From: a bacterium
Lineage (GTDB): Bacteria > Bacillota_I > Bacilli_A > Izemoplasmatales > UBA1188
Length of the DNA: 64,000 nucleotides
Reading direction: 5' to 3'
NCBI GenBank assembly: GCA_017960565.1
Contig: JAGCYY010000009.1
Location: 70,874 to 134,873, forward strand
A model generated the notes under the pieces. That model saw only the letters and a list, made by a program, of their open reading frames with translations, was not told the DNA's origin and searched no databases. The translations under genes and the position numbers were made by a program. Numbering within the stretch: position 1 is the first letter of the stretch; each line of letters begins with the position of its first letter. Positions 1 through 64,000 of the stretch are shown piece after piece.

Positions 1-306
<306 letters not shown>

Positions 307-320
307 TTAATTATACACGA

Positions 321-352
321 AAAAGAAAAAAACCTCTATTTAAAAAGAGGTT
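321..352 (-). terminator. Rho-independent terminator downstream of yneF-like gene
   Basis: Hairpin aacctct/atttaaaa/agaggtt (331-352). On the minus strand it is followed by a T-run (plus-strand A-run 321-330). Confidence 0.7.
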
Positions 353-371
353 TTTATCTAAAAAATATTAA

Positions 372-596
372 TTATTTATCTTCTTTAGAATTATTCATTG
401 ATTGCATTATCTGACGTACTTGTTTTTCAGAAGGTGTTTTTCCCATTTGTCTGAATAACAAGCGTACTTGTTTTTCAGTAATAGGAGGATTTTCTTCTTG
501 ATATTTTTTAATATATCTCGAGATAAGTATGGCACCTAAAAGTCCGCCTACAATAAATGCTCCGATTCCAATTAATAAAACTCCCCACCAAGGCAT
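372..596 (-). CDS. yneF: UPF0154 (YneF) family small membrane protein
   Basis: 74 aa with one N-terminal TM segment, then YIKKYQEENPPITEKQVRLLFRQMGKTPSEKQVRQIMQSM, the YneF/UPF0154 family pattern. Confidence 0.85.
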   Translation of the reverse strand: MPWWGVLLIGIGAFIVGGLLGAILISRYIKKYQEENPPITEKQVRLLFRQMGKTPSEKQVRQIMQSMNNSKEDK

Positions 597-716
597 AAAT
601 TTTTCTCCTTTTATTTTCTAATAAATATATTACTATATTTAATGGTCTAATTCAAGTTTTTACTTTACAATATTTGATTTTTGATTTAAACTTAAAATAA
701 TCCTAGGAGGCAAAAT

Positions 717-884
717 ATGCCAAGAAAAATTACAGATGCATGCATCGCATGCGGAACTTGTCAAGCTAACTGTCCAGTTGGTTGCATCAGTGAAGGTGAT
801 ATTTATAAAATTGATCCAGATCAATGTATCGACTGCGGTGTTTGTCAAGATAATTGCCCTTGTCAATGTATTGAAGAAGAATAA
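717..884 (+). CDS. fdx: Clostridial-type 2x[4Fe-4S] ferredoxin (55 aa)
   Basis: Missed by the ORF track (<60 aa). AGGAGG at 705-710 lies 6 nt before the ATG. Translation: MPRKITDACIACGTCQANCPVGCISEGDIYKIDPDQCIDCGVCQDNCPCQCIEEE, with two CxxCxxCxxxCP cluster motifs. A hairpin terminator follows. Confidence 0.92.
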   Translation: MPRKITDACIACGTCQANCPVGCISEGDIYKIDPDQCIDCGVCQDNCPCQCIEEE

Positions 885-890
885 GGGAAT

Positions 891-916
891 AAAAAAACGA
901 GTTCACTCGTTTTTTT
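891..916. terminator. Bidirectional hairpin terminator between convergent ferredoxin and TrmH-family genes
   Basis: aaaaaaacgag/ttca/ctcgttttttt: a GC-containing stem flanked by an A-run and a T-run. Confidence 0.75.
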
Positions 917-1637
917 ATTTTTCTTGTTTGTTTAATTCATACATTAGAATGCTTCCTGCAATCGAGACATTCAACGATTCTATATTTTCCATTGGAATTG
1001 TCAAATTCACATCGGAACATTCTTGATATTCACGCCTTACTCCATGACCTTCATTTCCAAGAATTAAAACATAATTTGAACTTTTTAATTTGAAATTATC
1101 AAGCGATACGCCATTCATATTAGTGTTAATTATATAATAATTTTCTTGTTTTAAATCTAAGATTTTTTTATCGATAAAATTTAGATAAAATATCGCTCCT
1201 TGACTAGCTCTAATAGTCTTAGGGTTATATAAATCTGTACATTCATCAAGGACGATAGTATCAAAATTAAAAGCGACTGCACTTCTAAGTAAGGTTCCTA
1301 TATTTCCTGGATCTTGAAGACTGTCTAAATACAAGATTTTATTGCCACATTTCGATGTATTTTTCTTATTGACTAGTGCGATTATTCCTTCTGGAGTAAC
1401 TGTATCTGTGATCTTTTTTATGATGTCATAGGTAACTATTATTGCATCTTTATAAAGAGGTTCTTCTTTTATTGAAAATATTTTGTCGATAGAACCTGTT
1501 TTATATGCTTCATTAACTAAGTTATAACCCTCTACTATAAATTTAGATGATTCATCTCTTTCTTTTTTAGATGAATATATTTTTGTAAGGTATTTAATGA
1601 GAGGATTATCTTTGGAACTAATTTTCATAATCGCCAT
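915..1637 (-). CDS. TrmH/SpoU family RNA 2'-O-methyltransferase
   Basis: SpoU motifs LDSLQDPGNIGTLLRSA, LILGNEGHGV and IPMENIESLNVSIAGSILMYE. The ORF-track start (1673) overlaps the upstream gene by 56 nt. The in-frame ATG at 1637 (or 1628) is more plausible; the exact start is uncertain. Confidence 0.8.
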   Translation of the reverse strand: MAIMKISSKDNPLIKYLTKIYSSKKERDESSKFIVEGYNLVNEAYKTGSIDKIFSIKEEPLYKDAIIVTYDIIKKITDTVTPEGIIALVNKKNTSKCGNKILYLDSLQDPGNIGTLLRSAVAFNFDTIVLDECTDLYNPKTIRASQGAIFYLNFIDKKILDLKQENYYIINTNMNGVSLDNFKLKSSNYVLILGNEGHGVRREYQECSDVNLTIPMENIESLNVSIAGSILMYELNKQEK

Positions 1638-2208
1638 CTTTTTCATCAAGATATGTTGACATAGTATCGGCAATATATGTCAAAAGTACAATGTCATCAA
1701 TATGGAGAGCTTGTTCTAGAGATTGAGGATTTTGTCCTTTTACTCTTTGATCATATGGACCCATATGCCAATTGATTGCTAGTGCTTCTATATCAGTTAA
1801 TTTTATGAATTTATTGATTATATAAACACTTTTTTCACCATGTCCAAAAGGATATACTTCACTTATTTTATAATAGGGTTTAGTAATCCAAACACCACCT
1901 TCATTTACTTTTTTATAATCTTTTACATAGAAATTAATTTTGCATAAGTCATGAAGAAGACCGATTATTGCGATTGTTTCATCGGAATATTTATTATAGA
2001 GTCTGTCTTCATTATCGATCAATTTTTTAAGTCTATAATATACATTTATCGAATGATCACATAATCCGCCTTCGAAATCATTATGAAATCTACTTGAGGC
2101 TGGTGCTGTAAAGAAATCTGTAGATTGAAGATATTCTAGTAATTTATCAGCTCCATCCCTTTTGATATATTCACGATATATTTTAATAAATTCATCTTTA
2201 ACGCTCAT
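1618..2208 (-). CDS. HD-domain metal-dependent phosphohydrolase
   Basis: H...HD pattern: SSRFHNDFEGGLCDHSINV and GLLHDLCK, then GHGEKS. 196 aa. Confidence 0.7.
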   Translation of the reverse strand: MSVKDEFIKIYREYIKRDGADKLLEYLQSTDFFTAPASSRFHNDFEGGLCDHSINVYYRLKKLIDNEDRLYNKYSDETIAIIGLLHDLCKINFYVKDYKKVNEGGVWITKPYYKISEVYPFGHGEKSVYIINKFIKLTDIEALAINWHMGPYDQRVKGQNPQSLEQALHIDDIVLLTYIADTMSTYLDEKDGDYEN

Positions 2209-2218
2209 ATTTCCTCAC

Positions 2219-3886
2219 TTACATAATGCCATAAGGTAGGCCATTTTCATCGATTCCCATATGTTTTGCGACAGGGTCAATTGGAAGTCCAGGCATTGTG
2301 ATAATTTTGCCAGTATAGACTACAAGAAAGCCAGCGCCAAGAGAAAGACTCACGTCTTTTACATGAATAACGAAATCTTTTGGAGCACCAAGAACTTTTG
2401 CATCATCAGTTACAGAATTCTGGGTTTTAGCCATACATACTAAGAGATTTGAATATCCCATTTTCTTATATAATTCAAGTTTTTCTTTAGCTTTATCTGA
2501 AAATTCAACATCTTTAGCACCATATGCTTTATTTGATACCTTTTTGATTTTTGTGATTAGATCATCTTCTATTTCATAAAGATATCTCAATTTCATATCT
2601 TTATTCTTTTCCATAACTTCTAATACTTTATTCGCAAGGTTAATGCCTCCATTTCCACCATCTGTATGAATAGATGCTAGACTGTATGGATAATTCTTAG
2701 AATCTAGATAATCTTCAAGTGCTTTAATTTCTTTTCGAGTATCCGTATCAAATTTATTTATGGCAATTACGAATGGCTTATTGAAGTTTTTGATAGTTTC
2801 AACATGTCTTTCTAGATTATCAAGTCCTTTAATTAGTGCATCTACATTTTCTTCTTTTAGATTTTCAACTAAAACACCACCATGCATCTTAAGGGCTCTT
2901 ATTGTCGCAACAAGCACAACACATTTAGGATCGATTCCTGATACTCTTGCTTTGATATCTAAGAATTTTTCACAGCCAAGATCAGCACCAAATCCACCTT
3001 CAGTTACAACTATCTTAGATAATCTCATCGCATATTTTGTAGCCATAATTGAGTTACAACCATGAGCAATATTCGCAAATGGTCCACCATGAACGATTGC
3101 TGGACCACCTTCTACTGTTTGAACAAGATTAGGTTTGAAGGCATCTTTTAGTAATAATAATAAAGCACCTGTAATATTTAATTCTTTAAGTCTTACTTCT
3201 TTTCCATCTTTAGTATATGCAACTAAGATGTTATTGAGTCTATTTTCTAGATCTTTAAAATCATTCGCAAGACAGAATACAGCCATGATTTCTGAAGCAA
3301 CTGTGATAGAGAAAGAATCTTTTCTTTCGACACCATTGATTTTTGAACCTTGACCGATGGTGATATCTCTTAAAGTTCTATCATTTACATCTAAACATCT
3401 TTTCCAGACAACTCTCTCTGGATCGATATTTAGAGGTGAATTAAAATATATTTCATTATCAATTACAGCTGAAATAAGATTATTTGCGCTTGTTAGGGCA
3501 TGAAAATCACCAGTAAAATGGAAATTGATTTCATCCATTGGAAGAACTTGAGAATAACCGCCACCAGTTGCACCACCTTTTAGTCCCATTACTGGTCCAA
3601 GTGATGGTTCTCTTAAGGCTAAGCAAACATCTTTTTTTAGCTTTCTTAAGCCTTGTGCAAGACCGATAGATACTGTAGTTTTACCTTCTCCAGCTTTTGT
3701 CGGAGTTATTGCAGTAACTAAAACTACATCACCATTTTTGTTTTCTTTATTCATCACAGATTCATTTAATTTTGCTTTATATTTGCCATATAAATCATAA
3801 TCTTCTTCGCTTAAGCCAAGTTCAGATAATATTTCTGCAATCTTCCTTAATTTTGTCTCTTGTTGGACTTGTAAATCTGTCTTCAT
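2219..3886 (-). CDS. fhs: Formate--tetrahydrofolate ligase
   Basis: 555 aa. Motifs PTKAGEGKTTVSIGLAQGL, EPSLGPVMGLKGGATGGGYSQV and GGPFANIAHGCNS are characteristic of FTHFS. Confidence 0.95.
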   Translation of the reverse strand: MKTDLQVQQETKLRKIAEILSELGLSEEDYDLYGKYKAKLNESVMNKENKNGDVVLVTAITPTKAGEGKTTVSIGLAQGLRKLKKDVCLALREPSLGPVMGLKGGATGGGYSQVLPMDEINFHFTGDFHALTSANNLISAVIDNEIYFNSPLNIDPERVVWKRCLDVNDRTLRDITIGQGSKINGVERKDSFSITVASEIMAVFCLANDFKDLENRLNNILVAYTKDGKEVRLKELNITGALLLLLKDAFKPNLVQTVEGGPAIVHGGPFANIAHGCNSIMATKYAMRLSKIVVTEGGFGADLGCEKFLDIKARVSGIDPKCVVLVATIRALKMHGGVLVENLKEENVDALIKGLDNLERHVETIKNFNKPFVIAINKFDTDTRKEIKALEDYLDSKNYPYSLASIHTDGGNGGINLANKVLEVMEKNKDMKLRYLYEIEDDLITKIKKVSNKAYGAKDVEFSDKAKEKLELYKKMGYSNLLVCMAKTQNSVTDDAKVLGAPKDFVIHVKDVSLSLGAGFLVVYTGKIITMPGLPIDPVAKHMGIDENGLPYGIM

Positions 3887-4647
3887 TATTCGGTCATCTC
3901 CATTCTTATTTTTCTAATTATTTGATTGATTTGTTGTCTTAATTTCTCATAAGACATATTATATTCTATCGATAGATCTTCGATTGACATTGTTTCATTT
4001 CCATATAAACCAAAATGTTTTATCACCAATTCTTTTTCAAAAGGCGAAAGGGTATCTAGTGATAGTTCTAAAGTTTCTATTAGTTCATTATCATAAGATG
4101 AATCTTCACTTGTTTTAGAGACCATATTGACTAAATCAGAAACTAAATATTCATCAGTTAGATATTTATTATCTAAACCTAATGATGTAAGAGCATATGA
4201 TTTCATCTCATCATATTCACTCTTTTCAATATCAAGATGAAGACATACATCGATATTTTTTGGTTTTCTTTTTAAGATCCTTGGAAGTTTTTCTTCGGCA
4301 GATAGAATCTTATTTAAGGTGTTTGAAATATATTTTGGTATCTCATCTAATTCTTCTTGAGCTTTTAATAATTCTTTGATTTTAGAATTGATAGTTTTTA
4401 TTAAAAATTCTTCAAATGTGATATTCTTTTTTAGATTAAAATTATTGATAGCATCGATTAAAGCTAGAGATGATTCTTGAATGATATCTTCATAATCGAG
4501 AATGGAATTTTTATAATCATAAGCTATTTTTTTGATTGTAGGTAAAAATTCAAGAAGAATCTTTTCTTTAAGGGCATATATTTCATCTTCATTTTCTGTT
4601 GATCTAATGATTTTAATAATATCTATAATCTCGTTATTTGTGAGCAT
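3886..4647 (-). CDS. Divergent sigma-70 family (group-3-like) RNA polymerase sigma factor
   Basis: Region 2-like DYEDIIQESSLALIDAINNF. Region 4 HTH-like LSPFEKELVIKHFGLYGNETMSIEDLSIEYNMSYEKLRQQINQIIRKIR. The stop overlaps the fhs start (TAATG). Confidence 0.65.
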   Translation of the reverse strand: MLTNNEIIDIIKIIRSTENEDEIYALKEKILLEFLPTIKKIAYDYKNSILDYEDIIQESSLALIDAINNFNLKKNITFEEFLIKTINSKIKELLKAQEELDEIPKYISNTLNKILSAEEKLPRILKRKPKNIDVCLHLDIEKSEYDEMKSYALTSLGLDNKYLTDEYLVSDLVNMVSKTSEDSSYDNELIETLELSLDTLSPFEKELVIKHFGLYGNETMSIEDLSIEYNMSYEKLRQQINQIIRKIRMEMTE

Positions 4648-4649
4648 AT

Positions 4650-5408
4650 CTAATACCTCTTATATTGAATTACTCTAGTTTGAGATTTATAGATTTTAAA
4701 GCTTTTATCTAAAGACAATAAATCAGCTTCTATTACATCCATAAATAATGCTTCTATTTCATGACCTACATCTAATACATTGAGATTTAATCTCTTAGAT
4801 TCAATTGCTTTAGAATAACTTACATCACCAGTAATAAATAAATCTAAATCTTTTTCTTTTGCTTGATATATTCTAGATGCTCCAGATCCGCCTATAATTC
4901 CAACCTTTTTGACTTTTAAATCTTGAGCTCCATAATATTCACAAGATTCAAATTTTAGAATATTTTTAAGATCATTAATGAAATCTTGAATATTGACTGG
5001 TTCTATATCTCCATATACACCTAAATTTTCTTTTTCTGATAAGATTTCTTTATTTTTTATTCCTATCATATCCGCAAGATAATCATTCATCTTCACTTGA
5101 TCGAAATTGGTATGAAGACTATAATTTGAAATATCGTATTTGATTAGATCACGAACGATTGAACCAGGGTCTTTATCGGTATCTATAAGAGATAATGGAT
5201 AATAGAGAATCGGATGATGAGTGATAATTAAATCAACTTTTAAGTTTATTGCTTCATCCATAACATCTCTTGTGAGATCAAGGGCTAATAGGACAGTTTT
5301 AATATCTTTGGTAGTTCTGCCAACCATGAGGCCAACATTATCATATGATTGTTTTAAAGATTCAGGATAAAGATTATTTAATTTATTAATTATGTCTTTT
5401 AGAATCAT
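4650..5408 (-). CDS. Nif3-like dinuclear metal centre protein (YqfO family)
   Basis: YDNVGLMVGR, LIITHHP and GHEIEALF motifs. Conserved position after trmK, as in Bacillus yqfN-yqfO. Confidence 0.85.
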   Translation of the reverse strand: MILKDIINKLNNLYPESLKQSYDNVGLMVGRTTKDIKTVLLALDLTRDVMDEAINLKVDLIITHHPILYYPLSLIDTDKDPGSIVRDLIKYDISNYSLHTNFDQVKMNDYLADMIGIKNKEILSEKENLGVYGDIEPVNIQDFINDLKNILKFESCEYYGAQDLKVKKVGIIGGSGASRIYQAKEKDLDLFITGDVSYSKAIESKRLNLNVLDVGHEIEALFMDVIEADLLSLDKSFKIYKSQTRVIQYKRY

Positions 5409-6060
5409 AATTTAAGGCCTCCTTAAAAAGATTGATTTTATTTAATAGATTTGTTTTAGATTTAGCATCTTTTAAACTTGATTCTAGTTTTGAGATATTT
5501 TTATTAAGATATTCTTCGAAAACTGCAGTTTTTGATTTAAGAATGATAGGACCAAATGATAATTCAAGTTTAGAATATTCTATTTTCATACCTCTATGAA
5601 TAGCTTTGATTATTGGATAATAATGATCATTATCTTTGATGAATAATTCATCAACTATTTCATAATTATTGTCCATTAAGAATTTTCTTATTAAATCAGT
5701 ATTTTTTTGTGGTTCAAGAATAAGAACTGCATCTTTATTTAATTTATCGAATGAAAGGATATCAATCATCGTCTCACCACCCATCCCCGCAATCGTGATA
5801 TAGTCATAGGTATTAATCTCTAGAGTTTTTAAACCATCTGAAAGAACTGGAAAAATGAAATCATTATATCCATATTCCATAATATTCTTTTTAGCGTTTA
5901 ATAATGGCTTTGTCTTGTTGTCGATGGCATAAACGATTTTAGATAGACCTTTTTCTATTAAATATATTGGAAGAAGGGCATGATCGGAACCGACATCAAT
6001 TAAGATATTTGCATTTTCAACAAGAGAAGCTACAGCTTCAAGCCTTAAAGAGATTTGCAT
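5386..6060 (-). CDS. trmK: tRNA (adenine22-N1)-methyltransferase TrmK
   Basis: LIDVGSDHALLPIYL, AIDNKTKPL and IAGMGGETMIDIL. Lies directly downstream of rpoD, as in Bacillus. Confidence 0.85.
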   Translation of the reverse strand: MQISLRLEAVASLVENANILIDVGSDHALLPIYLIEKGLSKIVYAIDNKTKPLLNAKKNIMEYGYNDFIFPVLSDGLKTLEINTYDYITIAGMGGETMIDILSFDKLNKDAVLILEPQKNTDLIRKFLMDNNYEIVDELFIKDNDHYYPIIKAIHRGMKIEYSKLELSFGPIILKSKTAVFEEYLNKNISKLESSLKDAKSKTNLLNKINLFKEALNYDSKRHN

Positions 6061-6063
6061 TAA

Positions 6064-7491
6064 TTAAATGAAATCCCTTAATTTGTTAGATCTCGAAGGG
6101 TGTTTTAGTTTTCTAATAGCTTTAGCTTCTATTTGTCTAATTCTTTCTCTTGTAACACCGAACTCTTTACCGACTTCTTCGAGTGTTTTTGTTCTACCAT
6201 CGATTAAACCAAATCTTAGTTTTATTACTCTTTCTTCTCTATCAGAAAGGTTGTTTAAAAGAGCGTTTAATTCTCTTTTTAATGCTTCATTTGCAGTATA
6301 TTCTTCTGGATTTGGATTTACTTCATCTGGTACAAAATCACCGTATGATGAATCATCTTCTTCACCTACTGGATCTTCAAGCGATTTTGTTTTTTGTGAA
6401 ACACGTTTGATCATCATGAGTTTATCTACTGTGATGTCCATAGTAGCTGCGAGTTCTTCATATGTAGGTTTTCTACCTAGATCATGAGTTAATTCTCTTT
6501 CTTTTTTATTTAGTTTGTTTATTGTTTCATTCATATGAACAGGAATTCTGATTGTTCGAGCCTGATCGGCAATTGCACGAGTTATTGCTTGTTTAATCCA
6601 TCCTGTTGCATAAGTTGAGAATTTGTTTCCTCTTGTATAATCGAATTTTACGACAGCTTTAGAAAGGCCAATAGAACCTTCTTGTATAAGATCAGCAAAT
6701 TCCATATCCGGATTAGAGAAATGTTTCGCAATATTTACAACGAGTCTAAGGTTTGCTTCAGTTAAGATTTTCTTAGCTTGTTCGCCTTCTTCTTCACGTT
6801 TTTTCATATATGTTTCTTCTTCGAGAGTTGGGACAATGCCTTGATGTCTTTTTTCAAGATATTCTTCTTTTTCTCTTTGAGTATCATAGATGATTTTAGC
6901 TATTTCTTTTTCTTTTTCAGGAGTTAATAGACTGATTCTACCAATTTCTTTAAGATACATCTTTACTGGGTCACTAACGATAATTTTTTGGTTAGAATTA
7001 GCGGCTTGTGAATAGATAAGATCATCGAAATTATCATATTCTAAATTTTCATCGACATCTTTTGAATCTTCATAGAATATAGAATCATCTAATTGATCTA
7101 AATCTTGATCAGGTTCTTCTTCGAGTACTTCTTCATCTTGTTGATCTTCTTGATCTAAAATATCATCGACCAGATAATCAAGATTTTCATCATCTAATTC
7201 ATCATCTAGATCTTCTTCTTCATCATCAAAATTATTTGATAATGTCTCTTGCATTAATTGTTTAGGTTTTCTACCGCGTTTTTTAAGAGGCGCTGATGGC
7301 ATTATTACGTCATCTTCTGGAAGATCATTCATCGATCCAACAGATAATACTTGAATACCTTTTTCTTTAAAGATTTGAATTAATTCAATTCTGTCTTTAT
7401 CAGAATCAGCATAGTTTTTATTTAATTCATCTAGGGAAATATAACCTAGTTTTGTTGCTTTATCGAGAAGAGCTTGTTGTTTTTTGGTCAT
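6064..7491 (-). CDS. rpoD: Primary RNA polymerase sigma factor RpoD/SigA with a long acidic N-terminal tract
   Basis: Region 1.2 [16 protein letters not shown]. Region 2 [53 protein letters not shown]. Region 4.2 [30 protein letters not shown]. Confidence 0.97.
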
Positions 7492-9245
7492 TATTTTTTA
7501 TACTCCTTTTTTAGTTCCATGAGTTCTTTTGCAAGATCGATTGCTTCTTTGGAATTTAAATTATCACTCATCGCTAAGAGTTGTTGCTTCTTTATTTCAA
7601 TTATTTCTTTGATTTCTTCTTTTTTGATTGTTTTGATGATGTTTTTCTCAAGATCTTGAACAGAGAATTCAATTTTATTATTATATTTAAAATCTTTGTA
7701 TATTCCTCTTTGTTTTAGTTTGTTTATTAAATCATCTTCATTAATTAAATTGTTAGAATCATAGATATCACCGATTTCGATGAATAGTGTACGATAATTT
7801 AAATCTTTTAAGAATACTCTTGATCCAAATACATCTTCGATTGTTTCAAAATATGATTTGGAATTTATTGCATAATCAATAATCATATGTTCAGCTTTTT
7901 CGTAAGCTGTGACTATCTTAAATTTCTCATTTTGAGGATTAGTAGTTGTGAGCTTTTTTCTTTTTGGATTTAATCCTCTAGTAAATGTGCTAAAATCTTG
8001 GGAAATTGATTCATATGAGACTTTTAGATCTCCTGATAATCTTTTTAAATATGTCTCGAGGACAGATTGACTTTTTTCATTCTTGATCTTTTCAAATATA
8101 GAATTTTTAAATGATTCCATATTGAATGTATTGATGGTTGGATAATCTAGTTTTGTTAGTTCATAGAGATACCCTATCTTATCAAGACGTTTTTTAGTAA
8201 GTGCTTCTAAATATTTATCAATGCCTTTCTTTCTTATATATTCATCAGGATCTAGATTATTTTCTAAGATCGTTATTGAATAATTGATGCCAACTTCTTC
8301 AAGTCTATCTATTACAGATTTAACACCTTCTATTCCTGGTCTATCACCATCTAGACAGATAATTACATTGTTGGTATATTTTTTTATGAGTTCAGCTTGT
8401 TCATGAGTCATTGCTGTACCCATAAGAGCGATGGAGTTTTTAACACCTTTACTATAAGCTTGGATTACATCCATATATCCTTCATTAAGAATTAAATAAT
8501 TCTTTTCACGTAAGGTTCTAGATGCTCTGTCTAGATTGAAGACAGTTTTACCTTTTTCAAATATTGGTGTTTCTTTAGAGTTGGTATATTTGTTTAAAGA
8601 AGAGTCTTTATCTTTATAGATTCTTCCACCAAAAGCGATAGTTCTTCCTTGATCATCTCTAATTGGCACGATGATTCTATCTATGAAAGTATCTGCATCG
8701 CCATTTGATAAACCATTTATTACAATATCAGGGAGAATAAAGCCTTTGGATAATAATTGATTTGTGAGAGCGTTTTTATCGGATGGAGAAAGACCAATTC
8801 CAAATTCTTTTATTGTCTCAATAGTGATTCCTCGTTTTAAAAGATAATTTCGAGCTTCTTTAGAATAATCATCATTAGACATAAGGAATGTAAAGAATTT
8901 TTGAGACATTTCAAGAAGGTCATAATACCTTTTTGTCTTGTCATATTCTTGGTTAGAAAATTCTGATATATCGATATGGTATTCTTGAGCGAGCCATCTT
9001 GCAGCTTCAATCGATGAAATATGTTTAAATTTTTCAACAAATTTGATGGCATTGCCACCTTCTTTACAAGTAAAACAATGGAAAATGCCTTTTTCTCTTG
9101 AGACGCTCATCGAAGGATTGTTGTCATCATGAAATGGACAAATACCAAAGAGGTTTTTCCCCTTTGGTTCTAAGTCAACAAAGCTTGAAACTACATCGAC
9201 AATATTTACATTTTCTAGGACTTTCTCAAAAATGTTTTCGGCCAT
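7491..9245 (-). CDS. dnaG: DNA primase
   Basis: CHC2 zinc finger [30 protein letters not shown] motifs EGYMDV and DGDRPG. Upstream of rpoD. Confidence 0.95.
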
Positions 9246-10615
9246 TAAAATGATGTTTTCTCTCTTAAATAATCTTTCAAATCTTCTATTTTTATAATTT
9301 CTTGTGTCATTGTATCTCTATTTCTTACAGTGACAGTATTATTTTGTAGTGTATCATCATCGATTGTGATTGCGAAAGGTGTACCAATCGCATCAGCTCT
9401 TCTATATCTTTTACCGATTGCTTGAGTATCGTCATAAGAGACAATAAATTCAGTCTTTAAAAGATCGAATACTTCAGTTGCTTTAACGGAATGAGCTTTT
9501 TTAATTAATGGAAGTACTACTGCTTTATATGGTGCTAGATATGGATGAATATGAAGAACTTCCCTCGTATCACCATTTTCTAATGTTTCAATTTCATAAT
9601 TATTTAATAGGAATGAAAGGAATAATCTACCAAGACCGACAGATGGTTCAACAACGTATGGAATATATTTTTCATTTGTTTCTGGATCTAGATATTCAAG
9701 TGATTCATTAGAATATTCCATATGTTTAGAAAGATCATAGTTGGTTCTAGATGCAATACCCCATAGTTCATCAAATCCCCAAGGGAATTTGAAGAGGATA
9801 TCTGTAGTACCTTTAGAATAGAAAGCTAGTTTTTCTTTTGGATGATCATATAATTTAATATTTTCTTTAGAAATGCCAAGAGAATATAAGAAATTTTGAC
9901 AGAATTCTTTATAATATTCAAACCATTCTTCTTCAGTTCCAGGCTTACAGAAGAATTCCATTTCTAATTGGTCAAATTCTCTTACTCTAAAGAGGAAATT
10001 TCCTGGAGTTATTTCATTTCTAAAAGCTTTGCCTGCTTGTCCAACACCAAATGGTATTTTGAGTCTTAAAGCACGTTGGACATTCTTAAAATCAATATAG
10101 ATACCTTGACATGTTTCAGGACGTAGATATACTGTAGATTGTGAATCTTCGACTACACCTTGACTTGTCTTATACATAAGAGAGAATGTTCTTGCAGGAG
10201 TCCAATCTGATTTTCCACAAACTGGGCATTTGATTTCGTGCGATTTAATATATTCATCGATTTCTTCAAGTGCCATTCCATCGGCATCTATTTCGCCATT
10301 AGATGCTTTTTCAACAAGTTTGTCAGCTCTTTCACGGTTGTGACAGTATTTGCAGTCAACTTTAGGATCATTAAAAGATGATAAATGTCCTGATGCTTCC
10401 CATACTTTACTGTTTAGGATGATTGGCGAATCAAGCCTTACATTATATTTTGATTCATCAACAAATTTTTTAAACCAAGCTTTTTTGATATTTTCTGTAA
10501 GAAGTGCTCCAAGTGGGCCATAGTCCCAAGCATTCGCAAGACCTCCGTAGATTTCGCTTCCTGGAAATACAAATCCATATCGTTTTGCATAGCTTACTAA
10601 TTCTTCTAGTGTCAT
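9245..10615 (-). CDS. glyQS: Glycine--tRNA ligase (homodimeric GlyQS type)
   Basis: FPGSEIYGGLANAWDYGPLG, RPETCQGIY and GKAFRNEITPGNFLFRVREFDQLEMEFF (class II motifs). 456 aa. Confidence 0.95.
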   Translation of the reverse strand: MTLEELVSYAKRYGFVFPGSEIYGGLANAWDYGPLGALLTENIKKAWFKKFVDESKYNVRLDSPIILNSKVWEASGHLSSFNDPKVDCKYCHNRERADKLVEKASNGEIDADGMALEEIDEYIKSHEIKCPVCGKSDWTPARTFSLMYKTSQGVVEDSQSTVYLRPETCQGIYIDFKNVQRALRLKIPFGVGQAGKAFRNEITPGNFLFRVREFDQLEMEFFCKPGTEEEWFEYYKEFCQNFLYSLGISKENIKLYDHPKEKLAFYSKGTTDILFKFPWGFDELWGIASRTNYDLSKHMEYSNESLEYLDPETNEKYIPYVVEPSVGLGRLFLSFLLNNYEIETLENGDTREVLHIHPYLAPYKAVVLPLIKKAHSVKATEVFDLLKTEFIVSYDDTQAIGKRYRRADAIGTPFAITIDDDTLQNNTVTVRNRDTMTQEIIKIEDLKDYLREKTSF

Positions 10616-10622
10616 ATTCTCG

Positions 10623-11237
10623 TTACCTCAATAATTCATAGTATAGTTTTTTAGATTTTAAGACTATACCGCCTTCTCTTTCAAAATATTTATTAAAGAA
10701 CTCTCTAAGTTCTATTTCGTTTATAATTTTATTTCCTTTCATTATGCTTTCAAGTGATTCAATTAAGTTATTAGATACATTATAATTTTCCAATATATAC
10801 TCTTTTTTTGGTGATAATCCTATATAACTTAAAAGAATAAGTTCAAATCTAAAAAGCGATAATTCTAAGTCATATGTTTCTATTTCTAGTTCTTCTAGTG
10901 AACTTTTTAATAAATTATATAATTTAAAGTGATCTATTGTAGTATCTTTTAATGTTAAGACATATTCAAGCATGACATTCGCGATAGATAATTTAAATAG
11001 ATCTGATTTGATATTTTTATAGTCGTTAGTGACAATTCCTTCTGTGAGTCTTTGGTATTTACCATTTGATTTAACATAGTTAATTTCCGTAAGAATTTCT
11101 GATATTGCAAGTTTATTACTGTTTTTCTTTTTTGCACCATTAATAAATAATGTATCGAAGCCTTCTTCAGTAATAATTGTGACAATATAAGAAGTTTCTT
11201 TGTAATCTACTTTTCTTAGTACAATACCTTCACTCAT
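10623..11237 (-). CDS. recO: DNA repair protein RecO (short form, no Cys zinc finger)
   Basis: N-terminal OB-fold pattern GIVLRKVDYKETSYIVTIITEEG and the conserved era-recO-glyQS order. Only 204 aa and no Cys residues. Confidence 0.65.
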   Translation of the reverse strand: MSEGIVLRKVDYKETSYIVTIITEEGFDTLFINGAKKKNSNKLAISEILTEINYVKSNGKYQRLTEGIVTNDYKNIKSDLFKLSIANVMLEYVLTLKDTTIDHFKLYNLLKSSLEELEIETYDLELSLFRFELILLSYIGLSPKKEYILENYNVSNNLIESLESIMKGNKIINEIELREFFNKYFEREGGIVLKSKKLYYELLR

Positions 11238-12126
11238 TATTATCTTCCTTTAATAGTCCATAATCTTTTAGGAGGAATTCTTTATCTCGCCAACCTTCTT
11301 TAACTTTTACAAATAATTCTAAATAAACTTTAGTAGAAAGAAGATTTTCAATATCTCGTCTTGCCTCTATTCCAATCTCTTTTATCATATTTCCACCTTT
11401 ACCGACAATGATTGGTTTTTGAGATTTTTTGTCGCAGATGATAGATGCGATTATTCTTGTGAGATTTCCTTCTTCTTTATATTCATCGATTACGCAAGTG
11501 ATAGAATGAGGAATTTCTTCATGAGTTAAATTGATTGCCTTTTCACGGATATATTCACTAACAATGAATTTCACAGGTCTATCAGTGAATAAATCTTTAT
11601 CATAAATAGGATCACCATCGTTAAGATATTTTTTAATATCAGTGATTATTTCTTTGATATTTTGATTATTAAGAGCGCTTATTGCGACTCTTTCTTTAAA
11701 ATCAAAAGATTGTTTAAAGGCATCTAGTCTTTCAAAGAATTCGTTTTCATCTTCAATTAAGTCTATTTTATTTACAACTAAAAATGCAGGAGTTTCTGAT
11801 TGTTTAATTGCCTCTATAATCTTTAAATCGGTATCGTTTATTCTATCATATGAATTTATGAAATATAAAATGAGGTCAGAATACATAAGACTCCGTCTTG
11901 CTTCTTTCATCATTTCAATATTCATTTTATTTAATGTTCTATAGATTCCTGGAGTATCATAAAATACAATTTGGGAATCTTGATCATTATATATTCCAGC
12001 AATCATATTTCTTGTAGTTTGAACTTTAGATGAAGTAATCGAAAGTTTTAAACCAAGAACTTGATTTATAAAGGTAGATTTGCCTACATTTGATTTTCCA
12101 ATGAGAGCAACGCTACCAAATTTCAT
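11230..12126 (-). CDS. era: GTPase Era
   Basis: G1 GKSNVGKST, G3 DTPG, G4 NKID, and a C-terminal KH domain (IIVGKGGNMIKEIG). Confidence 0.95.
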   Translation of the reverse strand: MKFGSVALIGKSNVGKSTFINQVLGLKLSITSSKVQTTRNMIAGIYNDQDSQIVFYDTPGIYRTLNKMNIEMMKEARRSLMYSDLILYFINSYDRINDTDLKIIEAIKQSETPAFLVVNKIDLIEDENEFFERLDAFKQSFDFKERVAISALNNQNIKEIITDIKKYLNDGDPIYDKDLFTDRPVKFIVSEYIREKAINLTHEEIPHSITCVIDEYKEEGNLTRIIASIICDKKSQKPIIVGKGGNMIKEIGIEARRDIENLLSTKVYLELFVKVKEGWRDKEFLLKDYGLLKEDNNE

Positions 12127-12524
12127 TAGAGATGCTCCTTGGTAAAAGACATTGGAATCAAGTCTTTTACTTTATATGTTTCTGGTCTTTCTTTATCATT
12201 TACTATAGTAACATCTTTATCAAGGCCAAATAATTCAACCATAACTTGTCTACAAGATCCACAAGGATATGGCATAGAATCAGATCTATTTGTATAAATA
12301 AGCATAGAAACTAAATCATCTTTTTTATATCCACTGGCGTAGCATCTAAATAGAGCACATCTTTCAGCGCAGATAGTTAATGAATATGCCGCATTTTCAA
12401 TATTGATTCCAGTGATTATATTCCCACTTTTTAATAATATTGCACAACTTACTTTGTAAGATGAATATGGTGAATATGATAATTCACTAGCTTTTTTTGC
12501 AGCTTCTAACATTCTTTCATACAT
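12126..12524 (-). CDS. cdd: Cytidine deaminase
   Basis: Zinc-binding CAERCALF and PCGSCRQV motifs. 132 aa. Confidence 0.93.
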   Translation of the reverse strand: MYERMLEAAKKASELSYSPYSSYKVSCAILLKSGNIITGINIENAAYSLTICAERCALFRCYASGYKKDDLVSMLIYTNRSDSMPYPCGSCRQVMVELFGLDKDVTIVNDKERPETYKVKDLIPMSFTKEHL

Positions 12525-12528
12525 AAAT

Positions 12529-12951
12529 CTACCTCCTTAGGTCTATTGATTCTAAGATAATGTTTTGCAGAGAAAACATTTCTTTCTCTTCTGCTTCATT
12601 CATATGATCATATCCGAGACAGTGAAGCATTCCATGACAAGCAAGAAAACCAAGTTCACGACTTTCGCTGTGTCCATATTCTTTTGCTTGAGATATGACT
12701 TTGTCATAAGATATGAGAATATCTCCAAGTTCATTTTTTTCATCGCTTGGAAAGGTTAAAACATCTGTAGGGTTATCAACATTACGATATTTTTTATTGT
12801 AAGAGTGAATAGTGTCATTGTTTGTGATGACAATATTCACAAGTTTATACTTGTGGATTTTTTCGTGTTTGGAGATTTTAGTGGCAATTTTTCCAAGAAG
12901 TTCAGTATAGTCTTCACTGTTGTATTCATTGATAATATTTATTTTAATCAT
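12529..12951 (-). CDS. ybeY: Endoribonuclease YbeY (rRNA maturation factor)
   Basis: HGMLHCLGYDH metal-binding motif. ATG at 12951 (MIKINIINEY) is preferred over the ORF-track start 12981, which lies inside phoH. Confidence 0.9.
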   Translation of the reverse strand: MIKINIINEYNSEDYTELLGKIATKISKHEKIHKYKLVNIVITNNDTIHSYNKKYRNVDNPTDVLTFPSDEKNELGDILISYDKVISQAKEYGHSESRELGFLACHGMLHCLGYDHMNEAEEKEMFSLQNIILESIDLRR

Positions 12952-13897
12952 CACTAAGCCTCTCAATAATTCTTTGTACAAGAGGGTTTCTTACAACGTC
13001 GTTATTGTTAAATTCCATAATTTTAATTCCTGGAATATTGGAAAGTCTATCGATTGCAAATTTTAGTCCTGAATCTTTAGAATTTAGAAGATCGACTTGT
13101 GTTAAGTCACCAGTTATGACCATTTTAGCGTTGAAACCAAGTCTAGTTAAAAAGAGTTTAATCTGTTTTCTAGTAGTATTTTGTGCTTCATCTAAAATGA
13201 CATAAGCATTTTCTAAAGTTCTACCTCTCATGTATGCAAGAGGTGCAATCTCTATTATTCCATTTTCAATTAAATCTTCTACTGTTCTTTTTCCTAGTAG
13301 TTCATAAAGAGAATCATATAAAGGTGTAAGATAAGGATCTACTTTTTCTTTTATTTCGCCTGGAAGATATCCGAGTGATTCACCAGCTTCTACGATTGGA
13401 CGAGATAGAATGATTTTAGAATATTGACCAGATTTAAATCTCTTAACTGCATCTAATACTGCAATATATGTTTTGCCGACACCGGCTGGGCCATAAGATA
13501 AGATTATATTGTTTTTATTTAGAGCTTTTAGATATTCAACTTGAGATAAAGTTTTTGGAAATAGTGGTTTACCAGCGAAATTCTTGATTATTTCATGCCT
13601 GTTGAGATAAAAATCTAAAATTTCTGAAATAGTCATATTATCGATGATAGATGCGATATATACTACATCTCTTTCTCTTATCGAAATTTTAGATGCAGAA
13701 AGCGAATATAAACAAACAAAAATATCTTCAATTTTCTTAACTAATTTATCATCAGATGTATCGACATGAACTTCTTTCATTGTCACAATAATATTAGTCT
13801 GAAAATAATAAATTAGAGCATTTAGGTTTTTATCGTATTCACCTAAGATATTCTGAAGATGATTGTTGTCAATTATATTATGATTAAATTTGATCAT
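12944..13897 (-). CDS. phoH: PhoH family ATPase (PhoH/YbeZ)
   Basis: Walker A GPAGVGKTY and Walker B region VILDEAQN. Conserved phoH-ybeY order. Confidence 0.9.
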   Translation of the reverse strand: MIKFNHNIIDNNHLQNILGEYDKNLNALIYYFQTNIIVTMKEVHVDTSDDKLVKKIEDIFVCLYSLSASKISIRERDVVYIASIIDNMTISEILDFYLNRHEIIKNFAGKPLFPKTLSQVEYLKALNKNNIILSYGPAGVGKTYIAVLDAVKRFKSGQYSKIILSRPIVEAGESLGYLPGEIKEKVDPYLTPLYDSLYELLGKRTVEDLIENGIIEIAPLAYMRGRTLENAYVILDEAQNTTRKQIKLFLTRLGFNAKMVITGDLTQVDLLNSKDSGLKFAIDRLSNIPGIKIMEFNNNDVVRNPLVQRIIERLSDD

Positions 13898-14020
13898 AGA
13901 ACCTCTCTTTAATAATTAATTATAACATTTTTTTATTTAAAAAGAATAGTAAACTATCTTTTTATAAATAAAATACTAAAAATTTTTATGATTTGTCTTA
14001 TTTTTGGGTTTAAATGAAAT

Positions 14021-14045
14021 AAAAAATGGCCGAAGCCATTTTTTA
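14021..14045 (-). terminator. Rho-independent terminator after rpsU
   Basis: aaaaaatggc/cgaa/gccatttttt: stem atggc/gccat with a tetraloop and a T-run on the minus strand. Confidence 0.8.
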
Positions 14046-14055
14046 TTAATAATTA

Positions 14056-14235
14056 CTAACGAGAGAATTTTCTCTTTCTATTTTCTTTAATTTTTTCTTT
14101 ACGTGCTACACTTGGTTTGAGGTAGAATTCTCTTCTACGTGCTTCTTGTAAAGTACCAGCTCTAGATACATCTCTTTTAAAACGACGAAGAGCGTCATCT
14201 AGTGATTCATTTTCACGAACGATAGTTTTTGCCAT
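14056..14235 (-). CDS. rpsU: 30S ribosomal protein S21
   Basis: Missed by the ORF track (59 aa). Translation: [71 protein letters not shown] upstream. Confidence 0.95.
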
Positions 14236-14407
14236 TTTCTCACCTCTTTTCAGTTTAACACCTTATCCATTATATACAATACTATTACAATTGTCAAAGA
14301 AAAAATAATCAAAAAATATAATATTCGAATTTATTTCAAAAAAATAGTTTTATGTGTTTATAAATATACAATTTTTTGGTAAAATAATATCCATAGAGGA
14401 ATGGAAA

Positions 14408-15028
14408 ATGAAATACAGATTTTTGTTTGAAGCTGACTGGAAAGTTATAATAATTATACTGGGCATAGTTGTTGGATTACTTGTAGTAATTTATTTTATG
14501 CTTAGTCATCATAGATTCAAAAAAGGCGCTAGAAAATTCGGCAATGAATTATCAGTAAAACACTCGATTGCGAGTAACAATGTTCAAAAAATGATGAATG
14601 AAATTAAAAAATCAAGAAACTATAATGGAACATATAATTCTCTTTCAGGTAAAGCAAAATCTAGATGTAAAAAATATTTCTATTCATTTATGGAAGATAT
14701 TCCACTATTCATTACTATTCTTTATAAAGTTAAAAGTGAAAGACCAGGTCATATTCATCTTGGGGCAACTGATTCATACGATTCAAGCACATATTCAAGC
14801 CAATGGTTATTGAATACTAATAAAAGCAAGAACAATAACTACAATAGATTAGTTAAATTCATCAACAAAAATAAAGCTTGTTTTGGAGTATTCGAAACCT
14901 TAACAAATATTTTCGATTTTGAAAAAGAGAATGAAAAAACTAGAACTAAAGACATTGAAACATTTCCATTCGCAAAAGAAAATGATGTATATATAAAATA
15001 TGTGCCTTCAAAGAAAAAAACCATATAA
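14408..15028 (+). CDS. Hypothetical membrane-anchored protein (one N-terminal TM)
   Basis: ATG at 14408 is preceded by GAGGA. TM segment VIIIILGIVVGLLVVIYFML. No recognisable family. The ORF-track GTG start at 14354 lacks an RBS. Confidence 0.55.
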   Translation: MKYRFLFEADWKVIIIILGIVVGLLVVIYFMLSHHRFKKGARKFGNELSVKHSIASNNVQKMMNEIKKSRNYNGTYNSLSGKAKSRCKKYFYSFMEDIPLFITILYKVKSERPGHIHLGATDSYDSSTYSSQWLLNTNKSKNNNYNRLVKFINKNKACFGVFETLTNIFDFEKENEKTRTKDIETFPFAKENDVYIKYVPSKKKTI

Positions 15029-15039
15029 TATGGTTTTTT
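15014..15039. terminator. Bidirectional terminator between convergent hypothetical genes
   Basis: aaaaaaaccatat/aa/tatggtttttt: palindromic hairpin containing the TAA stop of the + gene, flanked by A- and T-runs. Confidence 0.75.
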
Positions 15040-15053
15040 ATTTTTACATTAAT

Positions 15054-15917
15054 TTATATAGATTTTAGTATATTTTCTATCGTTCTTCTTAGTTCTTCTT
15101 TTGAATTTTCTAAATTACTATAAAGAAGAATTTGTCCATCTTTATCCAAAAGATAATATTGATATTTATTATTGAATCCTTTGATATATACAAAGGATTT
15201 TTTTATTATTGCATCATATATTTTTTTGTCTAAGATTTTAGATTCTTTTTTTGTCTCTACTGGTTCAGATAAAAATAAATAGTTGTTGGTTGAATCAGCG
15301 AGTGAAACATAATATAAATCATCTATTTTTATGGTTCTTAGATTATTCACATTCATGTTTAAAATATTCTTACGAATAGTTGGAACTATGTTTGTTTCTA
15401 CGTTTTCAATAGAATCTATCTTGTAGATAACATTATTCTCTTTAAGTCTTTTTAGAAGGTTTTTAATTTTATACGCAAGATCATCTAATTCTTTTTTATT
15501 ATGTTTAAATGAAGTTCTTGCGATATTTATTCCACCTAAACTATAAGCTGAATAATAATATCCTTCTTTATTTTTAATGATTTTATATTCATCATTTAAA
15601 ATAGAACGTTTTGCATTTTCGATTAAGTTATCGAGGTTCACAAGCGATCTTGTGATTTCACTTACAAGGACTGGTTCATAATTATTAGAAAACAATATAA
15701 AATAATAATCTTGAATATTAGACCTGATTTTTGCAAACGTATTTGGCTTTATATTTAAAGATTTATTCTCTTTAAAAGGTGAAAATGATGAAGTTGTATT
15801 CTTTTTTTCTTTTTTAAAAATAGTTAATAATACTAATATCAAAATAATTATTACTGTCACAATTGTGATTATTAGCACATAATTGTCTTTTAAAAAATCT
15901 AAGATGGTATAAAACAT
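15054..15917 (-). CDS. Hypothetical membrane-anchored protein with four internal YegP/DUF1508-like repeats (tentative)
   Basis: N-terminal TM (LIITIVTVIIILILVLLTIF). Four ~40-aa units begin DYYFILFS, GYYYSAYS, DLYYVSLA and KYQYYLLD, each followed by a hydrophobic beta-like stretch, then S/T and a helix. Its start lies 1 nt after the stop of the upstream gene. Confidence 0.5.
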   Translation of the reverse strand: MFYTILDFLKDNYVLIITIVTVIIILILVLLTIFKKEKKNTTSSFSPFKENKSLNIKPNTFAKIRSNIQDYYFILFSNNYEPVLVSEITRSLVNLDNLIENAKRSILNDEYKIIKNKEGYYYSAYSLGGINIARTSFKHNKKELDDLAYKIKNLLKRLKENNVIYKIDSIENVETNIVPTIRKNILNMNVNNLRTIKIDDLYYVSLADSTNNYLFLSEPVETKKESKILDKKIYDAIIKKSFVYIKGFNNKYQYYLLDKDGQILLYSNLENSKEELRRTIENILKSI

Positions 15918-15918
15918 A

Positions 15919-17433
15919 TTAATCCTCTATTTCTATTATAGGATTAGAACCGCTATCTTTTAAAACTTTTTCCGCAGCTGCCGAGAAAGCTTGGGCTTTT
16001 ATAGTAACTTTTTTATTAAAATTACCACCTCTATAGATTACTTTATAATATTTAATCTTTTCTTCTAATAAGCCTTTTTCTTTTAGATAGTTGATATCGA
16101 TGATTTTTTTGTCAGAAATAATATCATTTATTTCATCTAAAAATACAATATCTCTTTCACCTTCAAGTGCAACTTTAACAGTTTCAAATGTTTCAATAAA
16201 ATTATTATCATCATCTATTGAGATTGTGAGGATCTTATCTTCTTTATATACTGGGAATTTTTTATTGATTTTAGCATTTTCATATTCTTCTTTGATACGT
16301 TTTAATTCTTCTTCAGAATAATCATCAACTTTAGCATATGTTTTTATTTGACCAGCTTCAAGAAGCGATTCGTTGTCATATAATTCACTTGCGTAATCGA
16401 TTTCATCTTTGATGAAACCTTCTTCAAGAAGGAATCTCTTTTTTAAATCTTCAATTAGATTTAAGGCAATATCTAATCTATCATAATTCTTGATTCTAAT
16501 CATTAAAGGTGTATCTTCAAATAATTCATATTTAGATACATCTTCAGATTTTACTTTTGATAATTTATATTTAGAGGTATCAAGTGCAAGATATAATACT
16601 AAATATTTTCCTCGAATTTGCATTTTTGCAAGTTTAATTTTGCCAATTGAATATGCTTCATATTTCCAACTAAATCTCGATTTTACTTTAGTAAATGATA
16701 AGAGACGATTCTTTAGTTTAGAATATATTGATTTAATTAAATCATCGGATTCTACAAGTTTTGCATAAAAACTTTTTCTAGTTTTTATGAAAACCTTGCT
16801 GGAATTCACAAAAATAACTGGATTTTTATATGTTCCATTTGCAGTTTCAATTGATTCTATTTCAGTTTCGTTTTCTCTATAAGATGATATCTCATAATCA
16901 TTTTTGATTAAGATATCGCCAAGATCCATTGTAAGCTGTTCTTCTTTGGTACGTGGTTTTTCAGGCTCAAGTTTTATAAGACCTCTTCTTGCTAATTCGA
17001 TTTCATCTTCATAAGGAAGATAATAATCGATTTTTGGAAGTCTCTTTTTTGCTTTTAAATTAAAGTTTTTGATTTCATCATCGATTAATCTAAAAGCGTA
17101 TTTAATTGTACGATTAGATTTTACATGAATTTTAAATCTTGTTTCTTTATATCTTCTTCTATCAGTTACATTTTCTTGATGATAAATATTTTGTGGGTAA
17201 TCTTCTATATTTAGATTTAAATATAAAGCAACATATTTGCCTCTTACAGATAATTTTGCAAAATTGATTCTTCCAACATTAAATGCATCATAGAACCAAC
17301 TTATTCTTGATTTCATGCCAAAAATAGACATTAATTTATTCTTTAATGTATTGTATACATATTTCACTCTGTCATCTGATAGAATATATTTAGCTAAAAA
17401 AGATTTTCTATATGTAATTGGAACATTTTTCAT
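15919..17433 (-). CDS. Hypothetical protein: two ~117-aa internal repeats plus a ribosomal uL15-like C-terminal domain
   Basis: Repeat 1 (aa 9-125) begins RKSFLAKYILSDD..KSRISWFYDAF..AKLSVRGKYVALYLNL. Repeat 2 (aa 219-335) begins RKSFYAKLVESDD..KSRFSWKYEAY..AKMQIRGKYLVLYLAL. The C-terminal YKVIYRGGNFNKKVTIKAQAFSAAAEKVLKDSGSNPIIE parallels the bacterial L15 C-terminus ([33 protein letters not shown]). Confidence 0.6.
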   Translation of the reverse strand: MKNVPITYRKSFLAKYILSDDRVKYVYNTLKNKLMSIFGMKSRISWFYDAFNVGRINFAKLSVRGKYVALYLNLNIEDYPQNIYHQENVTDRRRYKETRFKIHVKSNRTIKYAFRLIDDEIKNFNLKAKKRLPKIDYYLPYEDEIELARRGLIKLEPEKPRTKEEQLTMDLGDILIKNDYEISSYRENETEIESIETANGTYKNPVIFVNSSKVFIKTRKSFYAKLVESDDLIKSIYSKLKNRLLSFTKVKSRFSWKYEAYSIGKIKLAKMQIRGKYLVLYLALDTSKYKLSKVKSEDVSKYELFEDTPLMIRIKNYDRLDIALNLIEDLKKRFLLEEGFIKDEIDYASELYDNESLLEAGQIKTYAKVDDYSEEELKRIKEEYENAKINKKFPVYKEDKILTISIDDDNNFIETFETVKVALEGERDIVFLDEINDIISDKKIIDINYLKEKGLLEEKIKYYKVIYRGGNFNKKVTIKAQAFSAAAEKVLKDSGSNPIIEIED

Positions 17434-17520
17434 ACGATTACCTCTTGTTTAAAATTATATAACATTTTTATAAAAAAATATATAAAAAAGTAATAAACGT
17501 ATGCATTATTTTTATCTCTT

Positions 17521-17554
17521 TATAAAAAAGTAAATAAGCGCTTACTTATTTACT
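17521..17554 (-). terminator. Rho-independent terminator after mtaB
   Basis: 10-bp stem agtaaataag (17529-17538) / cttatttact (17545-17554), loop cgctta, then a T-run on the minus strand. Confidence 0.65.
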
Positions 17555-17559
17555 CTCTG

Positions 17560-18858
17560 TTATAATATTTCTGATAGAACTGCATCAGTTTCATTTTTTA
17601 TTAATCTTATTTTCACAAGTTTATTTAGCATTGTAAAATCAGATTTAGCTTTTACATAAATGTAATTGCCAGTATGGCCATATATATAGCCATTCTCATA
17701 TGTTTCAAATATAGAATCTTGGATGGTATTAATGTTTTCTTCTATATATCTATTTTTACCATCATTTGAAATTGAAATGATTATATTGTTTCTTTCTTTT
17801 TTAATAGATTTTTCAATTTGTGGTAATAATGCAGCTTTTGTACCTTTTCTTAATGAATAAGGGAAAGCATGAATCGTTTGAAAATCTAATATCTTAAGTG
17901 TTTCAATCGATTCATTAAAATCTTCTATTGTTTCGGTTGGAAAACCAACAATAAAATCAGTGGTAATTGAAACATTTGGAATCTTATTTCGTATTTCTTT
18001 CACTTTTTCTATAAAGAATTCTTTATTATAATGTCTATTCATTAATTTAAGAATTCTATTTGAACCAGATTGAAGCGGTATATGAATGTGATGAACAATC
18101 TTTTTAGAGTCCTTAATTAAATCTATTATTTCATTTGATAATTCAGTTATTTCAAGCGATGAAATTCTGATTCTTTCAAGGCCATGAATATTTTCAAGTT
18201 CTTTTAATAATTCATAGAAATTAGTGCCAATATCTTTGCCATATGATCCTGTGTCTATACCTGTGACAACTATTTCTTTATGTCGATTTAAAACCAACGT
18301 TTTGGCTTCTTCTATAGCATCTTTAAAAGGCTTTGATACACTGTTTCCTCTTGCATATGGAATAATGCAATATGAACAGAAATTAGTACAACCATCTTGA
18401 ATTTTTAAAAAAGCTCTTGTCCTTGATTCGAACTTATCTATTTGTAAATTATCGAAACAAGAATGGAATATATCACTATTTACATAATTAAGTTGTTTAT
18501 TATTATCATTATAGAAATTTATTAAAGCATCATAAATCGCAGCTTTATTTTTACTACCAAAAATGATATTAACACCTGGGATATTCTTGATACTATCATC
18601 AATTTGCGATAGACAGCCACAAACTATAGTTACATTTTGAGTTAGTTTTATTGATCTTCTAATTATCTGTCTAGATTTTCTTGAAGCTTCTTCTGTGACT
18701 GCACAAGTGTTAATTATAGTAATATCGCTTTTCTCTTTTTCGTTAACACGAAATAAGCCTTTTGATTCTAAAAGACTCGCTATAGCTTCACATTCATAAT
18801 AATTTACTTTGCAACCTAAACTTACAACTTTAAAGGTTGAGTTTGCTAATTCTTTCAT
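17560..18858 (-). CDS. mtaB: tRNA t6A37 methylthiotransferase MtaB (radical SAM, MiaB family)
   Basis: N-terminal VVSLGCKVNYYECEAI, radical-SAM CTNFCSYCIIPYARG, 432 aa. Adjacent to rsmE, as with Bacillus yqeU/yqeV. Confidence 0.8.
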   Translation of the reverse strand: MKELANSTFKVVSLGCKVNYYECEAIASLLESKGLFRVNEKEKSDITIINTCAVTEEASRKSRQIIRRSIKLTQNVTIVCGCLSQIDDSIKNIPGVNIIFGSKNKAAIYDALINFYNDNNKQLNYVNSDIFHSCFDNLQIDKFESRTRAFLKIQDGCTNFCSYCIIPYARGNSVSKPFKDAIEEAKTLVLNRHKEIVVTGIDTGSYGKDIGTNFYELLKELENIHGLERIRISSLEITELSNEIIDLIKDSKKIVHHIHIPLQSGSNRILKLMNRHYNKEFFIEKVKEIRNKIPNVSITTDFIVGFPTETIEDFNESIETLKILDFQTIHAFPYSLRKGTKAALLPQIEKSIKKERNNIIISISNDGKNRYIEENINTIQDSIFETYENGYIYGHTGNYIYVKAKSDFTMLNKLVKIRLIKNETDAVLSEIL

Positions 18859-18925
18859 CGCATTTCATTATAACATATTTCAAAAAAATATATAAAATAT
18901 GATAATATAATTTTGAGGTGTCAAT

Positions 18926-19648
18926 ATGCAACAATACTTTATAGAAGAAATTGATGGTAAATTTCGATTAAAACAAGAAGATTTTTATCATCTTACAACT
19001 GTCCTTCGTGCAACTAATAAAACAATCATTTGTATTAATAATAAAGATGCATATTTATGCAATTTTAAATATGATGGAAAAGATTATAATATTGAAATAT
19101 TAGAAAAACAAAATAGAGATAATGAACTCAAAGTCAGAATTGAATTATATCAAGCTTTAATTAAAAATGATAATTTTGATCTAGTCCTACAAAAAGCTAC
19201 TGAACTTGGAGCTAGTGCTATTTCACCAACAATATTTTCGAGAAATGTTGTGAAGATTGAAAAATCAAAAGAATATAATAAACTAATTAGATATGAAGCA
19301 ATCGTAAAAAATGCTTCTGAACAATCTCATAGAAACATTGTGCCAGAAATAATGACTATCACAAATGTTAAAGATATAAAAATTAATAATGATGATGAAA
19401 TTGGAATAGTCTGCTACGAAAAATGTGATGATACTAAAAGCATTTTGAGTATCAAAAATAAAATAAAAGATGCTAAAACAATAAAAGTTGTAATTGGACC
19501 AGAAGGTGGCATTACAACTGAGGAACATCATATTTTACTAAAAAATGGATTTTATAGTGTTTCACTTGGTAAAAGAATACTCAGAAGTGAAACTGCCGCA
19601 ATGAATATATTATCTATCTTAGAATATATAATAGAAATAGAGGGTTAA
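18926..19648 (+). CDS. rsmE: 16S rRNA (uracil1498-N3)-methyltransferase RsmE
   Basis: PUA-like N-terminus (MQQYFIEE..), VIGPEGGITTEE and SLGKRILRSETAA motifs. Confidence 0.9.
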   Translation: MQQYFIEEIDGKFRLKQEDFYHLTTVLRATNKTIICINNKDAYLCNFKYDGKDYNIEILEKQNRDNELKVRIELYQALIKNDNFDLVLQKATELGASAISPTIFSRNVVKIEKSKEYNKLIRYEAIVKNASEQSHRNIVPEIMTITNVKDIKINNDDEIGIVCYEKCDDTKSILSIKNKIKDAKTIKVVIGPEGGITTEEHHILLKNGFYSVSLGKRILRSETAAMNILSILEYIIEIEG

Positions 19649-19662
19649 TTATCCCTCTATTT
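19635..19662. terminator. Bidirectional hairpin built from the last codons and stops of two convergent genes
   Basis: aaatagaggg (19635-19644) / ttaattat / ccctctattt (19653-19662): perfect 10-bp stem. The loop holds TAA (rsmE) and TTA (complement of the NUDIX TAA). Confidence 0.7.
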
Positions 19663-20056
19663 TTCTTCCGTTTCTCATAATTTCATAAATTTTCATAAAA
19701 TCATGAGAAAGATTATATTTATGAATATCTTCTTCTTTGATAAAGAATACTTTTCCTTCTTTAGATGATTTTAATTCACCATCATAATATTTTGTCCTAT
19801 ATAGGATTGATACATATCTAATTCCTTCAGTAAGAGTATCCCATTCGATATATGACATACATTCAAGATTATATATATCAAGTCCTGTTTCTTCCTTAAT
19901 TTCTCTTTTGCATGCATCTAAAATCGATTCATCATCTTCAACTTTGCCACCAGGAAAAGTGACTCCAGGCCAATCTTTTTTTGTTCTTTCTTGAACTAAA
20001 AATTCGCCATTTTCTTTATATATCATGCACATAATTGATAAATCTATTGTTTTCAT
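19649..20056 (-). CDS. NUDIX hydrolase (MutT-like)
   Basis: Nudix box GGKVEDDESILDACKREIKEETGL. Confidence 0.9.
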   Translation of the reverse strand: MKTIDLSIMCMIYKENGEFLVQERTKKDWPGVTFPGGKVEDDESILDACKREIKEETGLDIYNLECMSYIEWDTLTEGIRYVSILYRTKYYDGELKSSKEGKVFFIKEEDIHKYNLSHDFMKIYEIMRNGRKIEG

Positions 20057-20076
20057 ATATTTATACCATTATAAGA

Positions 20077-21006
20077 TTATTTGAATAATTTAGTAAATTC
20101 AGCTGGAATATTTGTTTTAAGAGAAATAAGCTTTTTAGTTTTTGGATCTATAAAATCTAATCTTGAAGCATGAAGCCCGAGTCTATTTATTGGATTTTCT
20201 TTGCTGTGATATTTTTCATCTCCAACAACCATATGACCAATATCTCTCATATGAACTCTTATCTGATTTTTTCTTCCTGTATCAATCACAAGTTTTACCA
20301 AACTAAAATTCCGATTTTCTTTTTCAACTTCAAAATGAGTTATAGCTATCTTAGCATTTTTATCTTTTGTTGAATACATAAGATGATTATCATTTTCTTT
20401 TAAGTATGATTTTATAGTTCCTTTCTTTTCATTAAATATGCCTTCACAAATAGCATAATATTCTCTTAATTTTATATCATCATTCCAATGCATTTTAAGC
20501 ATTGAATGAAGTTTTATATCTTTAGAGAATACAATTACACCAGATGTATCTTTATCTATTCTATGAAGAAGATAAGGCCTTGCCTTGGGATTTTTTATAG
20601 TTAGATATTCAAATACATATTTATATAATGATTCATTATCTTTATCAGATTCGACAGATAATAATCCCGATGGTTTATTGATTGCGATATAATCATCATT
20701 TTCAAATATGATATATTCTTTTAAATTAAATTGAGATGTTGTGTTTTTTCTTTTAGCTTGATTACTGGTGTTTTGCGAGTTTTTAGCAATTTTAACATCA
20801 TCATCTTTTGCGAGTGGATAATCAAATTGTCTTACTACGGATCCATTTACTAAAACTTTATTTTTAGAAAGAAGTGATTTTACACTGTTTCTTGATAAAT
20901 TTATTTTAGACAATAAAAATTCCAACAAAAAATCACTTTTATTGACTTTAAAAGTGTATGTATATTCAATTTTTGTTGTTTTAGTACTAGAGGTATTGTT
21001 TTTCAT
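20077..21006 (-). CDS. RluA family pseudouridine synthase with N-terminal S4 domain
   Basis: S4-like NSVKSLLSKNKVLVNGSVV. Catalytic HRIDKDTSGVIVFSK. GRKNQIRVH. Confidence 0.9.
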   Translation of the reverse strand: MKNNTSSTKTTKIEYTYTFKVNKSDFLLEFLLSKINLSRNSVKSLLSKNKVLVNGSVVRQFDYPLAKDDDVKIAKNSQNTSNQAKRKNTTSQFNLKEYIIFENDDYIAINKPSGLLSVESDKDNESLYKYVFEYLTIKNPKARPYLLHRIDKDTSGVIVFSKDIKLHSMLKMHWNDDIKLREYYAICEGIFNEKKGTIKSYLKENDNHLMYSTKDKNAKIAITHFEVEKENRNFSLVKLVIDTGRKNQIRVHMRDIGHMVVGDEKYHSKENPINRLGLHASRLDFIDPKTKKLISLKTNIPAEFTKLFK

Positions 21007-21049
21007 AAATTATATATAGATTATAACATTTAATCTATTTGTTTGATTA

Positions 21050-22510
21050 TTATTCGATTATAACTTCATCATTTTCATTTGTTTTAAAGCTTGAATTGAA
21101 ATATCCTTTTACAAATTCTTCCATTAATTTTATATCATTTGCACCAATTGTTTCTACTGCAGAATGCATCGCAAGTTGGGCAAGGCCAATGTCTGCGGCA
21201 TTCATCTCTAACTGTGCGCTTGTGATAAGACCTATTGTTCCACCACATCTTAAATCAGATCTATTATAATAATCTTGATAAGGTATATTCATCTTATCTG
21301 CGATTAATTTTACATAAGATGAAGACAAGGCATCAGTAGCATAATTTGTGTGATGTTTTATGACAATGCCTTTATTTAAATAAACTTGTGCTGAAATATC
21401 GCTTTTTTCTGGATGAGCTTGATGAACTGCATGGCCATTATCAATAGATAATACAAAGCCATCAGCGATAGCTTTGTTGTAATCATCTTTAGTATATCCT
21501 AGTTTTCTATTGATCTTATCAAGGACATCTACTAAAAAGGATGAACGTGCACCTTGTTTTGTAGAACTTCCAATTTCTTCATTATCTGAAAAATAACCGA
21601 TAGCGATTCCTTTAGGGGATGAACTTGTTATTGCTTTTACTATTGCATAAGCACTAGTTAAATTATCAAGTCTTGGTGAGACAAGAAGATCTTTATTTAC
21701 ACCACTATAAAAAGGTTTTACATCTGATACTACATATAAATCAGCATCTACTACCTCTTTATCTGATAATAAACTATATAGATCTTTATCAGATCTCAAA
21801 AGTGGCAACATATCAATCTGGGGATTTAGCGAAAAATTATCATTTACTGAACCATTGTGATGAATACATAAAGATGGGATATTTACGTTAAAATCACTTG
21901 ATACGATAGATGATGACAAAATATTATTTTCTTTTGTAATTATTCTTCCGGCAATTTTTAGCGGAATATCAAGCATTGAATAAAGAATTAAACCACCATA
22001 TATTTCAACGTTTATTTTCTTTCCTTCTTTACTATCTATTAAAGTATTACCTTTTACTTTTAGAGAAGGCGAATCAGTATGACATCCTGCAATATTAAAT
22101 GTATAGCTAGAAAGATCACCAATAGAAAAAGCGATCAATGCACTCTGATTTTTCAAAATATAATATTTTCCATTCTTTTTAAGATCCCAAGAATCAAAAT
22201 CAAATAATCTTACAAATCCATTTTCTTTTAAAATCGATTCAATATTTCTTGTCGAATGATATTGAGTATATGATGTTTCTAAAAATTCTTCTATCGATTT
22301 TGAAGCATTATATTCAGCAATGATTCCATTTGTTTTAAGTTCATTGATTGATACATCAAGAATACTAGATATCTTTTCTAATAATTCATCTGATGTAATT
22401 TTATCTTTAGATTCAAGTTGAGCATAAGCTTGCTGAGAGATATTTAACATTGAAGCTATTGTTTTTTGTGTTAAATTTTTCTTTTGACGATAATATTTAA
22501 GTTTATTCAT
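21050..22510 (-). CDS. XRE-family HTH domain fused to an M18 family aminopeptidase
   Basis: aa 1-58 (MNKLKYYRQKKNLTQKTIASMLNISQQAYAQLESKDKITSDELLEKISSILDVSINEL) form an HTH_3-type domain. The remainder carries M18 motifs GCHTDSPSLKVK, SDNEEIGSSTKQGARS, DNGHAVHQAHPEKSD and CGGTIGLITSAQL..AADIGLAQLAMHSAVE. RBS AAGGAG. Confidence 0.85.
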   Translation of the reverse strand: MNKLKYYRQKKNLTQKTIASMLNISQQAYAQLESKDKITSDELLEKISSILDVSINELKTNGIIAEYNASKSIEEFLETSYTQYHSTRNIESILKENGFVRLFDFDSWDLKKNGKYYILKNQSALIAFSIGDLSSYTFNIAGCHTDSPSLKVKGNTLIDSKEGKKINVEIYGGLILYSMLDIPLKIAGRIITKENNILSSSIVSSDFNVNIPSLCIHHNGSVNDNFSLNPQIDMLPLLRSDKDLYSLLSDKEVVDADLYVVSDVKPFYSGVNKDLLVSPRLDNLTSAYAIVKAITSSSPKGIAIGYFSDNEEIGSSTKQGARSSFLVDVLDKINRKLGYTKDDYNKAIADGFVLSIDNGHAVHQAHPEKSDISAQVYLNKGIVIKHHTNYATDALSSSYVKLIADKMNIPYQDYYNRSDLRCGGTIGLITSAQLEMNAADIGLAQLAMHSAVETIGANDIKLMEEFVKGYFNSSFKTNENDEVIIE

Positions 22511-22626
22511 AGATTTCTCCTTGTATATTTATATATAATTACATTGTATACTATTTATTTATATTTTAAAATACAATTTATTAAAATTTATTAAATATGA
22601 TATAATATGACTATAGATGTTTTAAT

Positions 22627-22893
22627 ATGAATGAAATTAGAATTGATAAAGCGATTAGCTTTTTAAAACAAGAATATACATTAGAATCGATAATAGATAA
22701 TAAAATCACAAGATTCAAATATATAAATAATAATATATTTATTTCTAGCGATAATGCATATTATTATTTAGATGAATATGAGTTTATTGAGCTATTTAAA
22801 GATTATTCTTTTAGCATCACTGATAATGTAATAGACTATATTGATGAAGAAAGAGATAAAGAATATTATAATATACCAAAAATAAAGAAGTGA
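22627..22893 (+). CDS. Hypothetical small acidic protein (88 aa)
   Basis: ORF with a TATAAT-like box upstream and a strong hairpin terminator downstream. No recognisable family. Confidence 0.45.
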   Translation: MNEIRIDKAISFLKQEYTLESIIDNKITRFKYINNNIFISSDNAYYYLDEYEFIELFKDYSFSITDNVIDYIDEERDKEYYNIPKIKK

Positions 22894-22908
22894 CATCACT
22901 TCTTTATT
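22881..22908. terminator. Bidirectional palindromic terminator
   Basis: aataaagaagtga/ca/tcacttctttatt: 13-nt perfect inverted repeat that includes the TGA stop of the + gene and abuts the stop of the GNAT gene. Confidence 0.75.
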
Positions 22909-23427
22909 TTACACTATTAGTTCATAAGCTAATCTTGAATTATCAACTTCATCACGCTTAAGATAGATTATTCCTCTATATGAAAAGCCATTATTTATAA
23001 GAATTTTTTGCATTGGAATATTCTTTATATGAGTATCAGCTTTTATCGATTTAATCGATAAATTTTTCGCATGCTCAATAGAATATTTAATGAATATATC
23101 CCCAATTTTTCTATTGTGATATCCATTTCTTACTGCGATTCTATGAATAGTTAAATCTTTAGTAGATGCTTTTTCTATCCAGTTTCCATCAATCTCTATA
23201 TAATTCCTATCTAAACCTTTCACAAGTGCCACAATCCCAAGAAGATAGTCATTTTCATAATAACCATATAATTCGTTATTTTGAATATCTATAGACATCA
23301 CTGTTTTGTTTGGATAACCTTGTTGCCACTGAAGAGAATCTTTTTTTAATAACTCTTTAGCATCTTCAATTATATTCATTACTTCATCAATCTCATCTAA
23401 AGTGACTAATTTAATTATATAAGCCAT
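22909..23427 (-). CDS. GNAT family N-acetyltransferase
   Basis: Acetyl-CoA binding core IHRIAVRNGYHNRKIGDIFIKYSIEHAK. Confidence 0.85.
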   Translation of the reverse strand: MAYIIKLVTLDEIDEVMNIIEDAKELLKKDSLQWQQGYPNKTVMSIDIQNNELYGYYENDYLLGIVALVKGLDRNYIEIDGNWIEKASTKDLTIHRIAVRNGYHNRKIGDIFIKYSIEHAKNLSIKSIKADTHIKNIPMQKILINNGFSYRGIIYLKRDEVDNSRLAYELIV

Positions 23428-23441
23428 TTTTAATTCCCTTC

Positions 23442-24383
23442 TTATTCTTTTAGTTCTTTAAAACCTTCACCATCTATTTCGTGAGTTCTATGGATTATTG
23501 TAAAGGCTTTACGATCATATCTTGTGATTATTGACATCACCTGTGTATATTGTCTTATAGTAAATGATACAATAAGCATTTTCTTCATTTCTTTAGTATA
23601 ACCACCTTCAATATCTAAAATTGAAGTTGTTCTGTTTAGTTTATTTATAACTTCATCAGTGATTTCTTGATATTTATCGGTGATGATATATGCAGCAAAC
23701 GAATCTGATTGTCCAACAAATATTCTATCTACTACTAGTGCAGCAATAAAAGCTGAAAAAACACCTTCAAGGCATAACGCAATATCATGATCTTTATTTA
23801 TAATAAAACCTAATATAACGATTATGGCATCGATTATGAATATTGATGCTGAACTCTTGATTCTTTTAAAATATTTACAGATGATAAATGTGATAATATC
23901 TACTCCACCTGTTGAACCACCTCCAACAAATGTGATTGCACAGCCAGCGCCAACTAATATACCGCCAAATAGTGAAGATAGTAAAGTGATTAAAGCGGGA
24001 TTTCCGGCAAGAGATTGTGATTCAGCAATTAATAGAAAGCTATATTTAGAACATATAAAATTAATTAACAATAGAAATAATGGATATGTGATAGTGGAGA
24101 TTAAAGTCTGAGCACTAAAAGACCATCCTAAGAATATTAATCCTAAAAAGAATAAAATCCAGCCTATTATACCTATGATTATTTCAGTGCTAAATTCAAT
24201 TCCGGCATATTTAAAACATATCGCAATACCTGATACGCCTCCTGTGTCAAGTTCTTGAGGGATGATAAACATTTCCGTACCCATCGCAAGAATAAATGTT
24301 CCAAGGAGGACTAAGAGTGTATTGGATATTAATTTTAGAGTATTTTCTTTTGTGAAATTTTTAAATAATTTATTTAAGTTCAT
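23442..24383 (-). CDS. YitT family membrane protein (DUF161 repeats + C-terminal DUF2179)
   Basis: GGVSGIAI and GGSTGGVDII motifs in TM repeats. The C-terminal soluble domain IITDKYQEITDEVINKLNRTTSILDIEGGYTKEMKKMLIVS is typical of YitT proteins. Confidence 0.85.
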   Translation of the reverse strand: MNLNKLFKNFTKENTLKLISNTLLVLLGTFILAMGTEMFIIPQELDTGGVSGIAICFKYAGIEFSTEIIIGIIGWILFFLGLIFLGWSFSAQTLISTITYPLFLLLINFICSKYSFLLIAESQSLAGNPALITLLSSLFGGILVGAGCAITFVGGGSTGGVDIITFIICKYFKRIKSSASIFIIDAIIVILGFIINKDHDIALCLEGVFSAFIAALVVDRIFVGQSDSFAAYIITDKYQEITDEVINKLNRTTSILDIEGGYTKEMKKMLIVSFTIRQYTQVMSIITRYDRKAFTIIHRTHEIDGEGFKELKE

Positions 24384-24414
24384 ATACTACCAACTTATTT
24401 TTATTTGTACATAG

Positions 24415-24441
24415 AAAAGGAGCATTTGAGTTGCTCCTTTT
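24415..24441 (-). terminator. Rho-independent terminator
   Basis: aaaaggagca/tttgagt/tgctcctttt, followed by a T-rich run on the minus strand. Confidence 0.75.
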
Positions 24442-24447
24442 AGTGTA

Positions 24448-25710
24448 TTAGTAATTGTTTAATGCAGTTGTATAAGCATCTTTGATTATTCCGATTTGGA
24501 CATCTTTAGATAGAACTGAAGCATCATCTATTCTAAACCAAATCTTATGATCTTCATATTTGTCTTTGCCAATAAGTGGATATTGAATAATTAATCTTAT
24601 TGCTTTATCTAATTCTAATCTAAATGATAATGTTCTATTATGATTTGATAAAGTTAAGAATTTAACCTTATTAACGTAATAATCAGTATGTGCATCACCT
24701 TTAACCATTGAACAATTCTTAAATTCAAATGAGGTATCAAATATTTGATCTAAATTAGATTGTTCGAATAAGACTTGTTTGATTACTGCTTTTTCTTCTA
24801 TTTGCGTTTCTAAAACATCTTCTGTCCTTGGTAGTTCATAATTAGGATCATCGATTCTTTCTCTATTTTCAAATGGAGATTTATATGGTGCAAGTGGAAC
24901 TACTTTTTCTGGTGCTTTTTTATATAATTCTTCTTCTCTCTTTTTGTTTTTCTTCATAACAATTGGCGAGATGATGATATATAAAATAAAAGCTAAAGCC
25001 GCAATAATTAGATAAATATATTTATAGATATTTTTAGTGGTTTCGATTATTGATAAATCTGTATTAGAACTAAAAATATTCTTAAATAAAGATACACCAG
25101 AACCTAAATTATTATAATAATCTGTGAATCCTTTTAATGATAAGAAAGTTAAAATAATTAGAAGCATCCAATTGATAAATTTAACAAAACCACCACGTTT
25201 AAATGCTTTATTGAATATAGCGATTAATAATAGAAGTTCTAAGATTATAAAGAAATAGAATACACCAGTAAGGTATGACATCTTATCATTTAAGAATGGA
25301 ATCATTCTAATGATTTTACCAAATCCTAAATAATCATTTTGAATAAATTCAAATCCTGAAGGATTCTTATCTATATAATTAAATAAAGATAATAAGAATC
25401 CAGATAAAGATGCTGAAATGCCAATATAATAGATGGGAGCATAGCTAGCATTTTGAACCGGTTTAGTTGTGACTTCTTTTAAACTCTTCTTTCTATCAAG
25501 AACGGATAGAATCAAAAATATAAATGATATTAGTAGAGCAATTAAAGGTATTAATAATATTTTTTGTTCAGGATGCGATGATAAATAATTGCCAAAGCTT
25601 GATAAGCCTATCTTAGAAAAAACCCATGATGTAATATCAAAAGGGATGAATACAAAGATAGCAGATATGAAACAGATAATATTAATAAATCTTGCAAAAA
25701 ACTTTTTCAT
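24448..25710 (-). CDS. Polytopic membrane protein with a soluble C-terminal domain (possibly MmcQ/YjbR-like)
   Basis: About 8 hydrophobic segments in aa 1-250. The C-terminal ~120 aa (FLTLSNHNRTLSFRLELDKAIRLIIQYPLIGKDKYEDHKIWFRIDD...IIKDAYTTAL) loosely follow the YjbR pattern. The domain call is tentative. Confidence 0.5.
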   Translation of the reverse strand: MKKFFARFINIICFISAIFVFIPFDITSWVFSKIGLSSFGNYLSSHPEQKILLIPLIALLISFIFLILSVLDRKKSLKEVTTKPVQNASYAPIYYIGISASLSGFLLSLFNYIDKNPSGFEFIQNDYLGFGKIIRMIPFLNDKMSYLTGVFYFFIILELLLLIAIFNKAFKRGGFVKFINWMLLIILTFLSLKGFTDYYNNLGSGVSLFKNIFSSNTDLSIIETTKNIYKYIYLIIAALAFILYIIISPIVMKKNKKREEELYKKAPEKVVPLAPYKSPFENRERIDDPNYELPRTEDVLETQIEEKAVIKQVLFEQSNLDQIFDTSFEFKNCSMVKGDAHTDYYVNKVKFLTLSNHNRTLSFRLELDKAIRLIIQYPLIGKDKYEDHKIWFRIDDASVLSKDVQIGIIKDAYTTALNNY

Positions 25711-25822
25711 CAGCTATTACTCCTTTCGTTATGATTTACAATCTAATTATATATTTAAGAATATCTAAAGTGCAAGATATTTTGCTTATTTATTTTATTC
25801 TTTTAATGTTTATTTATAAGCA

Positions 25823-26656
25823 TTAAAAATAAAACGAATATTCATAATTGTCTAAATCATCCATATTTTCAATTTCTATATATAACATTACGATGGCTCC
25901 TTTTTCTTCACTATATAAGATAATAACATCGCTTGCAGAATTTGGATTAGTTACAAAACTTTTTGTAGATAAATTACCTCTTGCAAAATATTCATAATCG
26001 AATATTGAATATTCATTTTTAGTAAAATATCCTGTCGATACAAATTTATCATAAAATAATTGATTATTTTCTTCATCTTTTAGTTTCATATATGAGAAAA
26101 ATTTTGTATCTTGAATTATTAAAGCTTTTTCATTTATTCTCTCTGTCACAAGTTTATTATCAAAGAAAGAATTATAGCCTCGATAGTCTTCAACAAAATG
26201 TGAAGAAAATGTAAGAGAAATAGAGAATATTTCTAAAAGAGCGAGCGCAAATAGTGCGCCAAATATTATCTTTAAAGCACCATTTGTTACACCTTTTCTT
26301 AAATTTACAGATGCATATATTATCAATATGACATTAAGAATCAAAGCTGCAAGAATGATTAAGCTTAATGGCCCAAGATTAGAAAGATAGAAAATGTCGA
26401 CACTTACATATATTAAAATAGTTATTACTGGTGCAGCAAATGTTAATAAGACAGCGAAGAATGTTAAGATTCTAGCGATTCTTCTAATCTTTTTTGCTTG
26501 ATTATAAGTTGCATCATCATATTCATATTTGTTTTGTTTTCTTGATTCTACGTCTTCATAATCATTATTAGATTTTTTAGATAATTTGGCTCCACAATAT
26601 GGACAATATTTAACGCTTTCATTTTCAATTTTTTGACCGCAATATGGACAATACAT
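25823..26656 (-). CDS. Zinc-ribbon domain membrane protein
   Basis: ATG at 26656 is preceded by AAGGAGG. The N-terminus MYCPYCGQKIENESVKYCPYCGAKL is a double CxxC zinc ribbon, followed by 3-4 TM segments. The ORF-track extension to 26722 runs into the tRNA. Confidence 0.8.
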   Translation of the reverse strand: MYCPYCGQKIENESVKYCPYCGAKLSKKSNNDYEDVESRKQNKYEYDDATYNQAKKIRRIARILTFFAVLLTFAAPVITILIYVSVDIFYLSNLGPLSLIILAALILNVILIIYASVNLRKGVTNGALKIIFGALFALALLEIFSISLTFSSHFVEDYRGYNSFFDNKLVTERINEKALIIQDTKFFSYMKLKDEENNQLFYDKFVSTGYFTKNEYSIFDYEYFARGNLSTKSFVTNPNSASDVIILYSEEKGAIVMLYIEIENMDDLDNYEYSFYF

Positions 26657-26683
26657 AGAAAATTCCTCCTTAAATTTAATATG

Positions 26684-26764
26684 TAGGAGAGATGGGACTT
26701 GAACCCACACGGATTGCTCCAATGGTGTTTGAGACCATCGCGTCTACCCTTCCGCCACTCTCCC
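26684..26764 (-). tRNA. tRNA-Leu (anticodon CAA), type II with long variable arm
   Basis: Manual cloverleaf of GGGAGAG UG GCG GAAGGGUAGA CGC G AUGGU CUCAAAC ACCAU UGGAGCAAUCCGU GUGGG UUCAAGU CCCAU CUCUCCU A. It has U8, a GG D-loop, a TUCAAGU T-loop, and an anticodon loop CU-CAA-AC. G1-U72 wobble. No encoded CCA. Confidence 0.9.
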
Positions 26765-26775
26765 ATATATTTTTA

Positions 26776-28458
26776 TTACATCTTATCTACTAATTTCATG
26801 CCAAGAAGTTTCATGCCAAGATCTAGGCGTGATTTTATAAGATAGATAAGATATAATTTAGTATTTCTTTCAATAATGTCATCAACTAAGCATTTTTCTT
26901 TAGAATAAAAACTGTTGAATAAAGATGCTAATTGAAGTAAATATTTTGCAAGATAATTTGGTGCATATTCTTCTTTACATTTTTCGAGTATTACATCAAA
27001 TTCATCCAGTTTTTTAACGATTTCAAAGAAATCATCTTTTGATAATAACTCAAATGAGATATTGTCTTTATCAAAATCTGATTGTTTTAGAATTGATGAT
27101 ATTCTAACGCTTGTGTATTGAAGATATGGTCCTGTTTGGCCTTCAAATCTTGTCGCATCTTCAAGATTGAATTCATAATCATTTTCATGATAATTCTTAA
27201 GATCGTTGAAGATGATAGCGCTTACACCAACATTTTTAGCGATTTCATCTTTATCATCTAATGAATCATTCTTTTCTTGAATATGTTCTTTTGCGAGTCT
27301 TATTGATTCATTCAATACTTCATTTAGACCAATAGCGTTTCCGTGTCTTGTAGACATCTTCTTACCGCCAGTAAGAATTAAACCAAAATTGACGTGTGTT
27401 ACAGAATCTTTAAATGGAGCATCCATTCTTTTAAGAACTCTTTTTAATTGATTGAAATATAGTTTTTGTTCATTACCAACGCAATATAGCATTTGATCGA
27501 AATGATATTTGTCATATCTTCTATGAATTTCTTCAAGATCTCTTGTGATATAAAGAGTTGCACCATCGCTTCTTTTCACAATCGCAGGTGGTATATCATC
27601 TCCGATTCTTATGATAGTTGCTCCATTGTCAATTTCGAGAAGATTTTTCTTATCTAATAGACTAAGAACTCTATTAGAATCACGTGAAGCACTTGCTTCA
27701 CTAGAATATTCATCAAATGTAACACCTAAAAGATCATAAATTCTTTTAAATTCTTTTAGCGATGCATCTTTAAAAGATGACCATAGTGCACGATATTTTG
27801 GGTTTCCTTCTTCAAGTTCATTGAAAATTTCTCTTGCTTTATCATCTAATGATGGATCTTTTTCAGCTTCTTCATGGAATTTTACATATAGTGATACAAG
27901 TTCACTAATTGGGTTTTCCATGACTTTTTCTTTATCTCCCCAGTTTAAATATGCATAGATGAGTTTACCAAATTGTGTTCCAAAGTCACCTAAGTGATTA
28001 ATTCTTACAACTTTATAATTTAGATATTCAAAAATGTTCCCAATAGATTGACCTAAAATTGTGCTTCTTAAATGACCAATTGAGAAATTTTTAGCGATAT
28101 TAGGAGATGAATAATCTATAAGAATAACACCTTTAGGATCATTTTTTTCTTTTATAGAGTCTACGTTATCTAATATTAATTTGATAAGCTTTTCTCTACT
28201 ATAAAAGGCGTTGACATAAGGACCAACACATTCGATTTTTTCAAAATAATCTAGTTCTTCTAAATAATTTTTAATAAGAGGAGCTATCTCCATTGGACTT
28301 TTATGAAGAATTTTTGAAAGTTGAAATGAAGGGATAGCAATATCACCTTTTGTTTTATCTTTAGGATTCTCAACGACTAAAGATAGAGATAAGTTCATCT
28401 CTTCATTTACACGTTTATTTAAATATTCTTGAATTTTAATTTTTAGTACTTCTAACAT
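26776..28458 (-). CDS. argS: Arginine--tRNA ligase
   Basis: Class I HIGH-type SSPNIAKNFSIGHLRS, KMSK-type KMSTRHG, and a DALR-type C-terminus. 560 aa. Confidence 0.95.
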   Translation of the reverse strand: MLEVLKIKIQEYLNKRVNEEMNLSLSLVVENPKDKTKGDIAIPSFQLSKILHKSPMEIAPLIKNYLEELDYFEKIECVGPYVNAFYSREKLIKLILDNVDSIKEKNDPKGVILIDYSSPNIAKNFSIGHLRSTILGQSIGNIFEYLNYKVVRINHLGDFGTQFGKLIYAYLNWGDKEKVMENPISELVSLYVKFHEEAEKDPSLDDKAREIFNELEEGNPKYRALWSSFKDASLKEFKRIYDLLGVTFDEYSSEASASRDSNRVLSLLDKKNLLEIDNGATIIRIGDDIPPAIVKRSDGATLYITRDLEEIHRRYDKYHFDQMLYCVGNEQKLYFNQLKRVLKRMDAPFKDSVTHVNFGLILTGGKKMSTRHGNAIGLNEVLNESIRLAKEHIQEKNDSLDDKDEIAKNVGVSAIIFNDLKNYHENDYEFNLEDATRFEGQTGPYLQYTSVRISSILKQSDFDKDNISFELLSKDDFFEIVKKLDEFDVILEKCKEEYAPNYLAKYLLQLASLFNSFYSKEKCLVDDIIERNTKLYLIYLIKSRLDLGMKLLGMKLVDKM

Positions 28459-28537
28459 AATAAATCACCTAGATAGATTTTATCATTACTAAGATTTAAT
28501 GTAAAGAAATAAGATTAATCTTATTTGGCTTTATTAA

Positions 28538-30289
28538 TTAACTTCTTTGTATATCTTTCATAATGTCACTAGGTATTTTAATCTTTCTATCCATTGTATA
28601 AAGACCATTCATTTCTTGTCTTACATCAGATAGTTGTGTATAACAATATCCAACAAATCTATTATCATCTAAGATGAGAGAAAATAAATCTTTTAACCTA
28701 TTTTCAAATTCATCTAGTGTCTTACAATCGTCGCCATAACCGAATGTGACTTTATTTTCTTCTAAAAAAGATGTACCACCAAATTCATCTAGAATGACTG
28801 GTTTATTGAATAAATATTCTCGTTTTAAAACAAACTTTCGACCTTTTTTATAATTTACAAAATTTTCATTAAAAGCTCTATCTATATCATATTTCAAACT
28901 TTCTTTATCTTGATTATAAAGATGAAGTGTGATGATATCACTATTTAAATGACTCCAGCCATCGTTTGTAGTAACAAGTCTTGTAGAATCGTATGATTTT
29001 GTCAAATCATATACTTTTTTCACAAATAATTTAGTGCCAGGATCCGATCTATCAATTCCCCATATTCCCCATGATTCATTAAATGGTGTGTATGTGATGA
29101 TCGCTGGATGATTGTAGAATTGTTTTAAGATTTCTGACCATTCTTTCATAAATCTTTTGGCAGATGATATTAAAGTTAGATACATACTAGGCATTTCAAG
29201 CCAAACGAGATATCCATAAAAATCTGCGTATGAATAATATTTTTCAATCTCAATTTTTTGATGTTTTCTCGCACCATTAAAGCCCATTTCAATCATGGCA
29301 TTAATGTCAAATTCAAGTTCTTCATCAGTCATTGTCATATCGCCATTATCGATGTAGCCTTGGTCTAAAATCAGTTTTTGATAAATTGGATGATCATTTA
29401 GATATATTTTATTTTCTTTTGTGTAAATATCTCTTATTCCTATATATGATAAGACTGTATCTGTATATTCTTTTGGAATGCCTCGTCTTAAGATATTTGA
29501 TGCGAGTTTTAATTCTATGTCATATAAATTTGGCTTTAAAATATCCCAAGGATGAAAATTTACAGAAAGAGGTATAACTACTTCTATTTCGTTCGATAAA
29601 CTTCTAAGATTTGTGACGTTATATACTAGAGTGTTCTTATAGTTAACCTTAATAGATAGATTGTTTATTATCTCATTAGATGTTAGTTCTAGTTTAAATG
29701 ATTTGGTTTTAAAAGATGGTGTTAATTTAATAGAATCGATATAGGTGTTAGGTCTTTTTTCAAGCCACACTGTTTTCCAAATACCGGTTGTCTCTTCATA
29801 CCAACACCAAAAATTGTTTTTTCTAAAACGTTGTTTACCTCTTACTTTAAGAATGCTCATATTGTCAGAAACTTTAACAGTGATATCATTATCTCCTTCT
29901 TTTAAATAATCTGTGATATCGAATGAGAATCTATGATATCCGCCAATATTTTTGCCGACATATTTGCCATTAATATATAGTGTTGTTTTATAATCGCTTC
30001 CTTCAAAAATGATGAAAGTACGATAATTTTCATCGATGGAATGATCTATTATTCTATGATACCAAACATGGTCACATCTTGTTTGAATGTTTATATTTGA
30101 TGATTTTGATAAATACGAATAAGGAACATTTATTTTATCAGAAATAGGAAAATTCTTATGAAAACCTTTGATTCTTCCCTGATTATGATAATCGAAACAA
30201 AAATCCCACATACCATCTAGAATAATGTAGTCAGATCTATAAAAGGATGGATTTGGATGGTTCTTTTTAAAACTTTTTACTTTAAACAT
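28538..30289 (-). CDS. Glycoside hydrolase family 2 protein
   Basis: GH2 N-terminal sugar-binding pattern (YIILDGMWDF, YHRFSFDITDYLKEGDNDITVKV). TIM-barrel Asn-Glu acid/base region TPFNESWGIW. Putative nucleophile region VILDEFGG. No obvious SD before the ATG. Confidence 0.8.
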   Translation of the reverse strand: MFKVKSFKKNHPNPSFYRSDYIILDGMWDFCFDYHNQGRIKGFHKNFPISDKINVPYSYLSKSSNINIQTRCDHVWYHRIIDHSIDENYRTFIIFEGSDYKTTLYINGKYVGKNIGGYHRFSFDITDYLKEGDNDITVKVSDNMSILKVRGKQRFRKNNFWCWYEETTGIWKTVWLEKRPNTYIDSIKLTPSFKTKSFKLELTSNEIINNLSIKVNYKNTLVYNVTNLRSLSNEIEVVIPLSVNFHPWDILKPNLYDIELKLASNILRRGIPKEYTDTVLSYIGIRDIYTKENKIYLNDHPIYQKLILDQGYIDNGDMTMTDEELEFDINAMIEMGFNGARKHQKIEIEKYYSYADFYGYLVWLEMPSMYLTLISSAKRFMKEWSEILKQFYNHPAIITYTPFNESWGIWGIDRSDPGTKLFVKKVYDLTKSYDSTRLVTTNDGWSHLNSDIITLHLYNQDKESLKYDIDRAFNENFVNYKKGRKFVLKREYLFNKPVILDEFGGTSFLEENKVTFGYGDDCKTLDEFENRLKDLFSLILDDNRFVGYCYTQLSDVRQEMNGLYTMDRKIKIPSDIMKDIQRS

Positions 30290-30367
30290 AAGACATAAAA
30301 TTATTAGTAGAATTTATTTTATTTTAAAATAAAGATTTAGTATTTTCAATATTAAAAGAAATAAAAA

Positions 30368-30526
30368 ATCATCACCCTAGCTACTAATAGATGACCATGG
30401 TCATCTAATACGATAAGACTTCTACTATAACATTAGGATTCAAATAATTATTTGCATTCAACACAGACTATAGTATCCATCGATAAAACAAATGTTTGGG
30501 GTCCTAAAAGTAGCTAAGATAATGAT
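30368..30526 (-). ncRNA. Candidate structured small RNA (~159 nt), rod-like with a central bubble; 6S-RNA-like architecture, class unconfirmed
   Basis: 18-bp terminal helix between 30509-30526 and 30368-30385. Three pairs are G-U only on the minus-strand transcript (C/A mismatches on plus). A promoter-like TTGAGA-17-TAATAT ends 5 nt (30531-30527) before the helix, so the helix 5' end (30526) is the 6th nt after the -10 box. UUUUUAUUCUUUU follows the helix. Internal helices and an 8-bp hairpin are described in the findings. Confidence 0.55.
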
Positions 30527-30531
30527 AATTT

Positions 30532-30560
30532 ATATTAACATAGTTTTTTATTTATCTCAA
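30532..30560 (-). promoter_or_regulatory. Sigma-A-type promoter for the candidate sRNA
   Basis: Minus strand: TTGAGA (30560-30555), 17-nt spacer, TAATAT (30537-30532). The predicted +1 coincides with the first nucleotide of the terminal helix (about 30526). Confidence 0.45.
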
Positions 30561-30632
30561 TAAAAATGGGATAAATAAGATGAATATGAAATAGTATTTT
30601 GAATATACTTCACTTTTATTTCATATTATGAA

Positions 30633-32246
30633 TTAAACAAAGTTTTTATATTCTTTAATTCCTCTTTTTTCGACTAATAAGAAGAATATTAATCCTAATA
30701 AGAAAAATAATAATCCAGAGAATATGGTTGCGAGTTCATAACTAGAAGTTAAAATATATAAAGAAAATAATGAACCTGGCATTAAAAAGAATAAACCTAA
30801 TATAATAAATGAACAGATCATTACTGATGAACTTCTTTTGATTATTTCGTGATCTTCCATATCGATTGCTGGATGTCTTAAATTGATCCATTGATAAATA
30901 TAAGTTGTAAAGAATCCAGATGATAATAATATTAAGAACGTACCAATGGCAATTCCAAGTGTTGGAGATCCAAATATCAAAAAGAGTGCATAAATAATTG
31001 TTGATGGGATGAAATAAAGAATGAGATTAAATAAGGCTTTAGATCTAAATATGATTTTAGGATTGATTGGTAAAGTTTTTACAATCCAAACATATTTATT
31101 TTCTAATGACAAAGTGAATCCACTTGATAAACTCATAGTCGAAATCAGCATTATCATTATTGGACCAATTAGCCAATATAGATTTATAGTGATACCACTT
31201 TCAACATCTTCAATTAAAAGATTATCTGAAGAAACTGATACAACTACCGCTATAACGATCATAATAATTGGCATAATTAAAGTATTTAGGATATATAAAT
31301 TATCACTAAATAATTTGCCAAATTCTTTTTTAATAAAGCCACCAAATAAATCTTTTTTCTTGTATTCGATTAGATCTTTTTTGCTTGATTGATTTGTAGA
31401 TTTTTCAAATACCATCATTCTATATGCAAAACGTTTGAATAATAGAACGAATATAATAAATAACGTTATCAATATTAGGGCATAGATAAGAAAATATATG
31501 ATATTTCCAGTTTGTATAGCAAGTTTTATAAAAATTAGTAATGGGAAATATGTGAGAATATTTTCATAAGCTATAATAGTATTTTCTAAGAATAATGGAT
31601 CCATCGAAAGCATCGATGAATATAAAGTTGAAAATCCCAATATGAAAACGATCATAAGAACGAGTCCAAAAAGTTCAAATGTACGTTTGAATTTAGATTT
31701 TTGTATAGCTTTTTTTAAGACCATTATTAAAAATGAGAAAAGAATAGTTGGGAGTATCACAGAAAGTAATGGGGCAAATAATAAAATTATTATTCCATTA
31801 ACTGTGATATCGTTGCCACCTGAAATTAGATAAGCAATAAGGCCAGAAATCCCGATGAATATCTCAAAAAATGATTCAAGAATCATAGCGGTTATGAGCT
31901 TAGCTGAGACAATCTTGCCTTCTTCAATTGGCAGTGTTCCTAAGACATCATTATCTTTTTCAGTCATAGATAGTCTACTACCTGATAAAATAATAAAGAA
32001 AAGACTTGAAATATTTACAAGAACGACAATTTGATAAATGACTTTGTCATAATTATCAACTACTGTTTTATATTGACTAAATACTTCAGAAAAATTTATG
32101 GAGAATGAATATATATAAATAGGGATTAAGATTATTAGAAGAATTAATAAAGCTTTAGAATTTGATTTTCTTTTTTGATTTGATTTAGAACCAAATCTAT
32201 ACATTTCACCTAGAAATATTTTAACTAAATCAAATATCTTGACCAT
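30633..32246 (-). CDS. Polytopic ABC exporter permease (putative ABC-exporter family)
   Basis: About 12 or more hydrophobic segments. Immediately downstream of and overlapping the ABC ATPase gene. ATG at 32246 is preceded by GGAGAAG. Confidence 0.7.
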   Translation of the reverse strand: MVKIFDLVKIFLGEMYRFGSKSNQKRKSNSKALLILLIILIPIYIYSFSINFSEVFSQYKTVVDNYDKVIYQIVVLVNISSLFFIILSGSRLSMTEKDNDVLGTLPIEEGKIVSAKLITAMILESFFEIFIGISGLIAYLISGGNDITVNGIIILLFAPLLSVILPTILFSFLIMVLKKAIQKSKFKRTFELFGLVLMIVFILGFSTLYSSMLSMDPLFLENTIIAYENILTYFPLLIFIKLAIQTGNIIYFLIYALILITLFIIFVLLFKRFAYRMMVFEKSTNQSSKKDLIEYKKKDLFGGFIKKEFGKLFSDNLYILNTLIMPIIMIVIAVVVSVSSDNLLIEDVESGITINLYWLIGPIMIMLISTMSLSSGFTLSLENKYVWIVKTLPINPKIIFRSKALFNLILYFIPSTIIYALFLIFGSPTLGIAIGTFLILLSSGFFTTYIYQWINLRHPAIDMEDHEIIKRSSSVMICSFIILGLFFLMPGSLFSLYILTSSYELATIFSGLLFFLLGLIFFLLVEKRGIKEYKNFV

Positions 32247-32958
32247 TTTCTTCTCCAAGTAATTCTAAAAATACTTCTTCTAATGATTCATCCTTTTTTA
32301 TAATTTGCATATCACCGCACTTAATTACTTCTCCATGCCTAATAATTCCTACTTTGTTGCAGATTTTTTCGGCTGTATCAAGGACATGTGTTGAAAAGAA
32401 GATTGCAGTGCCTTTTTCTGTAAGTTCTTTAAATACATTTTTGATTTTAAAAGATGCTTCTGGATCGAGGCCGACAAAAGGTTCATCTAAAACTAAAAGT
32501 TTAGGGGAATGAATTAAAGCACCAATTATCGCAAGTTTTTGTTTCATACCATGCGAATATGTGCTTATTTTATCGCCAAGTTTATTATTTAAGTCTAGAA
32601 AATTTGAGTAATATTCGATTTTTTCTTTTCTTTCATCGCTTGATAAACTAAAAGCATCTGATATAAAATTTAGATATTTAATTCCTGACATCGATTCATA
32701 AATATTTGGATTATCTGGAATATATGCAAGGATTTTTTTAGCGTCGATTGGACGTTCTTTGATATCAATTCCATCGATTTTAATAGAACCTTTTTCGAAA
32801 TCTAATAATCCTACTATGCATTTGATAAGCGTGGTTTTACCAGCGCCATTATGACCGATAAAGGCAAAAATATCTCCATTTTCAATATCTAATGAAATGT
32901 CCTTGATGGCATCTTTCTTTCCATCGTAACTCTTATATACATTTTTAATTTCAAGCAT
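32230..32958 (-). CDS. ABC transporter ATP-binding protein
   Basis: Walker A GHNGAGKTT, signature YSHGMKQKL, Walker B LLVLDEP, H-loop STHV. Confidence 0.93.
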   Translation of the reverse strand: MLEIKNVYKSYDGKKDAIKDISLDIENGDIFAFIGHNGAGKTTLIKCIVGLLDFEKGSIKIDGIDIKERPIDAKKILAYIPDNPNIYESMSGIKYLNFISDAFSLSSDERKEKIEYYSNFLDLNNKLGDKISTYSHGMKQKLAIIGALIHSPKLLVLDEPFVGLDPEASFKIKNVFKELTEKGTAIFFSTHVLDTAEKICNKVGIIRHGEVIKCGDMQIIKKDESLEEVFLELLGEENGQDI

Positions 32959-32980
32959 ACAAAAAACCTCTTACACAATT

Positions 32981-33790
32981 TTAATTATCATCATCTGATT
33001 CATCGCTATCTTCGCTTGATTCTTGAATCTCATCATCTTTTGTTTCAGCATTTTCATTTTCTTTGAGTTTTTGTTCCTCTTCTAAAGCTTTTAATCTTTC
33101 TTCTTCAGCTTTCTTTTCTTTATATCTTAGAGGATCATTTAAAAATTCGAGACGTTCTTCAGCGATTTTTTCGACAGTTTCATCAAATTTATCGTGCATG
33201 ATTGTTTGGTAATCAAAATCTATTCCAAGATAAATATATGGCATATTTTCTTTTAATTCTTCCATTAAGATATCATTGCCATCAACTGTAGGGAAATATG
33301 TGAATCCATAGATTTTATTAGAATCAAAGAAGACAATTCCATTTCCATTATATTCATATGCCCAAATAACTTTGCTTTTTTCGAAGAAGAAAAATGTTAC
33401 TTGACTTGCGCCGAAAATGAAATTATCTGTGATGACAACTGGATTAGATTTAGATAATTTATTCATAATATCAGCATCTTCTAATTCTTTATCATAGATA
33501 GATGGATCTATTCCAGAATTAATCAATTGAACATATTGAGGGAATTTCTTAGGATTTATAAAATATTTGAGGTTTCCGAATATTTCTCTAATTCTCTTAT
33601 AAGCGATGAGAATTGATATTAATCCGACAAATATCCAGACAATTCCATACATTTTTTCTTCAGATTGGATTAAAAAATATGTTCCAAATCCAAGTAAGAT
33701 GAATGGAAGAATGATAGTTAATAAACATAAAAATCCATAAAAAGAAAATATGATTTTCTTATGATAATGTTTAATAATTTTCTCTAACAT
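32981..33790 (-). CDS. Hypothetical membrane protein with acidic C-terminal tail
   Basis: Two N-terminal TM segments, a central soluble domain, and the coiled/acidic tail KEKKAEEERLKALEEEQKLKENENAETKDDEIQESSEDSDESDDDN. No family recognised. Confidence 0.5.
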   Translation of the reverse strand: MLEKIIKHYHKKIIFSFYGFLCLLTIILPFILLGFGTYFLIQSEEKMYGIVWIFVGLISILIAYKRIREIFGNLKYFINPKKFPQYVQLINSGIDPSIYDKELEDADIMNKLSKSNPVVITDNFIFGASQVTFFFFEKSKVIWAYEYNGNGIVFFDSNKIYGFTYFPTVDGNDILMEELKENMPYIYLGIDFDYQTIMHDKFDETVEKIAEERLEFLNDPLRYKEKKAEEERLKALEEEQKLKENENAETKDDEIQESSEDSDESDDDN

Positions 33791-33796
33791 ATATAT

Positions 33797-35038
33797 TTAT
33801 TCCTTTGTGAGAGTTTCGCCAGAATCGATCTTTTTAATATTTAAGTCAATGAGGTTGATGTTTGAAAAGATTCTAACGTTTTTACCGATTTTAGTATTAT
33901 CTCCAACAACTACTCCTTTTCCAAGGACAGTTATACCAGAAGAAAGTAGTGATGGTTTATCCTTATTAGGGACATTTTCGAATGCACCAATTACAGAATT
34001 TTCACCGATTACACAGTTCTTATCGATAATTGCATTTTCTACGACAGCGCCAGCTTTTATTACAGTATTCTTAAGAATTACTGAATTGATAACTTTTGCG
34101 GTTGGATGAATAACGACAAGAGGAGAGATGACACTTCTTGTGACTTCACCAGCGATTATGGCACCATTAGAAAGTAGTGCTTGGTTGATTTTCGCTTTGC
34201 TGCCAATCTTTACTGCAGGCATATCTTCGCTTCTTGTGTAGATTTTCCAAGATGGATCATACATATCGAGTTGAATCTTATCGACTGTTTCAATAAGTTC
34301 AAGATTGGCTTTTAAATATGAATCATAAGTACCAACATCTTTCCAATAATCAAAGAATTTATAGGCATAAACTTTGCCTGATGAAATCATCTGTGGAATG
34401 ATATGACCACCGAAATCAAGATCTTTGATATCATCATTAGATTTTAAGAGTTCTATTAATTTTAATCTATTGAATACATAGATGCCCATTGAAGCAAGAT
34501 CGCTTTTTGGTTCTTTTGGTTTTTCCACGAATCCAGTAACCTTTTGATTTTCATCAGCTTCCATTATGCCAAATCTTGTAGCTTCTTCTAGAGGAACAAC
34601 TTTACAAGCGATTGTGATTTCAGCATTTTTCTCGATATGGAAATTTATGAGTTTACGATAATCCATTTTATATATATGGTCGCCTGATAGAATTAAGACA
34701 TATTCAGCATCGCTTCTTTCGATTAGATGAAGATTCTTTCTAATGGCATCTGCGGTACCGTTATACCATTCAGAATGAGGTTGAAGGAGAGTCACATGAG
34801 AATCTCTTCTATCCATATCCCAAGGTTTTCCAACACCGATATGTTCATTGAGTGATAATGGTAAATATTGAGTGAGAATATCGACATCATAAATTCCAGA
34901 ATTACAACAATTTGATAATGCAAAATCAATAATTCTATATTTTCCCGCAAATGGTACAGATGGTTTAACACGTTTTTCTGATAGAATATCGAGTCTTGAA
35001 CCTCTTCCACCGGCAAGAATGATTGCTAAAGTTTTCAT
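33797..35038 (-). CDS. glgC: Glucose-1-phosphate adenylyltransferase
   Basis: ILAGGRGSRL, PFAGKYRIIDFALSNCCNSGI, and a left-handed beta-helix C-terminus. Confidence 0.92.
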   Translation of the reverse strand: MKTLAIILAGGRGSRLDILSEKRVKPSVPFAGKYRIIDFALSNCCNSGIYDVDILTQYLPLSLNEHIGVGKPWDMDRRDSHVTLLQPHSEWYNGTADAIRKNLHLIERSDAEYVLILSGDHIYKMDYRKLINFHIEKNAEITIACKVVPLEEATRFGIMEADENQKVTGFVEKPKEPKSDLASMGIYVFNRLKLIELLKSNDDIKDLDFGGHIIPQMISSGKVYAYKFFDYWKDVGTYDSYLKANLELIETVDKIQLDMYDPSWKIYTRSEDMPAVKIGSKAKINQALLSNGAIIAGEVTRSVISPLVVIHPTAKVINSVILKNTVIKAGAVVENAIIDKNCVIGENSVIGAFENVPNKDKPSLLSSGITVLGKGVVVGDNTKIGKNVRIFSNINLIDLNIKKIDSGETLTKE

Positions 35039-35053
35039 ATAATTATATTCCTC

Positions 35054-36487
35054 CTAATTCTCTAATAATCTTTTATAAAGTTTGAAATATTTAATTGCAC
35101 TTGAATAAAAACTATAATCTGATTCCATAGCGTTTTTTACAAGGCAATCCCATTTATATTTGTCTTTGTATGTTCTAAATGCATATCTTATAACATAATC
35201 CATATCATAAGCATTATAGTTTGTAAAACTAAAACCATTTCCTTCCATTGTATATTCATTGAATGGCATTACTGAATCTTTTAATCCTCCAGTTTCTCTA
35301 ACAAGTGGAAGTGATCCATAGCGAAGAGCTATCATTTGACCAAGACCACATGGTTCAAATGCACTAGGCATTAAGAAGATGTCAGATGCAGCATAAGCAA
35401 GATGTGCGAGTTCATCAGAATATCCTATGTAACATTTGACTTTGTAAGGATGTTGTTTTTCGAGATCTAAGAAGAAATCTTCAAACCACTTCTCTCCTGT
35501 GCCTATCACAATGAATTTGAATGTATAGTCATTTAAGAGATTGTTTATTACTTCTGTAATTAGATCTAAACCTTTTTGCCTTGTGAGTCTTGAGACTATT
35601 GCCATCATTGGAACATCTGTATAAAAATCAGTTCTTTCAAGTTTATCATAAAGCATTCTTTTAGCTTTTTCTTTTCCTATCTTATAGTTTTCGAAACTAT
35701 AATTGAATGGAATAGTTTTATCGGTTTTTGGGTTCCACAAGCTATAATCAAGGCCATTTAGAATACCACCAAAAGCTTTAGCTTTAGCTTTTTGATTTAA
35801 AATTGAGCCAAGTCCCATTGAGAAATATTCGCTTGATAATAATTCTTTTGAGTAGGTCTCACTTACTGTATTGACATAATCAGATGCGACTATTGCACTC
35901 TTCATAAAGTTCATTTTGCCACTTTGTTCCATGACATTTGAAAAAGGAATATTGAATAGTTTTGCAGTTTGTCTATCACATTCTCCTTGGAACATGATGT
36001 TGTGGATGGTAAATACTGTCTTGATACTGCCATATTCTTTAAAGTATTTTACTTTAATTAGTTCTGGAATCATACCAGTATGCCAATCATGACAGTTTAG
36101 AATATCAACTTTAAAATCATCCATATATTTGAGTGATTCTACTACAGCAATTTGAAACAGTGCCCATCTTTCCATTTCATCTGGAAAATCATAAACTCTA
36201 TCTCTATTAAAATATTTTTCATTTTCAATAAAATAAGTTACAACACCATCGTGTTTTAGCTTCCAAAGTTTAACAGTATTTGCTTTGTTAGCGACAAATA
36301 CATAGAATTCATCAACAAATTCTATATCTTTTAACAATTCTTCTTTTATTACTGAATACTTAGGCATAATAACTCTAGTATCAGCACCTAAAGAATTTAA
36401 TTCCTTCGGCAAGCTACCAAGGACATCACCAAGCCCTCCAATTTTAATGAAAGGGAAACATTCTACACCCGCAAATAAAATATTCAT
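35054..36487 (-). CDS. glgA: Glycogen synthase (GT5)
   Basis: N-terminal FIKIGGLGDVLGSLP (KxGGL motif), 477 aa, SAFEPCGLGQM in the C-terminal half. Confidence 0.93.
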   Translation of the reverse strand: MNILFAGVECFPFIKIGGLGDVLGSLPKELNSLGADTRVIMPKYSVIKEELLKDIEFVDEFYVFVANKANTVKLWKLKHDGVVTYFIENEKYFNRDRVYDFPDEMERWALFQIAVVESLKYMDDFKVDILNCHDWHTGMIPELIKVKYFKEYGSIKTVFTIHNIMFQGECDRQTAKLFNIPFSNVMEQSGKMNFMKSAIVASDYVNTVSETYSKELLSSEYFSMGLGSILNQKAKAKAFGGILNGLDYSLWNPKTDKTIPFNYSFENYKIGKEKAKRMLYDKLERTDFYTDVPMMAIVSRLTRQKGLDLITEVINNLLNDYTFKFIVIGTGEKWFEDFFLDLEKQHPYKVKCYIGYSDELAHLAYAASDIFLMPSAFEPCGLGQMIALRYGSLPLVRETGGLKDSVMPFNEYTMEGNGFSFTNYNAYDMDYVIRYAFRTYKDKYKWDCLVKNAMESDYSFYSSAIKYFKLYKRLLEN

Positions 36488-36510
36488 GACTTCCTCCTTT
36501 TTATGAACTT

Positions 36511-36756
36511 TTATATTGTCTCTAAAGCTTTTGCAAATTGATCAGCACAAGATGTGTTTCTAGCTCCACAAGTATTACCTTTTAAGATTCTTATTACATC
36601 ATCTTTATCCATTCCTTCTACTAATTTAGAAATGGCTTTAAGGTTGCCATTACAGCCTTTTATAAAGACTGTATTGTGGATTTTATTATTGTCATCTACA
36701 TCAAATATTATTTTTTGTGAACAAGTTCCTTCTGTATTATATTCAACGTGTTTCAT
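36511..36756 (-). CDS. TSCPD domain protein (TIGR03905-like small 4-Cys protein)
   Basis: 81 aa. GTCSQKIIFDVDDNNKIHNTVFIKGCNGNLKAISKLVEGM...CGARNTSCADQFAKAL matches the family pattern GTCS..GC.GN..CG...TSC.DQ. Confidence 0.8.
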   Translation of the reverse strand: MKHVEYNTEGTCSQKIIFDVDDNNKIHNTVFIKGCNGNLKAISKLVEGMDKDDVIRILKGNTCGARNTSCADQFAKALETI

Positions 36757-39188
36757 TTTTTATAACCTCTTATTTTGTTTATTTTTAATAGTAAGAAAAG
36801 TGCATACATTAGCATCGAGCCAAATATTAGTGATACTGTCATAAGATATGCAGATGGTTCCATCACAAATTTATAGCCATCAAAACCATAGTGGAAGAAA
36901 TCAGCACCAAATGTTTCAAGAGTATAGATGGACACTAGTGGGCAGAAAGATATAATAATTGCGGTTATTATAGATACCCACATCCTAAGTTTCGAGTATG
37001 GTATTGAGATATATATTAAAACCATGAAGAACGCATATGTCGATGCGAGAAGAGAGATATTAGTCTCAACTAAATCAGAAAAACCAAATAGAGGAGAAAG
37101 GAATCTTACTAGAAGCAAATCTAAAAAGACAATGAGTGCTCCAGGAAAGGCTCCTTTAAAGATATTAGATAAAAATTTTCCAGATATAATCTGACCATTT
37201 GGTTCTAGTGCTAGAACTAGTGATGGTATACCGATTATGAATGTTTCAATTATTATTAATTGAGATGGTTGTCTAAATGGCGAAGTGAATTCGAGTTCAG
37301 GATGAATAAAATATAATACGATAGCTGTAATATTAATGAATATCATCAAGAATGTTTTGGAAAGGAATAAAGATGCACTTCTTTCGATGTTGTTTATAAC
37401 TCTTCTTCCTTCTGTAACAACTTTTGGTAGACTTAAGAAATTAGAATCTAAGAGAACTAAGTGAGCAACAGTCTTAACTGCTTCGCTGCCACTTGCCATA
37501 GCTATTGAACAATCAGATTCTCTTAATGCGAGTATGTCATTTACTCCATCGCCTGTCATCGCGACTTTATGTCCTTCTTTTTTGAGAGTTTGAACTATGA
37601 GTTTCTTTTGATGTGGTTTAACTCTGCCAAATACCGTATATTCTTTTGAAGCTTCTATTACTTCTTCATCAGAAAGATCATCTAAAGAAATCCATTTATC
37701 ATAATTTAATACGCCAGCATCTCTTGCGATGGCACTTACTGTCATCGGATTATCACCAGATATAATTTTGATATCTACACCATTATCAATAAATTCTTTT
37801 ATTGTTTCTTTTGCACCTTCACGAATATTATCGTGAATAGCGATCAAAGCGATTAATTCAAATGGTCCAGCAAGTTTATTGTCTTTGATTTTAGATTGAG
37901 TTTTACAAAGAGCTAGTACTCTTGTCCCTGACATTGCTCTTGAAGTGATCAGTTTTTGATATGGATCATTCTTTTTTAGTTTTACTAAAATATCAGGAGC
38001 ACCAAGAGCAAATGTGCCAACTTCTTTGAATGATACAGCACTAAATTTATTAGTTGAATTGAAATTTAAGATTTGAGTAGCACTAAAATAGACATTATCA
38101 CCAAATCTATCTTTTAAAGCAATGCTCGTTTGATTGCTTCCTTTAAGAGTTCCGTTCATCGATGAGATGATTTCTAATGCTTGATATTTAGGATTTACGA
38201 GAATGAGTTCTTCTACTCGCATTGTGCCATCTGTGATAGTACCAGTTTTATCAAGACAAAGAGTATCTACTCTTGCGAGTTGTTCAATACAATATAGTTC
38301 TTGCACGACAGTCTTGCTTCTAGCAAGTTTTATGACGGATGCAGCAAGTGAGACAGATGTCAATAAGAATAAGCCATATGGTATCATACCATTTATGGCA
38401 CTCACAAGACCTAATACTAATTCTCTTGAGAGATTGAAGATGACAAAATTATCTGAAACATAATTAGAATATCCACGATAGACAAAATACAAAAGAATAG
38501 AAAGAGGTATCAGTGAGATCGAAATAATTGTAATTACTTTATTTAGAGAATTCATTATTTCTGAATTTGGTTTAGAATATTTGGTTGCTTGACTGGAAAG
38601 TTTTTCAATGAAATTATCTTTACCGACATGAATAACCTTGGCATAGCACTCCCCGCTCACAACATATGATCCACTGTAAAGTTCATCGCCTTTTTTCTTG
38701 AGAATATCATCGGATTCACCGGTGATATTTGATTCATTGACATACATTTCACCAGAAAGCACTATAGAGTCTGCGGATATTTGTTTGTTAGCCTCAAGGA
38801 TCATTATATCGTCTAGAACGATGTTACTGATTTCAATTTCTTCTGTCGAAAGGTTTCTTAAGACCTTGACTTTACTTTCATTAACGAGGACAAGCTTATC
38901 GACTATCCTTTTAGCTTTGATTTCTTGAATAATACCTATTAGTAGATTTAAAAATGCAATTAAGACAAAAACGATATTAGATACATCACCGATTTTTTTA
39001 ATAGTTGGGATAACTAATATTGTCATCACAAGAATCACAAGGTTAAAGACAGAAAGGAGGTTATTTAAGAATATTTCTCGATAACTTTTGGTTTTTCTGC
39101 TTTCTTTTTTATTAACTTGTCCTTTCTTTATTCTTTCTTCAACTTCTTCAGGTGTAAGTCCAAATAATACGTCGTCTTTAATAATCAT
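36753..39188 (-). CDS. Cation-transporting P-type ATPase
   Basis: Actuator TGESD, phosphorylation site CLDKTGTITDG, hinge MTGDGVNDILAL, about 10 TM segments. 811 aa. Confidence 0.93.
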   Translation of the reverse strand: MIIKDDVLFGLTPEEVEERIKKGQVNKKESRKTKSYREIFLNNLLSVFNLVILVMTILVIPTIKKIGDVSNIVFVLIAFLNLLIGIIQEIKAKRIVDKLVLVNESKVKVLRNLSTEEIEISNIVLDDIMILEANKQISADSIVLSGEMYVNESNITGESDDILKKKGDELYSGSYVVSGECYAKVIHVGKDNFIEKLSSQATKYSKPNSEIMNSLNKVITIISISLIPLSILLYFVYRGYSNYVSDNFVIFNLSRELVLGLVSAINGMIPYGLFLLTSVSLAASVIKLARSKTVVQELYCIEQLARVDTLCLDKTGTITDGTMRVEELILVNPKYQALEIISSMNGTLKGSNQTSIALKDRFGDNVYFSATQILNFNSTNKFSAVSFKEVGTFALGAPDILVKLKKNDPYQKLITSRAMSGTRVLALCKTQSKIKDNKLAGPFELIALIAIHDNIREGAKETIKEFIDNGVDIKIISGDNPMTVSAIARDAGVLNYDKWISLDDLSDEEVIEASKEYTVFGRVKPHQKKLIVQTLKKEGHKVAMTGDGVNDILALRESDCSIAMASGSEAVKTVAHLVLLDSNFLSLPKVVTEGRRVINNIERSASLFLSKTFLMIFINITAIVLYFIHPELEFTSPFRQPSQLIIIETFIIGIPSLVLALEPNGQIISGKFLSNIFKGAFPGALIVFLDLLLVRFLSPLFGFSDLVETNISLLASTYAFFMVLIYISIPYSKLRMWVSIITAIIISFCPLVSIYTLETFGADFFHYGFDGYKFVMEPSAYLMTVSLIFGSMLMYALFLLLKINKIRGYKK

Positions 39189-39259
39189 AATATATTTTTA
39201 TTATATCATATATTTATGATATAGAGCAAAATTAGATAGCAATTCATAAAAATATATAA

Positions 39260-39282
39260 TAAAAAGCGTAATCAATTACGCT
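39260..39282 (-). terminator. Rho-independent terminator
   Basis: agcgtaat/ca/attacgct (39265-39282) followed by TTTTT on the minus strand. Confidence 0.75.
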
Positions 39283-39303
39283 AATTATTATAAAGAATTA
39301 TGA

Positions 39304-40935
39304 TTAAATGTCTTTAAATATAGAACCACCAATGAATTCTCTTAAGATTGAATTGTTTGGGACTAAAGAACTATCAATAGAGTTATATACTCTTAAGAAT
39401 TTTAATATTCTATTGGCGTTTATGTATTGATCTGAGTCGATTTCTATTTCACTTAAGCTATCAAGGCCATAGTCCTTGAGTACTAGAAGCTCATAGCCAA
39501 GTTCAGAATTGAAAATATAATCTGCAGCTTCCATATTTGGATAAATCCATTTTCTTTCACCGCTTCTTACCATTTTCCAAAGTGTAAGAGTGTTGTAAGC
39601 TGATGTATTTCGAAATTCTTTGTCTCTGACTATTCTTCTAACTAATCTTAAATCAGTGATAGAAATTGGATTATGATTATCGATATTTCTTTGGATTAGA
39701 GGGACAATATAGATCTTAAATATATTTTCTTTTGGGATATTAGGGGTTAGAGTTTCATTTAGAGCATGTATTCCTTCGATGATTAAGACAGAATCATTTT
39801 TTAATCTTGTCTTTTCAAAGAAACCACGATTTCTTGTCTTAAAATCAAAATATGGTAGTTCTACTTCTTTATTATCTAAGAAATCAGTTATGTTCTTATT
39901 GAATAATTTGAGATCTAAAGACTCGATATGTTCCCAGTCAATATCTCCATTTTCATCTCTTACAGCTTTATTCTCATCTAGATAGTAGTTATCTAGACTT
40001 ATACGAATTGGATGGATATTTCTAGATAACAATTCTATTTCTAATCTTTTAGAAAAAGTTGTTTTTCCAGATGATGATGGCCCAGCAATCGCAACAAGTC
40101 TTATGTTTTTGATGTTTTCTTCTATTTTTCTTCCTAGATCGAATATGTCATGATTTTGTCTTGTTTCACAAAGACTAATATATTTTACAAGTTCATCATA
40201 ATCATCACATTTTTTGTTTATACGACAGATGTTTTCAGAATCAGTAAAATGAGCCCAATCATTTGCGAGTGCTAAAGTTTTTAAGAATTTTGGCTCATCG
40301 ACGAATTGCGGAATATATCCCTTTGTCTCAATTCTTGGAAATTGAATCATAAATCCTGGTTTATAAAGAATAAATTTGAAATCTTTGATATATCCAGTTG
40401 ATGGAGTAATATAGGAATACATATAATTTCTATATCCCATACATTCATGTACATGGACATCTCTTTTTCTATATTCTAGATTTTCAATTTTATCATAATA
40501 GCCGATAGATTTATAATATTCTATCATCTCTTCAAGCTTATATGTTTTGCGTTCAAATCTATAATCATTTTCAATGATTCTTCTTACCTCTTTTTCAATG
40601 TTAGAAAGCATTTCTTGTGTCATTTCTGTGTCGATAATTTTCGCAAATAACGACATTGAAATTGAGTTAGAAAAGCGCACGTTTAGGGACTTATAAATGT
40701 TGTGGACTGCCATCGCAACGATATATCTTAAGGTTGCTTGATAGATTCTAATAGAGTTTCCATCGGTTAGATCTAATAGCTCAATAACGTCATTTTCTTT
40801 TGGTTTATAAAAAAGATCTCTAACTCTATTGTTTACTTTTGCAGAATAAAAAAGTCCAGATTCAAGTCTAGATATATCTTCAAGAGTTATATTTTCATTA
40901 AACTCTTTTATTTTTCCATTAACTTTTAAAATCAT
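39304..40935 (-). CDS. Uridine-kinase-family nucleoside kinase with N-terminal TGS/ThrRS-like domains
   Basis: P-loop AGPSSSGKTTFSKRL at about aa 285. The N-terminus MILKVNGKIKEFNENITLEDI is TGS-like. 543 aa. Confidence 0.7.
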   Translation of the reverse strand: MILKVNGKIKEFNENITLEDISRLESGLFYSAKVNNRVRDLFYKPKENDVIELLDLTDGNSIRIYQATLRYIVAMAVHNIYKSLNVRFSNSISMSLFAKIIDTEMTQEMLSNIEKEVRRIIENDYRFERKTYKLEEMIEYYKSIGYYDKIENLEYRKRDVHVHECMGYRNYMYSYITPSTGYIKDFKFILYKPGFMIQFPRIETKGYIPQFVDEPKFLKTLALANDWAHFTDSENICRINKKCDDYDELVKYISLCETRQNHDIFDLGRKIEENIKNIRLVAIAGPSSSGKTTFSKRLEIELLSRNIHPIRISLDNYYLDENKAVRDENGDIDWEHIESLDLKLFNKNITDFLDNKEVELPYFDFKTRNRGFFEKTRLKNDSVLIIEGIHALNETLTPNIPKENIFKIYIVPLIQRNIDNHNPISITDLRLVRRIVRDKEFRNTSAYNTLTLWKMVRSGERKWIYPNMEAADYIFNSELGYELLVLKDYGLDSLSEIEIDSDQYINANRILKFLRVYNSIDSSLVPNNSILREFIGGSIFKDI

Positions 40936-40938
40936 ATA

Positions 40939-42147
40939 TTATCTCTCCTTGTTTTTAAGGATTGCGATGTAATTCCAATAGAAAATTGATCTATAACCAT
41001 CTTTTGGATAGACTCTATATGTTTTATCTGGAGTTGGGACTTCAAAATCTCTTCCAAGAGTTATTGTGTAATTGATTACCTTGTTATTATAGATGCAGAT
41101 GTTTTTAGATTCATCTTCTGGACATAAAAATGAGATCTTTTCTCTATCCATAATAACTTTGCCACTAAATAGTGGTTCTTCTTTTAATGATTCAAAATAT
41201 GAGAATGTTGCTTCATCTTCGAGTATTAGACCATTATCAATCTCATTTTCAAAGCTTGTTCTATCGATGTCAAATAGATCTTTTAAATCTTTATATTTAG
41301 GGTTATTTTCTTTAAACCTATAGCTGTCTTTTTCAAATGTTAATGAGAGGCCACAAGACTTACATGTCAGATTTAATTTGTTAGTTTCAAAAGGGAGAAT
41401 CTCACCACAATCAGGACATTTCATAAGAACCTTTTCAAGTCCTCTAGCTTTGTTTTTTCTCATATATTTATATTCTGGATGTTCTCTCATGATAGATAGA
41501 TCATCATTAGAATCAAATGCTTTATTCAATATTTTATTGATAGTGTCGAGATTAAGGTTATCGATATCATTTTTGTCGATCAAAAGATTAATTGAAGCAT
41601 CGACAACGCCTTTTCCTGGTGTAGGATTCCATTTAGGGCTGAATAGGTATGTTCCTTGAGGGTTGATAAAATAAACATTAGGTTTATATTTCTTTATGAG
41701 CTTATCAAGACCTGATGGGAGGATTAATGGTTTTCCATATGTGGACATTTGGCCTTCTGGAAACATCATTACATTTCTGCCAAGCTTTAGATAATCAGCA
41801 ATTCTTATTATGCTTCTCACATCATTTCGATATTGATTTTTTGGAATTGTGCCTGTGATATTTAATAAAAATTTTAGGAAATTGTTTCGATACCAATAAG
41901 TTGTCGCTACAATATGACTTCTTACAGGATATATGAGCATTGGGACAATTAGAAAATCATAATATGATCTATGAGGCGAAATAATAAGCGATGGGCCTTC
42001 TATTTTTAATTTATTCCTCATCTTTATTTTAACCATAGTTTTTATCCAAAGAATTACTAGAGGTCCTAAAATATAATAGATAAAGAAACTAGGCTTTCTT
42101 AATCTTTTCTTTTTTTCTTTTTTATTTTTATTGATGTTAGATTTCAT
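40939..42147 (-). CDS. Lysophospholipid (PlsC-type) acyltransferase with an internal zinc ribbon
   Basis: HX4D motif HRSYYD and FPEGQMS. Later CPDCGEILPFETNKLNLTCKSCG. Confidence 0.7.
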   Translation of the reverse strand: MKSNINKNKKEKKKRLRKPSFFIYYILGPLVILWIKTMVKIKMRNKLKIEGPSLIISPHRSYYDFLIVPMLIYPVRSHIVATTYWYRNNFLKFLLNITGTIPKNQYRNDVRSIIRIADYLKLGRNVMMFPEGQMSTYGKPLILPSGLDKLIKKYKPNVYFINPQGTYLFSPKWNPTPGKGVVDASINLLIDKNDIDNLNLDTINKILNKAFDSNDDLSIMREHPEYKYMRKNKARGLEKVLMKCPDCGEILPFETNKLNLTCKSCGLSLTFEKDSYRFKENNPKYKDLKDLFDIDRTSFENEIDNGLILEDEATFSYFESLKEEPLFSGKVIMDREKISFLCPEDESKNICIYNNKVINYTITLGRDFEVPTPDKTYRVYPKDGYRSIFYWNYIAILKNKER

Positions 42148-43870
42148 TGTCCAATTTACCTTTTTCTATTATATAATCAACAAATATAATTATAGTAAAA
42201 AATAAGAAAATCTCAAGCAAATATATAAAGTATTGTGGAAAAGTTTGATATGTGAAATTAACTTTGAATATATAATTTATATATTCTGAGTTGTAATATG
42301 ACATCGATAATAAGAGAATGAAGAGAATAGAGAATGTGATAAAATACATAAGATAATTGGAAAATAGAGTAGTTTTTTGAACTTCTTGTGATTTTAGGTT
42401 AGCGTGTATTAGTTTATTCTTATCTCTTTCAAAAGAGTCATCAAACTCTTTTCTTTCTCTAATATATAAGATAATCACAAATGAAGATATGAGAATAAAT
42501 AGAATTGATGCAAAGATAAATTTGAGAATGGAATATCTATATAATTCTATATTATCTTCCATCTTTCTTTTGAGTTCACCATTAAAGATTTTATTGATAT
42601 CTTGAAATGATGATTTTTTGCCGTTTTCATATATCAATATTTTCTTATATTCACTATTAATTTCTTTGTTTGTATAGATTGTTGTGCCGGTTACATCATC
42701 AATAAATGAATATATTTTAAATGTCATAATCTCATTGTTTATTGATATTTCAACATCATCGCCAATATTATGATCTATTTCATTAAATATTGTCCTTGGA
42801 ACGATTATAGCATTTTCAGGAAGATAATCGAGTGATTCAAAGATAGAAGCATTATAAAATGATTCAAATTTTGTAAGGTCTAATGATAATAGTTCATATT
42901 TTTCATTATCTAATATGACATATTCAGAGCTATTAATAACATTATATTGATATTTAGATGCTGTAATGATTTTAGATAAGATTTCGTTGGTGTCTTTTGT
43001 CTTTATGACATAGTCATATTTCAAATAATTGGTGGAATATGATAATTTTTGATAATTTGAAGAAATAAAGACTACATTGATAAACATTGCGAGAACCGCA
43101 AAAACAAAATAAACGATGTTTTTTCTTCTAATAAAGAGATAGATATATGATGATCTACGTGATAAATTAATTCTTTTTCTGATTGAATATGCATATATTA
43201 TTTTGTATATTGCTTGTGATAAAAAGATGCTTATCGATAAGACAAATAGAATATATATGATGACAGATTTATCTATGAATAAAAATAAAAAGATGGAAAG
43301 AATTGCAAATATAAAAAATACATAATCATATTTTTCTAATAATTCACTATAATTGAAATCTAAAAATGTGTATGATGCAACTATAAAAGATGCGATAATT
43401 GGAAGAATTAGAGATAAGAATATGATATAAGGTTTTATAGACATTGAATAATCATATTTATGTCTAATGATTAGATAAAGGATTAGATAAATAAAAAGAG
43501 ATATGATAATTGTGAGAATTACTGAGATTAGTGAAATGATTAATTTTGATAAGATATATAAAAGATATTTATTTCTTTTTTTGATTTGCAGGCTGGTGAT
43601 AGAATTTAATATATTTTTTTCATCTAATCTTTTTCCGGTTTGAAAAAAGAGATATATTGAGTAACATATCACTAATATTTCAATAAATAAGATGATGTTA
43701 AGTCTGTTATATTTATATATGAGAGGAAGCATTAAACCTTTTTCTTCATTCAACATAAATAAAAAAAATAGTGAGACCGAAAGAAAGAAAAATCTTAAGA
43801 TGTCCACTATAAATTTCTTTGTCGGTTTATATGAAATTTTAAAGGCATATTTAAAGATACTAGAGTTCAC
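42137..43870 (-). CDS. Large polytopic membrane protein, probable FtsX/MacB-type permease partner (tentative)
   Basis: GTG start. Many N-terminal TM segments, a ~170-aa extracytoplasmic domain, and a C-terminal 3-TM bundle with RERKEF...ANLKSQEVQK, loosely like the FtsX domain. In a single-copy version its start would overlap the stop of the upstream ABC-like gene. Confidence 0.55.
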   Translation of the reverse strand: MNSSIFKYAFKISYKPTKKFIVDILRFFFLSVSLFFLFMLNEEKGLMLPLIYKYNRLNIILFIEILVICYSIYLFFQTGKRLDEKNILNSITSLQIKKRNKYLLYILSKLIISLISVILTIIISLFIYLILYLIIRHKYDYSMSIKPYIIFLSLILPIIASFIVASYTFLDFNYSELLEKYDYVFFIFAILSIFLFLFIDKSVIIYILFVLSISIFLSQAIYKIIYAYSIRKRINLSRRSSYIYLFIRRKNIVYFVFAVLAMFINVVFISSNYQKLSYSTNYLKYDYVIKTKDTNEILSKIITASKYQYNVINSSEYVILDNEKYELLSLDLTKFESFYNASIFESLDYLPENAIIVPRTIFNEIDHNIGDDVEISINNEIMTFKIYSFIDDVTGTTIYTNKEINSEYKKILIYENGKKSSFQDINKIFNGELKRKMEDNIELYRYSILKFIFASILFILISSFVIILYIRERKEFDDSFERDKNKLIHANLKSQEVQKTTLFSNYLMYFITFSILFILLLSMSYYNSEYINYIFKVNFTYQTFPQYFIYLLEIFLFFTIIIFVDYIIEKGKLDNEI

Positions 43871-43990
43871 TTAAGATACCTTCTTCAATGACAAATTTCT
43901 AAATTTCTTTGTCGGTTTATATGAAATTTTAAAGGCATATTTAAAGATACTAGAGTTCACTTAAGATACCTTCTTCAATGACAAATTTCT
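43811..43990. repeat. Perfect 90-bp tandem duplication (2 copies: 43811-43900, 43901-43990)
   Basis: Direct comparison shows both copies are identical at all 90 positions. The unit spans the ATPase-stop/permease-start junction. Confidence 0.98.
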
Positions 43991-44603
43991 TTGTGGCATA
44001 TTTTAACATATTGATATTTGTCGTAGTATGGAACATTGCAATATGAAACATACTATTGATAGTGTTTAACATTTTAAATATTTCATCTTGATGAGGTTTT
44101 GTTAGAAATTCAAAAGCGTTATCAATTAATAAAATAAAAGGTCTAGATATTATCGCTCTTGCAATACTTATTTTTTTTCTTTCGTATGGGTTAAGGTCGA
44201 TTGGATATTTATCTAATAAAGTTGCGATATCTAGAGTTTTAATTACTTCATTAAAATATGCTTTATCGATTTCAACTCTATTTATTTGTTGCGGAAGAGT
44301 GATATTTTCTTTTATTGAAAGATTAAAAAATAGATAATCATTTTTATCGATATATGATATATCTCTTGCGTGCCATTCATCGATATCATTTCTATTATAT
44401 TTGTTTATAAGTTCATCAAAATAGTAGATTTCTCCATCTACTGGCTTTTTTTCAAGATAAATAGCTTTTAATAATTGTGATCCTTCATGCTCATTTGAAT
44501 AGAGTACTAATGTATCACCTTCAGATACACTAAAAGAAATATTATCAATGAAATAATCATTATTTACATTTATCTTTAAATTTTTTGTTTCAATAATGTT
44601 CAT
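43950..44603 (-). CDS. Degenerate ABC ATPase-like protein (catalytic motifs lost)
   Basis: ABC NBD fold pattern with degraded motifs. Walker A position reads LYSNEHEGSQLL (no GK[ST]). Q-loop region YIDKND has no Gln. Signature is LNPYERKK instead of LSGGQ. Walker B is ILLIDNAF (Asp kept, catalytic Glu replaced by Asn). Confidence 0.7.
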   Translation of the reverse strand: MNIIETKNLKINVNNDYFIDNISFSVSEGDTLVLYSNEHEGSQLLKAIYLEKKPVDGEIYYFDELINKYNRNDIDEWHARDISYIDKNDYLFFNLSIKENITLPQQINRVEIDKAYFNEVIKTLDIATLLDKYPIDLNPYERKKISIARAIISRPFILLIDNAFEFLTKPHQDEIFKMLNTINSMFHIAMFHTTTNINMLKYATKKFVIEEGILSEL

Positions 44604-44709
44604 TCGCTGTCCTTTTATTTAATTTTATCACAAATATATAAATATTTGTAATACACCATTTGACAATACTATCAAAAATACTTAAAATTTTATTAAGGGA
44701 AATACAATC

Positions 44710-45159
44710 ATGGATTTAAGTTATTCAAAAAATAAATTTAATAAAAGACTTATTGGATATATTATTATTTTATTTATTTCAATGGGTATAATATCTTTTT
44801 TAGAATTTTATTTTATTAAGATTCTTTTTGAAAACGCCTTATTAATCCTTCTTTTAATATCTTTTTTGATGATAGCTTTATTTTCTTTGCTTATATATTT
44901 ATTGCTTATTGATCTATTAAATAAAAAAGATGTTGTTATAAAAATTGGTGAAGATGTTATCGGGTTTTATAATACAAAATATGATGATTTAAAAGAATAT
45001 AATATTCTAGATATAAAAGATATTTTAATTAAATATCATAAAGGTGGCATTAAATCTATAAAACTAATTGTTAAAAAAAGAAAGATAAATTTAAGAATAT
45101 ATAGCGATAATGACTTAGATATTTTAGCAAACAAGCTTCTTTTGAGGATGAATTCATGA
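44710..45159 (+). CDS. YdbS-like membrane protein with bacterial PH (bPH_2/DUF304-like) domain (tentative)
   Basis: Two TM segments followed by VVIKIGEDVIGFYN...ILDIKDILIKYHKGGIKSIKLIVKKRKINLRIY. 4-nt ATGA overlap with the next gene, as in ydbS-ydbT pairs. Confidence 0.45.
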   Translation: MDLSYSKNKFNKRLIGYIIILFISMGIISFLEFYFIKILFENALLILLLISFLMIALFSLLIYLLLIDLLNKKDVVIKIGEDVIGFYNTKYDDLKEYNILDIKDILIKYHKGGIKSIKLIVKKRKINLRIYSDNDLDILANKLLLRMNS

Positions 45160-46424
45160 TTACTTTAAAACAAAAAAACATCTTTATGATGTCAAGATCG
45201 CTTTATATTTTAATATTATTTAATCTTATGATTCTTCCTTGGGGAGGATATATTTATTCTGATTTGCTTCAAGGGTCATTACTATATATTCTTCTTTCAT
45301 ATTTAGGAGTATATTTAGTTATATATGGAATATTTTTGATATTTACACTCCCACGAACATTCAACATTACTGATAGTTATGTTGAAAAGATATATAATTT
45401 TTTATTTATTCACACAAGAAAAGTTTCATATTTCAACAATTCTAAAATATCTATTAGAATCAATAGTAATTTTATTCTATCTATATTCTATCTAGAAAGG
45501 ATTAGTGTATTTACTATTGATGAGAGAAAACTATTTTCTCTTTATGTCGAAAAAGATGAATCGATAAATATTATAAATGATTGTTTAAAAGTTAAAACTG
45601 AAGTTAAAAAGCCTTTTAAAAAGAATGAAGATTTCTTTAGAGATACTAAAGGAATTGAATCATATGTCTATACATCATTTCTTATATCAGTTTTTATTAC
45701 TCTTATTTTTAATTTAATATTTGGATTTTTCATCGATAATATAATGCGTTTGATATTTATAGGTTTTATCGTACTATTTGTGTCTTTTATTATCATCGTG
45801 TTTTATAATTTAACACATTCATTAAACCAGATATCTAAAGTTGATAATGAATATATACACACGATGAAAGGAAATATATTTAAATCCAACTATTATCTTC
45901 CAAGATCAAAACTCGATGATGTCATAATAATTGGCGGGCCATTTTCAAATTATCTTAATACATTTACTGTAATGACATTTATTACTAAGACAAGATTTGT
46001 GCTTATTCCGATGCACAAAGAAAATATTGAAATCGATCTTAATATTATACTTGATAAGAAAAATAAATCTTATGTAAATATTCCGAACCTTATCACTTAT
46101 TCTATTATCGCTTTAGTTCTTTCAATTGTCATATCTATTTTTAATATTATTGGGGGAATATCAACTCTTATTCTACTTGAATTTATTGTCTTAGTATTCA
46201 ATATGGGTAATTACTTTGTTTTAGATAATGAAAGAATAATCTCTAGAACTAAATTCTTTATTGCATTTTATAGAGTGATGAGATTTAGTCTTATGAAAAG
46301 AATTAAATTAAAAAGATATTATAAAGGTTATAGGGTTATTGAATATACATTATATGATAAAAAATATAATCAAATAATATCTTTATCAGATGCAACAGAA
46401 ATAACTAAACCTATCAAAAAATAA
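45156..46424 (+). CDS. YdbT-like membrane protein with repeated bPH-like modules (tentative)
   Basis: Alternating TM pairs and short soluble modules, e.g. ITDSYVEKIYNFLFIHTRKVSYFNNSKISIRINSNFILSIFYLERISVFT. Confidence 0.45.
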   Translation: MITLKQKNIFMMSRSLYILILFNLMILPWGGYIYSDLLQGSLLYILLSYLGVYLVIYGIFLIFTLPRTFNITDSYVEKIYNFLFIHTRKVSYFNNSKISIRINSNFILSIFYLERISVFTIDERKLFSLYVEKDESINIINDCLKVKTEVKKPFKKNEDFFRDTKGIESYVYTSFLISVFITLIFNLIFGFFIDNIMRLIFIGFIVLFVSFIIIVFYNLTHSLNQISKVDNEYIHTMKGNIFKSNYYLPRSKLDDVIIIGGPFSNYLNTFTVMTFITKTRFVLIPMHKENIEIDLNIILDKKNKSYVNIPNLITYSIIALVLSIVISIFNIIGGISTLILLEFIVLVFNMGNYFVLDNERIISRTKFFIAFYRVMRFSLMKRIKLKRYYKGYRVIEYTLYDKKYNQIISLSDATEITKPIKK

Positions 46425-46432
46425 TTTATAAT

Positions 46433-46465
46433 AAAATAAATATGCTCGCTGAGCATATTTATTTT
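46433..46465. terminator. Bidirectional terminator between convergent genes
   Basis: aaatatgctc/gct/gagcatattt, extended by A/T pairs. Confidence 0.75.
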
Positions 46466-46472
46466 ACATTTG

Positions 46473-47009
46473 TTAGTTTTCTATTTTATTTTTATATAAA
46501 TTATCTATTTCAATCGCTAATTCTTCTACTGTTAGATCATTAGAATTTAAAATATATGATACTCCATCAATGTTTTTTCTATTAAACACTAAATGATCAC
46601 CAGTTAGTCTCTCATTAATTTTTATTATATTGTCTCCACGTTTTATCATTCTTTCTTTTCTTATTTCATCTCTTGTATCAAGGTAAAATGAGATAATGTT
46701 TTTCATATGAGAATTCTTATATGCCATAAAACCTGATGGTTCTAATATTACTACTTTTTCATCAGTAATATCTTTTTTCAATGTTCCATAATAATTTGAA
46801 TTATATATAACGTATTCAAAAAATTCATTTTTATTCATACGATTAATGAATTCTTCTTTTGAAATAAAATTGTAGTCAATTCCTTCTTTTTCAGCAATTC
46901 TTTTTTCTCTTGTCGTATATGTCACAAGTTTTGTATATCCCATATTTAGTACTAAATATTTACATACTTCAGTTTTGCCGCTTGCAGAAGGGCCTATTAA
47001 GATAATCAT
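46473..47009 (-). CDS. Guanylate-kinase-family protein
   Basis: P-loop GPSASGKTE and TTREKRIAEKEGIDYNFISKEEF (the TTR..R.GE..G.DY.F pattern). 178 aa. Confidence 0.7.
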   Translation of the reverse strand: MIILIGPSASGKTEVCKYLVLNMGYTKLVTYTTREKRIAEKEGIDYNFISKEEFINRMNKNEFFEYVIYNSNYYGTLKKDITDEKVVILEPSGFMAYKNSHMKNIISFYLDTRDEIRKERMIKRGDNIIKINERLTGDHLVFNRKNIDGVSYILNSNDLTVEELAIEIDNLYKNKIEN

Positions 47010-47012
47010 ATC

Positions 47013-47642
47013 TTATATAAAACCTCTATTTTTTATATATGGGTTATTTGTAAGTTCATCTTTTAATGTTGTGTTTGTATAGTGTCCAGGATAGATGATG
47101 GTTTTCTTTGAAAAAGATTTAGAGATAAATTTTAGTGATTCATTCATCTCTTTATTATTTCCGGTTGGAAGATCGCATCTTCCGATTGAACCTTTAAAGA
47201 GAGTATCACCTGAAAAGATTACATCATTTATTTTTATAATTGAACTACCTTTGGTGTGACCTTTTGTATTATAGAATGTAAAATCTGATATATTTTCAAT
47301 ATCATTATTGATCTTGATAATATTTAAATCTTTTTTATATTGTTTAGAAATGTTTAGAAACATACCACAGTTTAGCGAAGGATCATATATCATATCGTAA
47401 TCGTGATAATTTATATAAATAGGGCAATTATTATTTGAGATAGATAATTTATCCATATCACCTGTATGATCAAGATGAGCATGAGTTAAAAATATTCTAG
47501 ATATTAATAATTTTTCATCTTTTAAGAGCTTTTGAATTTTGTCCGTATTAAAACCAGGATCGATGATAGTAACATCTTCTCCCCTAATAACAATATAACA
47601 ATTTTCATCATAAATAGGATCTGTAAGCCTTAGTATTCTCAT
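47013..47642 (-). CDS. MBL-fold metallo-hydrolase (glyoxalase II-like)
   Basis: HxHxDH motif LTHAHLDHTGD, later GHTKGS and GRCDLP. ATG at 47642 (MRILRL) is preferred; the ORF-track TTG start lies inside the rpmG terminator hairpin. Confidence 0.85.
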   Translation of the reverse strand: MRILRLTDPIYDENCYIVIRGEDVTIIDPGFNTDKIQKLLKDEKLLISRIFLTHAHLDHTGDMDKLSISNNNCPIYINYHDYDMIYDPSLNCGMFLNISKQYKKDLNIIKINNDIENISDFTFYNTKGHTKGSSIIKINDVIFSGDTLFKGSIGRCDLPTGNNKEMNESLKFISKSFSKKTIIYPGHYTNTTLKDELTNNPYIKNRGFI

Positions 47643-47663
47643 AACTAGATTATACAATAAAAA

Positions 47664-47690
47664 TAAAAAAAACTTCAAATTGAAGTTTTG
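47664..47690 (-). terminator. Rho-independent terminator after rpmG
   Basis: Minus strand reads aaaacttcaa/tt/tgaagtttt followed by TTTTTTTTATTTTT. Confidence 0.8.
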
Positions 47691-47692
47691 TT

Positions 47693-47851
47693 TTATTTCT
47701 TTTCTTTGTTGACAGTCTTCTTATTGCAAACTTTACAGTATTTTAAAACTTCCATTTTTTCTGAATGTAATTTTTTGTTTCTTGTGCCGTTGTAGTTTTC
47801 ACTGCCACATTCACTGCATTTTAATACGAAACTTAATCTTCCGTCAGCCAT
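47693..47851 (-). CDS. rpmG: 50S ribosomal protein L33
   Basis: Missed by the ORF track (52 aa). Translation: MADGRLSFVLKCSECGSENYNGTRNKKLHSEKMEVLKYCKVCNKKTVNKEKK, with the CxxC...CxxC zinc ribbon and L33 pattern. GGAGG RBS upstream. Confidence 0.93.
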   Translation of the reverse strand: MADGRLSFVLKCSECGSENYNGTRNKKLHSEKMEVLKYCKVCNKKTVNKEKK

Positions 47852-48233
47852 TTAACATCTGCCTCCATATTTATTCCATTAAGAATAATAACATTTTTTT
47901 ATTTATAAATCAAGTTTTAATTTGCGTTTTAAATTATATTTAAAATATATTGTTTAAAATTGTAATTTATATTATTTTATGATAAAAATATAAATAATGA
48001 GGCTTTTTATAGAAGAAATATTGTGAAGAAAAAAAGGGGAAGAAAAAGAAAATACTGCTATATTACAAAAGATATGGATGGAAAGATAGTCTTATTAGCA
48101 CACGAAGTCGGAAGTTTTTATTGTGATAAGAATGGAAATACGTATCAAAATATTGGTGGGAATGAATTTATAAAAATATAATATTTATCTTTTCAATTTA
48201 AACCATATAGTTTAACAGTGGTATAATAAAGGT

Positions 48234-49277
48234 ATGATGAGAAAAAACACTAAAGAAATTAAAATCGGAAATAAATATATAGGTGGTTCTAACAAGATAT
48301 TGATTCAATCAATGTCCACTTTTCTTCCGAGTGAATTTGACGAATGTACAAATGAAATCGAAAGACTGATAAATGCTGGATGCGATATTGTTAGAGTTGC
48401 CGTAAAAACACTTGAAGATGCTAAATATATTAAAAAATTAAAAGAGAGATTTGATGTTATAATTGTTGCGGATATACATTTCAATTATGAACTAGGAATT
48501 GAAGCTATTAAATCAGATGTCGATAAAATTAGATTCAATCCAGGAAATATTGGCAGTGATGAAAAACTACAAGCTTTGATTGAAAAATGCATTGAATATG
48601 ATGTTCCTGTAAGGATTGGAGTAAATTCTGGCAGCATTGAAAAAGATATCGATAGTCTTGACATATCTACTGTAGAAAAATGTGTAATGAGTCTTGATAA
48701 ATATATTAAAAAAGTTGAGAATTTAGGGCTTAAGAATATAGTTCTTTCTCTTAAATTATCTGATACTCTTGACACGATCGAAGCTTATGAAAAGATATCA
48801 AAAATGTATGATTATCCACTACATATAGGTTTAACAGAATCTGGAATTGGTGATAATGCACTTATCAAATCTTCTATTGCACTTGGTACATTATTAAGAG
48901 AAGGTATAGGCGATACAATAAGAGTATCACTTACCGGTGATCCTGTTAGAGAAGTATATGCTGCAAAAAGTATATTAAAAAGCTTAAAACTTATAAAATC
49001 TCCTGATTTAATCAGTTGTCCAACTTGTGGTAGAACTGAAGTTGATCTTGAAAAATATGCTTTAGAAATTGACGAATTTTTAAAAAATATCAATAAAGAT
49101 ATTAAAGTCGCTGTAATGGGGTGTCTTGTGAATGGCCCTGGCGAGGCAAAAGATGCTGATATGGGCGTTGCCTTTATTAAAACTCAAGGTGTTTTATTCA
49201 AAAAAGGTGTCGTTGTATATAAAGGTACTCCTGATCTTGCAATTCAAGAACTTAAAAAAGCTATATTAGAATTTTAA
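48234..49277 (+). CDS. ispG: 4-hydroxy-3-methylbut-2-en-1-yl diphosphate synthase (MEP pathway)
   Basis: IspG/GcpE pattern: IGGSNKILIQSMS, ADIHFNY, and [4Fe-4S] ligand regions SCPTCGRTEVDL and GCLVNGPGE. Confidence 0.93.
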   Translation: MMRKNTKEIKIGNKYIGGSNKILIQSMSTFLPSEFDECTNEIERLINAGCDIVRVAVKTLEDAKYIKKLKERFDVIIVADIHFNYELGIEAIKSDVDKIRFNPGNIGSDEKLQALIEKCIEYDVPVRIGVNSGSIEKDIDSLDISTVEKCVMSLDKYIKKVENLGLKNIVLSLKLSDTLDTIEAYEKISKMYDYPLHIGLTESGIGDNALIKSSIALGTLLREGIGDTIRVSLTGDPVREVYAAKSILKSLKLIKSPDLISCPTCGRTEVDLEKYALEIDEFLKNINKDIKVAVMGCLVNGPGEAKDADMGVAFIKTQGVLFKKGVVVYKGTPDLAIQELKKAILEF

Positions 49278-49282
49278 ATAAA

Positions 49283-49311
49283 AAAAATCGGATTCTTAAT
49301 GAATTCCGATT
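49283..49311. terminator. Bidirectional terminator between ispG and rplT
   Basis: aaaaatcggattc/ttaat/gaattccgattttt (one bulged T). Confidence 0.75.
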
Positions 49312-49329
49312 TTTAATTATCAATAATGA

Positions 49330-49686
49330 TTAGCTTAATTGTGCTTTAGCTTGGTCACAAATAGCAGCAAATCCACTTAAATCTGCAACAGCAATTTCAG
49401 CAAGAACCTTACGGTTGATGTTGATGTTTGCAAGTTTTAGACCATGCATTAATTGTGAATAAGATAAATCATTCATTCTAGCAGCTGCATTGATTCTTTG
49501 AATCCAAAGCTTTCTGAAGTTGCTCTTGTTCTTTCTTCTATCATTGTATGCATATTTTCCACTATGCATAACTTGTTCATGAGCACTCTTATATAAACAA
49601 TGTTTACCACCGAAGTAGCCCTTTGCAAGTTTTAAGACTTTTAAATGTCTTTGATGATTAGTTTTACCAGTTTTTACTCTTGCCAT
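49330..49686 (-). CDS. rplT: 50S ribosomal protein L20
   Basis: [26 protein letters not shown]... 118 aa. Confidence 0.97.
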
Positions 49687-49698
49687 TGTTTATTCCTC

Positions 49699-49896
49699 CT
49701 ATAAATATGGAGCTTGACGTCTAATACCTTTAGCATCAGATGTGCAAACTACCTTATCGCTTCTAAGTGATCTTTTAACAGAAGCTTTTTTGTGACTGTG
49801 TAGGTGGTCTCTATAAGCTTGGCCTCTAATAACTTTGCCAGTAGCTGTAACTTTGAATCTCTTCTTAGTTCCACCATGTGATTTCATTTTTGGCAT
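49699..49896 (-). CDS. rpmI: 50S ribosomal protein L35
   Basis: MPKMKSHGGTKKRFKVTATGKV... 65 aa. Confidence 0.97.
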   Translation of the reverse strand: MPKMKSHGGTKKRFKVTATGKVIRGQAYRDHLHSHKKASVKRSLRSDKVVCTSDAKGIRRQAPYL

Positions 49897-49916
49897 ATTT
49901 ATATATTCTCCTTTAT

Positions 49917-50468
49917 TTATTTTTTCTTTTTGAGTGGCGAAATCATTAATGATACTGTATTTCCATCTAAGACAGCTTTTTTACCATCTGTTGTAGAAAT
50001 TTCAGAAAGTTTTTCTGCAAAATCATTAACATTATTTATTGCTTGATCAAGTAATGGCATATATCTTCTAAACATTCTTATTGTGACTTTAACTTTGTTT
50101 CCTTGATTGATAAACTTGGTTGCTTGAGATAATTTAGTGTTGAAGTCGTGTTCCATAATAACTGGAGATAATTGAACTTCTTTAACCTCAATAGTCTTTT
50201 GGTTTTTGATTGCTTCTTTCTCTTTTTTAAGCGAATCATATTTAAATTTAGGATAGTCTAGAATTTTACATACTGGAGGATTAGCTTGTGGAGCAACACA
50301 AACTAAATCTAAATCCCTTTTATATGCTTCGTCTAAAGCTTTATCGATATCGATGGTGCCAAGACTTTGTCCGTTTTCTAAAATAACCATTACTTTAGGG
50401 AATTTAATGTTTTCGTTTACTAAATATTTTTCTTTCTTTACTGGTTTTTGAATGTAAGCGTACTTAAT
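49917..50468 (-). CDS. infC: Translation initiation factor IF-3, probably with a non-AUG (AUU) start
   Basis: IF-3 N- and C-domain pattern (LDLVCVAPQANPPVCKILDYPKFKY, EVQLSPVIMEHDFNTK). The ORF-track GTG (50477) is part of the SD AAGAGGTGA. The in-frame ATT at 50468-50466 sits 6 nt after the GGTGA core of that SD. Confidence 0.9.
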   Translation of the reverse strand: MKYAYIQKPVKKEKYLVNENIKFPKVMVILENGQSLGTIDIDKALDEAYKRDLDLVCVAPQANPPVCKILDYPKFKYDSLKKEKEAIKNQKTIEVKEVQLSPVIMEHDFNTKLSQATKFINQGNKVKVTIRMFRRYMPLLDQAINNVNDFAEKLSEISTTDGKKAVLDGNTVSLMISPLKKKK

Positions 50469-50477
50469 GATTTTCAC

Positions 50478-50646
50478 CTCTTAATTTATTTTTGAAAATA
50501 AAAAGTGGACGTAAGTCCACTATTAAACAAGAATAATTATCATTCTAGCTTTTTACCTAGATTCTAAGGGCGATTCTCAGGTGTGAAGTGGACCTTCAAC
50601 TTTCTATTTCCTGTTGTATTTTACTCTTATAGAGTAGTTTTGTCAA
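50478..50646 (-). promoter_or_regulatory. infC-rpmI-rplT promoter plus L20-type transcription-attenuation leader
   Basis: Minus strand: TTGACA (50646-50641), 17 nt, TAAAAT (50623-50618). Terminator AGUGGAC-UUAC-GUCCACU + UUUUAUUUU (50521-50504 and downstream). An identical GUCCACUU copy upstream (50593-50586) can compete for AGUGGAC as an antiterminator. Confidence 0.7.
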
Positions 50647-50655
50647 CAATTATTT

Positions 50656-51588
50656 TTAGGCATTTAAGAGAATTTTTACAAATTCTTCTAAACCTATCTT
50701 ATCTTCTTCACTAAAACGATTGAATATAGGGCTATCAATATCTAAGACACCAATTATTTTATCGTCTTTTATCATTGGAATCACAATTTCACTTTTAGAA
50801 TTTGAATCACATGCGATGTGACCCTTAAATTCTAAAACGTTTGGGACAACTAATGTTTTTTTCATAAATACTGATGTACCACATACACCACTTCCAACTT
50901 TAATTTTTGTGCAAGCTACTTTTCCTTGAAAAGGACCTAGATATAGATAATCATTATCTAATAAATAAAATCCTGCCCAATTTAAATTATCTAATGTGTT
51001 AAATATGAGACTACTTGCATTAGCAAAGTTTGATATATCACATTCAACATCTCTAATTATCTCTTTTAATTCATTGTTTAGTAATTTGTAATCAGTCATT
51101 TTTTTGATTCTCCCAGATTCAATTAATTCTTTTTCAAATTCTTCTTTATGTTTCTTATAAAAGTCTTGGTGGTATTCTTCAGCAATATAAAAAGATTTGA
51201 ATGGTTCAATAGAAATATAAGCTTTTTTATTAAAAAAATTTTCAAGTTCTGCGATTTTCATTGATGCGATATTCTTTTCATATTCATTCTTATAATATAT
51301 CGCAAGAGTATATGAATGACCTCTATCTATGAATTGGCCAAATTCATCAAAAGGATCTACATTTAATAAAAATACATCTAAAAGATCAGGATAAGATATG
51401 ATATTTTCATCAAATGTCACTTTTATAGTTTCTCTATGACCTGTCTTTTGTGATTTAACATCTTCGTATTTTGGATTTTCTTCATCTCCTCCTGAATATC
51501 CAACGACAACATCTTTTACACCAGGAGTTTCTTTAATTGTCATATTGATGCACCAAAAACATCCGCCCGCAAGATATACATCCATCAT
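50656..51588 (-). CDS. msrA: Fusion: peptide-Met (S)-sulfoxide reductase MsrA + GAF-domain free-Met-(R)-sulfoxide reductase (MsrC-like)
   Basis: N-terminal GGCFWC active site and an MsrA core to about aa 160. C-terminal NWAGFYLLDNDYLYLGPFQGKVACTKIKVGSGVCGTS...IACDSNSKSEIVIP matches the YebR/fRMsr GAF pattern. Confidence 0.85.
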   Translation of the reverse strand: MMDVYLAGGCFWCINMTIKETPGVKDVVVGYSGGDEENPKYEDVKSQKTGHRETIKVTFDENIISYPDLLDVFLLNVDPFDEFGQFIDRGHSYTLAIYYKNEYEKNIASMKIAELENFFNKKAYISIEPFKSFYIAEEYHQDFYKKHKEEFEKELIESGRIKKMTDYKLLNNELKEIIRDVECDISNFANASSLIFNTLDNLNWAGFYLLDNDYLYLGPFQGKVACTKIKVGSGVCGTSVFMKKTLVVPNVLEFKGHIACDSNSKSEIVIPMIKDDKIIGVLDIDSPIFNRFSEEDKIGLEEFVKILLNA

Positions 51589-52298
51589 AATTCTTCCTCT
51601 AGTAATTTAATAATATCAGTGAGTTTTTCAACAGTATAATGAGCATTATTTAAATATCCGTGATTTAACATGCTTCCTCTTTCATATAGACATGTATACA
51701 TTCCATATTCTAATGCTCCATAGATGTCTGATGAGAGAGAATCGCCTATCATTAGACATTCATTTGGTTTAATTATATCAGATCTATTTTCATTCAATAA
51801 TTCAAAACATTTTTCAAAATATTCTCTTTTTGGTTTAGAAACACCGATATATTCTGAAGTAAAATAATAATCTATATATCTAGACATTGATGCAAGCTCA
51901 ATTCGATGAGTTTGTTGATCAGTTGGGCCATTCGAGGCAAGACAGACAATATATTTACTTTTAAGATATGATAGAACTTCATAAGCACCTTCAATTGGAA
52001 TAGCGCTTTCTCTTAAGAAAGATCTAAAGTATCTTTCAAATGATTCTCCATCATATGAATAGCCAAGGATTTCAAATACTTTATTCCATCTAATTTTTCT
52101 AAGTGTTAGAAAATCGATTTTGCCATCCTCAATCTGGCGCCAGAGGTTGTTGTTTACATCATGAAAACAATCAGCCATATAAGGTTCGAATTTACCGATA
52201 TTGAATCTCTCAAAGCCATTTTTCATAGCTTCAACAACGTACTCGTTAAAATCAAGTAATGTATTATCTATATCTATAAAAATCGCTTTTAGATTCAT
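51585..52298 (-). CDS. HAD-superfamily hydrolase (YjjG-like nucleotidase subfamily, tentative)
   Basis: Motif I FIDIDNTLLDF and motif IV MIGDSLSSDIYG. Confidence 0.8.
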   Translation of the reverse strand: MNLKAIFIDIDNTLLDFNEYVVEAMKNGFERFNIGKFEPYMADCFHDVNNNLWRQIEDGKIDFLTLRKIRWNKVFEILGYSYDGESFERYFRSFLRESAIPIEGAYEVLSYLKSKYIVCLASNGPTDQQTHRIELASMSRYIDYYFTSEYIGVSKPKREYFEKCFELLNENRSDIIKPNECLMIGDSLSSDIYGALEYGMYTCLYERGSMLNHGYLNNAHYTVEKLTDIIKLLEEEL

Positions 52299-52319
52299 AA
52301 TGTATATTCTCTCCTTTCT

Positions 52320-53480
52320 TTATCTATTATAGGACATTTTAAATATGTCTAATATTTCATCATATCCAAGTTTCATATAACCATCTAAAATTCTCGTTTT
52401 ACCTCTAGTGGTATTATAGGCAAGAGTCTTTAAATCTTCTTCTTTTATGCCAAAATCTTTTATAGATATTGGCATACCTAAAGATTTATAATATTCTTCT
52501 TGAAGATTTATAGCTTTTAAAATATCTTTAGTATTAAATATTTCTTCTGAATATTTTTCCCATCTTTCGATATTTGCTTTATAAACATATCTAGCATAGC
52601 TTGGAAAAAGTGCGGCAAGACCGGCTCCATGAGCTATTTCTGGATACATTCCTGATAGTTCATGTTCCAATTGATGTAGAGTTAGCTGAAAGCTTCTTCC
52701 ACATCCAGTAAGGCCGTTATGGGCAAGCGATGATGCCCACATCATATTACTTCTAGCGGTATAATCGTATGGATTATTATAAGAATCAAGTCCAGCTTTC
52801 ATAGTCGATTTTATGACAGCTAAGGCGATTTCATCAGTTAGATACGTATCTCCTCCAGGGCAAAAGAATCTTTCAATTGTATGCATAGCTATATCGACAG
52901 CACCACAAGCTGTTTGGTATTTGTTTACAGAATATGTTAGTTCAGGATTCATAATCGCAAAATCCATTCTATTTAATTCGCATCCATATCCCCTTTTTTC
53001 ATGCGTTTCTATATTGGTTATTACACATGAATTAGACATTTCTGATCCTGCTGCAGAGATTGTTAAAATGCAGCCTTTTTTAGTTGTGCATTTTGGCATC
53101 TTTTTGCCTATAGAATAATCCCATACGTCATCATCTTTATTCGCAAGACCATTTGCGATATCTTTTGATGAATCTAAAACAGACCCACCACCAACTGCAA
53201 GAATAAAATCTACACCTTCTTTTTTACATAATTCTATTCCTTCTCTAACTAATGATAGTTCAGGATTAGGCTTAACACCACCAAAAAGTACATAATCTAT
53301 AGATTCTTTTTCGAGAGATGTTTTAACTTTTTCTAATAGTCCACTTTTTATTACAGAATTCATTCCATAATGAATAAGCACTTTTTTAGGATTATATTCT
53401 TTGATTATTTTGCCTACTTTTTCCTCTTCATTTTTTCCGAAATATACCTTAGTAGGAGTGTTATAAATAAAATTATTCAT
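52320..53480 (-). CDS. Iron-containing (group III) alcohol dehydrogenase
   Basis: GGGSVLDSSKD NAD(P)-binding motif and metal-binding His cluster HQLEHELSGMYPEIAHGAG. Confidence 0.9.
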   Translation of the reverse strand: MNNFIYNTPTKVYFGKNEEEKVGKIIKEYNPKKVLIHYGMNSVIKSGLLEKVKTSLEKESIDYVLFGGVKPNPELSLVREGIELCKKEGVDFILAVGGGSVLDSSKDIANGLANKDDDVWDYSIGKKMPKCTTKKGCILTISAAGSEMSNSCVITNIETHEKRGYGCELNRMDFAIMNPELTYSVNKYQTACGAVDIAMHTIERFFCPGGDTYLTDEIALAVIKSTMKAGLDSYNNPYDYTARSNMMWASSLAHNGLTGCGRSFQLTLHQLEHELSGMYPEIAHGAGLAALFPSYARYVYKANIERWEKYSEEIFNTKDILKAINLQEEYYKSLGMPISIKDFGIKEEDLKTLAYNTTRGKTRILDGYMKLGYDEILDIFKMSYNR

Positions 53481-53537
53481 ATTTATTTATTTCCTTTATA
53501 TTTATAGTATCTAATACTATTATATTATGTTTTTAAC

Positions 53538-53565
53538 AAAAAAAGGATTTTTTCATCCTTTTTTG
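53538..53565 (-). terminator. Rho-independent terminator
   Basis: aaaaggat/tttttc/atcctttt with flanking A/T runs. Confidence 0.65.
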
Positions 53566-53584
53566 TAAATATATAATTTATAAA

Positions 53585-54157
53585 TTATTCAGAATTTAAT
53601 TCTTTTTCTTTGTTTTGGACTTTCTCAAGTAACTCACTCTTTTTGAAGACTTTACCAAAAATATCATCTAGTAATGGGAATAATACTTCTAATATAAGCT
53701 CAATTCCAAGAAGGATTATATGAGCGTGAGCGTGATGTTCTGTCGGATTGAATATCAACATTACTGAGAAGATGATAACTACAATCGATTCTATAACATT
53801 GACAATTGATATTATTAGACTCTTAGAATTTTCGATAGCTTTTTCTTTTATTTCCCACTCCTCTCTAAGTATTGACCAAGTTGACCAAATAATACATACA
53901 ACCGCAAATTGTTCAGGCTTGTTTAAGAAAAATAGAATTATACCAAGCATGATAATAAGCAGATTATCTAGTGATTTTCCTATTTCTTCTTTAAATTCTT
54001 TTAAAGCTAGTTTTAAAATAGAATCTTCTATTCCATAAAGAAGCATTACTGATCCTACTAAATAGGGAACATATTCTAATAGAGGTTCATTAAAAATTAA
54101 AACTAACACACCAAGTAGTAAATAAAAGGCAAATTTTAAAGGCTTATAAATTTTCAT
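53585..54157 (-). CDS. Hypothetical membrane protein (about 5 TM)
   Basis: Hydrophobic segments throughout, with an HHAHAH cluster near TM5. Family not recognised. Confidence 0.5.
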   Translation of the reverse strand: MKIYKPLKFAFYLLLGVLVLIFNEPLLEYVPYLVGSVMLLYGIEDSILKLALKEFKEEIGKSLDNLLIIMLGIILFFLNKPEQFAVVCIIWSTWSILREEWEIKEKAIENSKSLIISIVNVIESIVVIIFSVMLIFNPTEHHAHAHIILLGIELILEVLFPLLDDIFGKVFKKSELLEKVQNKEKELNSE

Positions 54158-54244
54158 TTTTGACTTATCTCCAATCGTAATTTATACAAAAATATATTTA
54201 GATTTTACATCATTAATCATATCTAAACAATTATTTTTAGATTA

Positions 54245-54291
54245 TTTTATTATCTCTTTTTTCCAATATTTAAATTCTTTTATTATCTCTT
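54245..54291. repeat. 14-bp direct repeat TTTTATTATCTCTT x2, starts 33 bp apart, in a divergent intergenic region
   Basis: Exact copies at 54245-54258 and 54278-54291. Confidence 0.9.
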
Positions 54292-54547
54292 AGATAAAAT
54301 CAATATTCAAAAATTTGTATTATATTTTAATAAATATGGTGTATTTAATACAATTTTTTTATTCTCTCAATCATAGATTTTCATTTTTTTTAATTTTACT
54401 GTGAGTAGAATTATAATTCATTTATTTAGAGAATACATCTAACCTTTTATGAGAGTATATTTTTAAATTCTACTTATAAAATTAAATTGGGTATTTAAAA
54501 ACGCACTCAAATTTCAAAAATATACATATTAAACAGGGGGAATTGGT

Positions 54548-55723
54548 ATGATAATTACAATTGTTGCGGATGTACTTGGACAAGAAAATAATGGCACTAC
54601 TATCGTCTGTATGAATCTTGTAAGATATTTAAAATCAAGAGGCGATGAAGTTAGAATTTTAACATCAGATAAAGATAAAGCGGGTATGGAAGGATATTAT
54701 ATAGTTCCAGTTTACAATCTAGGTTTTATTTTAAATTATATGCTTAAAATCAATAATGTTGAACTTGCAAAACCTGATAAACGCATAATTAAAGAAGCTT
54801 TAACTGGATCTGATTTATGTCACGTGATTATTCCGTTTGCGCTTGGAATTCAAGCAGCGAAAATGGCAAGAGAGATGAATATACCGCTTACTTGTGGTTT
54901 TCATTGTCAAGCAGAGAATTTTACATCTCATTTATTTTTGATGAATTCTAGATTGGCAAACTATCTTACATATTTTGTGCACTATCATAAGCTTTATAAG
55001 TTTGCAGATGCAATCCATTATCCAACTAAATTTATCAAAGATTATTTTGAAAAAACAATCAATGTAAAAACTAATGGCTATGTAATATCGAATGGTGTAA
55101 ATGATATATTTAAACCAACTAAACAAGAAATAAAGGAAAATGATGATATTTATCGTGTACTTTATATTGGAAGATATTCAAGAGAAAAAAGCCATAATGT
55201 ATTAATAAAAGCTATAGCTAAATCAAAATATAAAGACAAGATAGAACTAATACTCGCTGGACAAGGGCCAAAAGAAAAACAAATTAAAAAACTCGCAAAG
55301 AAATTAAAAATAAATTGTCCAATCATGAAGTTTTATTCTCGGGAGAGACTCGTTGATGTGATCAATTCTTCTACTATCTATTGTCACGTTGCTGAAGTCG
55401 AAATTGAAGCTATTTCTTGTCTTGAAGCTATTTCTTGTGGGTTAGTTCCAATCATCGCAAATTCAAAAAGAAGCGCTACAAAAGCATTTGCGCTAGATAA
55501 TAGGTCTTTATTTAAAGTCAATGATTCAGCTGATCTTGCAAGAAAGATTGATTATTTACTAGAACATAAAGATGAGAGAATGGAATTAAAAGAAAAATAT
55601 CTTAGTGTTATAGATAAATATGATCAAACAGAATGTATGAACAAAATGAGAGAAATGATGGTGGAGGTTATCAATGAAAAAAGGAGAAAGAGTAATCTAT
55701 TACAGGAATTCTCTTACAGATGA
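54548..55723 (+). CDS. Glycosyltransferase family 4 (probable membrane glycolipid synthase)
   Basis: GT-B fold pattern with EX7E motif EIEAISCLEAISCG. N-terminal ADVLGQENNGTTIV. GGGGGAAT RBS region. The glycolipid role is inferred from the acyltransferase neighbour. Confidence 0.8.
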   Translation: MIITIVADVLGQENNGTTIVCMNLVRYLKSRGDEVRILTSDKDKAGMEGYYIVPVYNLGFILNYMLKINNVELAKPDKRIIKEALTGSDLCHVIIPFALGIQAAKMAREMNIPLTCGFHCQAENFTSHLFLMNSRLANYLTYFVHYHKLYKFADAIHYPTKFIKDYFEKTINVKTNGYVISNGVNDIFKPTKQEIKENDDIYRVLYIGRYSREKSHNVLIKAIAKSKYKDKIELILAGQGPKEKQIKKLAKKLKINCPIMKFYSRERLVDVINSSTIYCHVAEVEIEAISCLEAISCGLVPIIANSKRSATKAFALDNRSLFKVNDSADLARKIDYLLEHKDERMELKEKYLSVIDKYDQTECMNKMREMMVEVINEKRRKSNLLQEFSYR

Positions 55724-56465
55724 TTTTGCCGGAACAAATATCAAACAAAAGAAAATAGATAATAAATACATCTATTACCCTAAAAATATCTTTTTTAAGT
55801 TCTTCTCTTTTCTTCTATATTATGTATTCGCAAAATTCTTAGTATTTTTGATGGTAAAAATCATTTATCATCAAAAATTCGTGAATAAAAAACTCTTAAG
55901 AAAAGAAAAAAATAGACCGATAATGATCTATGGAAACCATACACAAACAATGCTTGATGCCTATGTCCCAAATTTATTAAGACTTAAAAAGAATTATATA
56001 ATAGTAAATCCAGATGCAGTGAGTATTAGAGGTGTTAGGGGGATTGTAAAGGCGCTTGGTGGTATACCACTTCCAAATACTAAAGAATCAGTAAAAAATT
56101 ATAAGGATGCATTAGAAAATATTATCAAAAGCAATAATTCAATAACCATCTTTCCTGAAGCTCATATTTGGCCATATTATACTAAGATAAGAGACTTTAA
56201 AGAACAATCCTTTAGATATCCTGTCGATTATAATATCCCTGTATATTCCTTAGTAACTGTCTATGTAAGAAGCAAGTGTTTCTATCGCAAAAGACCACGT
56301 GCACTATCTGTCATCTCTGGCCCTTTTTATAAAGATGATAATCTATCTAGAATAGATGCAATAAAAGATTTGAGAGATAGAGTATATGAATCGATGGTGA
56401 ATGTATCAAATAGTTATAATCAGGTTGAATATATCAAATATGTCGAAATAAAAGAGAACGAATAA
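55674..56465 (+). CDS. PlsC-type lysophospholipid acyltransferase
   Basis: HX4D-type NHTQTMLD and FPEAHIW. An N-terminal TM segment. Overlaps the GT4 gene by 50 nt. Confidence 0.7.
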   Translation: MKKGERVIYYRNSLTDDFAGTNIKQKKIDNKYIYYPKNIFFKFFSFLLYYVFAKFLVFLMVKIIYHQKFVNKKLLRKEKNRPIMIYGNHTQTMLDAYVPNLLRLKKNYIIVNPDAVSIRGVRGIVKALGGIPLPNTKESVKNYKDALENIIKSNNSITIFPEAHIWPYYTKIRDFKEQSFRYPVDYNIPVYSLVTVYVRSKCFYRKRPRALSVISGPFYKDDNLSRIDAIKDLRDRVYESMVNVSNSYNQVEYIKYVEIKENE

Positions 56466-56484
56466 ACCATTCGTTCTCTTTTTC
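56452..56484 (+). terminator. Rho-independent terminator after the acyltransferase gene
   Basis: aagagaacgaa/taaacca/ttcgttctctt + tttc. The stop codon lies in the loop. Confidence 0.8.
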
Positions 56485-56498
56485 TTAATCTACTATTT

Positions 56499-56720
56499 CT
56501 AACGTTTAAATGCTGAAAATAAGAATAAAGATAATAAGAATACAGCTCCACCACCAATAATAAATGGCAAAGCAAAATTGCCATATGTAGCGTTTTCAAG
56601 CAAAGCTAAGCCTACTACTAAAACCATTAAAGCGATTGATGCGAGAAGACAAAGCAATGTCAATTTAAAATTAGATGATGCAGAATGTGATCTTTTTAAA
56701 GAATCTTGTTCGTTAGCCAT
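56499..56720 (-). CDS. Hypothetical small membrane protein (2 TM)
   Basis: 73 aa with two hydrophobic helices. No family recognised. Confidence 0.5.
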   Translation of the reverse strand: MANEQDSLKRSHSASSNFKLTLLCLLASIALMVLVVGLALLENATYGNFALPFIIGGGAVFLLSLFLFSAFKR

Positions 56721-56729
56721 ATTCCCCTC

Positions 56730-57023
56730 CTAGAATGCAAGTAACACTAATAGAGCTAGCGTTGCTGCTTGAGTTAATAAAGAAAAATAAATTACAATGC
56801 TAAAATATACTTTATCTGTTTTGTGATGAGCGAGTATTCTACCTAATAAAGCACCAAGTGCACCAAAAAATACAGCATAAAATAATAATGTTTTTTCTTT
56901 TGTTCTTTCTTTTTGCTTAACTGCAAGTTTTTTATCTCTGAAGTATGCCATAAGTGCAACTAAAGACATAATAACTACTAAACCAGCATAAGCGATTAGA
57001 ATTATTTGGTTTAATGTCATCAA
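56730..57023 (-). CDS. DUF1294 family membrane protein
   Basis: YFRDKKLAVKQKERTKEKTLLFYAVFFGALGALLGRILAHHKTDKVYF matches the DUF1294 pattern (DK..A......R..E..L........G...... HKT.K..F). Confidence 0.8.
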   Translation of the reverse strand: MMTLNQIILIAYAGLVVIMSLVALMAYFRDKKLAVKQKERTKEKTLLFYAVFFGALGALLGRILAHHKTDKVYFSIVIYFSLLTQAATLALLVLLAF

Positions 57024-57130
57024 AATATCTCCTTAAAAATTATTTTACATTATTATTTTATCATTAGTGATAAAAAAATATTCATTATTTTATCAATATT
57101 TAAATTTAAATAATAAAATCTATTTAAATA

Positions 57131-57157
57131 AAAGAAAAGAGATAAATAATTATCTCC
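57131..57157 (-). terminator. Rho-independent terminator ending the long minus-strand cluster
   Basis: Minus strand reads gagataa/ttat/ttatctc followed by TTTTCTTTT. Confidence 0.7.
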
Positions 57158-57170
57158 TTTCTACATATCA

Positions 57171-58655
57171 TTATTGAGCAGTGCCATTAGAATCAATATT
57201 ATCATTTGTTCTATATGGAACAGCTTCCGTAAATATTCCTGTATGATAACCATTGATTAATCTTACAAGCATATCATTTAGATATTCAACAGTTTTTGGC
57301 TCTTCTGTCGATGCAATTAAGTGCGATCCACCTATACCTGAGTCATCAGTTAAGAAACCATAAATGCCACCAGTTAGTATTGATTGTGATCTAAAGAAAT
57401 ATTCAGTTTTAGTATCGATTCCGCTTGATGCAACTGTAATTATTCTTACACCTTTTTCTGATAATTTAAGAGCACTTCTATTCCAATCATCAACATCTTT
57501 ATCATGACTTGGCGCATCCGCAACAAATAATAATATTTTAGTAGAACTCTCACTTGACCAATTTGATTTAGTAGCTTCATCAAGAGCGATTTCAACTGCT
57601 TCTTCAAAATCTCCACCACCGCTTGCTGAAAGTTTTGATAAGAATGTGTTTGCGTCGTTTAAATTTTCTGAAAAATTGAATGTTTTTGTTATATATTCAT
57701 CGCCTTTGTCTTTATAAGCGATTACTGATAATTTAAATCTTGTGTTTGGATTATCTTTTTTTATTCTATCTATTACATCTAATAACTCAGTTTGAAGATA
57801 TTTGATTTCATCGCCCATTGATCCTGTAGTATCTATAACTACCATAAGTTCAATTAGATCACTAAATTTTTCATTATTAGATTCATTGATGATATCTGTG
57901 TAATCTTTATCACCTGTAATAGTGTCTAATAGTGTCTTAGTTTCTCCTAAAACTGTTTTATATTCAAGCCTAATATTGTATTCAGTTTCATTGGTTTCTG
58001 AAAATATATAACATACACCATTTTTATTAGATACGCCTGTAAATGTAGGATTATTATTTTTTAACAAGCTTATTTTAACTTGAGTATCATTAGGCACAGT
58101 TATTTTAATCCTATTTAGAGTCTTAAAACTAAATTCGTCATAAAATATCTTGAATTTGCCTTCTTTTTGATCGCTTGTATAAGTTAAAAGTGATTTAAAA
58201 TAATCATATTCAATATTATCATCGACACAGCTTGAAGTTAATTGTGATGGGGTATAAATTGTTGAATTAGAAGAATCTTTATCGCCTATATAATCATCAT
58301 CGCTTCTTGAACTAGTTGATTCTGATATATAGTCAAATAATGAAAGACCTCCATCTTTTATGTCATAACCACTTATGACTTTTTCGAAAGTAGATGCCGG
58401 TGTAGAGCTATGATCTTCAGTCATTCCAGTACCGCTATCTTTAATTGATACTGATGCAATAATCGATAATGATACAACAAAGAGTATTAATACAGAAGAT
58501 AAGATAGGCGCTAATATTCTTATTAGCTTAAATCCAGCTGTTTTTCTCTGCTTTTTAGTAGTTTTTAAATCATATTCTTCGATTATGTTTTGTTTTAAAT
58601 TGTCATTTAATTTTGGTATTATTTCTTTTGATTTTCTAATTTTGTCTTCGTTCAT
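57171..58655 (-). CDS. Membrane-anchored von Willebrand factor A (vWA) domain protein; candidate anti-sigma partner
   Basis: Cytoplasmic N-terminus, single TM (LIRILAPILSSVLILFVVSLSIIASV), and an extracytoplasmic vWA domain with MIDAS VVIDTTGSMGDE. 4-nt overlap with the upstream sigma gene. Confidence 0.8.
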   Translation of the reverse strand: MNEDKIRKSKEIIPKLNDNLKQNIIEEYDLKTTKKQRKTAGFKLIRILAPILSSVLILFVVSLSIIASVSIKDSGTGMTEDHSSTPASTFEKVISGYDIKDGGLSLFDYISESTSSRSDDDYIGDKDSSNSTIYTPSQLTSSCVDDNIEYDYFKSLLTYTSDQKEGKFKIFYDEFSFKTLNRIKITVPNDTQVKISLLKNNNPTFTGVSNKNGVCYIFSETNETEYNIRLEYKTVLGETKTLLDTITGDKDYTDIINESNNEKFSDLIELMVVIDTTGSMGDEIKYLQTELLDVIDRIKKDNPNTRFKLSVIAYKDKGDEYITKTFNFSENLNDANTFLSKLSASGGGDFEEAVEIALDEATKSNWSSESSTKILLFVADAPSHDKDVDDWNRSALKLSEKGVRIITVASSGIDTKTEYFFRSQSILTGGIYGFLTDDSGIGGSHLIASTEEPKTVEYLNDMLVRLINGYHTGIFTEAVPYRTNDNIDSNGTAQ

Positions 58656-59140
58656 AATATGCCCCCTATTTTATTCCTAAGTTCTTCTTGGCCTCTTTTA
58701 AGACGCATTTTGACCGCAGATTCACCTATTTTTAAAGTTTTAGCGATCTCTTTAATTTTTAAATCATTATAATAATAAAGGACTATCACTATCTTTAGTT
58801 TTTCAGGAAGGGAAATTACTGAATCAAAGATAATTTTAGAATTTTCTAAATCGCAATAATTATCATAAGACTTAATAATATAATCGTCTTTAAGAGTTGT
58901 TGTTTTTGAGTTTTTCTTAATAAAATTAATACTTTTATTAATCGCTATACGAATTAAAAAATATTTGTATTCTACTAAGTTCTCAAATGAAGGAAATTTA
59001 TCAAGAAAAGATATGAAAGTATCTTGAAGTAAATCTTCACTATCATATTTATTTAGTACATATGAATATATGACATTAAAGATTTCTTTGCTGAAAGAAT
59101 CATATATTTTTTCAAAAAGTAATTCTTTTGATCTTTCCAT
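58652..59140 (-). CDS. ECF-type sigma-70 family RNA polymerase sigma factor
   Basis: Region 2 SEDLLQDTFISFLDK. Region 4 LPEKLKIVIVLYYYNDLKIKEIAKTLKIGESAVKMRLKRGQEEL. ATG at 59140 with a GAAGGGA RBS is preferred to GTG 59155. Confidence 0.85.
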   Translation of the reverse strand: MERSKELLFEKIYDSFSKEIFNVIYSYVLNKYDSEDLLQDTFISFLDKFPSFENLVEYKYFLIRIAINKSINFIKKNSKTTTLKDDYIIKSYDNYCDLENSKIIFDSVISLPEKLKIVIVLYYYNDLKIKEIAKTLKIGESAVKMRLKRGQEELRNKIGGIL

Positions 59141-59188
59141 TTTAATTCCCTTCACCTATAAAACAATTTAGGTTAATTAAAAGTCACA

Positions 59189-60031
59189 TTATTTTTTATG
59201 ATATTTTTTTGTTTCGTTTATATAACCACATCTTTTGCATAATTCTTCTTTTGGTGTATGGTTTGTAAAACCATCGTAGATTAATTTTGCCTTTGAAGAT
59301 GTGATGATATCATTAAAATCATTTTTATAAATATTGCCAAGATTTAATATGCCATCAGCATCTAAACAACATGGTACTACTGTGCCATCTACTAATATTC
59401 CTATTTGATCTCTTAAGGCGTGACAAAATGATTTTTCTTGATATGATTTATGATTCAAATCAGGCCAATCAAATTTATCATCTAAATCGATATATACTTT
59501 ATCGCTTATCTTATATCCAGATGATATTTTATTTATATCAGATTTGAATGAATCTATAATGTAGCTTATTATATAACTGTTTCTTGAGTTATTATATCCT
59601 AGGTTCCAAAGTCTTAAATTTACAATGGTGCCTTTCTTTATTATCTCTTTAGTAAAATTTATAATTGAATCCAGATAATTATTGATATTGGAATAATTGC
59701 TAGAATCTAATGAATGAAGTGATATATTGATTTTATAAGGACAACTTTCGATGAGCTTAGCATATGAATTAGATATTTTTGTTCCGTTTGTAGTTAATAT
59801 TGGAATAAATCCAAAATTTTTAGATATCGATATAAAATCAGATATGTTTTCGTGTAAGAGCGGTTCACCCATAAGATGAAAATATAGATATTTGATATTG
59901 CCTTTTAATTTATTTAAGATAACTAAAAAGTCCTCCATTTTCATCATCATTGGCGATCTATTCGTTTTATGGCAAAAATCACAGGACAAGTTACAAATAT
60001 TAGTAATTTCTAAATAACATCTATTAATCAT
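59189..60031 (-). CDS. Radical SAM/SPASM domain protein
   Basis: CNLSCDFC (CX3CX2C) near the N-terminus. C-terminal SPASM-like FCHALRDQIGILVDGTVVPCCLD...GNI...CKRCG. Confidence 0.85.
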   Translation of the reverse strand: MINRCYLEITNICNLSCDFCHKTNRSPMMMKMEDFLVILNKLKGNIKYLYFHLMGEPLLHENISDFISISKNFGFIPILTTNGTKISNSYAKLIESCPYKINISLHSLDSSNYSNINNYLDSIINFTKEIIKKGTIVNLRLWNLGYNNSRNSYIISYIIDSFKSDINKISSGYKISDKVYIDLDDKFDWPDLNHKSYQEKSFCHALRDQIGILVDGTVVPCCLDADGILNLGNIYKNDFNDIITSSKAKLIYDGFTNHTPKEELCKRCGYINETKKYHKK

Positions 60032-60033
60032 AA

Positions 60034-60558
60034 TTATTTATTTTTGATTTTTTTTATATATTTAAAGGTTTCTTTTTCACCTTTTTCTTTCAACATTATG
60101 AGCCATGATTCTATTAAATCAGCGGTTTCTTTATTCATATTATATTTTCCAGCGTGAGAAATAAAATATTCATAAGGTGAACCATCAGTATATTTATCTT
60201 TTAAATATGTTTTGGAAGCAGCGATTCTATCACAAAGCATCTCTTTTACATATCTAACTGGCATTGGATGAGCGATATATATTTTCTTATTCTTATCTAG
60301 ATCTGTCCAATATTCAAAATGATGTTTATTTCTTCCTTTATGATGCATCCAGACTGTGGAATAACCAATTTTCTCTCGTTCATATTCTGTGGGTGATTTA
60401 TCGCCTTTATAATATTTTGCGCTTGTGAAAAATTCTTTAAAGCTATATTTTGATAAATCATGAAAAAGACCTTGAAAACCAATGCCTGCTTTAAAACAAT
60501 ATTTCATGACGAGGTGTCTGTGATGGGTGATGGTAAAAAAGTGTTTTAATATTTTCAT
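60034..60558 (-). CDS. DUF5662-like His-rich protein (HD-related, tentative)
   Basis: THHRHLVMKYCFKAGIGFQGLFHDLSKYSFKEF...WMHHKGRNKHHFEYW. The family assignment is from memory of the pattern. Confidence 0.5.
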   Translation of the reverse strand: MKILKHFFTITHHRHLVMKYCFKAGIGFQGLFHDLSKYSFKEFFTSAKYYKGDKSPTEYEREKIGYSTVWMHHKGRNKHHFEYWTDLDKNKKIYIAHPMPVRYVKEMLCDRIAASKTYLKDKYTDGSPYEYFISHAGKYNMNKETADLIESWLIMLKEKGEKETFKYIKKIKNK

Positions 60559-60560
60559 TT

Positions 60561-61409
60561 TTAATAATAAGTTATGATTTCTTTTAATTCTTTCGATTCA
60601 TTTTTATCAAGAGCGATTATGCCATCTTTATCTTTAAAATTTAGATCTATAGTTTCTTTGGAATCTAAGATATTGTGCCAAGGTTCCATGCAGATCATAT
60701 TTGCATCTTTTGGATGCCAAAATAAAATATATGGGAAATCATGAAATTCTATAGACGCAAGAATAGTACCATCTTTTTTGATAAGGGTGGCTTTTTTAGA
60801 TTTTAAATTTCTAAATATCAATGTTTTGGCATCATCAATATAATTTGTGCTTAGATCCAAGATACCATTTTTTGATAATAGTATTTTTTCACCTGTTAGA
60901 AGTGGAGTTCTATCATTAATTTCATTTATCAGCTCTTCTTCATATTCAAATTCGATGAGATAATTATCAATCTTAGAATCAAGACTAAATGATGTGTGAG
61001 AGCCTACAGAATAATACATTTTAGTATCATCATTGTTTTTGACGATATATGAGATTTTTATAGAATTATCAATTAGTTCATAAGATATTATTAATTCAAA
61101 GTGATAAGGAAATAATTTAAAAGTGTCTTTATTATCTTTAAGAATGAATGAAATTTTATTATTCTCTTTATTTAATAATACAAATTCGCACCTTCTTGCG
61201 AATCCATGTTGAAGAAGTGGGTAAATGACATTATCTATTTTAACTTGAATTTTTCCACAAATTGGAAAAAGGACTGGTGCATGACCGCTCCATGAACCAT
61301 TGTCGTTTTGCCACAATCTCTCTTTTTTATTGTGAATGATACTAACCATTTCAGCACCGAGAGAATTGAATTTTATACATATATTTTCATTCTTCAGAAT
61401 ATATTCCAT
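60561..61409 (-). CDS. Aldose 1-epimerase family protein
   Basis: LGAEMVSI...LWQNDNGSWSGHAPVLFPICGKI and HGFARR motifs typical of the GalM/LacX-like mutarotase fold. Confidence 0.8.
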   Translation of the reverse strand: MEYILKNENICIKFNSLGAEMVSIIHNKKERLWQNDNGSWSGHAPVLFPICGKIQVKIDNVIYPLLQHGFARRCEFVLLNKENNKISFILKDNKDTFKLFPYHFELIISYELIDNSIKISYIVKNNDDTKMYYSVGSHTSFSLDSKIDNYLIEFEYEEELINEINDRTPLLTGEKILLSKNGILDLSTNYIDDAKTLIFRNLKSKKATLIKKDGTILASIEFHDFPYILFWHPKDANMICMEPWHNILDSKETIDLNFKDKDGIIALDKNESKELKEIITYY

Positions 61410-61411
61410 AT

Positions 61412-61942
61412 TTATTCCACCAACTTAATAAAATTTTCTCTTGAAAGTTCATAATCGACACTTGAATTGAGATTGTCAAGAGCGTCCTTAAAAGAATCAT
61501 AATTGATTCTTATGAGCTTGAAACCTAAAAGTTCATATACATGCCTACTTCTAGCATTATTTAAATTAGTATCTAATATTATCTTTTTAGCTTCTTTTAC
61601 TTCAAATAGGTTTTCGATAAATAGACTTAATGCAGTTCTACCAATGTGCTTGTTTTGGTAAGATGAATCACAGATCTTTATTCCGATTTCATATATATCA
61701 TTATCGTGGTACCTATAATGCATCTCGCCAATCGGGAGATTATCAAAAACGATTATATGTCTTAAAACTACCTTATCACTTTTATTTGATATCAATTCTT
61801 CGATCTCTTGATAAGATATATTTAGTCCATTTGGAAAGCCTGCATGTGCCATCACTTCTCCATCATTCCACCATTTAAATAGAATATCTGAATCAGAAAT
61901 GTTTGCTTCTCTAATTTTTAGTTTATTGTGTTTAATATTCAT
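61412..61942 (-). CDS. GNAT family N-acetyltransferase
   Basis: LKIREANISDSDILFKWWND... and the core YQNKHIGRTALSLFIENLFE...NNARSRHVYELLGF. Confidence 0.8.
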   Translation of the reverse strand: MNIKHNKLKIREANISDSDILFKWWNDGEVMAHAGFPNGLNISYQEIEELISNKSDKVVLRHIIVFDNLPIGEMHYRYHDNDIYEIGIKICDSSYQNKHIGRTALSLFIENLFEVKEAKKIILDTNLNNARSRHVYELLGFKLIRINYDSFKDALDNLNSSVDYELSRENFIKLVE

Positions 61943-61951
61943 CTATTCTTT

Positions 61952-62602
61952 TTATTCATATCCTTCTTCTGTGAATTTCTTTCTGATGTAGAAAATATTA
62001 GAAATAAATCTTTCGATAATATGACCTACAATACAATAAATTATGGCATCAGTGAAGAAATATACATGACCAACAAGAAGTGAGAATATTACTGATGATA
62101 AAACTTTAATGGCAATTGACTTATAGTTCTTATCTTTATTGATGATTGATTCGATGATGATTCCAATCGCAAGCACTACTGCGGTAATCACTACTGCATG
62201 TTTAGCTTCAAGATTGAATACTACTAGCATTATTACTAAGAAATTTTGCATCATCATTCTTTCTGGAATTTCCATAAAGCCACCATGAAGACATCTCATA
62301 GATAGTTCCATTGGTTCAATCTTACTTTGTGATGGAGAAAATACAATAGTTAATGCTGAAGATACGGCGACAGCGAGTAATATTGCACCCCAGTATTCAA
62401 GATCAAGCATGTTTTCAAAATGAAGACTCCAGTTATTCTTGATTGCTAAGATAACGATTGTAGGAACGATAGATGCGATAAGAGGGACGAAATATGATAA
62501 GATTTTTTTATCTTTTACAAGATATTTTTTTGTGATGAAAGATAATAAATAATATATAGCCCAAAGAGCGATTCCAATTAATCCAGTTACAATGTATAGC
62601 AT
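61952..62602 (-). CDS. Polytopic membrane protein (possibly CPBP-type intramembrane protease family)
   Basis: 6-7 TM segments. Weak CPBP-like motifs EIPER, FSLLVGH and GHIIERF. Low-confidence family call. Confidence 0.4.
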   Translation of the reverse strand: MLYIVTGLIGIALWAIYYLLSFITKKYLVKDKKILSYFVPLIASIVPTIVILAIKNNWSLHFENMLDLEYWGAILLAVAVSSALTIVFSPSQSKIEPMELSMRCLHGGFMEIPERMMMQNFLVIMLVVFNLEAKHAVVITAVVLAIGIIIESIINKDKNYKSIAIKVLSSVIFSLLVGHVYFFTDAIIYCIVGHIIERFISNIFYIRKKFTEEGYE

Positions 62603-62616
62603 TTTAAGTAAACTCC

Positions 62617-63615
62617 TTATTGATTATAGTCATCTAATCCTTTTGATTCTTCACGTTGAGAATCGATAAAATCATCCATGTTGACTGGTTTTGATTTTAC
62701 TGGTTCTACTGGTTTATTGATAACGATTTGTGGAAATGGAATGTTGACATTGTTCTTATCGAAGATGAGTTTTAAGCATCTATTCATATCACGTTGAACT
62801 TGATATTTATCTTCTTCTTTGCATTCGGCGATAAGTTTGATTATAACGGAATTGTCACCTAATTCTTCAACGCCTTTATAATAAGGACCATTTACGATTG
62901 CTGGAATTCTATCGTTGAAGAAATGAAGATTGGTTTCAATTATCTTTTCAACTCTTTCGATTGATTCTTGATAATCGATACCGCATGTACAAATAGCGAT
63001 AGATAATTCTTTGGTATTGTTTATTATATTAGATATTGAGCTATTGTTTACAATATTCACATTTCCAGCTGCATCTATGATCTTAGTAGTTCTAATGCCG
63101 ATGGTTTGAACTGTGCCTCTCCAGCCGTTTATAACTACGACATCACCGACTTTGAAATCGCCTTCAAAGACAATAAATAAGCCAGCGACGATATCACTAA
63201 TTAGTGTTTGACAACCAAGACCTATTACTAAAGATAATATTCCTGCACTCGCAATCAATGTTGAAGTATCAACGCCAAATGCTGATAAAACAATCAATAT
63301 TATCGCAATTGCGACAATGTAATTTGCGAGTGATAATATTAGATCACATAATGTTCTAGCTTTTTGATTTTTAGTTGTTAAGAGGCCAGTAATGTATTTT
63401 ACAAATACATATATACCAAGAATCATGAGTATGATCATCACACTTCTTAGTATAATTTCTGGCGCAGTTAGTTTTGATGATTCATCAAATAATGAATAAA
63501 AGAATGAGTCATCTGTGAAGAATGATTCTCGGCCTAGAATAAGAACGAGTAAAGTAAGTCCTACTAAACCAAGCACGCATTTAATTATTATACTTACTAT
63601 TCCTTTTGTTTTCAT
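62617..63615 (-). CDS. Mechanosensitive ion channel (MscS family)
   Basis: Three TM segments followed by DFKVGDVVVINGWRGTVQTIGIRTTKI, the MscS beta-domain signature. Confidence 0.9.
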   Translation of the reverse strand: MKTKGIVSIIIKCVLGLVGLTLLVLILGRESFFTDDSFFYSLFDESSKLTAPEIILRSVMIILMILGIYVFVKYITGLLTTKNQKARTLCDLILSLANYIVAIAIILIVLSAFGVDTSTLIASAGILSLVIGLGCQTLISDIVAGLFIVFEGDFKVGDVVVINGWRGTVQTIGIRTTKIIDAAGNVNIVNNSSISNIINNTKELSIAICTCGIDYQESIERVEKIIETNLHFFNDRIPAIVNGPYYKGVEELGDNSVIIKLIAECKEEDKYQVQRDMNRCLKLIFDKNNVNIPFPQIVINKPVEPVKSKPVNMDDFIDSQREESKGLDDYNQ

Positions 63616-63630
63616 AAAATTTATATCTCC

Positions 63631-64000
63631 TTATACTTTGATATCAAATTCAGTGTCGAGTGTTTTAAAGATTTCTTCTTCTCCCATATCATATCTAACT
63701 AAGATATCTTTAGATCCATCTTTAAATATTAATTCAACTCTTTTGTTTTCTTCTTTGTCAATATAGACAAGATGTATTTCTGATGAACCAGATAATTTTA
63801 AAACCGGAATTTTGATTTCATCATGCCAATTTATGATGCTTTCTAGATGTTCTGTCTCATTGTCATTCATGTCTTTCATATAGATTTCTTTGAAATCAAA
63901 ATATCCATAATCATCATTATAATTAAGATTTATGTGATATGTTCCATCTGCGCTTCTTGTCGTGCAGTGACATTCGCCAGTTAGTGCCTTGAATGTTGAG
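63631..64000 (-). CDS. Hypothetical protein, C-terminal part (ORF is open to the window edge)
   Basis: The ORF-track ATG at 63879 is internal. The same frame stays open upstream to 63999 (..STFKALTGECHCTTRSADGTYHINLNYNDDYGYFDFKEIYMKDMNDNE..). No family recognised. Confidence 0.5.
   Translation of the reverse strand, partial: STFKALTGECHCTTRSADGTYHINLNYNDDYGYFDFKEIYMKDMNDNETEHLESIINWHDEIKIPVLKLSGSSEIHLVYIDKEENKRVELIFKDGSKDILVRYDMGEEEIFKTLDTEFDIKV

Follow-up and report, generated by a model that had tools for sequence, protein, structure and literature searches.

The 504-aa protein encoded in the window (the whole 64,000-nucleotide stretch of bacterial DNA analysed here) is a cytoplasmic, non-ribosomal protein in which two paralogous, strongly basic DUF5655-type modules, an acidic linker and a C-terminal domain derived from uL15 are combined; within a large and so far uncharacterised family, found mostly in Firmicutes, it represents the soluble form with two modules. 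It is noted that the Pfam, rplO-model, BLASTP and Foldseek results agree on the duplicated module and on the uL15-type C-terminal domain in a non-ribosomal protein, as had been said in a preliminary description of this DNA, where the open reading frame was also correctly located (Table 1). As to function, we tentatively propose a multivalent nucleic-acid-binding scaffold at the membrane face, built of the DUF5655-type modules and the uL15-like domain, a role that we regard as quite possible, if somewhat short of probable.

Table 1. Features of the 504-aa gene and its surroundings, with positions counted from the first nucleotide of the window.
Feature	Positions	Strand	Residues	Remarks
CDS, 504 aa	15919..17433	-		maximal ORF, ATG start, stop codon included
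Module 1, basic, DUF5655-like	16933..17424	-	~4-167	predicted double-wing-type fold
Acidic disordered linker	16792..16932	-	~168-214	
Module 2, second DUF5655-like copy	16294..16791	-	~215-380	
Connector	16159..16293	-	~381-425	predicted helix and beta-hairpin; no family match
uL15-type C-terminal globular domain	15934..16158	-	~426-500	PF00828, Foldseek
Upstream intergenic region	17434..17559	-		hairpin then T-run after mtaB, A/T-rich promoter-like stretch, Shine-Dalgarno-like site
Downstream co-operonic gene, 287 aa	15054..15917	-		N-terminal membrane helix and YegP/DUF1508-like repeats
rpsU (bS21)	14056-14235	-		1.7 kb from the 504-aa gene

The two halves of the protein, residues ~4-167 and ~217-380, are aligned by BLASTP without gaps over 164 residues at 37% identity (E 1e-29), and the Smith-Waterman score of the repeat is 270, compared with 41 ± 8 for shuffled sequences (z = 29). 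The preliminary description gave repeats of about 117 aa, beginning at residues 9 and 219 and roughly half identical over the first 70 positions; the half-identity holds (35/66 positions, 53%, with 47 identical positions, or 40%, over the 117-residue segments), but the repeat is really about 160 aa long. In the full-length structural model the linker, which has a pI of 4.4, shows pLDDT <50 at residues 165-215, while the connector consists of a helix (374-389) and two strands (396-406 and 412-422) with pLDDT of about 60-85. The pTM of this model is 0.38, which makes it untrustworthy for the inter-domain arrangement, and thus nothing is inferred from that arrangement. The protein has neither a cysteine nor a membrane helix.

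The module, which the preliminary description could assign to no named family, belongs to DUF5655 as a divergent member; its modelled fold is of the double-wing type seen in YjbR and YdhG, and it shares homology with the C-terminal domain of PDC-S18, a phage-defence candidate of PADLOC. The two modules of the 504-aa protein itself give no DUF5655 match in Pfam even at E <= 10; the assignment comes from its kin, with the module 2 region of one orthologue (P0017, residues 213-309) scoring 27.3 bits and a further relative (P0045) 62.8 bits against PF18899, for which the cut-off is 24. Moreover, the 504-aa protein matches the PADLOC models of PDC-S18 with E 1.4e-12 and 2.9e-8, with PDLC04945 aligned to residues 19-120 in module 1 and the best stretch of PDLC04946 (E 1.4e-12 for the whole protein) lying at residues 192-330 in module 2. 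In the two models these best stretches extend over no more than positions 175-319 (of 365) and 198-300 (of 302), and the initial ~175-200 positions find no counterpart in the 504-aa protein. Since the function of DUF5655 is not established, the repeats do not turn out to be a known domain with an established function, an outcome that the preliminary description had named as counting against it.

The AF2 model of residues 1-160 has a pLDDT of 94 and a pTM of 0.88. Its best match in BFVD is a phage 'DUF5655 domain-containing protein' (E 9.5e-4, probability 1.0, rmsd 3.1 Å over 109 columns), both structures being predicted ones. Among solved structures the top Foldseek match is E. coli YjbR (2fki), which is weak (E 0.04, TM 0.46/0.60, rmsd 4.5 Å, 14% identity), and weak ones are also found to 9t2w, a 'YdhG-like domain-containing protein (Frataxin)' of Listeria (E 0.07), and to 2oc6, which is YdhG of B. 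subtilis (E 0.11); the MotA C-terminal domain (5jlt) is also among the matches. At the sequence level no Pfam scan gave a match to PF04237 (MmcQ/YjbR), and a module profile run against the PDB sequences found nothing meaningful (best E 0.18), with no YjbR chain at E <= 10. YjbR and the T4 MotA C-terminal domain have been described as double-wing DNA-binding folds, with the DNA binding of YjbR being itself a prediction (PMC7641849). The modules are basic both here (pI 9.86 for module 1 and 9.19 for module 2) and across the family (median pI 9.4, n = 436), and an extra C-terminal helix-strand extension of about 40 residues (~125-160) is kept in the family.

At the other end of the protein, residues 430-495 match PF00828 (Ribosomal_L27A) with 38.8 bits (cut-off 21.5, E 1.3e-9) over profile positions 2-68 of 72. 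The tail also matches bacterial uL15 chains of the PDB by sequence (E 0.004), and its predicted structure is superposed on uL15 by Foldseek with E 8e-5 and an rmsd of 2.0 Å over 75 columns. The earlier claim that the tail, quoted there as what are residues 444-501, tracks the C-terminal domain of L15 is thus borne out, and so is the claim that the basic N-terminal extension of L15 is missing: the rplO equivalog model TIGR01071 is matched only at positions 72-139 of 144, with 29.6 bits compared with a cut-off of 77.95, nothing upstream of residue 426 aligns to it, and the N-terminus of the protein is module 1. In uL15 this extension is rich in Gly, Arg and Lys, is about 70 residues long and enters the rRNA core, and the normal place of rplO is between rpmD and secY, within the spc operon. 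To our knowledge the PF00828 fold is otherwise known only from ribosomal proteins.

The gene lies between mtaB upstream and a gene for a transmembrane YegP-repeat protein downstream, within a block of translation-related genes (rsmE, mtaB, rpsU, ybeY, era), which from the gene order of B. subtilis appears to be an ancestral Firmicutes arrangement into which the 504-aa gene was inserted at a variable spot. The preliminary description placed the gene far from any ribosomal operon, which is correct in that no spc-operon gene is nearby but not in that rpsU, the gene for bS21, is only 1.7 kb away. No AAA+ protein was identified from the translations of the neighbouring open reading frames of the window. 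A Shine-Dalgarno-like AAGAGGT stands 7 nt 5' of the ATG, and one promoter-like match on the minus strand (17534-17505) is supported by consensus evidence alone. The 504-aa gene is in an operon with the membrane-anchored YegP-repeat gene, the ATG of which comes 1 nt past the stop of the 504-aa gene, with a GAGGA within the end of the latter. The 287-aa product matches DUF1508 with 23.7 bits (cut-off 22, E 4.6e-5) and is fast-evolving (19-34% identity); a homologue of its gene is directly downstream in loci L004, L005, L006 and L007 and is missing in L001.

In the clade of the window, which consists of uncultured rumen and gut Bacilli, the soluble two-module form is the one present. For the 504-aa protein 44 homologues were found, the close orthologues being 54-76% identical over the full length; a scan of the genome collection with the narrow alignment A3 gave only six close loci. 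The gene is syntenic and well conserved across MAGs in this housekeeping region, with 54-73% identity, similar to that of the neighbours MtaB, YbeY and RsmE, which we count as a sign of functional importance in the clade. The conservation is unevenly distributed, with a mean pairwise identity of 77% for module 1, the most conserved part, 37% for the linker, 46% for the connector and 46% for the tail, which is the least conserved folded domain.

The module family as a whole comprises 3559 representatives at 50% identity, with up to 7 modules per protein and lengths up to 4721 aa. Architectures were counted in a sample of 192 members, and the best 150 of the 3559 representatives were inspected. 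The uL15-like tail is present in 89 of the 192 sampled members and absent in 103, and 118 of the 192 have a hydrophobic segment ahead of the first module. In the 12 residues after this segment the mean number of Lys and Arg is 3.98, compared with 0.99 before it, and the number after exceeds that before in 106 of the 118 proteins (Wilcoxon p = 3e-17); the linker from there to the first module is 20% Glu. In the giant surface members, of 1500-4700 aa, the part that precedes the membrane segments has a signal peptide and Beta_helix_3 or Listeria-Bacteroides surface repeats. The usual layout is an optional huge extracellular region, one or more membrane helices, a Lys/Arg cluster, a Glu-rich linker, one to three modules and, in many members, the uL15-like tail. 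As the membrane helix is followed by the Lys/Arg cluster and the Glu-rich linker, the cassette of modules is expected to be on the cytoplasmic side, and thus, as judged from sequence features, it would usually be located at the inner membrane face, where it often forms the tail of a giant surface protein. In a few members (P0050 and P0038), sequence resembling Listeria-Bacteroides repeats was seen by eye on the modules' side of the helix, which would complicate the topology argument; Pfam gave no confirmation of these repeats. No match to the family was found in the phage and plasmid collections, which disfavours an origin from mobile elements. In the neighbourhoods examined, the distant members have no conserved neighbours: one has an ABC transporter close by, together with a Cys-rich protein lacking annotation, another has SbcCD-like genes, and a third a DUF285/LRR surface protein.

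Another branch of the family leads to McrC. Tail-less members fuse 3-7 modules to DUF2357, the N-terminal domain of McrC (PMC11090510), which was detected at E <= 0.001 in 9 of the 13 scanned multi-module proteins having neither a transmembrane segment nor a tail, 8 of them above the Pfam cut-off. The genes for these fusions adjoin AAA+ proteins matching PDC-M26A in PADLOC (E 1e-34 to 1e-35). A canonical McrB was considered for these neighbours and set aside, with Pfam giving only weak AAA_5, AAA_22 and nSTAND3 matches and PADLOC indicating a PDC-M26A-like protein.

In the scaffold that we propose, the basic modules would be the nucleic-acid-binding units, by analogy with what has been proposed for related double-wing domains, and several of them joined to a domain of the rRNA-binding type would make the scaffold multivalent, so that DNA, or structured RNA or ribosomes, could be held near the membrane. 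In the lineage of the window a fused helix would be replaced by an anchor acting in trans, namely the membrane-anchored YegP-repeat protein, encoded in the same operon. The family-wide basic charge of the modules, the YjbR and MotA fold neighbours and the DUF2357 fusions argue for this proposal. Against it, solved structures are matched but weakly in fold (Foldseek E 0.04-0.1, TM 0.46-0.60), and YdhG/Fra proteins, which handle iron, fall into this class of folds too, which means that nucleic-acid binding by the modules is not guaranteed; the 504-aa protein has no membrane helix of its own, its link to the membrane partner is one of gene adjacency alone, that partner evolves fast and is missing at the orthologous locus L001, and the gene neighbourhoods of the distant members are not conserved. 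We found no functional study in the literature on uL15-like fusions, DUF5655, PDC-S18 or YegP.

By contrast, it could be supposed, in line with the preliminary description, which suggested an RNA- or ribosome-associated factor, that the protein is a ribosome accessory factor, the uL15-like tail of which docks on 23S rRNA or on a pre-50S particle, at the uL15 site or close to it, or in the anchored relatives ties ribosomes to the membrane, with a role in ribosome assembly, hibernation or localisation. This supposition is consistent with the complete PF00828 match (positions 2-68 of 72, rmsd about 2 Å), the conservation at housekeeping level and the position within the translation-related block. 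We nevertheless consider it unlikely, though far from negligible, because the tail shows the lowest conservation of all folded parts (46% compared with 77% for module 1) and is absent from 103 of the 192 sampled members, the extension with which uL15 penetrates the rRNA core is missing, the block appears ancestral with the gene inserted at a variable spot, and the distant members have no translation-related neighbours. The variability and frequent absence of the tail, the membrane and surface layout and the links to McrC speak for general nucleic-acid binding no less than for the ribosome.

A further-reaching reading, which we hold to be rather doubtful, is that the DUF5655-like modules and the uL15 domain make up a coupling device, hitherto unrecognised, on the cytoplasmic side of envelope proteins in Firmicutes, i.e., a new kind of tether of the ribosome or the nucleoid to the membrane, for which a ribosomal-protein domain would have been recruited. 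The uL15-derived domain would dock ribosomes or rRNA and the basic modules would hold nucleic acid, by which the giant surface proteins, or here a membrane partner acting in trans, would be tied to the translation or nucleoid machinery.

It is improbable that the protein is a sensor of phage or foreign DNA, the modules of which recognise invading, possibly modified DNA as in the PDC-S18 and PDC-M26 candidates, with the membrane-anchored forms meeting the DNA as it enters the cell. The matches to the C-terminal domain of PDC-S18 (E 1.4e-12 and 2.9e-8), the DUF2357 of the multi-module relatives and the PDC-M26A-like AAA+ proteins beside them would fit such a sensor. A DUF5655 protein is, moreover, present in a BREX locus of M. 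smithii (PMC12487256), and the PDC systems were defined by their embedding in BREX, DISARM and type I RM loci (bioRxiv 10.1101/2024.01.29.577857). However, these systems are candidates only, and it is the shared domain alone that is matched, with the N-terminal ~175-200 positions of PDC-S18 and DUF2357 absent from the 504-aa protein. Its gene, conserved and syntenic in a housekeeping region, is unlike typical defence genes, none of the relatives is found in the phage or plasmid collections, and the membrane-anchored single-module P0041 has no PADLOC match at E <= 0.01.

Frataxin-like iron handling, in which the modules would bind or donate iron with a fold resembling those of YdhG/Fra and CyaY-like proteins, is very improbable. 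The matches to 9t2w and 2oc6 and the module of one relative (P0055), which matches DUF1801 with E 6e-5 but below the Pfam cut-off, are in its favour, but frataxin-type iron binding relies on acidic patches while the modules are strongly basic (pI 9.2-9.9 here, median 9.4 over 436 modules), the fusion partners, i.e., the McrC N-terminal domain and the uL15 domain, are related to nucleic acids, and the 504-aa protein has no cysteines. Finally, that it is a genuine but divergent large-subunit ribosomal protein, a paralogue or replacement of uL15 in the ribosome, is hardly credible in spite of the NCBI name 'uL15 family ribosomal protein' of an orthologue and the PF00828 score above cut-off, being effectively refuted by the failed rplO equivalog model and the missing Gly/Arg/Lys-rich extension, with a protein 3.5 times too long, a gene outside any spc-type operon, and relatives that are membrane-anchored or belong to proteins as long as 4721 aa also against it.

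It is rare for the globular domain of a ribosomal protein to be put to use elsewhere than in the ribosome, and here a uL15-type domain forms the fixed C-terminal end of thousands of Firmicutes proteins. Many of these are anchored in the membrane, and some rank with the largest surface proteins that their genomes encode. Should the cassette bind ribosomes, RNA or DNA at the membrane, this would represent a new coupling between the envelope and the cytoplasmic machinery in gut and rumen Firmicutes. The database label that names the uL15 family is misleading, and such mislabelling could corrupt the sets of ribosomal-protein markers used for the phylogeny of MAGs and for the estimation of their completeness. 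In addition, DUF5655, which occurs in candidate defence loci, may gain from the structural models and the gene context a hypothesis of its role, that of a putative nucleic-acid-binding double-wing fold.

It is useful to compare the protein with the known systems that it resembles. With uL15 it shares, in its last ~75 residues, the sequence motifs and fold of the C-terminal globular domain, but it has 504 aa compared with about 145 aa (140-147 aa for the PDB chains), its genomic context is different, and its family has membrane-anchored or surface-fused members. With DUF5655 and PDC-S18 the module is homologous, as indicated by the Pfam scores of the orthologue and the relative, the PADLOC match and the viral fold match; the C-terminal extension of about 40 residues distinguishes the present family, and DUF5655 proteins have not been described as having tandem copies, a membrane anchor or a uL15 tail. 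The McrC-like proteins of McrBC-type and PDC-M26 systems have the same module in 3-7 tandem copies, whereas the 504-aa protein has neither the DUF2357 of McrC-like/PDC-M26B proteins, as judged by Pfam, nor a nuclease domain. To YdhG/Fra and DUF1801 (PF08818) proteins the likeness is seen in the fold-level matches 9t2w and 2oc6, with the present modules being basic rather than acidic and nothing being found that pointed to iron handling. YjbR and the MotA C-terminal domain are, like the present module, small alpha/beta domains of basic surface charge, and the likeness to them is at the level of the fold alone.

The 504-aa protein is encoded by the maximal reading frame with an ATG start, which is preceded by a Shine-Dalgarno-like site, AAGAGGT, 7 nt 5' of the start. 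The gap to the mtaB-like upstream gene contains a hairpin with a T-run behind it, and next an A/T-rich stretch that is promoter-like. The preliminary description proposed a duplicated module of about 117 residues, with the quoted segments beginning at residues 9 and 219; these are identical at 35/66 positions, and at 47/117 over the whole proposed range. Judged from the sequence, the duplication is real, with the two halves giving an ungapped BLASTP alignment of 164 residues (37% identity, E 1e-29) and a Smith-Waterman score of 270, where shuffling gives 41 ± 8 (z = 29). The length, by contrast, was understated, as the two copies cover residues ~4-167 and ~217-380, some 160 each.

There is evidence from profile matches and modelling that the repeated module, which could not be assigned at first to a named family, is a divergent DUF5655 domain. 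The modules of the 504-aa protein have no Pfam match. Module 2 of the orthologue P0017 and the five-module relative P0045 match PF18899 (DUF5655, cut-off 24) with 27.3 and 62.8 bits, respectively, and one relative has a sub-threshold DUF1801 match. The 504-aa protein itself aligns with two PADLOC models of PDC-S18, a candidate defence gene, in their C-terminal halves (E 1.4e-12 and 2.9e-8). Module 1 (residues 1-160) was modelled with very high confidence from an alignment of 26 modules (pLDDT 94, pTM 0.88). The resulting alpha/beta model combines two paired helices and a meander of four strands with a fifth strand, a long helix and a short extension made of a helix and a strand. Its top match in a viral predicted-structure library is annotated as a 'DUF5655 domain-containing protein', to which it aligns over 109 columns at an rmsd of 3.1 Å (E 9.5e-4). 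The matches to solved structures are weak and hold at the fold level alone, the top one being E. coli YjbR (2fki, E 0.04, TM 0.46/0.60), the other best ones the YdhG-like DUF1801 proteins 9t2w and 2oc6, and the lower-ranked ones 2kl4, 2od0 and the T4 MotA C-terminal domain (5jlt). YjbR/MmcQ has a CyaY-like 'double-wing' fold resembling the DNA-binding C-terminal domain of T4 MotA (PMC7641849), and YjbR is structurally similar to the DNA-recognition domain of McrB (PMC3424535).

The resemblance of the last residues (444-501 as quoted) to uL15, noticed by eye, is borne out by profile and by structure. Residues 430-495 match PF00828 (Ribosomal_L27A, the uL15/eL18 globular domain) with 38.8 bits, above the gathering score of 21.5 (E 1.3e-9), and align to residues 75-141 of bacterial uL15 PDB chains (best E 0.004). 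In the full-length AlphaFold2 model (mean pLDDT 80) the tail superposes on uL15 from many ribosome structures (best Foldseek E 8e-5, rmsd 2.0 Å, 75 columns). The protein is not itself a ribosomal one: it reaches 29.6 bits against the NCBI rplO equivalog model, where 77.95 are required, it covers model positions 72-139 of 144 alone, so that the Gly/Arg/Lys-rich N-terminal extension is missing as was described, and its gene is outside any spc-type operon. The NCBI label of one orthologue, 'uL15 family ribosomal protein', is thus misleading. The statement that the gene is far from any ribosomal operon holds for spc-type operons, but the bS21 gene is nearby.

Features of the window and of related loci (L003, L016 and L018, distant family members)
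Locus	Position	Strand	Feature	Remark
Window	14056-14235	-	bS21 (rpsU), 59 aa	69-98% identical in related loci; below 60-aa ORF threshold
Window	14354-15028	+	224-aa protein, hydrophobic N-terminal segment	convergent with two-gene operon
Window	15054-15917	-	287-aa protein, TM + YegP/DUF1508-like repeats	ATG 1 nt past 504-aa gene stop codon
Window	15919-17433	-	504-aa protein	
Window	25823-26722		TTG-start ORF	
Window	26684-26764	-	single tRNA gene	Rfam RF00005, 53 bits
Window	42001-48000		region of lowest G+C	
L003	1-7107		surface-protein gene and TM-module-tail gene	
L016	2743-8536		McrBC-like gene pair	three DUF5655-like modules
L018	1491-7100		McrBC-like gene pair	three DUF5655-like modules

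Identity of the 504-aa protein among six related loci is 54-73%, a range comparable to MtaB (55-65%), YbeY (55-73%) and RsmE (51-62%) and above RecO (39-66%) from the same loci, and on this comparison it is under housekeeping-level constraint. The mean pairwise identity is 77% for module 1, 61% for module 2, 46% for both the tail and the connector, and 37% for the linker. Wherever the flanks are readable, the gene lies after mtaB and before rpsU-phoH-ybeY-cdd-era-recO-glyS. Because this block looks like the ancestral Firmicutes arrangement, which we take from the gene order of B. subtilis, the neighbourhood is no strong functional evidence. The 287-aa gene, with GAGGA within the end of the 504-aa gene, encodes a protein whose N-terminus forms a membrane helix and which also has a Lys-rich stretch and some four YegP/DUF1508-like repeats (Pfam E 4.6e-5); a gene of this kind (275-290 aa) is present within 1-5 nt downstream in the window and in L004-L007, is absent in the related locus L001, and diverges fast (19-34% identity between loci). 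The 224-aa protein, with no family match, is weakly conserved at the equivalent position of related loci (25-48% identity).

Elsewhere in the window, the TTG-start ORF, as annotated, shares its end with part of the tRNA gene, so that the start of this ORF is probably over-extended. The region of lowest G+C (0.23-0.24, the rest of the window being at about 0.28-0.30), where the GC skew turns locally positive at 42-44 kb, could be horizontally acquired or a surface-protein region.

A word-indexed search gave 44 homologues of the 504-aa protein, and no relatives were found in phage and plasmid collections. The close orthologues (54-76% identity, equal length, no membrane helix) are confined to uncultured Bacilli/Firmicutes MAGs, with sheep rumen and reindeer as named sources, apart from one MAG labelled Gammaproteobacteria. 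The orthologue on its 3.6-kb contig (JAILNJ010000093.1, 'Gammaproteobacteria bacterium') shares 54% identity with the low-G+C Bacilli gene, and the label is probably a binning or taxonomy error. Exhaustive HMMER searching with the module profile gave 3559 representatives (clustering at 50% identity) with E <= 1e-3, 1898 of them with E <= 1e-30, reaching seven modules per protein and a length of 4721 aa. The 192 available members were surveyed with module and tail profiles made for this analysis and with a hydrophobicity scan, and the uL15-like tail is present in 89. The ribosome-associated factor suggested by the preliminary description, for which the tail itself speaks, is a live alternative of rather low probability. 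It loses weight since, of the folded domains, the tail has the lowest conservation, and since members of the sampled family can do without it.

In alignment, the distant homologues begin with a hydrophobic helix, after which come an acidic linker, a single module and the uL15 tail, and 118/192 surveyed members have a hydrophobic segment N-terminal to the first module, followed by a linker (median ~94 residues, 20% Glu). Since Lys+Arg in the 12 flanking residues are enriched after this segment (mean 3.98 versus 0.99 before; after > before in 106/118 proteins, Wilcoxon p = 3e-17), the cassette of module(s) and tail is predicted by the positive-inside rule to be cytoplasmic in the membrane-anchored members. 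In the giant members the cassette is preceded by a classical signal peptide and by repeats of surface-protein type (Beta_helix_3, Listeria-Bacteroides repeat), with one membrane helix, or three by reading of the sequences, between these repeats and the cassette. In the homologues P0098 and P0125 a single helix follows the signal peptide, and the cassette must therefore be cytoplasmic. In L003 the TM-module-tail gene (P0034) is separate, and the last 4 nt of a surface-protein gene (2233 aa, DUF285/LRR_5) lie within its start. The pair looks like a giant fused protein divided in two, or like the result of a recent frameshift.

A second recurrent architecture, with neither helix nor tail, joins 3-7 modules to DUF2357, which is the N-terminal domain of McrC and engages the McrB GTPase (PMC11090510). 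DUF2357 was detected at E <= 0.001 in 9/13 TM-less, tail-less proteins scanned, 8 of the 9 being above the Pfam cut-off. Upstream of the DUF2357-module gene in L016 (gap of ~680 nt) and L018 (adjoining) is an AAA+ protein gene matching PADLOC PDC-M26A (E 1e-34 to 1e-35). A 232-246-aa protein with weak S24/S26 peptidase-like matches recurs in L016, in L018 and in the locus L017. These McrC-like connections and that to PDC-S18 suggest a defence role, which fits poorly, however, with the stable housekeeping context of the window gene, and we regard it as less probable still than ribosome association. A frataxin-like role is unlikely because the modules are basic in charge, with a median pI of 9.4 (436 modules, uniformly basic) and values of 9.86 and 9.19 in the 504-aa protein.

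Beside the domain composition, non-ribosomal nature, family size and architectures, and conservation established here, and the cytoplasmic orientation that follows from the sequence rule, a function may be proposed. The basic double-wing-type modules would bind nucleic acid (DNA, structured RNA or the ribosome), and several modules together with an rRNA-binding-type domain would form a multivalent scaffold at the inner membrane face. In the lineage of the window, the membrane anchor may come from the co-operonic membrane protein.

Finally, we note that a literature search found no publication on this combination of domains or on what DUF5655 does. The architecture would gain greatly in interest if it were shown to tether ribosomes or the nucleoid. 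Every part of the 504-aa protein is a known domain family, and its PF00828 domain is already detected by databases, but the architecture, in which a ribosomal-protein domain is reused, is undescribed and widespread.

Follow-up and report, generated by a model that had tools for sequence, protein, structure and literature searches.

A narrowly distributed structured RNA upstream of a GH2 gene in an uncultured rumen bacterium, possibly a 6S-type decoy

Background

By definition, 6S RNA is a rod of 160-200 nt in which a large central bubble separates a closing stem from an apical stem (PMC8876501, PMC8414754). In E. coli 6S RNA, unwinding of the downstream helix frees its 3' strand, which pairs with the 3' part of the central bubble to give the release hairpin (PMC8876501). 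The 6S RNAs of lactic acid bacteria are encoded in a rarA/uspA neighbourhood and are best conserved in the part that codes for the pRNA, whose hallmarks are a purine start, GG at positions 4/5 or 5/6, AA at 9/10, and an adenine beside the start (PMC8414754). Ms1 is a 6S-related actinobacterial RNA that binds the RNA polymerase core (PMC9130861).

The RNA described here, from an uncultured rumen bacterium, is of the same size class as 6S RNA (SsrS; RF00013), with its 159 nt at the short end, and has the same rod shape and a bubble bordered by G-C pairs. As in the E. coli type, opening of the closing-side helix is predicted to let its 3' strand pair with the bubble's 3' half in a hairpin, and the best-conserved stretch likewise lies where a pRNA template would be. 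The hairpin form shares with B. subtilis BsrA/6S-1 and the lactic acid bacteria consensus the closing stem, the large 5' bulge, the opposed hairpin and the apical stem. Unlike 6S RNA, it has no covariance-model or sequence similarity to that family, is known from three lineages only, has a closing stem that directly precedes a U-tract and so is also a terminator, and has apical internal loops that are strictly conserved in sequence. Its genomic context is not that of the lactic acid bacteria genes, and it differs from the Firmicutes 6S-1 RNAs in lacking the AA at 9/10, the similarity to the pRNA GUUCGGUCAAAACUA (PMC12005410) being not above chance. The likeness to Ms1 is that of a lineage-restricted, rod-like RNA in a 6S-like niche where canonical 6S RNA is undetected (PMC9130861). 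The two belong to different phyla and have no sequence or model similarity. Ms1 is also much longer than the RNA at 30368-30526.

The RNA gene and its surroundings

The window (the whole 64-kb stretch of DNA that was analysed) has a 343-bp gap at 30290-30632 between two minus-strand ORFs. ORF 30633-32258(-), on the ABC permease side, matches ABC2_membrane_4, and ORF 28538-30289(-) matches GH2 domains, with its start at 30289. A patch rich in G+C, pointed out in this gap by an earlier note on the same DNA, is indeed there, with 27-29% G+C at 30350-30549 compared with 16-20% in the flanks. The features of the gap, in the direction of transcription, are the following.

30583-30630, minus strand: AU-rich hairpin 3' of the ABC permease stop codon, on which a miRNA model gives a spurious match
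30532-30560, minus strand: RNA promoter, with the -35 box TTGAGA at 30560-30555, a 17-nt spacer and the -10 box TAATAT at 30537-30532
30368-30526, minus strand: structured RNA of 159 nt, with nt n at window position 30527-n; fold z = -3.6
30363-30367, minus strand: U-tract, UUUUU and then AUUUCUUUU, directly 3' of the closing helix; presumed intrinsic termination site
30321-30349, minus strand: promoter-like box TTGAAA-17-TAAAAT, located 3' of the RNA and before the GH2 start at 30289, with 10/12 matches

The AU-rich hairpin is probably the end of the upstream ABC operon, and at the equivalent position, just 5' of the RNA promoter, the orthologous contigs L082 and L105 have canonical G+C-rich terminators. 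The RNA promoter was found as it had been described earlier, with the closing helix beginning at the 6th nucleotide after the -10 box. It is of the extended -10 type, the 17-nt spacer being closed by TG at 30540-30539, and L003, L105 and L082 keep the TTG of the -35 box and the ATTATG, with the -10 box in the same place. At the other end, the 3' arm of the closing helix is followed directly by UUUUUAUUUCUUUU, for which the earlier string was one U short (a trivial difference), and the U run is invariant in all lineages. Since the U-tract lies directly 3' of the closing helix, this helix doubles as an intrinsic terminator. Sequence and comparison together place the putative transcript boundaries at the start of the closing helix and at the U-tract. 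The RNA would be transcribed independently as a molecule of about 160-165 nt from a conserved promoter of the sigma-A type with an extended -10 element, starting at or beside the first base of the 18-bp closing helix and ending at the U-tract 3' of the same helix. The comparison supports the earlier proposal that the minus strand encodes a discrete structured RNA, which has a conserved promoter to itself and ends in a helix and U-tract.

The promoter-like box between the RNA and GH2 aligns with a counterpart in L082, TTGAAT-17-TAGAAT, and is missing in L003/L105, whose spacer measures 16 nt. Such matches are not above shuffle expectation in the AT-rich DNA of the window.

Secondary structure

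The minus strand folds at -45 kcal/mol (z = -3.6), with none of 200 shuffles as stable, and the plus strand at -32 kcal/mol (z = -2.8). Of all short-range inverted repeats in the 64-kb window, the one at the ends of this RNA ranks in the top three by length. The predicted structure is an irregular rod, in which closing helix P1 (18 bp) and helix P2 (7 bp) make up 25 bp, the central loop has about 18 nt on its 5' side and about 20 nt on its 3' side, and the apical arm has 3 + 9 + 4 + 5 bp (21 bp) and internal loops that are invariant. G-C pairs border the central loop in an otherwise AU-rich RNA. The structural elements, all on the minus strand, are listed below.

30509-30526, minus strand: closing helix P1, 5' arm (nt 1-18), pairs with 30368-30385
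30500-30506, minus strand: P2 5' strand UAGGACC (nt 21-27), pairs with nt 131-139 and so lengthens the closing helix when the RNA is a rod
30482-30499, minus strand: central loop, 5' side (nt 28-45, CCAAACAUUUGUUUUAUC), within which CCCCAAACA is invariant
30417-30481, minus strand: span of the base of the apical arm, a 3-bp helix (G46-C110, A47-U109, U48-G108) of 30481-30479 with 30419-30417
30467-30475, minus strand: middle helix, 5' strand (nt 52-60), pairs with nt 96-104
30441-30454, minus strand: apical hairpin CAAAU-AAUU-AUUUG (nt 73-86), between the invariant loops UGUGUUGAA and GAAUCCUAAU
30423-30431, minus strand: middle helix, 3' strand (nt 96-104), pairs with nt 52-60
30388-30407, minus strand: alternative 8-bp hairpin UAGAUGAC-CAUG-GUCAUCUA (nt 120-139), whose 3' strand is the P2 3' strand (nt 131-139)
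30368-30385, minus strand: closing helix P1, 3' arm (nt 142-159), a terminator-like end together with the U-tract

Most of these pairings agree with the earlier description. The two P1 arms are complementary over 18 nt, with 15 Watson-Crick pairs and three positions that pair as G-U only on the minus strand, and the pairing of UAG/GACC with GGUC/CUA, the perfect 8-bp hairpin, the pairing of UACUAUA with UAUAGUA and the apical hairpin are all found as given there. The proposed helix of CGAUGG with UCUUAUCG fared less well. It is present in the window, but it is not conserved, only 62% of its cells pairing across the lineages, and it is replaced by the 3-bp helix at the base of the apical arm. 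In that helix (GAY:GUC) 100% of cells pair, with variation of U-G to C-G.

Conservation and covariation

Homologues of GH2, ArgRS and the ABC permease were followed to contigs, which gave two further lineages and one strain variant, and the comparison rests on three independent lineages at one locus. Orthologues of the RNA were found only in two other rumen lineages, L003/L105 and L082-84, where they score 186-188 bits with model R1. The gene order in every lineage bearing an orthologue is ABC permease, RNA, GH2, ArgRS. Contigs L104, L106, L107 and L090 end before the RNA position, and a scan of the genome collection with ArgRS gave two close genomes, one of which also ends before the RNA. More distant ArgRS loci have no RNA homologue, and model R1 with filters off did not find the RNA in 65 kb of ArgRS-linked DNA from relatives with 70-78% ArgRS identity. 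The same model, again with filters off, detected only short terminator hairpins beyond the RNA itself in the window and the relatives' loci. The pattern AGGACCCCAAAC-N(75-105)-GACCANGGTC had no matches in viral contigs, and its eight matches in JGI metagenomes are all due to chance as judged by model R1.

The RNA is 81-83% identical across lineages, compared with 78-80% for the ArgRS gene, 64-67% for the permease gene, and 17-65% for the spacer flanking the RNA. The spacer from the U-tract to GH2 varies both in sequence and in length (16, 78 and 85 nt). Compensatory double changes are seen at nine base pairs in three helices, compared with 0-1 in register-shifted controls, with statistics that are weak because there are only three independent lineages. 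In P1 three pairs have compensatory double changes and five have G-U/A-U changes, so that the 18-bp helix proposed earlier is both conserved and covarying in relatives. The middle helix has five compensated pairs, and in the apical hairpin the pair U77-A82 is replaced by C-G in L003/L105. The earlier strand call also stands, since the covarying helices have about 20 cells of the G-U type and about five of the A-C type on the minus strand. The longest invariant blocks are nt 15-34, which includes the P2 5' strand (invariant in all lineages), and nt 131-145; the invariant blocks of the RNA are ACUUUUAGGACCCCAAACA, UUUGAAUCCUAAU and GGUCAUCUAUUAGUA. The RNA is a real, new structured RNA family with a very narrow known range, and it is probably a stand-alone, functional structured sRNA gene.

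Two alternative folds

GGUCAUCUA can pair either with UAGGACC, forming P2 of the rod, or, within the loop's 3' half, with UAGAUGAC, forming the 8-bp hairpin. The predicted energies of rod and hairpin lie within 0.8 kcal/mol of each other in each of the four sequences, and when nt 20-33 are blocked in the energy model the hairpin form becomes dominant with P1 intact. Folding thus supports the earlier suggestion that a hairpin on the 3' side and the inner part of the closing stem compete with each other. Since the segments involved are invariant, covariation cannot decide between the rod and the hairpin. The variation that does occur in the alternative hairpin consists of C128U and U130C in its loop, one change of A-U to G-U, and one substitution that breaks the terminal pair 120:139 in L003/L105.

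Possible function as a 6S-type decoy

6S RNA leaves RNA polymerase by this kind of switch between two folds, and a 6S-type RNA polymerase decoy is for this reason taken as the leading mechanism, a tentative choice that is possible rather than probable and that does not imply membership of the 6S family. The rod with its open central loop would mimic an open promoter and sequester the sigma-A RNA polymerase holoenzyme. With rising NTPs, the polymerase would copy the invariant 5' loop and the P2 strand, and a start opposite C33, which is assumed, would give the product 5'-GUUUGGGGUCCUAA. Copying would unwind P2 and free GGUCAUCUA, so that the 8-bp hairpin could form and the enzyme be released, as in the E. 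coli type of 6S RNA. The hypothetical pRNA template would be nt 28-45, a role assigned by inference from position. The putative template and the switch strand coincide exactly with the longest invariant blocks. Of the pRNA hallmarks, with the start assumed at C33, GG at 5/6 fits and A34 is adjacent, and AA at 9/10 is lacking.

The overall shape that had been described, a closing stem, a large central loop and an apical arm, is supported by covariation in P1, the middle helix and the apical hairpin. The 6S-like reading built on that shape holds in part: the architecture and the release-type hairpin match published 6S RNA, but the RNA has no similarity to the 6S covariance model and its known range is narrow, whereas 6S RNA is normally broadly conserved. 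In transcriptome data 6S RNAs make up about 1-2% of reads. The 6S model RF00013 gave no match at its gathering score in the 64-kb window and none at E<=10 on stretches of 501 nt or 181 nt. Over all families of Rfam 15, the best scores were 8-20 bits against thresholds of 40-102 bits, from unrelated eukaryotic or cyanobacterial models. The Rfam check proposed in the earlier note therefore gave no match to any family, 6S included, even at E<=10, and the alternative offered there, a different or undescribed class of sRNA, is fully compatible with the data. Homology to the pRNA template of B. subtilis 6S-1 (GUUYGG..UC..AAAA.UAG, by eye) was considered and rejected, its score of 15 being exceeded by more than 100 of about 6,400 window tiles, the best of which scored 22.

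Other points counted against the 6S-type reading are that the RNA is always beside GH2 in three closely related lineages, and that GH2 in L003/L105 starts 16 nt past the U-tract without a promoter of its own. That the apical internal loops are invariant hints at a partner that recognises their sequence, for which 6S RNA has no obvious need. If the RNA is a 6S-type decoy, it would extend this global regulator of transcription to a Mollicutes-related, AT-rich branch of the Bacilli where the standard model finds nothing, and would be a compact version of 6S RNA in which the closing stem doubles as terminator, with a concrete prediction for the product RNA, 5'-GUUUGGGGUCC...

Alternative explanations

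The main rival reading is that the RNA acts in cis, as leader or attenuator of GH2 and perhaps also of ArgRS behind it. A single transcript would start at the promoter, and a ligand or protein that binds the conserved loops or shifts the balance of rod and hairpin would tune read-through into GH2; the closing helix and U-tract would stop most polymerases, and the terminated 160-nt RNA would be a by-product. The RNA lies directly 5' of GH2 on the same strand in every lineage that bears it, and in L003/L105/L107 the U-tract is followed by the Shine-Dalgarno sequence and, at 16 nt, the ATG of GH2, with no promoter-like box between. Because a strong ABC-operon terminator lies 5' of the RNA, GH2 there can be reached only from the RNA's promoter. 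This start codon, 16 nt past the U-tract in one lineage, keeps a cis-regulatory reading alive and makes the label "orphan" used earlier questionable. Attenuating riboswitches and leaders share with this RNA the same-strand position 5' of a catabolic gene, the helix and U-tract and the conserved loops, and bistable pairing combined with invariant internal loops is typical of sensing RNAs. The terminator here, however, is the outermost helix and has no competing antiterminator: the only conserved alternative pairing (P2/hairpin) leaves the 18-bp terminator helix intact, and full-length, truncated and constrained folds gave no conserved antiterminator for either of its arms. The spacer to GH2 is also not conserved, and in two of the three lineages (the window and L082, with spacers of 78-85 nt) an aligned, separate promoter-like box follows the terminator. 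GH2 homologues elsewhere with <=56% identity, including one directly before ArgRS in L095, are without the element, and with one genomic context only and no Rfam match, the riboswitch signature of the same RNA before varied related genes is missing. A leader function is on balance rather unlikely. A sugar-linked form of it is very doubtful: a new riboswitch or protein-responsive attenuator of unusual layout, with P1 as terminator, in which the isoenergetic P2/hairpin switch, set by a carbohydrate-derived ligand in the invariant loops, would govern how fast the outermost helix closes and with it the read-through into GH2, and in one lineage into everything downstream. A leader of any kind would make the RNA one of the rare sensors linked to a glycoside hydrolase, here in the fibre-degrading community of the rumen.

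A stand-alone RNA that binds another protein or complex, or is a component of a ribonucleoprotein unique to this clade and unrelated to RNA polymerase, is an unlikely explanation. The partner would recognise the invariant apical loops UGUGUUGAA and GAAUCCUAAU, and the long closing helix would shield the RNA from nucleases. It draws on the same independent-transcription features and covariation as the 6S-type reading, and would account for internal loops whose sequence is invariant beyond the needs of shape alone and for a range as narrow as that of the neighbouring ABC-2/12TM permease operon, but no gene for a partner protein is evident among the adjoining genes, the repeated short motifs typical of protein-titrating RNAs are lacking, and the conserved isoenergetic switch is left unexplained. 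C-rich-loop sRNAs of Firmicutes pair with the G-rich ribosome-binding regions of target mRNAs, and the invariant, C-rich, single-stranded ACCCCAAACA in the 5' loop may be such a seed. The segment with its CCCC is unpaired and invariant although the genome has 27% G+C, which, like the RNA's own promoter and terminator, fits trans-acting base pairing. Such a role is nonetheless quite improbable: the 64-kb window has no other TGTTTGGGGT site (<=1 mismatch), 160 nt of covarying structure far exceeds what a seed carrier needs, and the rod form ties up half of the seed in P2. There would be no RNA gene at all if the region were a miniature inverted-repeat mobile element, or if the repeat had arisen by chance in AT-rich spacer DNA. 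The 18-bp terminal inverted repeats around about 120 bp would suit such an element, and inverted repeats are numerous in the AT-rich window, but this reading is largely refuted and has barely any probability left, given a single copy in the window and in all loci compared, orthology at one locus in three lineages, ends without target-site duplication, and compensatory changes in three helices, including internal ones, together with strand-specific G-U pairs, neither of which would be expected by chance or from ends that bind a transposase. If the RNA is neither a 6S decoy nor a leader, it is a new, covariation-backed structured RNA family that is useful for annotating rumen MAGs, with a wider impact limited by its very narrow known range.

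Some smaller features of the RNA are recorded here for completeness. A T-box-like AGGGUG in the 3' arm was rejected as a candidate, as it is not conserved in the other lineages. The apical arm contains a 10-codon ORF that is not conserved, and the hairpin contains a 6-codon ORF that has no ribosome-binding site and is conserved.

A structured RNA gene between the permease and GH2 genes

The minus strand carries nearly all long ORFs of the window, and G+C is about 25-30% across the profiled interval 29000-32000. Along this strand a nucleotidyltransferase gene and a hypothetical gene are followed by these features:

32230-32958, minus strand: ABC ATPase gene
30633-32258, minus strand: ABC-2/12TM_1 permease gene
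30290-30632: 343-bp gap holding the RNA gene
28538-30289, minus strand: GH2 glycosidase gene
26776-28458, minus strand: ArgRS gene
26683-26764, minus strand: tRNA-Leu(CAA) with a long variable arm, directly after ArgRS

The elements from which the earlier note had built a minus-strand RNA are present in the gap: a G+C-richer patch (27-29% vs 16-20% in the flanks), two complementary 18-nt arms in which three positions pair as G-U only on the minus strand, a TTGAGA-17-TAATAT promoter with the helix starting at the sixth base after the -10 box, and the internal pairings. A U-run lies directly 3' of the 3' arm, the note's copy of this tail being short by one U, and the promoter additionally has an extended -10 TG. 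The minus-strand fold reaches -45 kcal/mol (z = -3.6; none of 200 shuffled sequences is as stable), and the plus-strand fold -32 kcal/mol (z = -2.8). Since AT-rich DNA commonly holds inverted repeats, the decisive evidence must be comparative.

Conservation and covariation

The RNA is 81-83% identical between lineages, compared with 78-80% for the ArgRS gene, 73-76% for the GH2 gene, 64-67% for the permease gene and 17-65% for the flanking spacer. RNAalifold recovers the rod from three lineages. Among four distinct sequences, 95.7% of cells are paired, and both-sided changes occur at nine pairs vs zero to one pair in register-shifted controls. The closing helix holds three of the nine, the middle helix five and the apical hairpin one; with three independent lineages behind them, the counts are indicative rather than a formal significance test. 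G-U cells (about 20) far exceed A-C cells (about 5), which settles the strand as minus without recourse to the promoter or U-tract. One helix proposed earlier, CGAUGG/UCUUAUCG, is not conserved (62% of cells pair) and is replaced by a 3-bp GAY:GUC helix, so that the central loop measures about 18 nt on the 5' side by 20 nt on the 3' side.

Transcription unit and flanking signals

The promoter position is conserved across lineages, with -35 variants TTGAGA, TTGTAC/TTGTGC or TTGAGT, and ATTATG provides the extended -10 TG. The ABC operon ends just upstream, at a canonical terminator in L082 and L105 (related loci) and an AU-rich hairpin in the window, so the RNA needs its own promoter. The U-tract behind the closing helix is invariant, and this helix doubles as the terminator. 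The structured RNA first seen in the sequence is real, and represents a new covariation-supported RNA family with its own promoter. The RNA-GH2 spacer is 78-85 nt in the window and L082, with an aligned promoter-like box. In the L003/L105/L107 lineage a deletion of about 60-70 nt removes this box and leaves the GH2 Shine-Dalgarno (GGAAAGG) and ATG only 16 nt past the U-tract, so that GH2 there is reachable only by read-through.

Window: promoter-like box TTGAAA-17-TAAAAT
L082: promoter-like box TTGAAT-17-TAGAAT
L003 8182-8204, L105 3892-3914 and L107 1-49: site of the deletion ahead of GH2
Window 30608-30624, minus strand: conserved block ATGAAATAAAAGTGAAG, past the permease stop codon and ahead of the RNA promoter
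L003 ~7931-7955, L105 ~3641-3665 and L082 ~3669-3686: counterparts of this block

The conserved block is a direct repeat, RTGAA-N6-GTGAA, nearly unchanged in L003/L105 and similar (GTGAATGAATAGTGGAAG) in L082. In the window it makes up one side of the AU-rich hairpin; it may bind a regulator or belong to the operon end.

Distribution

Related loci were reached through ArgRS, GH2 and permease homologues. In the species-representative collection, two rumen MAGs, RUG448 and RGIG6850, come closest, with 81-82% ArgRS identity; relatives at the next level, labelled Acholeplasmatales, Anaeroplasma, Izemoplasmatales or Bacilli, stand at about 50%. This places the source among the Bacilli, as an uncultured rumen bacterium related to Mollicutes. 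The RNA occurs in two further lineages, L003/L105 (with the fragment L107) and L082/L083/L084, and every RNA-bearing lineage has the order permease, RNA, GH2, ArgRS. The ArgRS neighbourhoods of L090, L092, L094 and L095 (70-78% ArgRS identity) lack it; gene order there differs, and model R1, a search model of the RNA, found only terminator-like hairpins even with filters off. GH2 homologues with 56% identity or less do not have it in front of them, and scans of JGI metagenomes and viral contigs with a pattern of two invariant blocks gave no real match. Among the 5.8 billion proteins of one database, the permease family is confined to the same three lineages, with only four protein clusters and a mutual identity of only 50-55%. 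The presence and absence across these loci place the known range in one genus-level clade at one locus, as judged from ArgRS-, GH2- and permease-linked loci of relatives and pattern scans rather than whole genomes.

The permease is the last gene of a fast-evolving, clade-restricted transporter operon (upstream to ~35038) that ends where the RNA gene begins. In L095 (396-3787) GH2 is followed directly by ArgRS, without the RNA, at 70% ArgRS identity. In L092 (3783-5489 and 10001-11680) the GH2 homologue belongs to another sugar-gene cluster, and infC-rpmI-rplT precede ArgRS. A tRNA gene, its identity checked in the window only, also follows ArgRS in L003 (11697-11778), L082 (7544-7625), L090, L092, L094 and L095, so that every relative with at least 70% ArgRS identity keeps it there, including those whose upstream gene order has changed.

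A predicted two-state element

GGUCAUCUA (nt 131-139) can pair with UAGGACC (nt 21-27), lengthening the closing helix, or alternatively with UAGAUGAC (nt 120-127) to form an 8-bp hairpin. Constrained folding puts the two states within 0.8 kcal/mol in all four sequences, though the remaining sequence differs, and the 18-bp terminator helix is untouched in both. The hairpin is predicted to form first in nascent-transcript folds, and blocking nt 20-33, which mimics a 14-nt product, is predicted to give the hairpin form. Natural variants are C128U and U130C in the hairpin loop, one A-U to G-U change, and one that breaks the terminal pair nt 120:139 in L003/L105. All remaining switch bases are invariant, as a three-way constraint predicts, so covariation cannot test the switch. 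The 3' hairpin also contains a six-codon mini-ORF, AUG/GUG ACC AUG/ACG GUC AUC UAU UAG (window 30384-30404, minus strand; nt 123-143), kept in all lineages, with a synonymous change (ACC to ACU) among its differences; since it lacks a ribosome-binding site, it probably persists only because the hairpin is conserved.

Comparison with 6S RNA and possible functions

6S RNA forms a rod of 160-200 nt, built of a closing stem, central bubble and apical stem, which the housekeeping holoenzyme uses as template for short pRNAs; pRNA synthesis opens the closing-side helix beside the bubble (PMC8876501, PMC8414754). In E. coli-type 6S RNA the freed 3' strand and the 3' half of the bubble form a 9-bp hairpin that drives release, and in Firmicutes a hairpin lies opposite a large 5' bulge (PMC8876501, PMC8414754). 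The rod, bubble and predicted competing hairpin of the RNA agree with these descriptions, bearing out the 6S-like architecture suggested earlier; the Rfam 6S model gave no match. The RNA has G-C pairs at both loop edges, and its unchanged blocks are longest over the putative template and the switch strand. The pRNA hallmarks fit it only in part, and its resemblance to B. subtilis 6S-1 pRNA (sequence: PMC12005410), striking by eye, is no better than chance. By sequence it has no Rfam likeness, and its design comes closest to that of a compact 6S RNA; since a model match, a defining feature, was looked for and not found, 6S family membership is not established.

The RNA may act as a 6S-type RNA-polymerase decoy, which we tentatively rank first given the 6S architecture, the competing hairpin, the nt 20-33 blocking result and the invariant template and switch blocks. 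Our estimate is held below even by the missing 6S-model match, the chance-level pRNA resemblance, the partial hallmarks, the narrow range and the constant position beside GH2, and every step beyond folding into a bistable rod is one that we infer. A leader or attenuator of GH2 seems rather unlikely: the read-through-only GH2 16 nt past the U-tract in L003/L105/L107 argues most strongly for cis-regulation, whereas the variable RNA-GH2 spacer and the second promoter-like box argue most strongly against it.

A structured RNA that binds another protein is a doubtful reading, placed just behind the leader. A base-pairing sRNA acting through the invariant CCCCAAAC stretch is improbable; this stretch has no target in the window. 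Single-copy orthology and internal covariation contradict a mobile element or chance repeat, which we regard as very improbable.

Elsewhere in the window, a perfect tandem duplication (two 90-nt units, 100% identical; 43810-43989) sits at the junction of the minus-strand ORFs 42137-43870 and 43950-44603; it may have arisen recently or reflect an assembly artefact.
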